NCBI GenBank assembly: GCA_964188305.1
Contig: OZ076886.1
From: Podarcis bocagei
Taxonomy: Eukaryota
Length of the DNA: 64,000 nt
Reading direction: 5' to 3' (one strand)
Shown here: positions 1 to 64,000 of the stretch, piece by piece
Layout of the letters: every line of letters begins with the position of its first letter
How positions within the stretch are numbered: the stretch's first letter is position 1
Translations under genes and position numbers: made by a program
Notes under the pieces: generated by a model
The model's input: the letters and a program-made list of their open reading frames with translations, nothing else
Database searches by the model: none
What the model was told of the DNA's origin: nothing

Positions 1-99
1 CGAGGGCTACGTCCCTATGGCACCTGGAGGGCAAAAAAAGTTAGGCACCCCGCTTCAAGGCTCAGTCACTAACATAAAACATTAAGAAGCAGGGCTTGC

Positions 100-600
100 T
101 TCCTTGCTCGGTTTTTTCTTACTGGCAGAAAAGCTTCACGCCAGGCGGAAATTCAGCAGCGTTAGTTCCTCCCCGCCCCCCGCCCGGAGATGCTGTGAAG
201 GGGTAGGCTTGACCAGTTGGGTTTCTGCCTGGCACGAAACCCAAGTCATGGGAATCCTTGACGGCGAAGGAGGCGGGCGGCCCCGAGCCATAGGGCACTG
301 TCAGTTTCCTCCGCGGGGTGTAGATCCCGCTTACCTGCTGAGATAAATGGGCCTTGCCGCAGCAGCGAGCCTCCAGCCCAGGGCTGGCCCGAGCAGCCTG
401 AGCGGAGCCATTCGTGGAGGAGGAAGCGGCGCAAAACGCGGCGCCCTTTGCAAAGCAAGAAATCGCGCGCCTGACCCGGAGCGGCGCCAGCGGAACTTGC
501 AGGCGGAGCCAGAAGAGGAGGAGCCGGAGGTTGCCTGGTGGGGGGAGAAAGAGAGCGCGCGCAGCCGGTGATATAAAACTGCACCGAGAAAAATCACCAC
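100..600. promoter_or_regulatory. CpG island / NDUFAF3 promoter (possibly bidirectional)
   Basis: High GC and CpG density with GCGCGC runs around the exon. Confidence 0.7.
335..411 (-). CDS. NDUFAF3: NDUFAF3 coding exon 1 (mitochondrial complex I assembly factor 3, presequence); rest of gene lies left of the window
   Basis: ATG at 411 reads MAPLRLLGPALGWRLAAAARPIYLS(R), an Arg/Leu/Ala-rich, acid-free mitochondrial targeting-like peptide. The 77-nt exon ends at donor AG|GTAAGC (334-333) inside a CpG island. Position head-to-head with the miR-191/425-DALRD3 unit matches known synteny. Identity rests mainly on synteny. Confidence 0.75.
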
Positions 601-976
601 TAGATGGTGACAAGTGCATGACAGGCTCACATTTTTTTTCCTTTCCACATGGGAGGCTCAATGAACAGGAGGCATCCTGCAACCTCTGTTGGGCAAAAGA
701 TTCCGGGATTGCAGCGGGTTGGACTAGATGACCCGCGGTACCCCTTCCGACTCTACGATTCTATGATGCCGCAGTCTTTGCGAGCGAGTTGATAGTCACT
801 TTATTAGACGGAAAGCACACTCCTATGCCGATGTAAGGCCCATGGGGTTTACTCTGAGTAAGGGGTTTCGGCTTTACCATACATAAAATTTGTCTTCGTT
901 TTTTATTTTATTTTAGTTGTGATGCTTTAGTTGAGATTCCTGCACTGTAGAGGGTTGGGCTGGATGGCCCTTGTGG

Positions 977-1064
977 CATGGCTGTCAACTTTTCCCTTTT
1001 CTTGCGAGGAATCCTATTCGGAATAAGGGAATTTCCTTTAAAAAAGGAAAAGTTGACAGCTATG
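977..1064. mobile_element. 88-bp hAT-like MITE inserted in a CR1-type SINE tail
   Basis: TIRs CAT(G/A)GCTGTCAAC...GTTGACAGCTATG. Degenerate 8-bp TSD ccttgtgg (969-976) / ccttgcag (1065-1072). A second copy lies at 54753-54843. Confidence 0.8.
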
Positions 1065-1659
1065 CCTTGCAGTTCCTTCCATCTCCGTGATTCTGTTATT
1101 TAGTCTTTGAGGATTCAAGTCTGCATTACAAGCCAAAGCATGACACTTCTAAGAAAAACCAGCTTTCTGTTTCCTCCCTATAAAATAGAGAAGACCCAGG
1201 GACCTTCTATTGCTGGGCTCCAACTCCTGTCACTCATGACCATGCTGACAGGCGGCTGGTTTTATTTTGCACTATTTAAAACCAATTGTATGCCGCCTTC
1301 CGTTCCAAGTAACGCCCGAGGCGCTTCACAAATCAATGAAGCAACCCCCCCCCCCCCGACAAACAGCTGGTTTGCCAGGAACCTTCAAATCAACTGCAGG
1401 AACGGGCGCTAAGCAGAATCATTCCCCCTTCACATATGAAGGGAGAGGAAACACTTTCGGGAGCTCTGGGGGTGCATCTAAACTCAGCACTAAAAAGGAA
1501 GTGGAGAAGTCTCTCTCCTTTCCTTTTAAGCCCCATTTTGCTGCGATCTTAAGAGATGGAGACTTTCCCAAGGCTTGGGTGAGTTTCCCCGCTTTAAGAT
1601 TGCAGCAAGATACAGCATAACGAGGGAGGTGGGGATTTTAAACCCAGTCTTGCTGTGGT

Positions 1660-2370
1660 CTTTAAAGACTTCCAAATGCGTATTTTGGAATAATATATAT
1701 GAAGAACTTAAAAAAATTATTCAAATTTACATTTAAAAAATGTAAATAAATAGAAATATTTCTATTAAGTATATTGCCAAAAGAAATAGGGAAATCGAAA
1801 AGAACATTGTTCACGTATGGGATAACAGCGGCCAGAATCTTAGTAGCAAGAAATGGGAAAAATACAGCAATACCTAACACGGCGGATTGGCAAATCCTAA
1901 TGGTAGAATACCTGCAGCCAGCAAAGACGACAGGAAGGATAAGAGGCCAAACAAAATAAATAGTCTATAAGGATTGGATAATTTTTAAAGAATACTTTAA
2001 AAAAATACGATATAAAAGGAAACTTCTTGGCAGAATTAGACTGAACCTTGCATTGTATAAATATAAGTTTGTAGGGAAGTTAACAGAAACTATATAAGAA
2101 ATATGTAACTGTGCGGTATAAGATAATCAACAGATAAAGTACAGCGAGACTAATTGGAAGTCATTTTTAATTTCTTGTTTTATAATCGTTCACATCATTG
2201 GGAGTACAAATGACGTTAGTTATAAGAATTGTGCTGTTTCATATATTGCTATTGTCTGTTTGTCAATTTATAGTTTATTTGTTTGTATGTCTGTTGGTCT
2301 GTTTGTTTGCTTTCCTGGCATAAATGTATCTATTTTAAAACAATAAAGATATATCACATTTAAAAAAAGA
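1660..2370 (+). mobile_element. Degenerate L1/Tx1-like LINE 3' fragment
   Basis: A-rich segment. ORF 1774-1959 (...TAARILVARNGK...DWQILMVEY) resembles the end of LINE ORF2, followed by a T-rich 3' UTR, AATAAA and an A-tail. Confidence 0.55.
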
Positions 2371-2728
2371 CTTCCAAATACTCAAAAAAGTCTTTGGGAG
2401 TCTTTCCCCACCTCCACTTTAGAATCAAAGCGGGACTAGCTTAAAAAGGGACAGGGAGCCTTCTCCCCCTCTTCCCTTATAAGCCTGATTTCCCTCCGAT
2501 GAGAGCAAAAGGGATGTTGGCCACCTGTCACATTTGGTCTGTGATGGAGATCCTGATCAGGAAGTGGTCCTTAAGAGTCAGAAAGCTTCCTCTTGCCTGT
2601 TCTATGTAAACCCACCTAGTCAGCCTAGCGAAGGAGAGGCAGTCTGGATGGGCATGTTTCTTATGCATCTGAGAGGACGCTGGAAGGAGTTCCTACTGCT
2701 CATGCTTCAAGAAAAAGTGGGGCCTAGT

Positions 2729-3137
2729 CAGTGCCAGATTTACGTATAAACTGTAGCTTAGGGCCCCACTCTCTTGGGGGGCCCCAACAAATTTAAAGGG
2801 GGGAAAAACACTGGATGTACATTTCCAAAATATAATATAAAAAACAAATAAAATAAAACCTACACACAGCAACAGTGTTTTGTGTTGTGTAGGTTCCTAT
2901 GATGTAAGAAATGGGTCCCACTTGCTAGCCTGATCCCTAAAATATCACTGGTTTGCTCATTTCAAGATATAGGGTGCCTACATTCTGCATGTGCAAATGG
3001 CTTTAGATACCTATTAGGTCCATAAATTACCATATAGCTTATTTTCAACACAAAAAAGGTGACAATTTGTTGGGACATACAAAGGGCCCCATTACCTTCA
3101 GTAGCTTAGGGCCTCATCAAACCTAAATCCGGCTCTG
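2729..3137. mobile_element. Non-autonomous hAT element
   Basis: TIRs CAGTGCCAGATTTA / TAAATCCGGCTCTG. Perfect 8-bp TSD ggcctagt at 2721-2728 and 3138-3145. Confidence 0.85.
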
Positions 3138-3609
3138 GGCCTAGTGGAGAAATACAAATTCTACACTTTTCTAAAGGATACCAATGTAGAAGTCTACTGA
3201 TAATTAGCCGAAGGAAGGTACCTGCCAAATATATTAATATATTATATTATGTTTCTGTTAAAAGCGATAGCAAATAGCTTAGTCTGACTTGCCTTTCAGA
3301 TTGTGAACTTCTGGGGAGCAGGGACCCGTCTCTTTTTGTGAAACTTTCTAATATCCCCTACACTGATGATAATAGGCGTAATAATTATGAAACTCTCAGG
3401 AAGAATCAGAATCGTAGAGTTGGAAGGGACCCCGAGGGTCATCTAGTCCAACATAGGCATCTCAGTTAAAGCATCCATGACACATGGCCACCCATCCTCT
3501 GCTTATTATTCATGTTTTTATACTGTATTTTATATTGCTTTTGCAATTAAGTGTTTTAAATTTGTTGTTAGCCGCCCTGAGCCCAGTTTTTGAACCGGGA
3601 AGGACGAGG

Positions 3610-3676
<67 letters not shown>

Positions 3677-3677
3677 T
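3610..3677. repeat. Head-to-head (ATT)n/(AAT)n microsatellite
   Basis: Seen directly; follows an L2-type 3' tail. Confidence 0.9.
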
Positions 3678-5101
3678 ACAATCCTAAAAAGAGGTTCAAG
3701 TGATGTACATGACAACACATTTGTGCTATCTCAGTTGCACATTATGGAGTTACGTTGGTCACAAGAAATGTTGCGTGTTAAACACATTTTGGGTAGTGTC
3801 CAACCACATTTTCTTAATGCTAAGAAACTCAAAGAAGAGAATAAAGTTAAACTACGTAGATTTTTCTTATCATTTATTTGGGTGGAGTATGTGTTTTGTG
3901 ACCAATGTAACACGCACAACCGATCTTGCTCCTAGCATAAAATTGCCAGTTCAGCAAATGAGAAAGCAGAACTATCACTACAATAAAGGGTCATTAACCT
4001 TTTGTCTGTTTTCTTGGAGAGGTCTTTATCTGAATTTTAGGGAGGTGGGATAGAGATGTTCTGAGTTATCCTGCATGTGATGCTTCTGGTTGTTTTACTC
4101 ACATCTAAAATGCCATTTTGAATAACAGATCACGAAACTTTGGGAAATTATCTTTAAAATCATATTAAATTTAACGAGCTATTCAACATTGGAACCATCT
4201 ACCTCCAAAGGTGGTGGACTCTCTTTCACAGAAGGTCTTTAAACAAAGGTTGGATGGCCATTCTGCTAGAGATCATTTGGCTGTGATTTTTGGGATCCCT
4301 CCCAACGCTACAATTCTATGATTCCATATATAACCTGTTAACTATATGTGAAGATGAAAAATGGCTCTCTAGGTTTGATGTTTTCATAGAATCACCTGCC
4401 ACACAAGCAAACAAAACTCTGGTTATTAATTTGACAGCTTTTGGGTTATATTTGGCGGGGTGCCTTTGACTAATGGCAAGACGCACGTAGCCACACACTC
4501 ACACAGAGTCTGTTCTTAGCCCTAGGGTGGCAAAAGGATGCCATTCGCTTATGGTTTGGCAAATATGATCCTGCCCATCTGCCACTGGGCAGGATGGGGA
4601 AATCTGCCAGTATCTCACCTTGTCTCCAATTAACATACAGGTGCTTGTGGAAATACCCCAATGTCCCCAAAGACCGGTGTTTTCCAGCCATTCTGGCTCA
4701 ATTTTGAAGGAGGGGAGGGAAAACAGGTGCCAGAGGGTATGTTTTGAGGGGCAGGGGAAGTGCCAGGTGTCAGCAAAGGGAGGGGTGGGCGAGAAATTCA
4801 AACCCGTGAACTTGTATGTGTCCTGGAGACAAGAACAGAGCCTCTCACCAGAGCCAATTCCTCCTAAAGCCTTCCTCCTCCCACCTGAATCTAGGTCCGT
4901 TCTGACTCTGAAATCCACCTCTGTGTGATCTCTTGTTTGTGGGGAAGTTCCTAGCATCAGAAGATCAAAACAGGGATAAACAACTGAAGGTTTGAGGGCC
5001 AACTGCAATCTCTCCTTGACCCCAGGGATGCTTCCTGTTTGCCCTTTGCGTGCACACACCCACCCAGGCAGCAGCCACAATGATTTGTCAGAAATGCTGG
5101 A

Positions 5102-5136
<35 letters not shown>

Positions 5137-5997
5137 GGTAATACTAAAACACAAACAGCTGTAAGATCCAAGTACAATTTGAAGTTCTGGTTAAAGCCGT
5201 ATGCAGTAGGAAACCTGTAGCTCTCCAGAAGTTGCCGGACTATCAACTCCCATCATCCCTGACCCGGGGTCATGCTGACTGGTGCTGATGGGAGTTGGAG
5301 TCCAACACTATCTAGAGCAGGCATAGGCAAACTCGGCCCTCCAGATGTTTTGGGACTACAGTTCCCATCCTCCCTGACTACTGATTCTGTTAGCTAGGGA
5401 TCATGGGAGTTGTAGTCCCAAAACATCTGGAGGGCCACAGGTCATTCCTTCTACCCACCAGTTGCTGCCCTATGCAGTCTGAGACAGGAGAGTAATGGTA
5501 AAGGCACCTACACCTATGGAGATCACTCTACTTTTCTGTGCTTTTAAAAAAACGACAGTCCAAGAAAAGACAGAAGAATCACAGGAGAGTTACAGGATGA
5601 CCTGAAGTTGTTGATGTGCGGATGTCCTGTAAAAAAAAATGAGTAAATGAAAGCATAGCAGGTTCCACACTGAATGCCTAACGTAGAAAAAACCTTTCAT
5701 CTGTTTCAGATTTGAACATGGCTCCTGCTATCTTTATACCCTGCACAGTTGGTTTGTAGTCATTGTTTTTGTAATTTTTGTGTTGCTGTTTTGAAATTGT
5801 TTTCTGTGCTGTTAGACCCGCTAGAACAGATATATCCAACGTGGTCCCCTCCAGGTGCTGCTGGACTCCAGTTCCCATCAGTCCCAGCATGATCCATGGT
5901 CTAAAATCATGGGAGTTGTAGTCTAACCGCATCAGAAAGAAGCCACCCTGTCGGCTAGAAGTTTTGCTTTAAACTGAAGGGCATGGTTATTAGGATA

Positions 5998-6259
5998 CAG
6001 TGGTACCTCGGGTTACATACACTTCAGGTTACATACGCTTCAGGTTACAGACTTCGCTAACCCAGAAATAGTACCTCGGCTTAAGAAGTAGTACCTCGGG
6101 TTAAGAACTTTACCTCAGGATGAGAACAGAAATTGTGCTGCGGCAGCGCGGCAGCAGCGGGAGGCCCCATTAGCTAAAGTGGTGCTTCAGGTTAAGAACA
6201 GTTTCAGGTTAAGTACGGACCTCCGGAACGAATTAAGTACTTAACCCGAGGTACCACTG
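5998..6259. mobile_element. Tc1/mariner (Tigger-like) MITE, copy 1
   Basis: TIRs CAGTGGTACCTCGGGTT / AACCCGAGGTACCACTG with TA TSD. Confidence 0.9.
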
Positions 6260-6476
6260 TACTTAGAAATAAATAATGAAATAAGGGCCTCAAAAGGGAG
6301 GAGCCCAGTTAAAAAAAAGGAAGGCACAACATGAAACACTAATTTGGCAACATACAGTTTTAGTACCCCCACACAGTCGCAATTGTAGTATCAGCTGAAG
6401 CAACTTTGTGAACTGCCCTCAAACCCTATCATTATTATGTTGTTGTTTGTTTTGTTTTGTTTTAAGACATCTATAT

Positions 6477-6673
6477 GCCTCATGAGAAGAGAAGACTCCC
6501 TGGAAAAGACCCTGATGTTGGGAAAGATTGAGGGCACAAGGAGAAGGGGACGGCAGCGGACAAGATGGTTGGACAGTGCTCTCGAAGCTACCAGCCTGAG
6601 TTTGACCAGTGGAAGACAGGAGTGCCTGGCGGGCTCTGGTCCATGGAGTCACAAAGAGTCGGACACGACTAAA
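6477..6673 (+). mobile_element. RTE-BovB 3' fragment
   Basis: Encodes MRREDSLEKTLMLGKIEG(T)RRRGRQRTRWLD; ends ...AAGAGTCGGACACGACTAA, the typical BovB terminus. Confidence 0.85.
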
Positions 6674-7803
6674 TGACACTTAATAATTTGCCTCTCTAAG
6701 TGGTGTACATAAAAGTGGGCATTCAAGGTGTTCAGGCATCAAGACCTGAAAGGCAATCAGCTGGGAAGAACACAAGCAAGAATAATCTTTCCCAGTGGGA
6801 TTTTTTGCACAGGGAGAACAGCTCAAGTGATAACATGGTATCACTTGATGTTGATGATGAGGACACACATCTCCCAGGTTTGCTGTTTAATCCCTCTTGC
6901 AGGCTTTAAAAAAAAACCCAACAACAAATCTCTGACCGGGTGGGGAGGCAGCCTGCACACCTGCATGTTGAGTCAGAGCCACAGGTGAAACCCAATCCCA
7001 ATAAGCTGCTTGGAGAGGGTCTTGGGTTCCCTCCTTCTCTACATTAATAGGGTGGGAAGGACGCGCAGGCCTTCTGTTCCCCACTTGGCATCGTTTGAAG
7101 CCATCTGGGCTCATCTGGACGCTGAAGTCACTTTGGCGCCTCTCGTCTCCGCCTCTTCTCCCCCCCCCCCCACATACAGGCTTTGTTGCTGAACCGCCCC
7201 ACCTACAACCAGGAGCTGCAATTAAGCAGAGCTCCCACCCCACCCCTCCGCTAATTTATTTGGGGTCTGCTGTATTGTATTCAGGATGGAGGTGTGTTTG
7301 TGAGAGCGGTGAGCTCTGTTTTGTTGTGCCTGCTCTGATTCCCTGCAGCTGTGATGTCTGAAACCCAGGGATGTGGAATAAGGAAACCGTTGTGTGGAAT
7401 CAGGATCCTATGGCAACCCAAACAGCAACGGGATAATAACTGGGCGGCAGTGGGAGGGGGGGACGACACACCACTAGGAGCTTGGTCACAAACTGAGGCA
7501 ACCACAGCCCAATAAGCTAACACCATCTTGAAGAAAGCAGCCGAGCCTGATATCCAGGCCAGACCAGCCCTTGAACTTGAATTTGCCATTTGACTTTACA
7601 CACTGAGTAATCAGTCACAGGCCGCCATGCATTTAAAGCACATGGCTTTCCGCAAAGAACCCTGGGAAATGTAGTTTGTTAAGGGTGCTGGGAACCATAG
7701 CTCTGTAAGGAGTGAACTACCATTCCCAGGAACAGACACTGCTCAGTGGGATGTACTTCCTGGGGTGTGGATAGGACTGTGTCTTAAATACGGCTTTTAA
7801 ATA

Positions 7804-8024
7804 CAGTGGTACCTCGTGTTACAGACGCTTCAGGTTACAGACTCCGCTAACCCAGAAATAGTACCTCGGGTTAAGAACTTTGCTTCGGGATGAGAACAGA
7901 AATCGTGCGGTGGCGGCAGCAGCGGGAGGCCCCATTAGCTAAAGTGGTGCTTCAGGTTAAGAACAGTTTCAGGTTAAGAACGGACCTCTGGAACGAATTA
8001 AGTTCTTAACCCGAGGTACCACTG
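7804..8024. mobile_element. Tc1/mariner MITE, copy 2
   Basis: Same TIRs and TA TSD as 5998-6259. Confidence 0.9.
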
Positions 8025-8489
8025 TACATTTATTACCATTTTCTCTGGCTCCAGCTTACTCCCACTGCATGGCAAAGTGACTAACACTGCGTATGCCTCC
8101 AGAGAAGCGAGTCCTGCTGAGTTCAATAGGGCTTACTCCCATCCAGGGGGAAATAACATTGCAACCTGACAGACTGAGGCATAATCCTCTGGCACCAACT
8201 GTCTGGGGTTTGCACCAAAGCACGACAGGCCTTACGATTACTATTTTCAATTCTTATTACAATTTATACGGTGCCTTTCATTATTCTCCCGCTCTATTTT
8301 ATATTCACAACAACCCTGTGTGGTAGGTTAGGCTGAGAAAGGGGCCCAACCTAGCCCCACCCATTGACCTTCCTGGCGGAGTGTGGATTTGAACCCAGGC
8401 CCTAGTCTTGACAACCACCACACAACCACAAGCAGCTGGTTTGGGGCCTGTTGAAAAGCTAGCAAATGGTTTGCGATTCCAGTTATTAT

Positions 8490-9200
8490 TTCGGGGAGGG
8501 GGCGGGGCGCGGCGCGGCGCTTCTTGGATTGGTTTGCATCAGAAGAATTTGGGCACAAGACACTTTTGACACAGGTAGGTATGCAGGCAGTGCCAGACGT
8601 CTTGGGGACGGAGTGTGTTTGCGCTCGCGCGTCTGAGTGTCTGTCCTACTCTGGAGTAGGGTGAGCACTGGAAATGGGTGAGAGAAACCAGTAGCACTTG
8701 AGGCGGAGCAAGCAGCAGGCCCGGCCCGGGAGGGATTTAGCCAGAGCAGAGCAAGACCAAAAGCGAAAGTGGCTCGACGGTTGCGAGAGCAAAGGAGAAG
8801 TTCGTTTGGAGGAGGCGAGTGTGTCTTTGTATGTGTGTACGCGCGCGCGCGCGGGAGGGGGGGGATTCCAGGCTTTCCCGAGCCCTGATTGGCTGCGGCG
8901 GCCTTCCCAGGAGAGGAAGGAAGGGGGCAATTCGCTGGTCCTCTCTGCATAAAGTAGCCTCCGCGAGGAGCAGCGCAGAAAGGGCCGGGGCAAACAGGCT
9001 GGCACGCTTTTCAGAGCTGTGCCCACGCAGCCTGGCCGGGCCGTGCCTCGACTTGCCCATTAGGCGGGCGGGCAGGCAGGTTCCCTTCCGACGTGCCTGG
9101 CTCTTGTGCCGTGGTCTGGATCCGCGGCACGCAAAGCTGAGCGAGGGCACTTGGTCGCCCCGCTTCCACAGACTGGCAGGTGAGAGGTGGGTGATGCGCG
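8490..9200 (+). promoter_or_regulatory. CpG-island promoter with non-coding first exon(s); candidate start of the miR-191/425 host transcript
   Basis: GC box (GGGGCGGGG, about 8500), inverted CCAAT boxes (about 8527 and 8887), CATAAA at about 8948, donors ACAG|GTAGGT (8574/8575) and GCAG|GTGAGA (9179/9180). No credible ORF. Confidence 0.6.
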
Positions 9201-11455
9201 CCTGGGTGGGAGAGAGGGGGCATCAGGAGGGCTGGCACCTCACACCTGTTTCTGCACAGGTATATATATATATAGGGGGAGAGAGAGGTTAAACTCCACT
9301 GGAGTGTCTCCACACATTATTCTTACCCGGATGAACTCAAAAGACTTGCACATTCATCACAACGTTTTAATGGTCAGGCCAGAAATACACAGGTAACAGG
9401 ATGGTGTGGCTGATGGGGGCAGGGGTGGGGTGCGAGTGGAGGAAAGTAATTGCCTTGAACCCCACAGACAGGGTGTGGCCTGTGCTAAGGAAGCAGTGTG
9501 CACAGTGAGGCCAAAGAACTAGGAAGAGAGCAGGATCCAAGCGGAAGCAGAGGCGAAACTAGGCTATACTTCATCCGAGCCAAAGACCCAGTTTGCTGCC
9601 ACCACCATTCCCGCCCCCCGCACTGGGTATACTGTGCTTTTAAGAAATGCAACAGGCAGAAATGCAACAGGTAGATCCTTTACCTTGTCACTGCCTCTGG
9701 TTTCATCAAGCCAGGTGTCCTCAACTGGTGGCATTGGCAAATTGGCAAAAGGAATTGGGTGTGGTGGCTAGGAAGCAAGGGGCAGTTTCCTCCCAAGAAC
9801 CTTGCATTTCTCAATGCCGCAAAATACTCCCCTCCCTAACCCAAACTAGTGCCAAGAGTGGGAGAGCAGGGATCCACAACCCTGCTTGGAACAGAGAGAT
9901 CCCAATTTTGCCAGAAGCTTGCTGAGTGGTCTCAGGCAGGCCACCACCTTCTGCAACCCCCCCCCCCAAACATCCATCTGTAAAAACTGGGGAATAGTGG
10001 CAGTGGGTTTGAGGAAAAGATGACTGGAAGAAGGAAATGTTACTACAACTCCTAAGGTGTGTTTTATTCCCCCGTGGCGCAAGATGTTACAAGGTATCTA
10101 AATTAACAGGAAATATTCTGGGCCAAGTCTGAGTTTCTGCAAGAATTGAAGGTATCCCCCCCTCCAAAAAAGTCCTCTTTGTTCCATACTTTTCAGAGTT
10201 GAAGGCCAAACAATATGTTGAGAGACGAATGATCAGGTTTTCTATATTTCTTTCTCGGCATTCTTTGAGGGTTGGTGAGGAGCTGAACCAGGACTGTAGG
10301 GAAAGGGAGGTTTGCCCTTTCATAAGGATCATAATTTTAGGGGTGGGAAGGGGTGCTCCCTGGAGAAGATTAAGCCCAACTGCCTGCACAGCACAGGAAT
10401 CTTGAAATTACGCCGAAGCATAGAATAAAAGAAGGGTCCCCCTTTCATACCTCAGGCTTAAAGTGGATTGTGAACCTCTTGTGCCTCCTTTAGTTTCCCC
10501 CTTTAGTTCCATGTGGCCTTCTCCTCCAAGTATTGCGGTTCCACTCTTTCTCCTCCCGGATTAACAAATCCGGTGCTTCTCTGTGATGTTGATGCAGCTC
10601 TGCTTTTAGGATTTTCAGAGCATAGGGAATCTCTGGAGGAGAAAGAAGTGGGACAGCAGTAGCTGAAGGAAAACGCCTGGACTGGCACTAAAAATCCCCC
10701 TCTCTGCTGTTTTCAGGTGTAAGTCGCTTCCCCTCGAAGCTGCTGTTTGCACCCCATTTAGGTAAACTTTCCAGTCCTTTTTTTTTTTTTTAATGCATTG
10801 AGGTCCTGGAGCTTTTCAACACCTGCATAGCAGGCAGAAATCAACAGGTGAAACTTCCCCCGCCCTGGAGTTTCCATGCCAAGAAAAGCTGTTACTGCTT
10901 CTTTGTTGTTTTTTTTAATAGCTTCGCTGTTTGAAGTTGTTGCTTATTTACTTACTTCCTGCCTTTCTTCCACTGTGGAACCCAAGGCAGCATTGCATGT
11001 GGTTCCCACATGCTCTCTCATTCAGTCACTGACCAGACTTGGACCTGCCTTTCGTACCTTTGGACCATACTATGGGCATGCAGTGGCTAATGGCGCAGAT
11101 CTTTTCAGCCATGACCCGCTGAAACTAATGAGCATGACTAAGTTAGCTCTGTTAATTTCAATGTGTCTGCTCAGAGTTGAAGACCACCCTTTGTTGCCTA
11201 GTCGTTTGGACTGCTTTGCTTCCTGGGAAAGCCCCCATTGGATGAGCTGGGACCCCCACACAGAGAGATGGTTCCTCTCCCCAATTATTTTCAGCAACCC
11301 CCTTGCTAGAGAGGCTGGATTTCAAATATTGGTGAGCTGCTCCTTTTCCAAATGAGAATTTGTGGGTTCCCCCTGTTTTACTGTAATTGGATCTGTTCTG
11401 GTGTCTTCAGTGGCAGGCTGACACAAAGGAATTTAGGAGGGGAAACATGTCCAGC

Positions 11456-11457
11456 AG

Positions 11458-11512
<55 letters not shown>
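11456..11512. repeat. (GT)n(GA)n compound microsatellite
   Basis: Seen directly. Confidence 0.9.
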
Positions 11513-11516
<4 letters not shown>

Positions 11517-13166
11517 GGGGAAATTCCACCTGTTAAACAATGCCTCAGTATCTGGTGGCTGTTCAGCTTACCAGAGCCCTGTAGCAAAAAGCGGCAAACC
11601 TACAGAGCAGTCAAGTCCATTGTGACCCTTGTATTTGGATCACATGCTTGGTTCTCTGAATCGGAATTCAGAGGCACAACCGAGACACTTCCGATCGAGG
11701 TGGTTTATGTTTTCAGAAGTGCGGCCAACGGTTTCGATCTGTAACAACAAAATGAGGTGACCTTGTGGGTTTTGAGGACAATGGCTGTAACACATTGGTT
11801 GTGTTTCCGCAGGTTCAAAAAGCAGTTTAGAGATCTGCTATGGATTTATTTTTTTATTTAAAAAAAGAGGAAATGGGGGGATGGGGAATCCGCGTTTGCT
11901 GTTCTGCTGACATGTGTATTTTTGTCTCTCTGGGGTTTTTTGGGGTTTTTTTGTGCACACTGGAACACACACACAACCAAAATTGACTTTTGACCTTGGG
12001 GGAGTTAAAGAGCTGTTTGGGCACTGTCTGTGATGGCTTTGGGTGCAAGTGGATGGTTCTGCAGGTGGAGCAATGGATGGAAAGATGAGGACTGGGTTCC
12101 TTTCTGTCCCTTATCAGTCCTTTGATCCATCCACTACTTACAGCCTAATCCTATGCACATTTACTTCAGGGGAAAGGGCTGAGGTGCTCTGTGGGACTCA
12201 CTCCCAAATAACCCTGCACAGGATTGCAGCACCCTTTGTGTTCTTCGAGTTAGGCTGCCTCTGCGCCCAGCGGAAACCACGGCTCCAGCGCAGTAGGAAG
12301 CAGAAGGGAGGCTTGTGATGTGCGGTGTAGCACTTAAATTAGGAAGGGCGTGGTTGTGAGGCAGCCCCAAATGATAGCGTATCCCCTGAAAGCATGCAAG
12401 CACCAGCACAGCAACAGATCATGCACCAGTACAGACCTGCTGTGAGTGGGCGAGGCCTGGGTTCAAATCCCTTCACTTGGCCATGAAGTTCACTGGGCAA
12501 ACCTTGGGGCCACCAACCACTTGCCTCTCAGCCTAAACTACCTCACAGGGTTGTTGTGGGGATTTGACGATGAGGGAGAGATCCTTGGAGGAAAAACGGT
12601 GGTTTATCAATGTAAAAAATATAAATCAGCAGAACAGGCTCCAGAGGTGTTAGAATCTCCTGGCGTAGAAAAGTGACAGTTGACTTACTCCAGAGACTGC
12701 CACCAGGAGATACTGTATGTAGAGCACAAAACAAACTGACTTCCTAGGGACTATGGAGGAAGGGATGGCTATTGCTCTAGTCCAAAATGGAAGAGAGAAA
12801 AGGAGGTGCTGTGAAGTTACTGTGGCCAAACTTTCCCTGAAGGTGTCAGGTCAGTTTTTGTTGAGGAACCACAAGTTGGACCTTTGGCCGGAAGAGAGTT
12901 GCCTTTCTGAGGTGGTGGAAGAGCCCGCCAACTATTTGCTGTAAGAAGCATGGCTGGCGTGCTCGGTACTTTACCAGTGGTCACATGAGAACGGCATAAA
13001 CGGTGCAGGTACATTTGCCCTGACTTAAAAGACCACGGGGCTGCACTGCCTTTACACAGAAAAAAACGTGTGTGTTTATTTTCAATGGCCGCCCCATCAG
13101 CATCGATGTCCACCAGGCACCACTGCCAAGGCCAGTTGTGGTATCTGCTAAAGCCAGTTGTACAGA

Positions 13167-13280
13167 AGAGTCGTAGCTCAGTGGCAGAGCTTCTGCCTTG
13201 CATGCACAAGGTCCCAGGTTCAATCCCTGGTGTCTCCAGGTAGGACTGGGGTGGTTCCTTGCCTGAAACCCTGGAGAGCC
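13167..13280 (+). mobile_element. tRNA(Ala-like)-derived SINE
   Basis: A box TAGCTCAGTGG and B box GGTTCAATCCC, continuing into SINE body GGTAGGACTGGG...CCCTGGAGAGCC. Related copy at about 46905-47060. Confidence 0.7.
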
Positions 13281-16200
13281 ACTCAGTCAGGCTTAGCCAT
13301 ACTTTCCTTTCGTCCGCACTTTCCAGGCATGGTCCATGCTTTAAGCCATGTATCTGAGTGCCACCCCCCTTTTTTGCTAGCTATCCCCGCAAAAACTTAC
13401 TCTTTAAAGTTGAATCGGAGCAAACGGCAGAAAACCCAAATTGCTGTTGGTTCCATTTCAGCTTTAAAGAACAGGTTTCCGAGGGGAAAAGTCCAGAGCT
13501 CCTGGACAGAACGGGGCAAAAGCTAGGTGTGGAGAAGCCCTCAGTGTAGACAATAATGAGCTAGATAGATGAGGCAGATTCCATTTCCCTTTCTGTATTA
13601 TTGCCAGTCCATTATCTTGCTTGCAGAATAAAGATGCTGGATTGTTTGCAGAATGGGAAAGTTGTCGTTTTGTCTGGGATTAACATCTCTTCCAGTACCT
13701 AGAGACAGGAGTGTCTTTGTGGCACAGCCTGAGTGAGGTCTGGGAAGAAGCCCTAAGGGGTAGGGAAGTCTAGGGCCCTTGACAGACGCAAGCTGGAACA
13801 GAGATGGGGGAATCTATGTGACCCTGTGGATATTGTTGTACTACACTTTCCACGTGGCGCTGTGGTCTAAACCACCTGCCTATTTATTTAGCTAGCTAGT
13901 TCCATCCATGTGCACCGTGCTTTTACAGAGGGACAACAAGAAGAGAGGTCTCTGCCCCATGCAGCTTACATTCTAAGATTCAGCACAGAGGAGGGAGCAG
14001 AGCAGGGGAAGAAGAATGCGTTCCTTTGGCCCTAGCTGGCAACGCCAACTTTGGTTTGCCCATTTACTATTTCCCCGCTGGTCCATCTGGGCTTATTTGC
14101 CTAGATCTAGAAAAAGATGGGGATTGTGGGTGATGTGGGTCTCTGTGTGCTACAACAAAGGGCAATTGGAAATGTGCATCTGTATTGCTGTTCACAAGCA
14201 ACAGTTTTCTTCTTCTGTTGGGCAAGGAATACCTGCAGGGGACATTCAGCAGCAGGGAGGGCCTTCTACCCACCAACCTCTTCTCCTTCCTCTCCAGCTG
14301 GGCATGAGACTTGCAAAAAGGCCCCAGGGAGGAGAATGAGAGAAAAGTTGCTGGACAGAATTGCCAGAAGGGGTGGGGGGCAGCCTCCCTCCCTCCTGCA
14401 CTGCTAACTGGGTCCAGTCTTACCAGTGGGCAGTGTAGATGCTGGGTTTGTTGTGTGGCACCCTGTAGGAGGTTATAAAATAAAATTGGAGAGAAGGCAG
14501 TTTGTTCTGCGGATTATTTTAATGGTTGGCCTTCGTGTTTTCAGCACGAACAACAGGTGTCGTCTGTCCCACCCCTCCTATGCATTGCTTCTACCCTTTG
14601 TGTGTGTGTGTGGGGGGGTATCAGGGCGGGTTGAAAAATCCACCCGACTCTAATGCAAGATGGTCCTTTCCTTCCCCTCCTTTTCCTATGATAGTCTCTC
14701 TCTCCCCCCACCCCCTTGATTCCCTCCTTCTCTAATTTTCTGCTTAGCACAATGCATGCATCTGCTCTGCAGAGGAAAGGGTTACAAGGAAGTGGAATAA
14801 CAATAAAAGATTTGAAATTTGACCCTGGCAAATCTACCTCCTCTTGTTTGAGTTTTAAGCCTGGCTGCATCCCAGGGGCATAATAACAGCGGGGAGTTGT
14901 GTGGCACAACAGCCAGAAGGAAGATCAAGGGGTGGGTGGGGGTGGGAGTGGGAATACCACCTTTCCTTGTGGAGTGTGTGTGCCAGCAAGGGACTAGGAA
15001 GTGGGTGGAGGAATAGACACCTGCCAAGGTGGGGCATGGTAATAGGGAAAGTATTTAATGTATGCCAGGCAGAATTACCAGCGAAGCTGTTTGCACAAGT
15101 GATGTTGAAATTGGTTGGGGTTTTGTTTGTGATTTGCATTTTCCTCCCCTTGCAGAGTCCATTCACAACCGACTCCCTTCCACCTTCCTGCATTGCTTAG
15201 CAGCACTCACAAGCGAAGGTGCATTGTAGGCTGGCAGGTGTTCTCATTTCTCTCTCCCCCCCCCCCCTGCTAGTCTCACCTGGGCTAGGCTGATTCCTGA
15301 AAGGAAGTGCTTCTTCACACAACACATTAATTACTTTAAAGAAATTGCAGAGAGCAGATGTGGCAGCAACTGATTGGCATAGGATGGGGGGCTTTCAAAT
15401 GATTTTTTTATTTCTTTCCAGAAATCTGTGGTCTACCCATGGCCATGAGCCATGTTTCCTAAATAGAGCCCCCAGGTGTTGCGGGGACAAACAGCAGCGG
15501 AGGGCTATTGCACTCAGGTACTGGCTGCGGGCTCCCTAGAGGCAGCTGGTTCACCGCTGTAGAAATGGGAGATTTAGAATAGATGGAACTTTAATCTGAT
15601 CCTGCAGTGCTCTCCTTATATTATAAATGCAAATCTAGTAGTAGTAGTAGCGTCAGCAGCAGTAATAGTAGCAATAACAATAATAAAAGTAAAAATAGTA
15701 GTAATAATAATAATAATATATTGTTTATTTTATATACCAAGATCTGTTTACGGCTTAATCCAAAAATAATAATAATTCTAACCCGTCTGCATATTCTTAG
15801 TCCAAACAGAATTGCAGGATCAGTGCAGGTGACACAGGAGAAACAGCACAAAGGACAGCAAGCATTGTGCAAAACCTTCGAGCTGTTCGGCCCAATTTGT
15901 TAAACCCCCACCCACCGGAATCTCCTTAAGCAGTCTCTTCAATGAACCTAAACCTCAAGGCGGCATCCCTCTCTCGTTTATCCTCACAACAACCCTGCGA
16001 AGTAGATTAGGCTGAGAGATGGAGACTGGTCCAAGGCCACGCAGGAACCACGTGGAACCGAGGTCTCCAAAGCCCAGCATTCTTAACCAGGGCATCATTA
16101 TTTGACTGAATGTGCTTAAGTTCCACTTGCAGTTAAATTAGCTTCTGTGTAAAAAGGTCAGGGTGCCCATGATTTTCCTCTGTAGACAAATACAGGAGAA

Positions 16201-16651
16201 AGTATAAGAACATAAGACTAACCGCACTGGATCAGCCACTCAGTGCCTCCAACAGTGGAGGTAGTAAAGTCAGGCAAATAAAGTCTGGTAAATAAGTACA
16301 GTCAGGCAGGTAGCATTTGATACCAAGTCAGGACACAACAGCAACTGGCACTAAAGAGGGGCTTCTGGAAAAACGTGTGCTGTGTTGCTGAGGAATCTGC
16401 CGAAGGACTTATTGACCCTGGCTGGGCTTTCTCTCCTTACAGGACCTGTAGCAGCTCCTCTGCGCAGAAGCCATAGCTGCTCTTGGAACTGTCTTCGCGC
16501 TCCTTGCATAAATCTCATCTCATGGGGGTTGACAGTGTGTGACCTTCTTCCCTTCAGCGATGGAGCCTGCCTCTTTGCCCAGGCCTCAGTACCACCTTGC
16601 CTTCCTTCTGCGGCCAGCCAGCTTCTTCAGTGATGATGACGACAGCGTGTT

Positions 16652-16725
16652 AGCGGGCAACGGAATCCCAAAAGCAGCTGTTTTTCTCTTAGCATTCCAG
16701 CTGCGCTTGGATTTCGTTCCCTGCT
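16652..16725 (+). ncRNA. MIR191: pre-miR-191
   Basis: Mature 5p CAACGGAATCCCAAAAGCAGCTG at 16658-16680, identical to the known miR-191-5p. 3p arm GCTGCGCTTGGATTTCGTTCCC at 16700-16721 pairs back to form a hairpin. Confidence 0.97.
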
Positions 16726-18892
16726 CTCCTGCTCTGCTCTTCTGGAGTTGGTTTGGTCTCCTCCTTAACTTGAGACATGGGAAAAGAGGCTGCGGCTTCT
16801 GGCGGTGGGGCTATAGGAAAAGGAACAAGGGGTTTTGCATGCAGAGCAAAGTTTCTGCTCTCCCTCATAATGAGAGCTAGAAATCCAAATCACAGCAAAG
16901 TTCCTTAGGGTCTTGCAGATGTCATCCGCTGTCAATTGGCTCAGCTAGCTTTTCATTTGAGCTATACCGAAGAGGAAAACGGGATGCAGATTCCATTCGC
17001 AGCCGACTCCCTAGGTGGCAACAGATGCGATTGCTGTGCAAAATGATTGTGACTGGGGGGGCGGGTTCCTTAACCGGTTAATTGTTGAGGCAACGGTGAA
17101 ACTTTAATAGCCAGGTAGCAAATGAAAAACCTAAAGCAAGCTGGGCGGGGGGGGGGGGGCGGGATCCTGGGTTGTTTAGGAAAAATAGCCAGGTGCCAAT
17201 CTGAGGAGTAGCTTTTAAAAAAAAGTGTCGTGTTGGTTTTTGTTTGCGCCTTTCTTCATGTGCTGCATAATCAGCTTATGGAATTATTGACAAAGAGGTG
17301 TTGTGATGACAGCTGCTATGTATGGTTTTTTGTTTTAAAAAACATATTAAACCAATGGATGGCAAATAGGTCTATTAACGGCTATTTGCTAGAACAGCTG
17401 GGAACAGAACTTCCACATGTAGGAAGCCTCTAATTGCCAGAATAAACAAGAGGGGCTGGATATACTCTGCCACGTAGGTTTCCAAAAAACATCTAACTAG
17501 GCCACTTTGGGTTGCTGCACTATCTGGATCTTGGTGTCTCCAATAGGGGCCTTTTCCAAACAGCCGGTTCATTGAGCATTCATCCTGAATCATTTTTGGG
17601 GGGAAATAGACAGCACTGGCTGCTTCATGAGCCTTCACTCTGGTTTGTTGGTTGGGGAGGTTCTATGGCATTGCACAAAAGCAAGGGTTACCCAGCGTTT
17701 TCCACGGCATTTCTCAAGTTGCTTTCCTTCTCACAAGCCCCCTATCTTCTGGAGAAAGCGGGTTTGTTATGCAGGGGCACTAAATCAGCTTCACATGCAG
17801 AATCCCATCTGGAAACTACGACGGTCTGGAAGCGTCTCGGGGGATGGGGAAGCATGTGGTTGGACTACAACTCGCATCATCCCTGACCATTGGTCATACT
17901 GGCCCGAGGCTGATGGGAATTGGAAGTCCAACAATATCTCGAGGAGTCCAGTATGGAAAGACAATTTTCAAGTTACTGGTGTATGTACCTGTAAAAATGG
18001 AGCATTCTCACAGCATGGGAGAGGATATATTTTGACCACCAGAGGCGGCTAGAGGTTTGAGGTAGAAGTCCTTAAGGCAGGAGGCTTAAGGAGGGACTGC
18101 TGGAATGGTGTGCTGTTTTGGCAGCACCGTGGAGGTGTGAGTCAGGTGTGCCTCTGGGTTTCTTCACGTCTCTGTCCTCTAAAGATAGTGGTTTGTTTCC
18201 TGAGGGGGTGGAACCGCCAGATCTGGATCTGTCGATGTGCTACAGTCAGCAAGCACTTCCAGCCACAAAGTGGATAAGGCCATCTGCGATCTGGGACAGG
18301 AAGGGGCCCAATCACGCGATGTGGGCATGAACTTCCTGTTCTGGGTACAGCACAGGCAGAGTTGGGATTGAGAGGCCCAGGGTTCAGCAGATCTAGAAGC
18401 AGGGAGGGTGGTTCACAGTAGGGGCAGTGGTGACTGGTAAAGTGGGAGCCCAGTAATGGGTGGAGCCACAGTTCATGGCAGTCAGAGCCAACCGATTCAG
18501 TTCTAGTTTTGTCCCAGTCTTCTCCCTCCACACAGCAGAGTTCTGCAAGGGCAGCCTTGGCACTGAGGAGGGGGAAGCTGGCATGCATTGCCACCCGCAC
18601 CCCCCAGGCTGTAGGCAAGAAGGCTGGCAGGTGAGGGCTGGCTGAAGGCAGGCAGAGATTGGTGAGGCAATGCCCCATTGGCTCTGAAGGACCAGCCTCC
18701 ATTGAATATAGGCCCTTTGGTCAAGGGTGGGCAACCTTTCTTCTGTCAAGGACCGCATTCCCTCAGGGGTCATTGGTCACAAACCGAAACAGGGCTGGAA
18801 CCAAAGTGGGCAGGCCTACTCCTTCTCTCTCTCTCTAACACTTCCATAAAGGACATAAGGAGAGCCTGCTGCTCTACCTCTCTTTTAAATCA

Positions 18893-19786
18893 GAACCAGT
18901 GAAGGCGGTGAAGGTCCTGTGTGAGTGTCTGGAGGCGGTTAGAGGATGGATGGCGGCTAACAGATTGAGGTTGAATCCTGACAAGACAGAAGTACTGTTT
19001 TTGGGGGACAGGAGGCGGGCAGGTGTGGAGGATTCCCTGGTCCTGAATGGGGTAACTGTGCCCCTGAAGGACCAGGTGCGCAGCCTGGGAGTCATTTTGG
19101 ACTCACAGCTGTCCATGGAGACACAGGTCAAATCTGTGTCCAGGGCAGCTGTTTACCAGCTCCATCTGGTACGTAGGCTGAGACCCTATCTGCCTGCGGA
19201 CTGTCTCGCCAGAGTGGTGCATGCTCTGGTTATCTCCCGCTTGGACTACTGCAATGCGCTCTACGTGGGGCTACCTTTGAAGGTGACCCGGAAGCTACAA
19301 CTAATCCAGAATGCGGCAGCTAGACTGGTGACTGGGGGCAGCCGCCGAGACCATATAACACCGGTCTTGAAAGACCTACATTGGCTCCCAGTACGTTTCC
19401 GAGCACAATTCAAAGTGTTGGTGCTGACCTTTAAAGCCCTAAACGGCCTCGGCCCAGTATACCTGAAGGAGCATCTCCACCCCCATCATTCTGCCCGGAC
19501 GCTGAGGTCCAGCACCGAGGGCCTTCTGGCGGTTCCCTCATTGCGAGAAGCAAAGCTACAGGGAACCAGGCAGAGGGCCTTCTCAGTAGTGGCGCCCGCC
19601 CTGTGGAACGCCCTTCCAGCAGATGTCAAAGCGATAAACAACTACCTGACATTCAGAAGACATCTTAAGGCAGCCCTGTTCAGGGAAGTTTTTAACGTGT
19701 AACATTTTACTGTATTTTTGGTTTTTATGGAAGCCTCCCAGAGTGGCTGGGGAGGCCCAGCCAGGTGGGCGGGGTATAAATAATAA

Positions 19787-19835
<49 letters not shown>
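18893..19835 (+). mobile_element. L2 LINE 3' fragment with intact RT C-terminal ORF
   Basis: ORF 18899-19702 contains WMAANRLRLNPDKTE, LGVILD, SRLDYCN, LQLIQNAAARL and LHWLPV; (ATT)n tail. Confidence 0.92.
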
Positions 19836-20967
19836 GGCCAGTGCTGTATCTAGTCCAGCATCCTGTTCTCACAGTGGCTGACCAGATGCCTGTGGGAAAC
19901 CGACAAGCAGGATTTGAGCCCAAGAGCTGTCTCCCCTCCTGTGGCTTCTGTAAAACTGGTATTCAGAACATTGCTGCCTCCAGCTGTGGAGCCAGAGTAG
20001 AGCCATCGTGGCTAATGGCCATCGATAGCCCTCTCTTCTAATTCTCTTTTAAAGCCATCTAGGTTGGGCGCCATTACTGCCTCGTTTGGGAGCAAGCTCC
20101 ATATCTTGGCGGTGTGAAGAAGTAGCTTCTTTTATCTGTTTAGCTTTCAGCTTCAGGGTATGGCCACGAGTTCTAGTCTTGCGAGAGGGAGGGAGAAAAA
20201 CACTTCTCTTATTCACTTAACACACGAGCTTTTAAATTTCTATCATGTCACCACTTAGTCGCCTTTTCTCTAAACAAAAACAGTCCCCTCTCTTGTAGGG
20301 GAGTTCCTTCATTGCCTTGATCATGTATCGGTTGCTGAACTGTTTCCAACTCTATAATATCCTTTTCAAGGTTCTCTCTCTCCCGCCCCCCATCTGACAC
20401 CCCCTTCTCTTAACATTTCTGTAGTAGGCCACATTCCAGCCACACAAGCCAGGGGTTTCTCCAATCCATACATAGGAAAGAGCAAGGTATGTTCTCAACA
20501 GTTGAGGGAAACTTTCCAGCCAAGCAGAACCACTTGAGGAGGATGCAGAACAGGCCTGGTGAAGAATTGTCCCTTGAGGAGATTTCCACAGGCCAGGCAG
20601 AGAAGCCTGGAGGACTGAAGTTGTTCCCTGTGCATGAGATTCCCCTCACCCCCAATGACTTTGGGGTTTGTTTCTCATCCTATGTTTTCTTTATTTATAC
20701 CCAGCTCTTCCTCCCCGTGGCACAGCTAACAGACACGATCTAAAAACGGAAACCAAGCAAAAACAACATTCTAAAACGGATTGAAAGTGGGTTATGCGTT
20801 TACCACAACAAAATGGGGGAGGAAACCAGTGCACCCAATAGCCACATAAAAGTATGACGTGGCTCTTAATGCTAAAAATGCACGGATGCTGCTGTTGTCT
20901 CTTGTGGTGTAAGGGGGGGGAGGGATATATCCCTTTTCAGCATGGTTGGAGGGAAGGGAAGCTGGTA

Positions 20968-21191
20968 TAGTGGTACCTCTGGTTAAGTACTTAATTCGTT
21001 CCGGAGGTTGGTTCTTAACCTGAAACTTCTTAACCTGAAGCACCACTTTAGCTAATGGGGCCTCCTGCTGCTGCCACACCACCGGAGCACGATTTCTGTT
21101 CTCATCCTGAAGCAAAGTTCTTAACCCGAGGTACTATTTCTGGGTTAGCGGAGTCTGTAACCTGAAGCGTATGTAACCCAAGGTACCACTG
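20968..21191. mobile_element. Tc1/mariner MITE, copy 3 (inverted)
   Basis: Same family TIRs and TA TSD. Confidence 0.88.
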
Positions 21192-21898
21192 TACATTGAA
21201 AGATCATTGACTACTAAGGCTAAAGATATACCTTCTCAAGAGAGAAGGGTGAGGGCTTCCTTTTTCTATCATATCAGTCTTCGGCTCACGTCAGAGACAG
21301 TTATTGTTAGCTCCTCATATCCTAACATTTTAAACGGTCATGGCTTCAGTGTCGTGCTACTTTGAGCTGCCATGTCCTCCTAAGAATCATGGAATCTAGT
21401 TTGTTAGTGGCGCTGAGGGCCATTGGGAGACACACACCCCGACACAGAGCTATAATTATCATAGTGATTTAACAGTCAATCTCTCCTCAGGGAGCTCTGA
21501 GAGTTGTAGCTCTGGAAGTCATTTATGAAGTGTAGGACACCCCTGCTCCTAACAGCAAACTTATATGGTGAAGTGCTGACAATACAGCAGCTATAAGGGG
21601 AGCCACTGAGGGAAAAGTGTGAAGTATCAACCTGCTTGTGGGAACCCTGGAGTTTGTAGCAGTACAAAAATATTTTTGAAAAAAACACTTAAACGGGTAG
21701 CCCCACCCCCACTTAAAGAACAGCAGCAGCCTAATGAGAACTGAGCATGCTCAGCTGCCTTGCTGTCTGGAACCCTGAACAGGAGCACTCCTGTTAGGAT
21801 GCGAGGATATGCACTGTAACATTTTGCTGCAGTCTCCCTGATCAGAACATAACTGTTATAAATAACTATCTTCAGTTTTCACCGTATACTAACCCGTG

Positions 21899-22272
21899 CA
21901 TAGGCGCCGACTCCATGGGGCTTGAGGGGGCTCGAGCCCCCTCAAAAAAATTTTTGGGGGGGCTCAGCCCCCCCAATAATCTCGGGCGGGCGCCCTTTCA
22001 GCAGAGCGCCGCCGCCGTCCCCCGCCTCCTCCTCACCTGCTCCTTCGCCAGCCAGCCAGCCGCGCGCCCTAATCGGAGGCACTGCCGGAAATCCCGCGAG
22101 AACAGGGGAATCCCGACTGGCCACACCTCCCAGCCAGCCAATCAGCTGGCTGGGGGGGCGTGGCTTGCCCTATTTAGGGCCGGAGCCACTTTATTTGCAT
22201 ATTCATGAGCTTATTTATTATTCATGAGCTTTCCCGGGCCCCCCCAATATTTTTTCTAAGTCCGCGTCCCTG
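21899..22272. mobile_element. GC-rich hAT-type MITE
   Basis: Imperfect TIRs CATAGGCGCCGACT / AGTCCGCGTCCCTG. Perfect 8-bp TSD aacccgtg at 21891-21898 and 22273-22280. Confidence 0.85.
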
Positions 22273-22977
22273 AACCCGTGACCTAAACCGTTTCTTGATT
22301 CTGCCAGAAGTAATTTACAGCTGGGCACATACTGAAGTGACACGCTGAAGATTTGAAAGCCTTCGGAGTGACACATCTTCCCAATTGGTTGCTCTTTCGA
22401 CCAGAGAGATTACAGGTAGTAAACTCTTCTTCTCCAGTGCGTTTATCCAAGGAGGAGTTGCCTTAAAGTGCAATGGCTACTAGCCGTCAATGGCTGTTAT
22501 CCACCATGGCTGGGCAGTAACGTTTTTGAATACCAGTTGCTGGAAACCACAGGAGGGGAAAATGCTCTTTTGCTTAGATCCTTGCATGTTTGCGACGGGA
22601 ATCTGGTCAGCCACTGTGAGATGCTGGACTAGATGGGTCTTTGGGCAGATCCAAAAGGTCCTTACTGTGTTCCTACGGAAGCTCACCCAGCTCAAGACTA
22701 TGAACAGGACCCTAGGGCCAGGGGGGAGGGTCTCAAGCAGGGGACTTTCCAAGCCCTTCCCTGTGAATATTTTAACACTGCTGATGCCCTGGAATGTTCC
22801 TAGGACACCACCACCCTTAACCTGCAAATCTCTCCTCCCCAAGCTGGTGACTGGCTGGACTTGGTCATGTCAAATTGCAGAAGGCACCCACTGGAACAGA
22901 GCCAGGTTGGCTTCAAGACAATGTTCCTGTATTCAGCCAGTTTCTCTTAAGAGACATTTTTCTTCCCTGCAAGAAGT

Positions 22978-23011
<34 letters not shown>

Positions 23012-23203
23012 CCTTTATTAGGCATTATGCAAATAAAATAACATGTAAAAGCCTTGGAATATATATAAAAAGAAGTTCCAAGAACAAAACAAAACAAAAA
23101 TCTTGGTGCCCAGGCATGAAGAGACCAGTGTGTGTGGATTGCACCTAGAGTGGATCAGATATCTTAAGCCTCACATGCACAGGGATGTTCAGGAGAAGAA
23201 ATT

Positions 23204-23278
23204 GCTTTGGAATGACACGATCACTCCCGCTGAGCGAGCAGACACAACGGCCACGGGGATGTCGTGTCTGTCCAAAGC
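23204..23278 (+). ncRNA. MIR425: pre-miR-425
   Basis: 5p AATGACACGATCACTCCCGCTGA at 23211-23233 (one difference from recalled human miR-425-5p). 3p arm CACGGGGATGTCGTGTCTGTCC at about 23252-23273. Basal stem GCTTTGG/CCAAAGC. Confidence 0.95.
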
Positions 23279-25385
23279 TCTTTCAAGGATCCCCATGAAA
23301 AAAATACAGCAGGGTGAACGAGTGAGCAGCTTTTCCAGTCCTAAAGAAGACATTTCATGCAATGTCATGCGTCTTGTCTATAGCACAGATTCACTCATTC
23401 ATTTCATAGCATGTCCTCCTAGCACAGAGTAAATAGCTGCTTCTAGTTCATCAAGGGTGGGCGCTTCTAGTTTCTCAAGGGTATATTTCCTACAGCTGCA
23501 TAATCTTGCACAGGAAGTGAAAGGAGAAGTGAATGCATGAGGTTTCTACTGCACTGGATCTGGCCCATGCAAGTTGACAGTCCTTTCATATAAATTATTG
23601 TGTGTGGTACAAGTATACATGTGAGATGTCATGTGAGTCATGCTGTGTGTAAGGAGGAAAGGAACTCACAAATTAGATGCTCGTTCTTTTATTTGCATGC
23701 CAAGCCAAAAGGACGTTAAGCTACGGAGCCAAACAGATAACATAATAAACCAACTCCCCAAACAACAGCTCTGCATCCAAGACTCCTTCCTTATTCTGGT
23801 TGCCGTACAGGCCCAAATGGGAATGTTGATATAATTGTTTGCTAATCAAAGCACATGTTGTAAAATAAAAGATTTAAAAAAAAGAAGTTCTCAGGAACTA
23901 GAGGGAAAGAATCAAGCACATTTCAAATGGCTGAACATGTAAATAAGTAATATAGGTCCTCTGTGTCAACCTGCAAATGGTAAGTAAACACACAAAAATG
24001 CTTAGGACTGAATATACACAATTGCTACAGTTTCTGTTATTATCTACTCTAGCCAACATGGTGCCTCCAAATGTTGAACTCCATCTCCCATCAGCCTCAG
24101 CCAGCAAATTCAGTGATCAAGGATTCTGGGAGTTGTGGCCCACAAACATCTGGAGGAGGTTGAGGAAGGTTATTGGCAAGGTCCCTCCAGAATGATCTTA
24201 AGGTGGAGGATTTCCCTTTAAGACTGGAGAAGTCAGCAATAGAACCCGGGTCCTTTGTAACCGCAAAACATGTACTTTACTACTGAGCTAAAGCCTCTCA
24301 ATATTGGCATATTTAACTCTGAGGTCTTCCACTGGATTAAAAAAGGGTCAAAACTGAAAAGCTGCTGCGGAAGTGCATTTTTCCTTAGCTGGAAGCTTCC
24401 AGCGCAGCCTTGCTTGGGGCATGTCAATAGAGCCCAAGAACATTGTCTCGGCTTGCCGTATGAGCCATGCCAAAAGCGATTTAGCAGTCCAGTGACTAAG
24501 GTTCTGTCAGGTCTCCAGTTGCATCTGGAAGGACTAGATGGCTCTAGTTTGGAGATGAACTGCATAATCCCTTGTGTGTTTATTCAGAGGTAAGCAACGG
24601 GTGAGCATACATAGGACAAGATTAACAGGCCTTGAATCTCGAACTGACAAGGACATATTTTAGTGCCCAAGCTACAGAACACCAACAGCCTTGTTGCTTA
24701 CAATAGGGTTTCCAGCAGGAGCTTCAGTTCAAGGGGCTAGGCTTGCTGCTGCTGCACCCTTGATAATAGTATTCCCACCTATCCATTTCCCCCCAGGCTG
24801 GATGCAAAGCAGCTAATTTCTGTGGGCATGCAATGGAGTGCCAAGGCAACCGTAGCGGGGCTTGGGGGGGGGGGGAATCTTCTGCCACGGCTGACAGTCA
24901 GTAGTTGGTCTGGCGTGAGAAGGAATTCTCAGATCATCTCTTGGCTGTGGGTGGTGCAGAGAGTACGGCCCCCCTTTTTAGATTCTTCCACCTCAACAAA
25001 GAGAAGTGGGTGCACCAGGGTGTCGGATGAGAACGGGTTTTGAGATGCTGATGTGAGGTGTGTTGTGCTCTCTGCTGAGAAATAAAACATGCAACTGCAC
25101 CAAAAAAAGGGAAAGATTGAATTCTGACTTGTTGATTACTCAGATCCAATCAAAATTACACGTGCCCTTTGTTTGAATAATGAACACTTACAGCAGAGGG
25201 TAGGGGATCTCAGACCAGGGAATGGTTGGATGTGATGCTCCAGGCCCCCTAGACCCTCCCCAGGCCACACTCCATTGCTGTCTCTGCTTCAAGGTCTTGA
25301 GGGCTCACATGTACAAGAGGATGGAGAAATTAAGGCACAGAAGCCTCTCAAGGTTTGCATAGCTAGAAATGTAGCCTACTGCACC

Positions 25386-25690
25386 TATCCATTCTTAAGG
25401 AAATCAGCCCTGAGTGCTCGCTGGAAGGACAGATCGTGAAGCTGAGGCTCCAATACTTTGGCCACCTCATGAGAAGAGAAGACTCCCTGGAAAAGACCCT
25501 GAGGTTGGGAAAGATTGAGGGCACAAGGAGAAGGGGACGACAGAGGACGAAATGGTTGGACAGTGTTCTCGAAGCTACCAGCATGAGTTTGACCAAACTG
25601 TGAGAGGCAGTGGAGGACAGAAGTGCCTGGCGTGCTCTGGTCCATGGGGTCACGAAGAGTCGGACACGACTAAACAACTGAACAACAAGC
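25386..25690 (+). mobile_element. RTE-BovB 3' fragment
   Basis: LKEISPECSLEGQIVKLRLQYFGHLMRREDSLEKTL..., with the BovB terminus and a CAA-type tail. Confidence 0.9.
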
Positions 25691-25933
25691 ACAAATGAAA
25701 GAGTCGTATCCATTGTCCTGCCCACTTTTGCCTCTGGTGCTGCCCACCACTCGCCTGCAGCTCCCAGAAGGCTGCCCACAAAGGGATGCAGCCCTTGGGC
25801 CAGAGAAGGTCTCCTTCCCTGCTTTAATGTGTAGGACTGTCGTCTCAAGAGCTGAAAATTACATTCAAAGAAAGAAAGAAGAGCGAGCGAGCAAACTCAG
25901 GTTACTGAATGCTGTGGTTTTAATGTGCTTATG

Positions 25934-26371
25934 CAGGGCTCAGCAAACTTTTTCGGCAGGGGGCTGGTCCACTGTCCCTCAGACCTTATGGGGGGCCGGA
26001 CTATTTTTTTTGGGGGGGGGAATGATGCATGAGCCCCAGTGGCTGCCTACCTGTGTCTTGTGAGCGACGGGCTGGTGGCGGCGGGGGGACGATGAGCAAT
26101 GTGCGAAAGGGCTCTGGAGAGGGGCTGCTTAAAATGGCCGCCACTCAAGCACTGCTGCTGCTGGCACCAACAAAGCCTGTCCGCCTTCCTCCTCTAGGCA
26201 GGGCGGGGAGAAGTCAGGAGGGAGGGGGAGGCGCCACCGGTGCCATGAGAGGGAGAGGGAAAGAATGTGCGTGCTGGTGATCCACGTGGCAATTCCTGGA
26301 CCATCTGTGGGCCAAATCCAGGAGGCAATTGGGCCTGATCTGGCCTGTGGATCTTAGTTTGCCGACCCATA
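25934..26371. mobile_element. hAT-type MITE
   Basis: CAGGGCTCAGCAAACT...AGTTTGCCGACCC termini; TSD tgcttatg at 25926-25933 and 26372-26379. Confidence 0.75.
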
Positions 26372-27240
26372 TGCTTATGTGAAAGCGGGCTGAGGTATTA
26401 TCTTTATCCTTTTTTCAAATAAACATAGGTTTCATAGACTCATAGGGCCGAGGGCTTCTTGGAGGTCATTAAGTCCAACCCTCTCTGCCAATGGAGGAAA
26501 CAACTTCAGTATCCACTGGTATTCAGCCTCTGCTTAAAGCTGCCCAGCAAAGGAGAGCCTATCACCTCCTGAGGCACTTTGTTCTTCTGTCCAACAGCTC
26601 TTGCTGTTAGGAAGTTTTGCCTAATGTTGAGGTGAAATCTGTTTCCCTGTGATTTCTACCCAGTTGGTGGTATTCAGCTAAGTGGACCCACTGGCCCCAA
26701 CTTAGTTGCTAAGTGCGAAAATTCATTTTGTATACATGGTTAAGTTTTTAAAGAGGAACCCTATGTAGCCAGAACAGTGCAAGAAAGAGAAAAAAACAGA
26801 GAGAAAGATGTCTGTTTAGATCAAAGAGCCTTCTCTGGCATAATCTAATCTTCTTTCCCGTGTGGCTGATAATGAGGAAGGTTTAACTCAACTCTGCATC
26901 TCTCATTCACAGATGTGAGAACAAAGTTGGAAGATATGTGGAGAATCAGGGTCCAAATAATCTCTGTGACGTTTTCACCTTGCATCCTGTTAAAGCACGA
27001 CATATACACCCCCAATAAATATGCGTCCCAGTTACATGTTATATTCTGCATAGGACACACACAAGCCTGAATCCACTGCAATATTACACACCCTGCAACG
27101 GATGGTAAAACCTAATTTTGTAGCACAGAGAAAAGTAGGATGGAGGTGGATCCTGTTCAGTGAAGGTATTTAAGCAGAAACTGGATGGTCATGTCAAGCA
27201 TGCTGCAGCTCATGTGATTTTCTTTTATGCATTTGAATCC

Positions 27241-27531
27241 CCACGACGGGGTGAGCTCCTGTTGCTCGGTCCCTGCTCCTGCCAACCTAGCAGTTCAAAA
27301 GCACGTCAAAGTGCAAGTAGATAAATAGGTACCACTCCGGCAGGAAGGTAAATGGCATTTCCGTGCACTGCTCTGGTTCGCCAGAAGCGGCTTAGTCATG
27401 CTGGCCACATGACCCGGAAGCTGTCTGTGGACAAACGGCGGCTCCTCGGCCAGTAAAGCGAGATGAGCGCCGCAACCCCAGAGTTGTCTGCGACTGGACC
27501 TAATGGTCAGGGGTCCCTTTACCCTTTACCT
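27241..27531 (-). mobile_element. Sauria SINE
   Basis: Reverse complement of the element at 50297-50646; ends with the (TTTACC)-type sequence. Confidence 0.85.
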
Positions 27532-28227
27532 TATACAAGCATTGTTTACAACTAATATAAATTTTTACAATATCATAGCTAATATAAATTAACTAATATA
27601 AATAAATAAATATTCCTGTACTGAGCAGGGGGCTGAAACAGGTGACCTCAAATCCTTTCCAACACAAAATGGCCTTGGCAAGTCTGTTGAGTTGCTGACT
27701 TGCACTTTAAAACAATGGACTTTGTTTATTCTATTTTGATATTTATTTGTATTTTATCATATTTACTATATTTTGATTTTATAACTTTTGTAAACTACTT
27801 AGGGATTATTATTATTTTGGCAAAAACATTAAGCAGTATTTTCATTCATTCATTCTCTGATGCTTGCTTCCTCCCAAAGGAGCCCAGTGCTCCTATAGAC
27901 ATCTTTATTATTTATTAAATATTATACACTGCTCGTCATCTGAGGAGTGAAAGGGTGGTTTACAGTACAAAAACACCACCTTCTAACTAAATAAAGGGTT
28001 CATTCATACTTTTGTTGCATGTGGGCAGCATCCTGCCCTTCCATCCATTTTCATTGTCTGTATGATGTCCTCCTTCAAATCGCTGTCTTCCTGCACTTTC
28101 CTCTCCTTCAATCCAAATTTTCTGATTCCAAAAGGGACAGGATGTGAGAAAATCTGGAGCAGAAAGTGCAGGAAGGCAATGGAGAACATCATATGGACAA
28201 CAGAGAACTAACACAGGTACAAGCAAG

Positions 28228-29003
28228 ATGAACTTTAACAGGGAGAAATGTCAAGTATTGCACTTGGGCAAAAAAAATGAGAGGCACAAATACAAGATGG
28301 GTGACACCTGGCTTGAGAGCAGTACATGTGAAAAGGATCTAGGAGTCTTGGTTGACCACAAACTTGACATGAGCCAACAGTGTGACGCGGCAGCTAAAAA
28401 AGCCAATGCAATTCTGGGCTGCATCAATAGGAGTATAGCATCTAGATCAAGGGAAGTAATAGTGCCACTGTATTCTGCTCTGGTCAGACCTCACCTGGAG
28501 TACTGTGTCCAGTTCTGGGCACCACAATTCAAGAAGGACACTGACAAACTGGAACGTGTCCAGAGGAGGGCAACCAAAATGGTCAAAGGCCTGGAAACGA
28601 TGCCTTATGAGGAACGGCTAAGGGAGCTGGGCATGTTTAGCCTGGAGAAGAGGAGGTTAAGGGGTGATATGATAGCCATGTTCAAATATATAAAAGGATG
28701 TCACATAGAGGAGGGAGAAAGGTTGTTTTCTGCTGCTCCAGAGAAGAGGACACGGAGCAATGGATTCAAACTACAAGAAAGAAGATTCCACCTAAACATT
28801 AGGAAGAACTTCCTGACAGTAAGAGCTGTTCGACAGTGGAATTTGCTGCCAAGGAGTGTGGTGGAGTCTCCTACTTTGGAGGTCTTTAAGCAGAGGCTTG
28901 ACAACCATATGTCAGGAGTGTTCTGATGGTGTTTCCTGCTTGGCAGGGGGTTGGACTCGATGGCCCTTGTGGTCTCTCCCAACTCTATGATTCTATGATT
29001 CTA
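28228..29003 (+). mobile_element. CR1 LINE 3' fragment (young, open ORF2 end)
   Basis: [14 protein letters not shown]...EKDLGVLVD...[17 protein letters not shown]...[11 protein letters not shown]; terminal (ATTCTATG)n octamer. Confidence 0.95.
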
Positions 29004-29659
29004 AGCAGCTTACTGTCCGCAATAAACAACAGTATGAATGAACTACCATGCTGTTGGATTATTGCTTAAATTGAGAAAGCATGAATATCAATGCCCTGGA
29101 ACTTCAGTCCTCCCCGGAGTAATACCTAATCTTGTTGGCATAGCTGGTTAGAAACCGCAAATGTGCTGTTTTCTAGGGAAACCTGCTGATGGCAAAATAG
29201 CCATCAGCAGCAGGGGTTACTGTCCACTGAGACTGGTAGAGCAGAAGGCAAGGAGCCCAGACAGCAGTACGCTCAATAATTAGTGGAGCCAACTCATCTT
29301 AAGCTTTGTTCCTGTTCTCTTCTCTGCTGTGTTTTATAAGAGCAATACTGAGACTACAGATGAGGGAGATGATAGGCAGTTCCACCACACTGGGCTCATT
29401 GGAAGATGGGCTGGTGGGGGCTGGCTGAGGGCAGACTAAGGTTGGTGGAGCAGTGATTCATTTGCCCATATGGACTAGCCTCCACTGGCCATTAGAAATA
29501 TTACATTCAGTGTCTACATTTAGTTTGCATTTCTGTTGGCCTGGACAGGGGGAGTTACTTGGGGATGTTTCACTTCTGCTTCTCATTTATTTCAAACAGT
29601 TTCCATTGTTCATAGTGCCACCGAGGCTATAAATAAAAATGCAAACAGACTATAGCTTT

Positions 29660-30390
29660 CGACACAGTCTCTGAAAGAGAGATTCTCATACCAGGCACAC
29701 TTATTATTTACAAGTGATGTGCTCTTTACCAGAGCTATGACGAGTGCCGACGACTGCTGGACAGATCACTGATTAATGTGTTCTATGTTGGCTATCAAGA
29801 TACCTCAATGCAGGCTTCAAGGAAGGAAACCAAGGCGCAAAATGAACACTCAAGCCCTTCAAGATCCTATTAAGTGGGATTGCTTCCAAATTACTCTTAA
29901 GGACCACCAGTGTCGAAGCAATGATACTTCAACATCAACTTCGTTGCACTGGTCATGTTGTGCCGATGCCTGGTTATCGTCTTCCAAAGCAACCACTCTA
30001 TTCCTAACTCAAGAATAGAAAGCGAAATAGTGGTGGACAACAAAAGAGGTTTAAAGACTTTCTCAAGGCAAATCTTTTAAAATGTAGGAGAAACACGGAC
30101 AATTGTGAAACACTGGCCTGCGAGTGCTCCAATCGGAGAACAGCCTTTGGAGATCAGTCGTGGGCTTTGAAAACGCTCAAACTCAGGACGAAAGGGAAAC
30201 ATGTTAAGAGGAAGGCACATTTGGCAAACCTTCACTGTGATCAGTTCCCGCCCAGAAACCTATGTCCCCACTGTGGAAGGACATGTGGATCCAGAATTGG
30301 CCTTCACAGTCACTTACAGACTCACTGTTAAGACTGTGTTCATGAAAGACAATCTTACTCGGATACAACTGATCACTAAAGAAGAAGAAG
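29660..30390 (+). mobile_element. Degenerate RTE-clade LINE 3' fragment
   Basis: Frameshifted remnants (QLRCTGHVVPMP, KRFKD..K, CPHCGRTC.SRIGLHSH) and a (GAA)n tail. Confidence 0.75.
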
Positions 30391-31135
30391 ATTTATCTTT
30401 CATCTTTTCCCCTGAAAGGGACTCCAGTCCTAGCGGCTTACAGATAAAACAGGACCAGCTAAAAACATAGGGATGAAAAAAACAACAAAAAACTACAACA
30501 ATTAAGCATTGATAGATTCAAAACTATAAATATAGTTCCCAAAAATGTTGTATGTTACATCACAAAAGACTCCTGAGTAAGCTTGGCCCCCATGCAACAA
30601 GGGGCGAAGTACTCTTGTAGGTTAGGAAGTAGTTAAGTAGCAAAAACCAGAAAGCAGGAATAAATGTAGAAATGTAGGAGGTGGAGTTTCCCCAAGAAAC
30701 TGTATTGGGACCTGTGCTTTTAACTTTTTGATATATCATTAGAGTGAGGGGTGAGCAGTGAGGTAGCCAAGTTTGCTGATGACACTCAGTTGTCCAGGTC
30801 CATTATAACAAAGAGAGATTGCGAAGAGCTCCAAAGAACCTTTTCAAATAGGCAGTAAAGCAGCTAATGCAATTCATCGTGCCCACCTGTGCGTACAGAC
30901 AACATGGCTAGTAACTGCCATTTTAGACTACGTTATCGTGCAAAGGCATGCAGAATTGCAAACCGCTATGTACAAAAAATGCTATAACCCATGTGTGTTT
31001 TCAAAGGCTACATATGTATATACAGCCTAGGGCTACAATCCTACCTAAGGGGTTATGGGGTTGCTGTTTTTATTTTGATTATATATTTTGATTTTGTTCT
31101 GTGAACCGCCCTGAGACCTCCGGGCATAGGGCAGA

Positions 31136-31140
<5 letters not shown>

Positions 31141-31213
<73 letters not shown>
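31141..31213. repeat. (AAT)n microsatellite, about 24 units
   Basis: Seen directly. Confidence 0.95.
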
Positions 31214-31215
<2 letters not shown>

Positions 31216-31439
31216 CCATTTGCCAGGGAGTAAACTACATTGAATTCAATAGGACGTCTGAGGACTTCTAAGTAGACATGGCTATGACAATGTGTTGTAA
31301 GAAACTAATTATGGCGCAAGCCTCGGTGGACCTGATGAAAAGCTTATAACATTAAAAAAATAAATCTGTCTTTTAAAGTTCCCAAAGACTCGACAACACC
31401 AAGGGTGGCAGAATCCCACTCCTACGATGCCCATCCCGG

Positions 31440-31580
31440 CTTTGGCTCCACCCGGAAGTCAGTCTATACTATAGTTCTATGTTTATTTTCCATCATGACA
31501 TCATATCCTGGCAAACCGGGCGGACTTCCCCCCTCCCCCGCCCTCCAGGAATTCCGGAGTCGCCGGCGCCTGCGGTCGCC
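31440..31580 (+). promoter_or_regulatory. DALRD3 proximal promoter
   Basis: ETS site CCGGAAGT (31452-31459), TGACATCA (31496-31503), GC box and CpG-rich sequence leading to GCCATGG Kozak ATG. Confidence 0.7.
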
Positions 31581-34500
31581 ATGGAGACGCTCGAGAGCCG
31601 CTTGTCTGTCTCCGAGACTCTGGAGGTCTTGAACGCTACTCTCCGAGGAAAGGCCGGGGTCGGTGCTCGCGGCCCGGTCTGGTTCAAGGAGAGTAGCGCC
31701 CGGAACTTACGTAGCAGGGATTTCCTGGCTCCGCAGGCTGCCCTGATGGCGATGTTCGCGGACGGACAGGTAAGGGGGCGTGTCCTCCGCGAAAGGGGGC
31801 GGGGCCTCCTTGCCTGTATTCATTTATTGGTATGCAAATAGTTAGTTCCCCTGTGAGGTACCACCTCCAGCTGTCAGGTGGTGCTTTGTGATTTACTATA
31901 ATTATTATTCCTGTATTACAGGGGGTTGGACTAGATGACCCCAGGGGACTCGTACAACTCTTACAATTCTATGGTTCTAGTAGTAGTAGTAGTAATAATA
32001 ATAATAATTTATTATTTATACCCCGCCCATCTGGCTGGGCCTCCCCAGCCACTCTGGGCGGCTTACATAAAAACNNNNNNNNNNNNNNNNNNNNNNNNNN
32101 NNNNNNNNNNNNNNNNNNNNNNNNNNNNNNNNNNNNNNNNNNNNNNNNNNNNNNNNNNNNNNNNNNNNNNNNNNNNNNNNNNNNNNNNNNNNNNNNNNNN
32201 NNNNNNNNNNNNNNNNNNNNNNNNNNNNNNNNNNNTGGCCGAGCCTCCCCAGCCACTCTGGGCTGCTTCTAACAGAATATTAAAAACACAATAAAACATC
32301 AGACATTAAAAACTTCCCTAAACAGGGCTGGCTTCAGAAGTCTTCTAAAAGTCAGATAGTTGTTTATTTCCTTGTCATCTGATGGGAGGGTGTTTCACAG
32401 GGCAAGTGTCACCACCGTGAAGGCCCTCTGCCTGGTTCCCTGTAACCTCACTTCTCACAGTGAGGGAACCGCCAGAAGGCCCTCGGAGCTGGACCTCAGT
32501 GTCTGAGTTGAACGATGGAGGTGGAGATGCTCCTTCATTTATACTGGGCCGAGGCTGTTTAGGGCTTTAAAGGTCAGCACCAACTTATTACTCCATATTT
32601 TATTTATACTCCTCTTTCCAGCTATCTTAGACATTACTTGACTGGAGAAATCACCTACTAATTCTTTCCCTGCAGCAGATTATTTTGGTGATCTAGAGAC
32701 CAGTTTTTAATACGTCACCCACAGCATTTTAGCTTAGAAAGCCCAGCCGTGATCTATTTGTGCTTGAAACTTGGGTTGTCTTAAAAAAACAAAACAAAAC
32801 TACATGGTGAACTGCTTTGTTTCTGCTCCTGAACAGCCCAAACCAGGAGGAAGCCGACACTCCTTGACTCTTCTGCCTTTTCTTGTATCACAACAGGTTC
32901 CCGATGGCGTTGCTGAGAGTGTGTCTTCACTTAAACGCCCAGGGTTGCCACCCATCCGGAGTTGCCAAAAGAGCCCAGCTGGACTGACTGTGCAGTTAGA
33001 GAGGCCTGCTGTCTTTGAGCAGATCCTGAAAGCCATTCCTGTGTATACGGAGCCCCCTCAGGCTGCCCATGGGCACAGCATCCTCCTGAACTGTGTGCCC
33101 CTGCACGGCTGCAAGGGCCTGAACTCGCTGAGTCTGAGTCACCTGAGAGCCATCCTGGTCACTGACCACCTCGCAGGCACACTCCGAGCTCAAGGGTTAG
33201 TAGATGCAACTCGATGAACCTATTCTAATTGTCAATCCCGGATCCAGGAATATGTGTGGCATTCTTATGTGTTTATTACAACTTTACACACAATGAGAAG
33301 TAGATGCAACAATGTTCAGTGGGGCTGATTTCTAAGTAGGCATGCAGATGATTGCAGCATTTGTCCTCCCCACAGTTCAAAGCTGCTTATATAGCTGTGA
33401 ATGTGCTGTGTTTTGGAGAGAACAGTACAGTGGTACCTCGGGTTAAGTACTTAATTCGTTCTGGAGGTCCGTTCTTAGCCTGAAACTGTTCTTAACCTGA
33501 AGCACCACTTTAGCTAATGGGGCCTCCTGCTGCTCCCACGCCGCCGGAGCACGATTTCTGTTCTCATCCTGAAGCAAAGTTCTTAACTCGAGGTACTACT
33601 TCCGGGTTAGCGGAGTCTGTAACCTGAAGCGTTTGTAACCCGAGGTACCACTGTATTGTCCTTTCTAGGACTTTGGCAACATTCTGAGAATCTTACCTGC
33701 TTTTTAAGAGAGCTCTTGGTTCTAGCCTTCATTTCTGTGGAGGAGAAGTTCGGATTTGGAAAGCAGTGCTCTACCGTCAAGCCTTTAAATACAGCACTCA
33801 GGTCATACTGGACCTTTAGCTGTTCTTTGAGTAGAATATGGAGAGTTTGTCTTCTGCTCACTTTGGCGGCTGTATGGCCAATGTTGTGTGTGGTTCTTTG
33901 CCTTTCAGGGTGGATGTACACCTGGTCCCATCTTCGGTTGATGAGGAAATCCATAGATTCCTGCATCGGCTACGAGTTGAGTGGCCTTCAGGTTTGGAAG
34001 CCTCTCAAAGCCCTGAGGATATCCAAGCCATGAAGGAAAACCTTCGCCAATGTTCTCATGCCACTTTTGACCAGACGGAGCAGAATGCAGTGGTCTGCAA
34101 AGTGCACTTGAAAGGGTTCCTTGAGGAGGAGCAGGAAGACTTGGAGGGCTATGACCCTAATGTGGACGTCTTTCTTGGTAGGCGCTTTATTTTATCATTT
34201 TTAAACAGATGCTTGCCTTATCCCTAAGACAGGGATCTTTTTGTATCTACCTTCACTACAATGTAGGTTGAGGATTGAGAAGATGACTTGCCAAGCTAAT
34301 ATGGGAGCCTCTGTGGTGTAACGCTTAGACTTAGAGTGTTGGACTAGGGGACCTGGGAGAAAAAGGTTTTAATTTTTACTGAGTGACCTTGGACCTGTCA
34401 CTTTCTCTTAGCCTAACCTATATAAAATATAAACAAAATAATTGGAAACCCAGTCCAATGCTGTTATACCAAGTCTATTGACCTGATGGGTGTTTTTATC

Positions 34501-37500
34501 AAGGAAATAGCTGTGGCTGGATCATGGTTGAATTAGTTCCACTTGGTTGCACTAAGCCCTAGGAAACAAGAGCTCTAGAGCTGCGGAAGCAGACAGAGCA
34601 GAAACTGAACACCGTCCACACAATATTTCCTGAGAGCCAGTGTGGCATTGTAGTTGGAGTGTTGGACGGGGACCTGAACCAGGGTTCAAGTGCTAACTCA
34701 GACATGAAGATGACTGGGTAACCTTGGGCCAGTTACTGACCCTCGCCCAACCAACCTCACAAGGTTGTTGTGAGGATATAATGGGGGGGGGCGCATGGGG
34801 ACAACCATGTATCCCACCTTGAGTTGTCTGTAGGAAAGGTGGGGCTGGGGCATTGTTTGGGGAGGTTTGTTGCTGTTGGGTTTTTTTGTATCTTCATTTT
34901 AGATTTTGTTGTGATTGGCATGGAAATTTTTCAGCTTGGTTTTGTATTTTTTAAATTTATCGGATTATGACTACTTTTGTTACGTTGTAGTTATGTACAG
35001 TGGTGCCTCGCAAGAAGAAAAGAATCCGTTCTGTGATTCTCTTCGTCTAGCGGTTTTTTCGTCTTGCGAAGCAAGCCCATTGACGGATTAGCGGATTAGC
35101 GCTATTAGCAGCTTTTAGCGGCTTTTAGCGTCTTATCAGCTTATCGGATCAGCTGATAAGCGGCTTAGCGGCTTAGAAAAAGGGGGGAGGGGAAAAAACC
35201 AGCAGGAACTCGCAAGACATTTTCGTCTTGCGAAGCAAGCCCATAGGAAATTCGTTTTGCGAAGCACCTCCAAAACGGAAAACTCTTTCGTCTAGCGAGT
35301 TTTCCGTCTTGCGAGGCATTCATCTTGCGGGGCACCACTGTATCTTTTTATATGTTGTAAGCCACCTTGAGCATGGTTTGAACTGTGGAAAGGCATTGTG
35401 CAAATAAAACTATGTATGCATGTATACATGTAGTAATAGTAATAATAATTTATTCCTTTTCAGTGACAGAGGAAAAGCTGCGCCATGCGGCTGAGCTGCA
35501 GCGTGTGGCCCTGCAGTGCATGGTGAGTAGACGGCTGAAAACCTTCAGCCAGGGGTGAACTGAGCAACCCTCTTGTGTGGTCTCTGCATCTCATGTGAGC
35601 TGCTGCTGTTCTGCAGGTGGCTGCACCAGAAAAACACTGCAGCATTGTGCATGTGGTGAGCAGCGAGGAGGCCTTCCAGCAGCAGAAGGTGGACTTGCTA
35701 TTGAGGCTGCTAGCCCCACAAGTGCTCACAGTTTCACAGGTGAGGAGTGCACTTTCTTTCTAGGTACAAGCTGTGTGTAAAGCTGTTGCTGCTACGTTGG
35801 GTTGCTGCGGGGCCAGATAGGGACCGTGGCTCAGGGGAAGGGGACTTTTACCTTTGACCTCACTCTAGCCCCATTTGGAATTTCCTCCTCCATTTTTTTC
35901 TTTTTTAAGAGGGGAGGAAAGCTCCCATTTATGTCAGTTGGGGAGCTTTCTTTCTGTTGCAAAAAGCAGGCACGTGGTGGTTGCAGGCGACTAATGCTTT
36001 GTTACCTATTTATTCCCTAGAAACACCTTGTCTGTGGGCCTGTCAAAGTCACTCGCTGTGCCTCTCCCATGGGTGCTCTTCAGTATTTCCAGTAAGTTGC
36101 TTTTCTCTGCCAGGACCCTTCCCACACAGGACCCTTCTGCTTTGCTAATAACAGTGGAGCCAGGGCAAGCTGGCGATGAAAGCACGCTCCTGCTTGCACT
36201 TACCTTCTGGGTATTCTGCGCTTACCTTTCGGTCGCTCATGGAAATCGCTGCATTACAGCTGCTTAATAAGCAGCTAGTTTGTGATGCTGTCTTAAGCAC
36301 TCATTCTTGACTTTGAACAAACAGCTTTGTGTCCAGAGACCTGAGTGTGATGGCACTCCCAGCACTGTGATCCAGAAGAATGCAATGAGAAACTTTGCTG
36401 GTACTGAGCCTCCTTTCCCCACCAGTCCTAGTATTATTCAGCATTTGGTTTTGCACCCATGGCACTGTAGGTATGACATGTTCTCTTTTCTGAGGGGCTG
36501 CAACATCTCCTTGCTTACAGGCTGCGGAACTCCCAGATGTATGAGGCTTCAGTGCTGAAATATGGAGACCTCTCTCAAGGTAAAGGTTTGTCTCTTCATT
36601 TGTTGCATGCTGTTCTGTCTCCTTGTTTCTGCTTCTGGGAGGTTTAGGTGTGTCCTACAGCTGGCACGTTGGGGTTGTTCTTCCTATTATTCTGGGTTTC
36701 TTGCCCACTTCAGTTGGATGCCCAACTGCTTGAAAAGGCTTTATTATGAGTCTACCAGGCTTTCCTTTCACCCTGTCAGATAGGGGAACCATAAGCATTT
36801 CCTCCTGGATGCATCCCAGCCCCCAAGGGGTCTCTTCAACCGAACACTCTAATTCCACTGAACTCCTTTTAAATTTATTTATAAATTACTTATCCAAAAA
36901 AATTATAGCCGTGCTTTCCCCTGCCACAAAGGAGTCGGTCAGAGCAGCTTACAAAAATGAAAGCAAACATTAAAACAACGGTTAACCCAATCATTGAAAT
37001 ACAAATTATCAAACTAAGAAACAGCAGCAAAAGACAAGAGCCCTTAAGTGGCAATAGAATCAAAAGCTTCTTTAAAAAAGGAATGCTTTCACTTATCAAT
37101 GGTTTTGTAACTGCTGGTGTGATTTTCTGGCTTCCTTCCTCTAGATGACACCTGGACGGAAACAGTCGGCATCTTGACATCAGCTGCCATCCGATTTGAG
37201 ATGCTGAGCACGACCCATCGGAACCAGGTAAGTGGAGGAGTCCCTTTCAGGTGTGCTACGTTCACAGTTAGGAGGCGATTGGGTTGCTCATGGGTGGAAG
37301 TGGTATAATTTCAGCTGCGTGGAACGGCTTTCTTTGGGACTACAACTCCCATCATCCCTAGCTAACAGGACCAGTGGTCAGGGATGATGGGAATTGTAGT
37401 CCCAAAGCATCTGGAGGGCCGAGTTTGCCTATGCCTGGTTGAAAACATGACTCATGCTTCGTGTTGTAGCAGTTACCACTCCCTCAGTTTACAGTCCCAA

Positions 37501-38538
37501 GTTACAGCAGCTGGGAATGTCTCACTCCAAAACAAAAACAAAAAACCCATAACCCTTTCTTAACAGAGTAATTAGGTGCACAGGTATGGGGACAGTGGAC
37601 AGAGGCACTGCAAAACTGGGGAGGGTAGATGAATTTGGGGACGTATGATAATAGCAAACTGGCTTAGAGTGAATCAGAAGAATGCAACAGGCAACTTTGG
37701 GCCAAGGGAATGGGTATGTGGTTATCATCACCTTGACAGATGTGGATGTGATGGGCCATGAATAACGGACAGTTGCAAATGAACAGACAAAATTAGCCTT
37801 TTGCATGCGGATTTGTCAGAATCCCTCTCTTCCAGGAGGAGGGAGTCTGGGTTAGCCTGGGCAAGGCCACCCTTTCTGGAAAGTGGAGACAGATAGAAGG
37901 TGGCCTGTGCTCCCTTCACTTTCACCTTGGTCACAAGTCACCTTGGTAACTTGCAGGGGAGGCCAGGGCCTTCTTGGGAATAGGGCTAGACCTGACATTC
38001 TCTGCCTGCTCCCCACCCAGCATTGATTTTTGCATCATCCTCAGGTTCTCCTGGATGTGGAGGAGACCAGCATCTCCACTAAAGGGACCAAGAGTGGAGC
38101 CTTTGTGATGTACAACTGTGCTCGGCTGGCCACACTCTTTGAAACATACCAGCGGGCCGTAGAGCAAGGTGAGAGCCCTCCCATCTTCACGCAGGCTGTG
38201 CCATGGCGGCCATGATTCTGTGAATTGGTTGACAATTGACCTGGACCTTCCCTTAGAAGCTGGGGTAGTACTTAAATCGCCTGATTTAGGATTCAAGCAA
38301 ACAACTTGCTTGTGGAGCTGTCGTGCTTCATGCTTGTGGGGTCCCGTTGGTCCTGGGACTAGGAGCAGCCAGCCTGCCATGGTTGTTATCATAATGAATT
38401 TTCTGGAGCAGGGAGGGTCCCTTGCATTGGCCAGTGATTTGTAGCAGGTGGCCAGAAACTATGGATCCTTGGCTTGGTTAAAAGCATTCAGAAAGGTACC
38501 TGATATTAAAACGTTCACCATGTGTTGAATTGTGACAC

Positions 38539-38580
<42 letters not shown>

Positions 38581-41500
38581 CCTGACTACAGAGGCAGATT
38601 TTGAAACTTGCACGCAGTGTCTCCCAGAGTTAGAACCCAGAAGGGCAAAGCGGTTGAGGGATGGTGTGCCCACACACTTCCTTCAGCTCATTTCTACGCA
38701 GCGTAGACCTGCTGGAATTAGTGAACCTAGGTTAGTCAAGTCTATTAATTTCAGTGGGTTTACTCTAGAGCAGAGCTCGCATTGCCTATAACTCTTTATG
38801 TCTTGCTCCACGGCCCAAGCTCCTTTTCCCTTTTACGCATCCTGGTTTATTGCCGCTCTCCAAAATGCCACACAGCCCTTTATTTTGCCCTTTAGAACTC
38901 CTAAATATTGCAGCTTCCCCACCCACTTTTTAGTTGCTGTTGCGATTAATTACAAAAAAAAAAAAAACCTGATCAAATTTAGGAATGTTGGTTTAATCTG
39001 CATGGCTCTCTGTAACTGGCAGGTTTGGAGTTTCGCTGCAGTAAATGTGAATCCCTCGGTATGGCTATCACTGCATCCCCTGAAAGGCTTTTGCCTAAGA
39101 TGCTCCTATGGTCACAAATTTCTCCCATCCAATTCCAGGTCTGTACCCAGCCTTTCCTCAACCTTCGGAGCTGAACTACGCATCTCTCAGGGAAGAGGTA
39201 AACAAAAGAATACAGTCGGCGACCATTTTAGGCACATCCAATTGATGCGTGGTTTTCAGTGCGTGGATCCTTCTGTACCTGTAAGAAGGCAGAACGGGGG
39301 CAGGGCGCACTTATACATGCTCCGCTGACAAGCACAGGGGCCAGAAATGGAACCCCTGTGTGAAATGGTCACCACCTGCACAACGATCCAGGCCTGCAGG
39401 GCTGCTCCTATAGGATCAGCTGGATTTGTTGGGAACACAAACATCATTTGGCAAGTTGAGCCAAGTTAGGGCAACCGCTAGAAAGCATGGAGGAGGGTCT
39501 AAAATATGCAGAGCCGGCCCACCCATGAAGCGGGGTGAAGCAACCGCTTCAGGCAGCGGAAAGGCAAGAAGCAGTTCCCCTACAGATGCTCTGTGCTGCC
39601 CCCTGCAGGAGCAACCAAGGTAAGGGAGGCTTTGGCCGCAGCAGAGCAGCTGAGTATTCCATTCCCCATCTTTGCTGCCCCTAGCGAATCTAACCCCCCC
39701 AGCCCCCCAGCCTGGTAGGGTGGCAAGGCTTTGCAAGGGCTTTTCCTCGAAGGGAAGCCCTTGCAGAGCCTCACGCCCTCCCAACATTGTGGGTGCAGCA
39801 GGAAGGTGTTTTGCCTCGGGTGCCAAGATGTCTCGGGGCGCCCCTGAAAACGTTTACCTTGTCCAAACTTTCTGCTACAAAACAGGCCTCAGGATACCTG
39901 CCTTGCACAAATCAGCTCACGGAATCCAGACTGCCATGTGCTTCTATACCACAGTCAGCTGTTTGTGCTTCTTGCATCCGAAATCTCATTGCTTGGTTCC
40001 CTTCTTGCCGATTAACAAACTGGGGGATGAGTATAGGCCTAAGGATGATTTGGACTACAACCCCCATCAGCCCCAGAAATCACGGCCAGTGGCCAAGGAT
40101 GATGGGAGTCGTAGTCCAAAACATATGGTTGGGGAAGGCTGGCCTACTGAGACTCCCACACGTTTCTTCTCTTTCTGCAGGGCGAATGGCTTTTGCTGTT
40201 CAACAGTATCCTGCCTTTCCAGGAGATCCTGAGCCAAGTGATGCAGGTGCCCATCTCCAGCGCTGGGCTCAGAGTCACAGCCAGCACGGAGGCGGTGAGC
40301 TGAGTTTTCAGATATTGCGAGGTGGGGCTGTTGGGCTGCCTTCCCCCTCCCCTTTATCAGCTTGGCTTCCTCTTGGCCATAGGTGAATCTGGCATCGCTC
40401 TGCTTTGTGTTGCAGATTTGCAAGTTCCTGATCCAGCTGAGCATGGACTTCAGTTCCTACTACAACCGGGTGCATATCCTAGGGGTAAGTGCTCTGGGAG
40501 GAGAGTCGCTGGGGTATTCATTGAGTTGCAAGTCCACACTGCATCGGCTCAGGCCATTTCCACATAATGAACATCTGGCCCGAAAGGTGCATTCGCTACA
40601 AGTCAGGTAAGCTTGTAATAGGCTCCTTTTGAAACATACTGATCTTGAATCCATAAAATCTGGATCCAAGGCTCGGCTTTGTAGAGTTGCGAAGCCTAGG
40701 GAGTGGCCAGCTTCAGGTTTGTAGGTCTCTGACTTTGTATGCCAGAAAAGGTCTTGAGCTCTGTCCACCTGCAGACTGCTCCTTGGCAGCTATTTCGCTC
40801 CTCCTTTCAGCCAGGAAACTGAAATTAACGGTGGTTTCCTGTTGTGTCTGAACTTGGAACTACAGTTAATGATTTCCAAATAAGCCACAATCTGTAACCC
40901 ATCTTTGAGCAGCTTCATATCTTTGCTTGCTTAGAAACCATCAATCATGGTTTCCTGGTTCGTACAGAACAGGAAACTATGGTGAACTTTGGCTTCCTTG
41001 TTTGTTTAACCATTTTCATAAAGAGTGAGGTGCAGCTTGGGCATAACTTGGCATATTTTATTTATTTCTGAGTCAGGAGGCTGTGTTGGCATCTTCAGTC
41101 ATCCATGCTAAGGCTGTACTGTACTAGTGGGAAAAAGAAGCCCCGCTCTATTTTATATCCTCTGCATATTTTTTTTGCAAGAATTGTGGTAAAGAGGAAG
41201 GTAGTTTTGGAGCAGAAGGCTCCAAAGACTTCTCTTCCCACCACGTGAAGCTCATTTCTGAAGCTTTGCAAACTAGAAGCTTCCATTTAGGATGTACTAA
41301 TATTTTCAGAAAACATTAACTAAGGTGAAGAGTTAAGGATCGGCTTTCTGAGCCTAAAGCCACAAGTGTAATTTGCCTTCGAGTGAGAATGACAGGCATC
41401 AACTTAATAACTCAGGGTCAGCTGATGCCGTCACTGACACCGCTATAATAGCATAGAACGCTGTCAATAACATACCGTATTTTTTGCTCTATAAGACTCA

Positions 41501-41943
41501 CTTTTTCCCTTCTAAGAAGTAAGGGGAAATGTATGTGTGTGTTATAGAGCAAATGCAGGCTGCGCAGCTATCCCAGAAGCCAGAACAGCAAGAGGGATTG
41601 CTGCTTTCACTGCGCTGCAATCCCTCTTGCTGTTCTGGCTTCTGAGATTCAGAATACTTTTTTTGTTTTCCTCCTCCAAAAAAATTCAGGTCTACACAGC
41701 GCCCTCTGCATGATGAAGGGGATCCTGTCCATGGGCACTAATGGAGAAATGCACCTATTAAGGGAAGGCACAAACCCGCCACTCATCAGGCCCCTGTGAC
41801 GATCCTATTTTTGCTCCCGACAGGAACCACGTCCCCATTTATTCGGTCAGATGTTTGCCCGGTTGCAGCTGATGAGAGCAGTGAGAGCAGTGTTCTGCAG
41901 TGCCCTGGCCACCCTCCACTTGCCTCCTCTGAGCCAGATCTGA
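31581..41943 (+). CDS. DALRD3: DALR anticodon-binding domain-containing protein 3, 13 coding exons, 545 aa
   Basis: Exons 31581-31769, 32897-33195, 33909-34177, 35464-35522, 35617-35739, 36021-36091, 36521-36579, 37145-37227, 38045-38168, 39139-39197, 40181-40294, 40416-40484, 41824-41943. All introns are GT-AG and phase-consistent (1638 nt). Motifs [73 protein letters not shown] match DALRD3. Confidence 0.96.
32075..32235. other. Assembly gap (161 N)
   Basis: Run of N, flanked on both sides by the same L2 3'-end sequence. Confidence 1.
32236..32585 (-). mobile_element. L2 LINE 3' fragment
   Basis: Reverse-complement match to 19420-19760. Confidence 0.85.
33428..33653. mobile_element. Tc1/mariner MITE, copy 4 (DALRD3 intron 2)
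   Basis: Same TIRs and TA TSD. Confidence 0.9.
34998..35340. mobile_element. Tigger-like MITE, second family
   Basis: TIRs CAGTGGTGCCTCGCAAGA / TCTTGCGGGGCACCACTG with TA TSD. Confidence 0.85.
39509..39846. mobile_element. Probable hAT-type MITE (DALRD3 intron 10)
   Basis: CAGAGCCGGCCC...GGGGCGCCCCTG termini; degenerate TSD aaaatatg / aaaacgtt. Confidence 0.55.
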
Positions 41944-43001
41944 GCAAGCCTGCAGGGGTCACTACAGGCAACCTGCCCCAGCCCTCCCATTGGCCAGCTC
42001 TGTTGCGAGGAGCGATGGACAGCGCAGTCACATGATCAAGAATGGGGAGAGTGCGTGCGGTACGGTTGCTGTTGGACAATCACCCATCACAGCTCAGCCT
42101 GCCCCGGATACATGCAATATTTTGGACTTGAAACAAAGCGACCTGATCGCGATGCTGGAGAGGAGAGAGGGCACAGACTTCGCCTACATTCCGGATGGTG
42201 GGGGGGGGGGGGCTGCTGAAATTCTTTGTGGAGCCAAAGTTGCAACATTCCAGTTAGGAACATATAGGCTAAAAACGCCCCCCCCCCCGGGGGGAGCACA
42301 CAGGTTAAGCACTGTAAGCATTGCTTTTATCCTTCCCATTTTGCTCACAGTGGATCAAAGGCACAACAAAAGCTGGCATATGAGCAATCCAAAAGAAAGC
42401 ACAGATGATGGATGCAAATGGTGGTTCACTGGTTGTTTTTATTCTGTTCTGAGCTGACTGACACCCCATCTAGGCCATGTCCTACCCACATACAGAAAAT
42501 CTTTGGCACCTGTATCAGAAAAGAAAGTTTGTAAACAAAGTTGCATAGCCTCAGACAAACACAGATGTCTGCCTGCCGTTTGGGCAGAAGGCAAAGTTGT
42601 TGCTTAGAGCAGGGGGCGTTTGTTGTCCATGGCAGTTGCAGAGACTTGCTCTGTGCATACCAGGGTGGGCAGAGGCTCGTGTCTGCAGCATCAGCTTGCG
42701 GCTTAGGACAAGGATACGGGAGGGAAAGAGGACTCCGATGTTGCCAGCGTTGACAAACTGTCCAGCGTCTCCTGTCAGCAGCTTCATTGTGGAGCAGAGA
42801 GGCAAGCTGATTGAATGGGGGCTGTGCGTATCTTATTTCTGTGGGCCCCACAGAAATAATAATATAACCAGGAGGCCGCTTTCTCCAAGGCTCTAGGCTG
42901 AATTTAGCGTACCTTCCCGTGAGAGGCCCATTCCACCCGTTGCACCTGGTGGCCGTCCCTCTTGTTTCGCACCCAGCGCCCCAGAGATAGGCCAGGGCTC
43001 G

Positions 43002-45451
43002 CTACTGCAGCTGCTTCATCAGGAGGCGGATGAGCTGCTGTCGCTGCAGCCAGTACTGGGGGCCCTGATGCGGAGGCAGCTCAAAGAAGGAGAAGGTGAA
43101 ATTGCGGCTGAAGTTGAGGTTGGTGATGCTGGGCACGGGCGGCAGCTTCACCCCCTGCCACTTGCTCCGGAAGTGCCTGGGCGAGCCTCTGCTCCGGCTT
43201 GCCTTCTGCTTCGCCTTGCCTTGGAGCAGCAGGGTCCTCGGCCGCTGCTCCCCTTCGGCAGCCGGCGCCTTCTCTCCCAGGTGGTCTTGGAAGAAGCTGC
43301 AGGAGCTGGGAGTTCCTGCTGCCGAGAAAGGGACACTGTGCAAGAAGGACACCACAGGCTTGAAAAGGGCATGGAAGGAGGTCTCGGACTGAGAGGGCCC
43401 AGTCCAGGGCGCCATGTCGGGCGTGCCCAAAGGGGCTGCTTTGGCATGGGGGAGGCCTGGCAGCTTCTGGCCTGGTTTCTCTGAGGCAAGAGAAATGGGA
43501 GCAGAGCAGGTGTTAGTGAGGAACGAGGCAGGAGACTCAAGTACTTGGCTCAAGTGTTGCACTGGGCTGGGTGCACAGGGGATTCCTGAGGCAGGGCGAT
43601 GTGGGAAGGGATCTGGCTGATACAAGGATCTGTGCCCCTTTCCTCTGAGGAACACAGGTGCTCCCTGCTCCCTCTGTTCTGGCTTGCATTCCCCGCAAAG
43701 CCCTGATAGGATCTCTGCGCCCTCCACAGAGGCCAGGGACCCAATGGAAGCCCCAACATTAAGCAGCCCTAGAACCTGCTGCATTCCCCTCACAGCAGCC
43801 CAGCCTCCTTCCAGCTACCAGCAAGAGAGCATTAGCCCAGCGCCAGGCTCTCTGCAATCCTGCCAGTGGCAGGTGGGGCAGTGTCAGACACCAGAGCCTC
43901 ACCAAAGACCTTGCCTCCTTTGGGAATCTGGGGAAGAGCCATCCTGTTTTGCCTTGGGATTAAGGGAGTCTTGGGAGCAGTTTTATTCTGGTGCTTGTTT
44001 GCAGCTCCTACCTGGACGTGGGGGGGAAAGAGATATAGGAGGTTAAGTTTTGTAGCCCAATAAAGCAAACAGCAATCTGTGAGAGACGGGTTGTGACTCT
44101 TGGGGTATAACACCTGCACATACTAGAAGAAGAGTTTGGATTTGATATCCCGCTTTATCACTACCCGAAGGAGTCTCCAAGCGGCTCACATTCTCCTTTC
44201 CCTTCCTCCCCCACAACAAACACTCTGTGAGGTGAGTGGGGCTGAGAGGCTTCAGAGAAGTGTGACTGGCCCAAGGTCACCCAGCAGCTGCATGTGGAGG
44301 AGCGGGGAAGCGAACCCGGTTCACCAAATTACGAGTCTACCGCTCTTAACCACTACACCACACTGGCTCTCTATTCAATATGCAGCTATTGTGAGTCTTG
44401 GGCAGGTGTAAACGGGACTATGTGGACCTCAAACTCTCTCTTATTAGTGGGCAACTGTTTTGATGTACAGCAGTGGAGTTTTGTACTGCTGGTCAAAAGT
44501 CTTAGGAGAACACCACGAGCAGAAAGCATGCATTGCCCTGCTGCAGGGAGGAATAATCCACAATCCTGATCATTCTATCTATTCCAGCAACTCTGTAATG
44601 GGACTTCAGTAAAGCTGGAGCATCTCCTACAGCCCTGCAAGTACATCCCAGCCTCAGCTAACACACCCCTTGTTCAGCCTTGTCGATCTTTTCTTCAGCC
44701 CTGAAACCAGTAAACCAGCATGGAGGGAAGTTGCCACCAGGCAGCTTCCTTCTCCAGCACGGGCTCTGTACCAGGGCTAGCCCCAGGACCGTGTGAATTT
44801 CAAAGCCCTAAGGGGATCCCTCGTGTATCCTAATTGCCTAATGACAAGTGTAGCCAAAGTTGCTGGAGTGCAGCGCCCGTCACCTCTGACCATTAAGTCT
44901 GGCTGCCTGGGAGTTGTAAGGCCAACAACACCTGGAAGGCACTGTCTTACTATAAAGGAGGAGTGAACATTTGGCAAGCGGTGGCCTGGAGCCAGGTATC
45001 CACCAGCAAACAGCTGTGCTGTGAAGGCAGGAATATTCATGGATGCTGGTCCTCTTCATCAATGCCACCCTGAATTCTGACCTGCCTGAGTTTAATTCCC
45101 CACCACTGCTGCAGAGTTACATATCTATCTATCCCTGGGCAATGCACCGGTATCTCCACCCTGCCCCACCAATAGGGCTTTCCCTACCTTCTCCAGCCAG
45201 CCTGTGCACTTCCCTCTGGCAGGATCTTCTCTGGTCCTTGCATGGCCCTGGCACCTCCTGAAGCCGGGGGTCACACTCATCCTCATGGCACAGCCAGGGT
45301 GGGTGGTGACACTCGCTGTGGGCAGGGCTGAACCTCGCTGAGCCACCGAAGGGAGCAGGCCTGTTGCTTCCAGGGGTGCCATCTCCTGTGGCTGCTCTGA
45401 GCCAGCCCCTCTCTGCCTGGATTTGGGGACAAAGTGCGGCTGGAACGGCAT
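43002..45451 (-). CDS. Candidate uncharacterised gene between DALRD3 and WDR6; possible 392-aa model, exons 45451-45188, 44011-43910, 43814-43002
   Basis: 813-nt stop-free terminal frame ending GVKLPPVPSITNLNFSRNFTFSFFELPPHQGPQYWLQRQQLIRLLMKQLQ*. Donor AAG|GTAGGG at 45188, strong acceptor at 44011, acceptor with CTAAT branch at 43814, all phase 0. AATAAA at 42443-42438. The second donor (AAG|GTCTTT) is weak. Confidence 0.5.
44125..44370 (-). mobile_element. tRNA-derived squamate SINE (L2-tail type)
   Basis: Head GAGCCAGTGTGGTGTAGTGGTTAAGAGC with B box, and (CTT)n tail. Related copies at about 49344-49470, 34632-34830 and 12446-12570. Confidence 0.8.
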
Positions 45452-46359
45452 TTTTCAGTGGACCGAACTGTAGCATCCCAGGTTTGTTTGTGGCAATGAC
45501 AAGGAAGCAAGGTGGTCCACACAGCGCCTGGAGAGCTTGCTACTCGGCGTCCTTCTGGTACCTACACCACTGGGTGAATCCCACTATCAGTGCAGCTTGG
45601 GACGGCATCGCCCTGTTTTGCAGCAAGCTCAGCTGTTCATCCAGGAGCCAAATAGATGGAAGGCCATTGGGGATCGCCAGTGCGTGACAGCAGCGCCCAC
45701 GTGCTGAACTTGCAGACAAAGGGGCCTTGGTGTGACCTCCCCGTTGCTGCAATCTGGACCATGAAATATGCATGGCGCTGCTGGGGGGGCCAGAAACCCC
45801 AGCCACTCCAGGGCTCAACCGCTGAATTATTGAGCGCAGGACAGGAGCAGCATACTCTGCGCAACCGAGCAAATCCCTCTGAACAGCTGCCACAAGCTGC
45901 AGCAGCCGAAAAGTGAAAAGTCCTGACTCGGAAGAGGAATCTTGATTGGTGGAAATAGAAATTGTGTTAGGGGGGTCAGAGAAAACTCAAAAGCATTTCC
46001 TATTGTAATTGGGACGGACGGACAGAAAGCTAACCATTTCCCTGCAAGTCTGTACCTCCAGGATATTCTCATTCCATCCCAATTCCTGCACCAAACATGG
46101 ATCATATGATTGAACTTCCCACCCCAATTCTACTCCATGTGTTTTGCGTTTTTATCTTGCGTTTTTATGTTGTGAAGCACCCTGAGATCTACGGATGAAG
46201 GGCAGTACGTAGACAACTCTATTTTATTATATATATTTTTTTAAAAAACCACCATCTCTCACCTGGGTAGACATTCTGTGAACATCCCCACTCCTCCACG
46301 ATCCTTTTCTACCAGTGATACAGTCTAAATGGACATTGGATTCTTATCTCATTATACAT

Positions 46360-46630
46360 GACTAAGCCATTTTTCACCTTCTCACCCCTTGCCTTTTCCT
46401 GTAAGACCTATTGCAGTCGTTAAGAGTCGTCAACAGGCTCATCTAAGCTATCTGCCAATCTCCCATTCCCACCACCCTTCTGAGTAATACCCCTCCCCAC
46501 TTTCTCACTATATAGAAGGATCTGGCAACTTCTGTTTCAGTGTATCTGAAGAAGCGTGCATGCACACGAAAGCTCATACCAAGAACTAACTTAGTTGGTC
46601 TTTAAGGTGCTACTGGAAGGAATTTTTTAT
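46360..46630 (+). mobile_element. Penelope-like element pseudo-LTR fragment
   Basis: ...TCTGAAGAAG(C)GTGCATGCACACGAAAGCTCATACC...TTAGTTGGTCTTTAAGGTGCTACTGG, typical of reptile Penelope termini. Confidence 0.7.
46542..46579 (+). ncRNA. Minimal type I hammerhead ribozyme motif
   Basis: GTAT-CTGAAGA-A-helix II (GCGTG CATG CACAC)-GAAA-GC-TC|ATAC. Helix I is GTAT/ATAC; helix III is the palindrome AGCT. Confidence 0.65.
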
Positions 46631-47560
46631 TTAGTCTAAATGGATGTCATTCAGCAGATGCACACAGGAATGTCGCTGCCCATTGAACTGACTAGCCCCT
46701 GACACTCCAGTGAGTTTGTAGCAATTCTGAGCCTGTAGGCAGTGGGACAAGAAACCCTCCTCTGCAATGGGAGGATGGGTCTTTAAGTTCTGTGGGCCCA
46801 GGGCACTGCAAGCACCAGGTGATCAGCTCTTTCTCCAAATCCATGTAAATGGGATTCATCTGTCCATCCTGCAGGCTGGGATTAGGTCTCCTTAAGGAGT
46901 AGGATCACAGCTCAGAGGCAGAGAACGTTCTTTGCACAGAGAAGGTTCGATCCCCGGTATCGCCAGTTAAAATGATCAAATAGGCGGCGCAAGGGGAAAG
47001 ACCCTGGAGAAACCCTGGGGCAGTTGGACAAAGAAGTCTGTCCTGGTATAAAGTAGCTTCCTACGTTTCTCCGCGGTAATCAGAAGAGGAGGCTGAAATC
47101 CAGGACATATATTTGGAAGGAAAAGGCATTTTAAGCCATTTAACCAGCGGAGGCAGAGGGACTGGCACTGAGTGGGCTTGATTTATTACTGCATTTCTCA
47201 TCACAGGCCCTCTGTCAAAATAGGTTGGCGAAGCCCCGGTATGACTGCCCACAAGTCACAAGGCAAAGAAAAGCAGGCAAGCTGTATCGTATCAGGGACA
47301 GTATCTGCGTGGTTATGGCGGAAGCAGTTTCTCCCTGAAGAGAGGGGCAAAGTATTTTTATTTATTTATTGTTATTCCCGTTTTCTGCTGTATTTTCTGC
47401 TGTTTTCTGTTGCATCATTTAAGCGTTTTAAATTTGTTGTTAGCTGCCCTGAGCCTGAACTGGGAAGGGCGGGGTATAAATAAAAAATAATTATGATTAT
47501 TATTTATTATATTTCTTACGGCCCTTGCTGCTTTCGCATGACAGCCCTCTGTGCCCTGGT

Positions 47561-47952
47561 TGGTGTTGGTGCTGACCTTTAAAGCCCCAAACGGCCTCGG
47601 CCCAGTATATCTGAAGGAGCATCTCCACCCCCATCGTTCAGCCCGGACACTGAGGTCCAGTGCTGAGGGCCTTCTGGTGGTTCCCTCATTGCGAGAAGTG
47701 AGGTTACAGGGAACCAGACAGAGGGCCTTCTTGGTAGTGGTGCCCACCGTGTGGAACACCCTCCCTTCACATGTGAAGGAAATAAGCAGCTATCCTATTT
47801 TTAAAAGACATCTGAAGGCAGCCCTGTTCGGGGAAGTTTTTAATATTTAATGCTGTACTGTTTTTAACATTTGATTGGGAGCCGCCCAGAGTGGCTGGGG
47901 AAACTTAGCCAGATGGGCGGGGTATAAATAATAAATTACTATTATTATTATT
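47561..47952 (+). mobile_element. L2 LINE 3' fragment directly behind the WDR6 stop codon
   Basis: Matches 19415-19800 (VLTFKA.NGLGPVYLKEHL) with an (ATT)n tail. Confidence 0.88.
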
Positions 47953-48010
47953 GGTCGCTCAAACTCTTCTGCACCCCAACAGAATAAGGCACTGCACAGC
48001 CCACACTCCT

Positions 48011-51000
48011 TCATACACCATTTTCTGTTTCTGCACCTGGCAAATCTAGGCTGCAGCGGAGGATCTCCAGCCCCTGCCCGCAGATCACGCTGCGGCAGTC
48101 ACGGGCCCCAGCCTCCCAACACTCCAGGCCAGCCACATCGGCCACATGGCAGAATTTGCTGCTGATGAAAGACAGGCTGTCCTCGCGAAGGTGCCAGAGC
48201 GTCATCCGCTGGTCCACCGAAACAGAGAGGAGGAAGTCCGGCTGCAGGAGCCTCACCCCCGTCACGTGAGCTGCGTGGGCACAGAGCCTCGAAGAGTTTC
48301 TGAGAAGGCGGATGCTGGGCCCAGCGATGGCTTCCTGGTCGGTGTCGCTTCCAGCATCCACCTCAACAGCGCTGAGAGAGATGGAGCCGTCATCGCTGCC
48401 ACTGGCCACCAGGAAATGCCCGTCAGCTGCTTGTTGGACGTGGAGGCTGTTCACTCCACAGCTGTGAGCCCGGATGGTCAGGACTGGGGTACCCAGGTCT
48501 GGAAAACACACACAGGCAAAGGAAGCGTACAAGGCTGGGAGGAAGCGCAAAGGGTGGTATACACTTGAAAAATAAGGTATACCTAGGAGGGTCACAAACA
48601 GGGTGGGCAGGTACAGAGGACTCCCTGGTTCTGAACTGTGCCCCTGAAGGACCAGGTGAGTAGCCTGGGAGTCATTTTGGACTCACAGCTGTCCATGGAG
48701 GCACAGGTCAACTCTGTGTCTTGGGCGGCTGTCTAGCTGCTCCATCTGTTACGTCGGCTGAAACCCTATCTGCCTGCAGACTGTCTCACCAGAGTGGTGC
48801 ATGCTCTGGTTATCTCCCGCTTGAATTACTGTAATGTGCTCTACATGGGGCTATCTTTGAAGGTGACCCAGAAATGACAACTAATCCAGAATGCGGGTGC
48901 TGGGACCATATAACACCAGTCCTAAAAGATCTAAATTGGCTCCCAGTACACATTTCTGAGCACAATTCAAAGTGCTGGTGTTGACCTTTAAATCCCTAAA
49001 TGGCCTCAGCCCAGTATACCTGAAGGAGCGTCTCCACCCCCATCGTTCAGCCAGGACACTGAGGTCCAGCACCGAGGGCCTTCTGGTGGTTCCCTCATTG
49101 TGTAAAGTGGAATGCTCTCCCGGCAGATGTCAAAGTGTTAAGCAAATATATAAATTTAAACATCTGAAGGCAGCCCTGGTTCGGGAAGGCTTTAAGATTT
49201 GAATTGTATTTATTTTTGCTTTATTCATTCTTTCATTGGGAGCTGCATCCCCATAGTGGCTGGGCAACCCAATCACATGGGCTGAGTATAGGAAATAGAA
49301 TCATGGTATCACAGAGATGGAAGGGACCACAAGGATCATCTAGAGGGCCAGTGTGGTGTAGTGGTTAAGAGCTGTAGACTTGTAATCTGGTGAACCGGAT
49401 TCGCTTCCCCGCTCCTTAGGGTGGTGATAAAGCGGGATATCAAATCCAAACTCCTCTTCTTCTTCTTCTTCTAGTCCTACCCCCTGCAATGCAGAAATCT
49501 TCGGCCCAACATGGGGCTCAAACCCACAGCCCTGAGATTGAGTCTCATGCTCTACCCCAGGCTTCCTCAACCTCGGCCCTCCAGATGTTTTTGGCCTACA
49601 ACTCCCATGATCCCTAGCTGGCAGGACCAGTGGTCAGGGATTATGGAAACTGTAGTCTCAAAACATCTGGAGGGCCGAGGTTGAGGAAGCCTGCTCTACC
49701 CACTGAGCTGTCCCGGTTATACAATAAAAAACAACAACTTTAAGGGTGCACGAACAGGGCAGTCAACACAACCACCTACCCAGAAGCTTCATTTCTGTGC
49801 CTTCCGCCTTCAAGGCCTCTGCAGCACACTTAAGGGTAGGGGCGAGATCCCAGAATGCAATGCTCCCGTCGGTGGCAGCGCTGCTCAACAAGTGCCTTCT
49901 ATAAAAGAAAGATGAATGGGTAAAATTAGCTTTCTAGGGCCTGATGTGTCAGCAGTAGTAAACTCAGGGGAGGTGCATCTCAAGAACACTGGGGGTGGGG
50001 TGTAGCCACTCCATTCTCACCTTTCTCCATCTGCTGTCTTACATGCCAACGCCTGGACCTTCAGGACGCAGTGCTGATGGTGAAAGGATTCTGCCACAAG
50101 CTGCAGCTTCTGGGCATGCTCAAGCAGCAGGAAGAGGCTATGCAAACATGAGAGCAGTGAAGTCAGTCCAAGGAAAAGAGTCTCCGACTTTAAAGAGGGG
50201 GAAAGGGCCACATCCTTTGTACCAAGCGCTACAGTTTTCTTTCTGTTCATGTTCCCTTCTCTAGTTTGGGGAAAGTGCTGCTCCAGGAAACATAAAAAGG
50301 TAAAGGGACCCCTGACCATTAGGTCCAGTCGTGGCCGACTCTGGGGTTGCGGCGCTCATCTCGCTTTATTGGCCGAGGGAGCCGGCGTACAGCTTCCGGG
50401 TCATGTGGCCAGCATCACTAAGCCACTTCTGGCGAACCAGAGCAGCGCACGGAAACGCCGTTTACCTCCCCGCTGGAGTGGTACCTATTTATCTACTTGC
50501 ACTTTGACGTGCTTTCAAACTGCTAGGTTGACAGGAGCAGGGACTAAGCAACGGGAGCTCACCCCATCGCAGGGATTCAAACTGCCGACCTTCTGATCGG
50601 CAAGTCCTAGGCTCTGTGGTTTAACCCACAGACCCACCCGCATTCCTACCCCAGCAATGCAGGCCCCTAAAAGAGAGAGCCCAACCATCTTCCTTACCGG
50701 ACAGAGCCATCACTGCAAGCAGCGGCTAGGAAGAGCAAGGGACCAGGAAGCTCTGGGTACTCCACACCAGCCAGGACCTCAATAGACATATACCTGGAAC
50801 ACAGAAGTTATCAGTTACCTTCTCTGGGACACACTATCCATACCCAGAGCAGTGAAAAAGTAACACACACACACACACACAAGCTGGAAAATGGCATGTG
50901 TTGCCTACTATGGACTCGGCGCCCAAAGTCCTCCCTATTCTCTCTGTACTAATGTATTCTTAAGCACGAGTACAGCAGAATAGGGAAGGGGGGGAATTCT

Positions 51001-51362
51001 GAGACTGGAAAATTAAGCAAACAGACCTTTATAATTTTTTGCTGCTATTATTCACATTGTTTTATCCTAGTGGTTTTGTTTTTAATCTCCTGCTGCTACA
51101 ATATCATTAGACCCGGTTGTGTATTTTAGATTATTTATTTGATTTCTCACCCGCCTGTCATCATCTGATTTTGTGCTTTTTAATAATACTGAGATCTGTG
51201 GATGAAGGGCAGTATACAAATTCGATAAATAAAATAAATTCCATAAATAAAATAATAAAATAAAATAAACAAGATCTCAGGGTGGGTTACAGCCATTTAA
51301 AAATACGTTAAAATAAGTTTGAAACAAATTACAGCCAAAATAATAGGGTAGGGTCCAGTCCA

Positions 51363-51443
<81 letters not shown>

Positions 51444-54400
51444 GAGTCCTCCAGGCTGGATGTGAATATTGTGCCCACTTATGTGACAATAGGAAAAGCC
51501 TGTGTGTGTGTGTGTGTGTGTGTGTGTGCTTGTGGGGGGGCGTGTTTGGTGGTTAAAAGAGTTAGGAAGAAAGGGTGCAGATTTTACATTCCCTATATGA
51601 GCATCAATAACATCCCCTGCTTTTTGAGAACCCATGACCCTGCCTAAGAATACAAATTCCTGGGAAAGGCCACAGCTACTACCTGGTCTCTGGGTCCATT
51701 TTGACGAGCTTGTGCCTGTTCTTCCTGCGGTCCCACTGCTCATCCAGGCGGTGAGAAGCCACGTGGACCAGCGGATGGACCACATCGCCACTAGAGCCAT
51801 GGCTGAGGCCAATATGCATCCGGTAACACTCAATCTGGGCCCGTCCTCCAGCTGAGAAGAGGATGGCAGAGATACTTCCTGCCTTGGGCTGAGTGTCCTT
51901 GGCCACAGCCAGAGCTCTCACACTCGAGATGTGGTCGCCCAGAGCCGCAAGCTGGGTCACCGTACGAGACTGCGCCCTGTAGCTCAGAATATTGACCGTG
52001 CCGTCCTCGCTGCCGGTGGCAAGGGTGCTCAGCGGCTCCTGCCCGGGTGCCTGCAAAACCCCGATGTGGCAAACGCATGTCAGTTCCCTCCCGTGCAGGG
52101 ACTCCTTGAGGATGCGCTGCCCGTCGTGTGCGTCTTGACTCTGGTGCACCACCACATCCCCAGATTTGACGTAAACAAAGGTTCCTGCCTGGAGGCGGTG
52201 GGCGTAGCTCCAGGAGCGGTGGCCGCCACCGCAGGGGACGGACAGCAGCATCTCGTTGCTGCTGGCGCTCCAGAGAACAAAGCAGTCAGCATGGAAGCCC
52301 AGCACCCACATGCTCCCATCGGGGCCGAAGCGCAGCTCCTCCAGCCACTCCAGGCCCTTGCATGGCCTGTGCTTCCTCAGCACGCGCAGCTGGCGGCCTT
52401 GCACCTGCAGCTGGCGGTAGCAGCTGTCCCGGCCGGTGCTGTAGACAAAGTCCTGGTGGCAGGTGATGGAGGTGACACCGAGCTTTCCGTGTAGGCCGAA
52501 GAGCAGAGAGACGGGGCCCTCAGCGAGCGGCTCTTCCCCTGTGAGAGGAAAGGCCAGGCCGGGCAAACCGGAGCCCCCCTCTGGGTCCGAGGAGCCAACT
52601 CCTGCTCCTCTGCTCAAGGCCTGAGCTGGCTTGCACTCAAACAGCATAAGGGAGCCTCTGCGGTCGCCGCAGAGCAGCAGCTCTCCCTGGGGCGTGAAGG
52701 CGGCACACGTATGCCATCGCTGCTTGCAGAGCGGCAGGCGGAAGCATCGCTTCACCACCACGGCGACTCCCTCGGGTGGGCCATGAGAGACCTCCAGCCA
52801 CAGCAGGGAACCGGCTGCTCCGGAAACGAAGAGGCTGCAAGCGCCGGGATCCTGCCCTGCGTAGGAGGCCCAACTCAGGCTGTGCACTTTCCCCTCGTAC
52901 AGCTTCAGCTCCTTGCTTTCTGCGGGGCTGCAGAGAGGGAAGACTTTAACCTGTCCCAACAGGTTGCCCATGGCACACACCACCACGCCGCTGATGAGCA
53001 CGGAGACTTCCAGGAGGCTGTAGGACCGATACGCAGCATCCTCGAGGACCAACGCCCAGGCTTTGGAGGTCAAGTCATAGGCGTAGACAGCCCCAGCATC
53101 CGTCATCACAAGGAGGTGGTTTACATCCACCAGCTTCACCGCTCTGGGAGATCCTTTTCTGCGAGGTGAGGGGAAGTCCAGTCGCACAAGGCTGTTCCCG
53201 CCGTTGCTCTGCCCTTTAAGGAGCCACTGCCTGATGCCAGAATCGGCCCCGCCTGTGAACACCCAGCCCCGCCTCTCGTGGGCGGCGACTGCCCGGAGGC
53301 CGCGCCCCTTGTGCCCTTTGAAACGGTGAATGATCTCGCCCTGGTAGTTCCACACGAGGCAAGCGGCGTCTTCTCCAATGCTGAGGACGTAACTGCTCAG
53401 CAGGCGCACCGACCAGACCCGAGACTGGTGCCCGTAGCACACCAGCAAGCATGGGACAGGGTCAGGGGGCGACCTGAGGTCGCCGACGCCCCACAGCCGC
53501 AGGCTCCTGTCATCTGAGGCCGAGGCCAAGATGCTTTTGCTCTCTGAGAAACAGATGCTGAAGATGACGCCCTTGTGCCCGTTGATCCTGCTTCGGGGCT
53601 TCACCCTGCCTGTGTCGTCCGGCGGGTCGGCTGCGCACCATACCACCAGCTGGTTAAAGACTGTGCCAGCCACCAGCACCAGCGTGTCCCAGCTGCTCCC
53701 AACCAGGTGGGCTGAGTAGAGGATGCACTTCTCCTGGCAGTGCACTTCTCGAAGGGTCCTCTGGCCAGCGCAGTCATACAGTGCCAAGGAGTTGTGGCCC
53801 AGGGCCAACGCCACACAGCCGGGTGCCTCCAACCACTGCAGGTCCCAGATCCAGTCGTGCAGCTCGCGGAAAGGAAAGAGTTCGGCTAGTTTTGCTGTGC
53901 CGCCCTGGAAGCTGAGCTGTAAAACGACGAGGCCTTTGCCTCCAAAGACAGCTAGGGCGGTTGATCCTGGGGCCGCATCCTGCTGCTCCTTGATACCATG
54001 GACATTATGGTTTCGAAGGACCTTCTTATAGCATCTTGCTGACTGGCTGGCATCAGGCTCCAGGGAGTAGATGGCAATGTAGGGTCCTTCACCTGCAGGA
54101 AAAGAGGCTAGAATCACCTCATTTGATATATAGATGATAGATAGATAGAAAGAGGAGACAGACAGATAGATAGATAGATAGATAGATGATAGGTGATAGA
54201 TAGATAGATAGAAGAGATANNNNNNNNNNNNNNNNNNNNNNNNNNNNNNNNNNNNNNNNNNNNNNNNNNNNNNNNNNNNNNNNNNNNNNNNNNNNNNNNN
54301 NNNNNNNNNNNNNNNNNNNNNNNNNNNNNNNNNNNNNNNNNNNNNNNNNNNNNNNNNNNNNNNNNNNNNNNNNNNNNNNNNNNNNNNNNNNNNNNNNNNN

Positions 54401-55476
54401 NNNNNNNNNNNNNNNNNNNNNNNNNNNNNNNNNNNNNNNNNNNNNNNNNNNNNNNNNNNNNNNNNNNNNNNNNNNNNNNNNNNNNNNNNNNNNNNNNNNN
54501 NNNNNNNNNNNNNNNNNNNNNNNNNNNNNNNNNNNNNNNNNNNNNNNNNNNNNNNNNNNNNNNNNNNNNNNNNNNNNNNNNNNNNNNNNNNNNNNNNNNN
54601 NNNNNNNNNNNNNNNNNNNNNNNNNNNNNNNNNNNNNNNNNNNNNNNNNNNNNNNNNNNNNNNNNNNNNNNNNNNNNNNAGCATCCATCCTCACAAACGT
54701 GATCCACACACAGCCTCCATACCAGCCCAGGTACACCTTGAGCAGCGCCTGGCATAGCTGTCAACGTTTCCCTTTTTCTAAAGGGAAATTCCCTTATTCC
54801 GAATCGGATTCCTCACAAGAAAAGGGAAAAGTTGACAGCTATGGCTCCTGGTCCCAATATGAAAGACACACCACGGCCGAATCTGGTATTGCTTCTGATG
54901 CAGCTTTCGCACGGCCTCTTGTCAAACTGTCCCTGTGGAATCACGTTACCCACAACTTTTGCCTTGCTTGAAATGGGAACCGGTTTCTGACAGGTCCCCC
55001 ACTTCCTATCACCTCTAGGAGCATCATTTCCCCAGCAACAGGACTTATAAAATCCAAGAAACCAGCTTGCAGGAGCTCTGGGCTCCCTCCCCTGACTTGG
55101 TGCCTGCCTGTCCCACTGTAATGCATCGTCTTGCTGCGATTCCTGCTTTGCTTGGCTATTCAGCTGGGTAGAACCTGGTTTTGAAACAAGCCCTCCATTA
55201 TCATGTTTCGTTTCATCAAGTGTTCAGTGCCATGGCTTGGTATCTGACACACTTGACATAAATGTTACCCGTTGCCCACCGGAAAGGACTCTGCTCACCA
55301 GATTTGCAACACACACCACCCCTGACCACAGCTGTTGGGACTCCAGCAACATGGGAAGGCTACCTTGTGGGCTGCCACTGCCCCAGGATATTCTGGCCCT
55401 ACCACATACCTGCAACAAGGTGATCATCCACAATCTCCAGAGCTGTGATAGGAGCCAGTAGCAGCTCTGTTTCCAT
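48011..55476 (-). CDS. WDR6: WD repeat-containing protein 6 (Trm734 ortholog, tRNA 2'-O-methyltransferase regulator), 6 coding exons, 1098 aa
   Basis: Exons 55476-55410, 54092-51683, 50793-50698, 50137-50021, 49898-49780, 48498-48011. All introns are GT-AG and phase-consistent (3297 nt). WD motifs GHKGVIFS..ASASDDRSLRLW, GHQSRVW, CGGGHRSW, LHGRE, SAGGRA, DPETRYMS, AHSCGVNSL, AHAAHVTG match WDR6. Confidence 0.96.
48620..49290 (+). mobile_element. Degenerate L2 fragment (WDR6 last intron)
   Basis: Aligns with 19030-19780, with deletions and stops. Confidence 0.85.
49295..49716 (-). mobile_element. tRNA-Lys-derived SINE with CR1-type tail, interrupted by two younger insertions
   Basis: Reverse strand reads CCGGGACAGCTCAGTG|GGTAGAGCATGAGACTCAATCTCAGGGCTGTGGGTTTGAGCCCCATGTTGGG, then the tail. 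Inserts at 49558-49693 and about 49344-49470. Confidence 0.75.
49558..49693. mobile_element. Hairpin hAT MITE
   Basis: Long TIR CAGGCTTCCTCAACCTCGGCCCTCCAGATGTTTT. Perfect TSD ctctaccc at 49550-49557 and 49694-49701. Confidence 0.92.
50297..50646 (+). mobile_element. Sauria SINE (WDR6 intron)
   Basis: AAGGTAAAGGGACCCCTGACC...GGTCATGTGGCCAGCAT...GGTACCTATTTATCTACTTGCAC consensus-like sequence. Confidence 0.88.
51363..51442. repeat. (TCTG)n(TCTA)n tetranucleotide microsatellite
   Basis: Seen directly. Confidence 0.95.
54220..54679. other. Assembly gap (460 N) next to an (ATAG)n array in a WDR6 intron
   Basis: Run of N. Confidence 1.
54753..54843. mobile_element. 91-bp hAT-like MITE (inverted copy of 977-1064)
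   Basis: TIRs CATAGCTGTCAAC / GTTGACAGCTATG; TSD gcgcctgg / gctcctgg. Confidence 0.85.
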
Positions 55477-55911
55477 TGCTGAACAAGGATCGGAAGTGAG
55501 GGCTCCTGTTGATTCTCTTCCTCTTACACAAGACATCTGAGGAAGAAGGGGGTGGGAAGAGTAATAAATGCTGCAGATATTCCATAGCTTGAGGTGATGG
55601 ATACAGAAGTAGGCTGCCTTTTGGCTTGGAAAGTATAAATTGTTTGACGCTGCAGCAGGGCTACTCCAGATAAAAGTCAGCATGGTCTCGCTAGCAGGTA
55701 ACTCACATCACTGAGCACTAGGGATGGGGTGGGAAACCTCGTTCCCTAGCCTAATTTCATGCAGATAGGAAGGAAGGAAAAATGGAAGAAAAAGGGGTAG
55801 CCAAAAAGGAGGAAGTGAACTGGGTGAGAGAGAAGGGAGTGCACTGTCCTCTTTTTGTTCCAATCTTCCCTACCACCACCAGCCATGTGCCCCCCCCCAA
55901 CTACCCGTGAG

Positions 55912-56247
55912 GGAATATGATAGCCATGTTCAAATATATAAAAGGATGTCACATAGAGGAGGGAGAAAGGTTGTTTTCTGCTGCTCCAGAGAAGCGGACA
56001 CGGAGCAATGGAGCCAAACTACAAGAAAGAAGATTCCACCTAAACATTAGGAAGAACTTCCTGACAGTAAGAGCTGTTCGACGGTGGAATTTGCTGCCAA
56101 GGAGTGTGGTGGAGTCTCCTCCTTTGGAGGTCTTTAAGCAGAGGCTTGACAACCATATGTCAGGAGTGCTCTGATGGTGTTTCCTGCTTGGCAGGGGGTT
56201 GGACTCGATGGTCCTTGTGGTCTCTTCCAACTCTACGATTCTATGAT
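55912..56247 (+). mobile_element. CR1 3' fragment
   Basis: Nearly identical to 28665-29000. Confidence 0.93.
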
Positions 56248-56879
56248 CCTATGAATGCAGCCCTCAACATTAAAAAAGGTCCCCACCCGTTATGCACGGA
56301 TGAGATGCCGCCTGCTAGAGAGAGCGCAAATGTAAATGCTGTTCTCGGTTTAGACCCGAGAGGCCTCTGTTCAAATCCCACCTCAACCAAAGTCTCGGAG
56401 GAAAGATGCTTTGCTGGTTCTAACCACAATCTGTACAATGGGAACAAGCTAACTTTGCTCAGTTCTCAGAACAATGAAATGATCTAATCTCCGAAGCACT
56501 TGGTAAACGACGGGGTTTTTTATTTGGTAATAAAAGTGGTCTGAACAGGAGTGTACTTGCCCTTTCTGAGAAGCCCCTGGATGCCATTGCGCGACAGTAT
56601 TTTTGTGTGTGGCGAACTTTTGGTCAGCTTCTTATATGGGCAGATACGAAACAAAACCAGGGAGGGCCGTTGAATATATAAACGGGAGAGACTGGATAAA
56701 AGAGCGCGCTCCCCGTGGAGGAACAGCAGGCACAGAACGAACGGGAGGCTTAAGCCGGATTTGTTGGGACACATTACTGCCTGAGGTGGAAAGGGCAACA
56801 CACTTATTGTGGCAGAAGCTTCCACAGACCAGGGCTTGCAGGAGGGAAAGTGGGCGTGCATGCGGCAGTGCGGAGGGAG

Positions 56880-57290
56880 GGTACCTATAGTCGGCAGCTG
56901 CATGAGGTTCAAGTCAGGGATAGGGGGAGTCTTGACCCAGCAACACCTGGGCGCCCCCCAGGACCCCGTCCTGGTTTAAGCCACAGAATGCTTTTAGCCT
57001 AATGCTTAGCGAAACGGGGGCGCTGCAGCCAGAGCTTCGTGCACAGCCTGGGCAAGAGGCAGGGAAGGAAGCAAGACCCGCGTGGCAGCGCCGGGAGGGA
57101 GAGAAGCAAAGCAGAGGCCACCATATCGCGAGAAACCAGGTCGCCCTACCTCGCTCTCTCTCGCGCGCGGGCGCAGACCCCGTGAATCAATTGGGAGGCT
57201 TCTTCCGAGCTCCCAAGACACGGAGGGATGCTATTGGCCAGCGGAAGTTCTCTCCCAGGCCGCCGAGACTGATTGGTAGTTAAAGGCCGG
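56880..57290 (-). promoter_or_regulatory. WDR6 CpG promoter and probable non-coding exon 1
   Basis: TATCGCGAGA (BANP-type TMTCGCGAKA motif, 57124-57133), CCAAT boxes (about 57233 and 57272), CGGAAG ETS core, CpG-rich. Acceptor of the ATG-containing exon is at 55536. Confidence 0.65.
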
Positions 57291-57441
57291 CAAAGGCAGG
57301 AAGATAATTTCTTAAAGCCACAGCTCTATCTAAATAGATACAGTAAATACTGTATATACATAGCTATATTAAGGCAAAAGGTAAATAGAAAACCTTTATA
57401 GCTATACACACAGTACACATAATATGCACACACACACACAA

Positions 57442-57472
<31 letters not shown>

Positions 57473-59177
57473 GTGCATATATGTGCCAAAACAAGAAGAA
57501 AATAAAATTTAAAATAAAATAAAAGTAAGGTTACCAGCTGACATTAACAGTGATAATTTCCCATCAGTTAGTGGGGGGGGGGATTTAAGTTACTTGAAAG
57601 AACACTGTAAACAACTGAAAACATTGGCAGGTTTTTAAAAACACTTGCAATGAAGCGAGAATTATGATAAAAATTGAGATTTAAGAAAATATGGGAAATA
57701 TACGATGCAGTTTGAAAAGAATATCTGGGGAAACTACGGATGGGGTGGAGGGAAGTTTGGGGATTCTGAGAATCCTATTTGTAAAATTATTATGATTTGT
57801 GTATGATGATAAATGTTAAAAGTCTTAATGATATTTTTTTTTAAATCCCATCAGTTAGGGTTGCCAAAAACCCACAACTTGCCAAAGATCCAGAACAAGC
57901 TGCTGCCTTCCTGAAATTCCCCTTGGATGTCCCTTCCGCCCTTAAAATCCTGGTAATGTATGGATGTATGGCAGCCCTACCATCCATCGCAATTTAAACA
58001 TATAGGTAGGCAATCCATGTGTCCAAATAGCTATCTAAATGAGATTGACAATGGCAAGCCATGCATTCAAATGTATAAAGGGCGCTGAGATATTGAGACC
58101 ACTGAGTAGATGATGATAGGGGTTTTTTTTGTCCTTCCAGCATTCTGGTATATCTCAGCCACAACCGCAGGGTTCCCCTCCCCCAAAGCTCCCAAAGTTC
58201 TTATTCAGGCAATGCCTTTATTAGGCCACCCAAAAGGTCCACAAGATAGCAAGTTTTTGAGTTCTCCAAAACTCTACAGAAACTCCCAGAGAGTTCATCC
58301 AGCTCAACCACCAGCCTATGCAAGAAAATCAACAGCTCTAGCATGCCTCAAAAGTGGGCAACTATTCCCTGCTTAAAAACCTCTTAAGGACGCAGTGTTA
58401 CCTTCCAAGATATTCTCGTCCACTGTTGAACAGCTCATACGATCCCATTCATAGTGTAGAACCATTGAAATTAATCAACACACCTAATTTAGGTCCATTC
58501 ATTTAAACGGGTCTTCCTCTGAGTGGTACTTAGGCTATCTGGGAACCAGGTGCAGCAGGGTTCTTGCTGGGTCATCACATCACATGCGATGAAGCGGTAG
58601 CTACCACAGCCACATCTCCAATACCTTGAGTTCATTAACTCCCTCTACATGTGAGCGGCGTGTTGATGTTGCTTTCAGTAGTCCCTGATTTGTACTGAAG
58701 GAGTTTCCAGGGACACGTGAGGTTGATTTTAGTTTTCTTACCTGTATGTGTTTTCCTCTCCTGTTCTGGGTGGAACACACATTGGATATAGTGCAGAGAC
58801 AGTATCTTTCTGATACTGGCATAATTTAAATACAGGATTTATCTGGCTGTTACTTATCAAAAAGGTGACCTAGTTGACTGTGTAAAAAGCCATAAAAACA
58901 TTCCCCATGCAGTTTTCATATCAAGACATGCATTCGCAGAATATAACCAAGATTGTGACCAGATTGGAGCTAATAAAAGTGGGACCAGGGTTGAAAAACT
59001 GTCAACCTGTCATTTCCACAATATAATCAAAGGCTTTATTTTATTATTTATAGCCTGCTTTAACTTTGTGTTTGAAGCACTAGGACATGGCTCACAATAA
59101 AGGTCTACAAATGGAGCATTTGCTCCTAAAACTGGATCATGGTGTAAGAGACATACAAGAGATTTTATCTTTCATGA

Positions 59178-59222
<45 letters not shown>

Positions 59223-59545
59223 CTTTATTGCCAATGTACAACCTGTGTACAATGAAATTAACCGAGCCTCCCTCTTCTCCCCACAAACACTCAATCTCAT
59301 TGCACTCTGTGTGCTTGTAGCACAACACACCAACCCCTTTAGTCAGTTGCACTATATTATTTTCCGTTCACCAGCCTAACAGCCCACGGATAGAAACTGT
59401 TTTTTAGCCTGTTGGTACGACTGATTATACTTCCATATCTCCTGCCCAAGGGTAGAAGATTAAAGAGGTGCTGGCCGGGGTGTGAATCGTCCAAGAATTT
59501 TTCTCATTCTCCTAAGGCAACGATCCCTTGCTATGTCATCTAGCG

Positions 59546-60067
59546 CAGTGTTTCCCAACCGGTGTTCCGCGGCACACGAGTGTGCCGTGAGACATCGGCT
59601 GGTGTGCCGCGAGATGCCTGGAGGGAGGCGGGCAAGTCGGGCGGCGAGAGGCGGGGCGGCGGCGGCGAGGAGAGGCCGCGCCTCCTGCTGCTGCCTGGCG
59701 CTCCTCCTCGCAGCCGGCAGAGCTGCCTGGGCGCCTCCGCGCGACTCTGCCTCGCTGGGTTTGGTCTCCCAGCAGAGACGGGTCACACGCGCACCTCCCT
59801 CCCTCCCTCAGCCTGCGCGGAGGGAGAGCCAGAGAGAGGCATCGCTCCTGCGCGGCGGGAGAGGGAGCAGCCGGAGCGATGCCCCAAACGAGCTGAATTC
59901 CGAGCGAGGGACTGAGGGGGGAGGGAAAAAACTTTCACTTTCGTGCGTCCCTCCCGGCGTGACGCTGCGCGCTGACGTCACGGGGCGGGGCTTTAATGGT
60001 GGTGTGCCGCGAGATTTTTTTTCAGTAAACAGGTGTGCCGTTGCCCAAAAAAGTTTGGGAAACACTG
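59546..60067. mobile_element. CpG-rich young hAT element inserted in an older LINE fragment (about 59220-60300)
   Basis: TIRs CAGTGTTTCCCAA / TTGGGAAACACTG. Perfect TSD atctagcg at 59538-59545 and 60068-60075. Confidence 0.92.
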
Positions 60068-60699
60068 ATCTAGCGGGCTCAGGTGACAGCCCATGATATT
60101 ATGGGCTGTGTTCACCACCCTCTGTAAAGACTTTCTGTCCGTGGCTGTCAAGTCAACGTACCACACCATGATACAATATGAGAGGTCATCAATTGTTCTT
60201 TAACATTGTTATTTCGCAAGACCCTGAGAAAATGGAGTCTCTGTTGGGCCTTCCTAACCACCTGAGTTATATTGTTTTTCCAAGTGAGGTCTTCACTAAG
60301 GTAAACTCCCAGAAAAAGCTGCATCTGGCTTTATCTTAATTTTGTATTTTAAATGCTTTAGGAATAACACCACTGGATATAAAGGAAAACGGGCAAGAAC
60401 ATCATCACTTTAAAAAAATAAAAATCTTATGCTTATAGAAAAAACATTTTAATCACTTACAGTCAGAGAGAGCAGAAAATAAATAGATGAGTAGGGTGGG
60501 GGGATTGCTTTCAGTTTAACGCCAAGCCTGGAAATTCTAGGCACCGAGAGACTAATGAACAGAGACTTGCTTTGGGCCCCACTACAAAATTAGATGGTGC
60601 CCCAGTTCTTAAGAGTAGAAAATAGTAATCTGTGGAATGCATAACTTCATACCCCAATGAGGAATGGGAGGCGCAAAGAAAATGTACAGATAACAGCTA

Positions 60700-62650
60700 G
60701 GTTTCAAACTTTTATTTGCAGGATAGACAAGCTACCTGGCATCTGTGTGTGGAAAACAATAAATAAAATAAATATTAAATAATAAGGAAAAAAACCAACT
60801 TTTTGCAAAACACACAAGTGTAGGGAACACACAGAAATACAAAATCCAACGCTGACCAGTTACCTATCAATGCAACCGGCAACATCAAGTCACTTATATT
60901 AGCTAAGGTTAGCAAAGGGTTCAGCTGTGGGCTTGGATACGCATGTCATGCCTTTGGGGCAATTAAGGACATGATTCACAAAGCAAACCTCTCTGCTAAC
61001 ACCACCCTCCCCCCACTCCAGTACAGGTAGCTGAGCCCAGGCAAACATCCATGCGGTCCTGGGTGTGGGATACTGCACAATCCACAGGCCATGCAACTGC
61101 TTGCAGCGCTTCCCCATTCGTGGCCCAGGGGTTTTTGGTTTTGTAGATTGCAAACTGGAAAAAGGTGGCATCACATCCTCATCCAATTCATGGCTTCTTA
61201 AACCTCTATCAAAGCCCTACATTCTTCTACACTTCAAGTCTCTGCTAGTAAAATATAAATATCTCAAGTTAGAGGTGAATAGCCTCTCTAGCACACGCAT
61301 GAACACACTCAAAACAAGATTGCTCAAAACAAGTCCTAGTTTGGAATGAACAGCAAAATAGGAGGTCTATTTCATGTCCAGCCTTTTGGCATTTCATAAG
61401 TACTAAATGAGACAGGACCTTTGAGCTGAGTCTAGACTCTTCTTATTAAACAGTTCCTAAAGGGGACCGCTAAGAACTTTAAATTGGCTTGTAAACTATC
61501 TGCTATGCGGTTAAATTTCCAAAGTCATACCAGGGAAAGCAAGATGCTTCAGGGATACTGAATCCTCGTTGTATCCTATCTGAAGAACACCTACTTCACT
61601 CTCCTCACCCCACAAAACCTTGCAGCGGGACTGCAGAAAAGTTGCAACCTTAGGCCTATTTCATTAAAATAACCTGCACCAAAATCAATGAAGCTTACAA
61701 GGATATTGTGGAGGACTGGGGTGGCATTTTTTCATCTGGCAGGGCCATGTAGTGGTCACAAGCCTTAACCTTTCTGCGTTATAAAGCACACTACTAAGGC
61801 TGATCTACACAACTCGTGACCCACCAAGCTGACTACAAGCAACCGGGACCTGCCTGGGACTACAAAAATAAGGTGGCAGAGTGGGGAGGTTTTTAAGCAT
61901 GTGCCAGGTTGGAGGGCTGTGTTTGGCTTGGAAGGTCACAGGCTGCACAGGTCTCTAACTAAGGCAATGGACAAGGACCCCAGTAAAAAGGGATGCATGG
62001 GATGCACTCATTCCTTGGAATGGAAATTCACTCGCTGCCGACATAAACTGATTCAATATATACAACAATCAACATTCCACAATAACATCAGTTTCTGTCT
62101 TCAGGGAGAGCTACCGTGTAGGAATGGCAACTTATCAAAGCAAGGAAAATGCCATACAACTTAGCATCCTTTGGACAGCAATGGAGGCACCCGGCTAGAT
62201 AACTAGCTGCAAGACGGCCACCTTAAAGGCAGCTTTGTCTACTTCAGAACCTCAAGGCATCAGGAGGAAACAATCATGTCAAAATAAAAATATTTGTGCG
62301 GGCGGGGGGGGGGATGAGACAATTATATATTTGCTCATCAGGATGGAGCAGCCAGTCTGGGATTTCCAACACCAGCACTGAGAGCTACATGGCAGATAGA
62401 TCCATATATTTTGGGTTAAATGTGGATAGCTTTCCTAAAGGATACAACTTATTACAAATTATGAGCTGCAAGGCCAAAGCCTCTACAGTGATGGCTACAA
62501 CCAAACCCTGCATTTTGCCTTATGTCAAGATGTTGAACAGTGAGGGATTTTGTAATTGTAAATTATCTTTGTAAATTATCTTTCAATTATATATTAAAAA
62601 CGCCACGCAATTAATCCCAGCTTTCCTAACAGCGATGAAAGTGTTTGTCT
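60700..62650 (-). other. Possible 3' UTR end of the next minus-strand gene (P4HTM expected by synteny)
   Basis: Repeat-poor unique sequence, U-rich on minus, with AATAAA at 60716-60711. No coding exon is visible. Confidence 0.3.
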
Positions 62651-63429
62651 ACAGTTGCAAGCTTCCTGTGGTCTCATTGAATGCTACAGGAATCTTCTCT
62701 GTATCTTACTGAAGTTCCACTGTATCTTTCCAATTCATCTCCTTTTCCAACACCACTTCCTTTTTATTACAGACACCTATTAGAAAGAAATATATCCTCA
62801 GGCCAACACAGAAGGGAAAAGGGCCAACTCTGGCTCACGCTTCAAGTTCAATTACAGGGGGAAAGCCTCTCTGATTAGCCTCATCTCAAAAAAGATATTG
62901 TAGAGCTGGAACAGGTGCAGAAAAGGACTGTTGCTTGGGTTTTTGTTTTTGTTTTTAGTTTGGGGAGCAGAGAATTGAGTAAGGGGAAACATGAAAGAGG
63001 TTTGTAAAATTATGCATGGTGCAGAAGAGATTCTGGATAAACTGAAGGGAAGTACTTCTGGACACAATGAATAATACATTTATGGCATTCAAGATGATGG
63101 CCACTGGTTTAGATAGTTTTATAAGGGGATTAGACAAATTCATGCAGGATAAGGCAATCAACAACTACCCATGATGGCTATATGAAAGCTAAGGGAGGAA
63201 TTCAACATTGCACTTAGGTGATTACTCCATCAAGGCAAGGATTTTGGGTTGCCTTGTGGAATAATCCCTCCTTTTCTCCCTCCGCATGCTGTTCCAGGGG
63301 TTCTCCCAATTCCCCCAGAACTAATTTCAGAGGGTGCAAAGCGGCAGTCCTTGCACAGGGCTTCCCTTGATGGGACTCATTAGCTGAATCCCGCTCTCCA
63401 TGTTCAGATGCCATGTGTCTCCTGAGCAA

Positions 63430-63802
63430 AAAGGTTAAGGTGAAAGATCCCTGGATAGTTAAGTCCAGTCAAAGGCGACTATGGGGTTATGGCGCTCATC
63501 TCACTTTCTGGCGTTTGTCCACAGACAGCTTTCTGGGTCATGTGGCCAGCAGGACTAAACTGCTTCTGGCACATTGGAACACCATGACGGAAACCAGAGC
63601 ACACGGAAACACCGTTTACCCTCCCGCTGCAGCGGTACCTATTTATCTACTTGCACTGGGCATGCTTTCGAACTGCTAAGTTGGCAGGAGCTGGGACAGA
63701 GCAATAAGAGCTCACCCCGTTGCGGGGGTTCAAACCGCTGACCTTCGGATTGGCAAGCCCAAGAGGCTCAGTGGTTTAGACCACAGCGCCACTCGCGTCC
63801 CT
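63430..63802 (+). mobile_element. Sauria SINE
   Basis: Matches 50297-50646. Confidence 0.85.
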
Positions 63803-64000
63803 ACTGTCTCTTGAGCAGCAACAATGGAAAAGGACCATCAGTTTCATGTCCTGCTTTTCAGAGGAATCTGATTGGCCACTGTGGAAAGCAGGCTGCTGGT
63901 ACACAGGGGCCTTTAGTTTGATCCAACAGGAATCTTCTTACGTTCATGATTGTATATATCCATCTGCAAGAAGGAACATGATGTGAGTATGCTGTTGGCC

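Follow-up and report, generated by a model that had tools for sequence, protein, structure and literature searches.

A probable coding gene downstream of WDR6 in Podarcis bocagei belongs to an unnamed family of jawed vertebrates

In this paper we describe a minus-strand locus in a 64,000-nucleotide stretch of the Podarcis bocagei genome (contig OZ076886.1; the whole stretch is called the window below). We conclude that it is very probably a genuine protein-coding gene with three exons and a product of 283 amino acids, orthologous to the uncharacterized RefSeq models of an unnamed jawed-vertebrate family found downstream of WDR6. Our analyses demonstrate its transcription and splicing, its reading frame, purifying selection, orthology and synteny, and the predicted disorder of its product. 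The gene is neither new nor an orphan; for many lizards RefSeq/GenBank already has a model of it, under the title "uncharacterized protein LOC...". A sequence-only reading of the same DNA had proposed a larger protein of 392 amino acids that was kept in squamates or sauropsids.

Results

Gene structure and transcripts

The supported coding model joins the three minus-strand segments listed in Table 1. The start codon at 45451 with A at -3, the whole of exon 1 and the exon 2 acceptor at 44011 had been placed correctly by the sequence-only reading, and the start ATG with the N-terminus MPFQPHF is common to the Zootoca, Pogona and Sphaerodactylus models. Both GT-AG junctions were seen in spliced contigs, from runs that come from three independent studies. 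The first (45188|44011) is present in contigs of runs X1 and X3, and the second (43903|43480, GTGAGG...CCTCAG) in contigs of X1, X3 and X9 and in one raw RNA-seq read (X23); this second junction also separates exons in the Zootoca, Varanus, Gekko and Xenopus models. The runs giving junctions are labelled 'RNA?' by guess, and their contigs are unstranded and carry no transcript ends. The 5' UTR reaches at least to 45633 upstream, and to 46191 in one contig. At the other end the AATAAA, put by the sequence-only reading about 560 nt past the stop, lies 558 nt after it, and the 3' UTR probably faces or overlaps that of DALRD3.

Table 1. Coordinates of the gene and of the features of its product in the window
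Feature	Position	Strand	Remarks
Exon 1, coding part	45188..45451	minus	residues 1-88; GTAGGG donor
Intron 1	44012..45187	minus	joint skips 1176 nt; CT..AC ends on the plus strand
Exon 2	43903..44011	minus	109 nt; residues 89-124 and first base of codon 125; both junctions in transcript contigs
Intron 2	43481..43902	minus	includes 43814-43481, taken as coding by the sequence-only reading
Exon 3, coding part	43002..43480	minus	residues 125-283 and stop 43004-43002
3' UTR to AATAAA (42444-42439)	42439..43001	minus	contigs continuous from 43481 to below 42400
Motif A, RMALPQIP	43945-43922	minus	residues 111-118, exon 2; LP invariant or nearly so in 21 vertebrate sequences
Motif B, DMAPWTGPSQSETSF	43374..43418	minus	residues 146-160; P-W invariant and S..SE.SF nearly so, shark to lizard
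Basic stretch, GKAKQKASRSRGSPRHFRSKWQGV	43149..43220	minus	residues 212-235; Arg/Lys-rich in nearly all members
Motif C, KLPPVPSITNLNFSRNFTFSFFELPPHQ	43065..43148	minus	residues 236-263; within exon 3
C-terminal amphipathic helix (predicted)	43008..43061	minus	about residues 265-282; sole structured element, pLDDT > 90 (AlphaFold2, Zootoca orthologue)

The 392-residue model differs in its second junction. It used an exon 2 donor at 43910|GTCTTT and an exon 3 acceptor at 43814, so that all 270 codons of a long minus-strand frame were read as coding. This frame does exist in this genome: it is free of stops from 43814 to 43005, is the third-longest open frame of the 64-kb window, and contains the C-terminal peptide that had drawn attention to the locus. 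A RefSeq isoform X2 of Podarcis raffonei (P0001, 245 aa) also starts in intron 2 and crosses 43481 in frame. However, the transcript contigs have no joint at 43814 or 43910, and every junction-bearing run uses 43903|43480. Only the last 159 codons of the frame are exon 3; the first 111 fall in intron 2, and this part behaves as an intron because it diverges at the level of introns (88.8% identity to Zootoca), carries indels of 1, 13, 1 and 35 nt that shift the frame, meets stops in all three frames of its Zootoca counterpart, and has a transcript-contig depth of zero at 43594-43792. The other squamate proteins align only from 43480 onward, with a query coverage of 59%. The longer model has some 110 residues in excess and is already refuted as the main form; together with its proposed restriction to squamates or sauropsids, considered below, we regard it as very improbable.

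The long open frame had also been called non-repetitive. This holds for the exons only; intron 1 contains a high-copy SINE at 44125-44371, where depth exceeds 100,000, and a second copy of this element lies at 49347.

Conservation of the reading frame

In every species pair dN/dS is lowest in the annotated frame, for exon 1 and exon 3 alike. Its values are 0.11-0.13 against Zootoca (0.11 for exon 3) and 0.3-0.7 against Varanus and Gekko, whereas the two shifted frames give 0.69-2.2, mostly about 1 or higher. Purifying selection at the codon level is supported for the gene, in line with the impression that its C-terminus is selected. The exons are 96-97% identical to those of Zootoca, against 89% in introns and UTR. 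Outside the motifs described below the protein evolves fairly fast, with dN/dS of about 0.4 among squamates, as the sequence-only reading had supposed.

These comparisons bear on the possibility that a genuine transcript is made here which does not code for protein or is open merely by accident, such as part of the WDR6 or DALRD3 3' UTR or an antisense RNA, and that the protein models are artefacts. The product is known from sequence and transcripts rather than from peptides, it has no domain and its composition is of low complexity. In addition, the 5' end of the gene lacks a CpG island, and a conserved out-of-frame ATG in good context stands at 45476, 25 nt ahead of the start codon. We rejected the frame opened by this upstream ATG as the true frame of exon 1, since it gives dN/dS values of about 1 or more. 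Purifying selection confined to the annotated frame, the drop in identity outside the exons, and the fact that from shark to lizard the frame and the intron positions persist along with a nearly invariant motif all argue against a non-coding transcript, to which we give next to no credence. The coding reading is the one we follow here.

Taxonomic distribution and genomic context

The gene belongs to a single-copy, unnamed family that, judged by sequence comparison, dates from the jawed-vertebrate ancestor. NCBI models exist in Podarcis raffonei, Zootoca, Anolis, Pogona, Varanus, Hemicordylus and others, and 15 squamate protein models match with E values of 1e-42 to 1e-124. Orthologous models include LOC128408537 (Podarcis raffonei), whose exon 3 protein is 99.4% identical to that of the window, LOC118080870 (Zootoca vivipara), 94.8% identical over the whole protein, LOC103277983 (Anolis carolinensis) and LOC110079943 (Pogona). 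The same gene is modelled as LOC123034446 in Varanus, LOC100485975 in Xenopus tropicalis, LOC106706539 in Latimeria and LOC122807752 in Protopterus. The Zootoca protein has a 'CLPAC' insert of 3-4 residues that the window protein does not have, and there is no other substantial difference among the LOC models. All LOC models are unnamed and lack any domain or described function.

When 1.84 billion cluster representatives from protein databases were searched with a profile, 45 matches were obtained, 21 of them at E<=1e-10. The named matches include frogs, a salamander, lungfish, coelacanth, paddlefish, gar, many teleosts, sharks and a ray, and homologues outside squamates (amphibians, lungfish, coelacanth, ray-finned and cartilaginous fishes) have E values of 1e-27 to 1e-8. 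No member from mammals, birds, turtles or crocodilians appeared in this search, and squamates were the only sauropsids matched. Word-indexed protein searches, one with a broad alignment and one restricted to the C-terminal region, likewise found no amniote beyond squamates, and added only the shark Cetorhinus and one Logan fragment (P0061). The proposed absence from mammals is thereby upheld for these protein databases. The idea of an orphan kept in squamates or sauropsids fails on both sides: amphibian, lungfish, coelacanth, ray-finned fish, shark and ray orthologues share the same C-terminal motif, and the sauropsid matches are limited to squamates. We also considered whether the gene was lost together with the parietal eye. 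Geckos have no parietal eye, and we rejected this idea because they keep the gene.

The layout seen in the window, with three coding exons, a middle exon of about 109 nt and a large last exon that begins just before motif B, is a family feature. Mapping gave three exons in Zootoca, Gekko, Varanus and Xenopus; in the last three species the middle exon comprises 36 complete codons (108 nt mapped), and the greedy mapping of Zootoca gave 34. Because orthologues from shark to frog share the C-terminal motif, the three-exon layout where it was checked and the position after WDR6, we place the origin of the family in the jawed-vertebrate ancestor.

In the window the gene lies between the 3' ends of WDR6 and DALRD3, as had been noted from the sequence, with the WDR6 stop at 48011 on the minus strand and the DALRD3 coding end at about 41965 on the plus strand, the latter placed by collinearity with Zootoca. 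It follows WDR6 directly and on the same strand, and a synteny check of its homologues found this placement in all seven other species examined. The order is WDR6, gene and convergent DALRD3 in Zootoca, Gekko, Varanus, Xenopus and catshark, and WDR6, gene and SLC26A in gar and Lates.

This constancy raises the question whether the gene forms a unit with WDR6, co-transcribed or co-regulated, with a product that would act on the tRNA 2'-O-methylation of WDR6/FTSJ1, for instance through a Phe-rich strand on the WDR6 propeller. The tandem placement persists even where the downstream neighbour has changed, the contigs of one run cover much of the 2.5-kb spacer, and an eel gene model (P0049) fuses both genes. 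On the other hand, no GT-AG joint between WDR6 exons and exon 1 was found in the transcript contigs, and the spacer has holes in two of the three runs. The eel fusion looks like a prediction artefact, since it reads through the normal teleost N-terminus (MSRDRLPLIGSS). Furthermore, no mammalian member was recovered, and a short spacing within a conserved synteny block may last without any functional tie. We consider such a unit distinctly unlikely. The expectation of spliced minus-strand reads independent of WDR6 was borne out as far as the GT-AG junctions go, none of which is joined to WDR6 exons, in contigs that are themselves unstranded.

Motif composition of the product

The protein is strongly basic, with a pI of 11.0 and 39 K+R against 14 D+E. 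It is predicted to be mostly disordered save for a C-terminal helix: the AlphaFold2 model of the Zootoca orthologue has a mean pLDDT of 54 and is confident only in helix 268-285, which agrees with the disorder supposed in the sequence-only reading. Conservation is concentrated in the motifs of Table 1. Across 21 sequences spanning jawed vertebrates, L249, F251, F255, F257, S258, F259, F260 and L262 of motif C are invariant, and they include most of a near-invariant 9-residue core, F[TS]FSFFELP; most of the distant profile matches align best at this motif. The family signature consists of LPP.x(3)[TS].L[SN]F[ST]R[SN]F[TS]FSFFELP with an amphipathic helix after it that closes the protein, present in window residues 236-283, and, upstream of this, motif A (LP.I) and then motif B ([MIV].PW.G.S.S[ED].S[FL]), both of which are present in the window as well.

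Several fish orthologues carry automatic names such as 'formin-like protein 14/20', 'proline-rich receptor-like protein kinase PERK9', 'WAS/WASL-interacting protein family member 3' and 'synapsin-2'. These names appear to stem from poly-proline tracts; the proteins share motifs B and C and the helix with the window protein, and the two examined for position, from gar and Lates, follow WDR6. We rejected membership in the formin, WIPF, synapsin or PERK families, as the family shows no FH2, WH2, synapsin ATP-grasp or kinase domain. At E<=1 no Pfam family was found for pieces of the window protein or for nine squamate members, and no precomputed match is on record for the products of the gar and Lates genes. 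A profile search of the PDB found no relative, only a chance match to RyR2 (E=3.5), and a search of the ESM Atlas by features gave no usable match. Literature searches with the LOC identifiers, with the motif strings, with WDR6, DALRD3 and lizard together, and on gene loss in general found nothing relevant to the family.

Known short motifs were compared by inspection of the alignment. A PP1 RVxF motif was rejected because V/I is missing at the core position, a PP2A-B56 LxxIxE motif because tetrapods have Lys or Pro where Glu is required, a calcineurin PxIxIT motif because the second Ile is absent, and a PCNA PIP box because the spacing is wrong. The N-terminus is not hydrophobic, which excludes a signal peptide or transmembrane segment there. 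Adaptors of the LC3-interacting-region (LIR) or FFAT type share with the family the predicted disorder and a deep conservation limited to short motifs, a likeness by inspection that is a lead and not an assignment. LIR adaptors bind ATG8-family proteins through a core [WFY]xx[LIV] with acidic or phosphorylatable residues ahead of it; the F-F-E-L of motif C fits this core and has Ser/Thr just upstream (S-F-T-F-S), making it a candidate by inspection. However, the family has no upstream acidic tract, and it has Leu where FFAT needs a small residue.

Discussion

Our results lead us to suggest, tentatively and from sequence features, that the product may be a strongly basic, disordered adaptor that acts through its three short linear motifs. 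Motif C would form an alternating Phe/Ser-Thr strand (F[TS]FSFFELP) followed by the amphipathic helix, and might provide the principal docking module, to which a folded partner would bind. Motifs A (LPxI) and B (PW.G.S.SE.SF) could recruit or regulate other partners, and the Ser-rich motif B is probably phosphorylated. The Arg/Lys stretch ahead of motif C may serve in nuclear targeting or in contacts with nucleic acid. A more specific possibility, which we consider quite unlikely, is that this dark family has been kept after WDR6 since the ancestor of sharks and bony vertebrates through a joint function, with the Phe-rich C-terminal strand and the helix docking on the tRNA-methylation machinery of WDR6/FTSJ1 or on a different conserved partner, and with independent losses in mammals and in the lineage of turtles, crocodiles and birds.

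For this genome, the study provides a corrected model of 283 instead of 392 amino acids with the right junction between exons 2 and 3, and removes a supposed orphan. Its wider point is a modest one: a near-invariant 9-residue motif and a fixed linkage to WDR6 exist across jawed vertebrates, and yet the family has no name or Pfam entry and several of its fish members bear misleading automatic names. Zebrafish, Xenopus and Anolis retain the gene and are usable for studies of its function, which would help to explain its apparent dispensability in mammals and birds.

Gene model and transcript evidence

The sequence-only reading proposed an orphan gene of 392 aa between DALRD3 and WDR6, built around a 270-codon stop-free frame on the minus strand. 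The frame is present (43814 to 43005, with TAG at 43004-43002), its C-terminal peptide is as quoted there, and it is the third-longest ORF of the window, after a 1003-codon WDR6 exon and a frame inside a repeat. The model itself holds in part. The ATG at 45451 with A at -3, the end of exon 1 at 45188 (then GTAGGG), the start of exon 2 at 44011 (after CCAG) and the AATAAA were all recovered, whereas the donor at 43910 and the acceptor at 43814 are used by no joint. The true donor of exon 2 is G/GTGAGG at 43903 and the true acceptor of exon 3 is CCTCAG/ ahead of 43480, and splicing of the three exons in the table gives an intact protein of 283 aa. Full-length squamate models likewise start with MPFQPHF, pass through the proposed exon 2 and then skip to EKPGQK... 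at 43480 rather than 43814.

We checked transcripts over 42400-48350 in three Logan contig runs from three studies (X1, X3 and X9) and one raw RNA-seq run (X23). The joint 43480/43903, whose plus-strand ends CT..AC correspond to GT..AG on the minus strand, was seen in all three contig runs and in one raw X23 read; the joint 44011/45188 was seen in X1 and X3 (reported as 44006/45183, a cut offset of +5). No joint at 43910 or 43814 occurred in the runs examined, and none of the three contig runs had any depth at 43594-43792. These runs carry the guessed label 'RNA?', and neither strand nor transcript ends can be read from their contigs; that the runs contain cDNA follows from the GT-AG-spliced contigs and the empty intron. 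A minor joint in X9, 43335/43903 (depth 3), uses an alternative acceptor inside exon 3; it removes motif B without loss of frame and corresponds to the P. raffonei isoform X3 in RefSeq (P0009).

Contigs reach 5' of the ATG to 45633 (X3) and 46191 (X1), and extend from 43481 to below 42400. DALRD3 coding sequence ends ~1 kb from the gene's stop, and because unstranded contigs span the whole gap, the two genes probably have overlapping 3' UTRs in a tail-to-tail arrangement. No GT-AG joint between WDR6 exons and exon 1 was found in the runs examined. The spacer upstream of the ATG has depth gaps at 46778-47175 (X3) and 46778-46976 (X9); X1 contigs cover much of it, so WDR6 read-through is possible. 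Two further high-copy repeats in the spacer, where depth climbs into the thousands and tens of thousands, interrupt the transcript contigs and so hide both the 5' end of the gene and the 3' UTR of WDR6; joints marked 'opposite strands' lie within one of them (46469-46607).

Features of the locus and its surroundings, with identity and indels relative to Zootoca
Feature	Position (strand)	Identity	Indels
Open frame in repeat	18839-19699 (+)		
DALRD3, end	near 41965 (+)		
AATAAA	42444-42439 (-)		
3' UTR		89.2%	12, 23, 1 nt
Exon 3 (coding)	43480-43002 (-)	96.4%	12, 3 nt (both multiples of three)
Helix	43061-43008 (-)		
Motif C	43148-43065 (-)		
Arg/Lys stretch	43220-43149 (-)		
Motif B	43418-43374 (-)		
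Proposed extra coding segment	43814-43481 (-)	88.8%	1, 13, 1, 35, 12 nt
Exon 2	44011-43903 (-)	97.2%	none
SINE, intron 1	44125-44371 (-)		
Intron 1		89.6%	many
Exon 1	45451-45188 (-)	96.2%	none
Out-of-frame ATG	45476 (-)		
Spacer repeats	46380-46777; 47375-47971		
WDR6	~55700 to 48011 (-)		
SINE, second copy	near 49347 (+)		

Selection on the coding sequence

The comparison of segments with Zootoca shows that the extra 111 codons of the longer model are intron, and stops occur there in all three frames in Zootoca. NG86 dN/dS, taken over the whole coding sequence, was 0.13 with Zootoca and 0.36-0.46 in deeper squamate pairs (window, Zootoca, Varanus, Gekko). Over the final 55 codons, Xenopus comparisons included, it was 0.20-0.42. 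In exons 1 and 3 the annotated frame has the lowest dN/dS in every pair (0.11-0.71), and the shifted frames give values between 0.69 and 2.2, most of them around 1 or higher. Selection at codon level, as suggested by the sequence-only reading, is thus confirmed.

The out-of-frame ATG has G at -3 and precedes the annotated start by 25 nt. Zootoca and Varanus share it, and the overlapping frame of 115 codons that it opens is the one used by the Hemicordylus isoform X2 model. dN/dS rules this frame out as the selected one; the ATG may act as a translational damper.

Among the repeats, the intron 1 SINE has a tRNA-like head (GCCAGTGTGGTGTAGTGGTTAAGAGCGG...) and a transcript-contig depth >100,000, and its second copy, inside a WDR6 intron, has one mismatch; ARAGORN called no tRNA gene in 43900-48000. 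The 287-codon frame in a repeat is probably a transposable-element remnant, and the repeat also matches sequence within Zootoca WDR6 introns.

Taxonomic distribution and gene order

The 270-aa translation matched 15 squamate proteins (E 1e-42 to 1e-124), all labelled 'uncharacterized' or 'hypothetical', from Podarcis raffonei, Zootoca, Hemicordylus, Anolis (two species), Pogona, Phrynocephalus, Lerista, Varanus, Gekko and Sphaerodactylus. They cover only its C-terminal 39-60%, except the P. raffonei X2 isoform (77%). Along its whole length the 283-aa protein shares 94.8% identity with Zootoca LOC118080870, and exon 3 is 99.4% identical to P. raffonei, which marks the source of the window as a lacertid close to Podarcis.

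A profile of nine squamate proteins, run against 1.84 billion cluster representatives, gave 45 matches at E<=0.001 (21 at E<=1e-10), and these refute the orphan status. They include amphibians (Pleurodeles, Engystomops, Rhinophrynus, Xenopus tropicalis, Pelobates), lungfish (Protopterus) and coelacanth (Latimeria), the non-teleost ray-finned Polyodon and Lepisosteus, teleosts (Astyanax, Sinocyclocheilus, Engraulis, Dallia, Lates, Syngnathus, Lota, Thalassophryne, Anguilla, Pleuronectes) and cartilaginous fishes (Scyliorhinus, Hemitrygon); a word-indexed protein search added the shark Cetorhinus. The remaining, unnamed matches have the teleost form of the motif, and one (P0026) is nearly identical to the paddlefish protein. 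Mammals, birds, turtles and crocodilians contributed none of the 45, in a search of protein clusters rather than genomes. For mammals and birds this absence carries weight, since the database also draws on proteins predicted from assemblies of public RNA runs. There was apparently a double loss in amniotes. The automatic names of fish orthologues (formin-like 14/20, PERK9, WIPF3, synapsin-2) are misleading and apparently arise from poly-proline tracts; misnamed or fused fish models are loci L005 and L006 and proteins P0027, P0030, P0031, P0037, P0049, P0051 and P0054.

The gene follows WDR6 in the same orientation and faces DALRD3 in Zootoca (collinear with the window), Gekko, Varanus, Xenopus tropicalis and the catshark Scyliorhinus; in gar and Lates an SLC26A-type transporter follows. 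Fused models join the gene to WDR6 in eel and to the SLC26A neighbour in plaice; these look like prediction artefacts, yet mirror the same neighbourhood. The fixed linkage makes a functional tie to WDR6 conceivable, though we consider it improbable.

Protein features and possible function

The protein has a pI of 11.0 and is richest in Pro (12%), Ala, Leu, Gly, Gln and Ser. AlphaFold2, run for the Zootoca orthologue on a 21-sequence alignment, gave a mean pLDDT of 54, with the C-terminal helix (pLDDT above 90) as the sole structured element. Conservation across jawed vertebrates is restricted to three motifs: A, [KR]..LP.I, in exon 2 (at the very N-terminus in teleosts); B, [MIV].PW.G.S.SE.SF, at the start of exon 3; and C, KLPP.x(3)[TS].LSFSR[SN]F[TS]FSFFELP.HQ, which has the Arg/Lys-rich stretch before it and the helix after it. 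The 88 aa encoded by squamate exon 1 are conserved within the squamates and do not align with members from other groups; in Xenopus, exon 1 codes for 9 residues only.

We suggest that the protein could be a basic, disordered adaptor whose contacts depend on short motifs. In motif C, the alternation F-T-F-S-F-F would form an amphipathic strand; strand and helix together are the best candidate docking surface. The Ser-rich motif B is likely phosphorylated. FFEL in motif C fits the LIR core pattern, which we regard as a lead only.

The gene is thus already known, in that it is annotated but uncharacterised, with public models in the same genus and many other vertebrates. No name, domain family or paper was found for the family anywhere searched, and it represents a truly unstudied, very old vertebrate gene.
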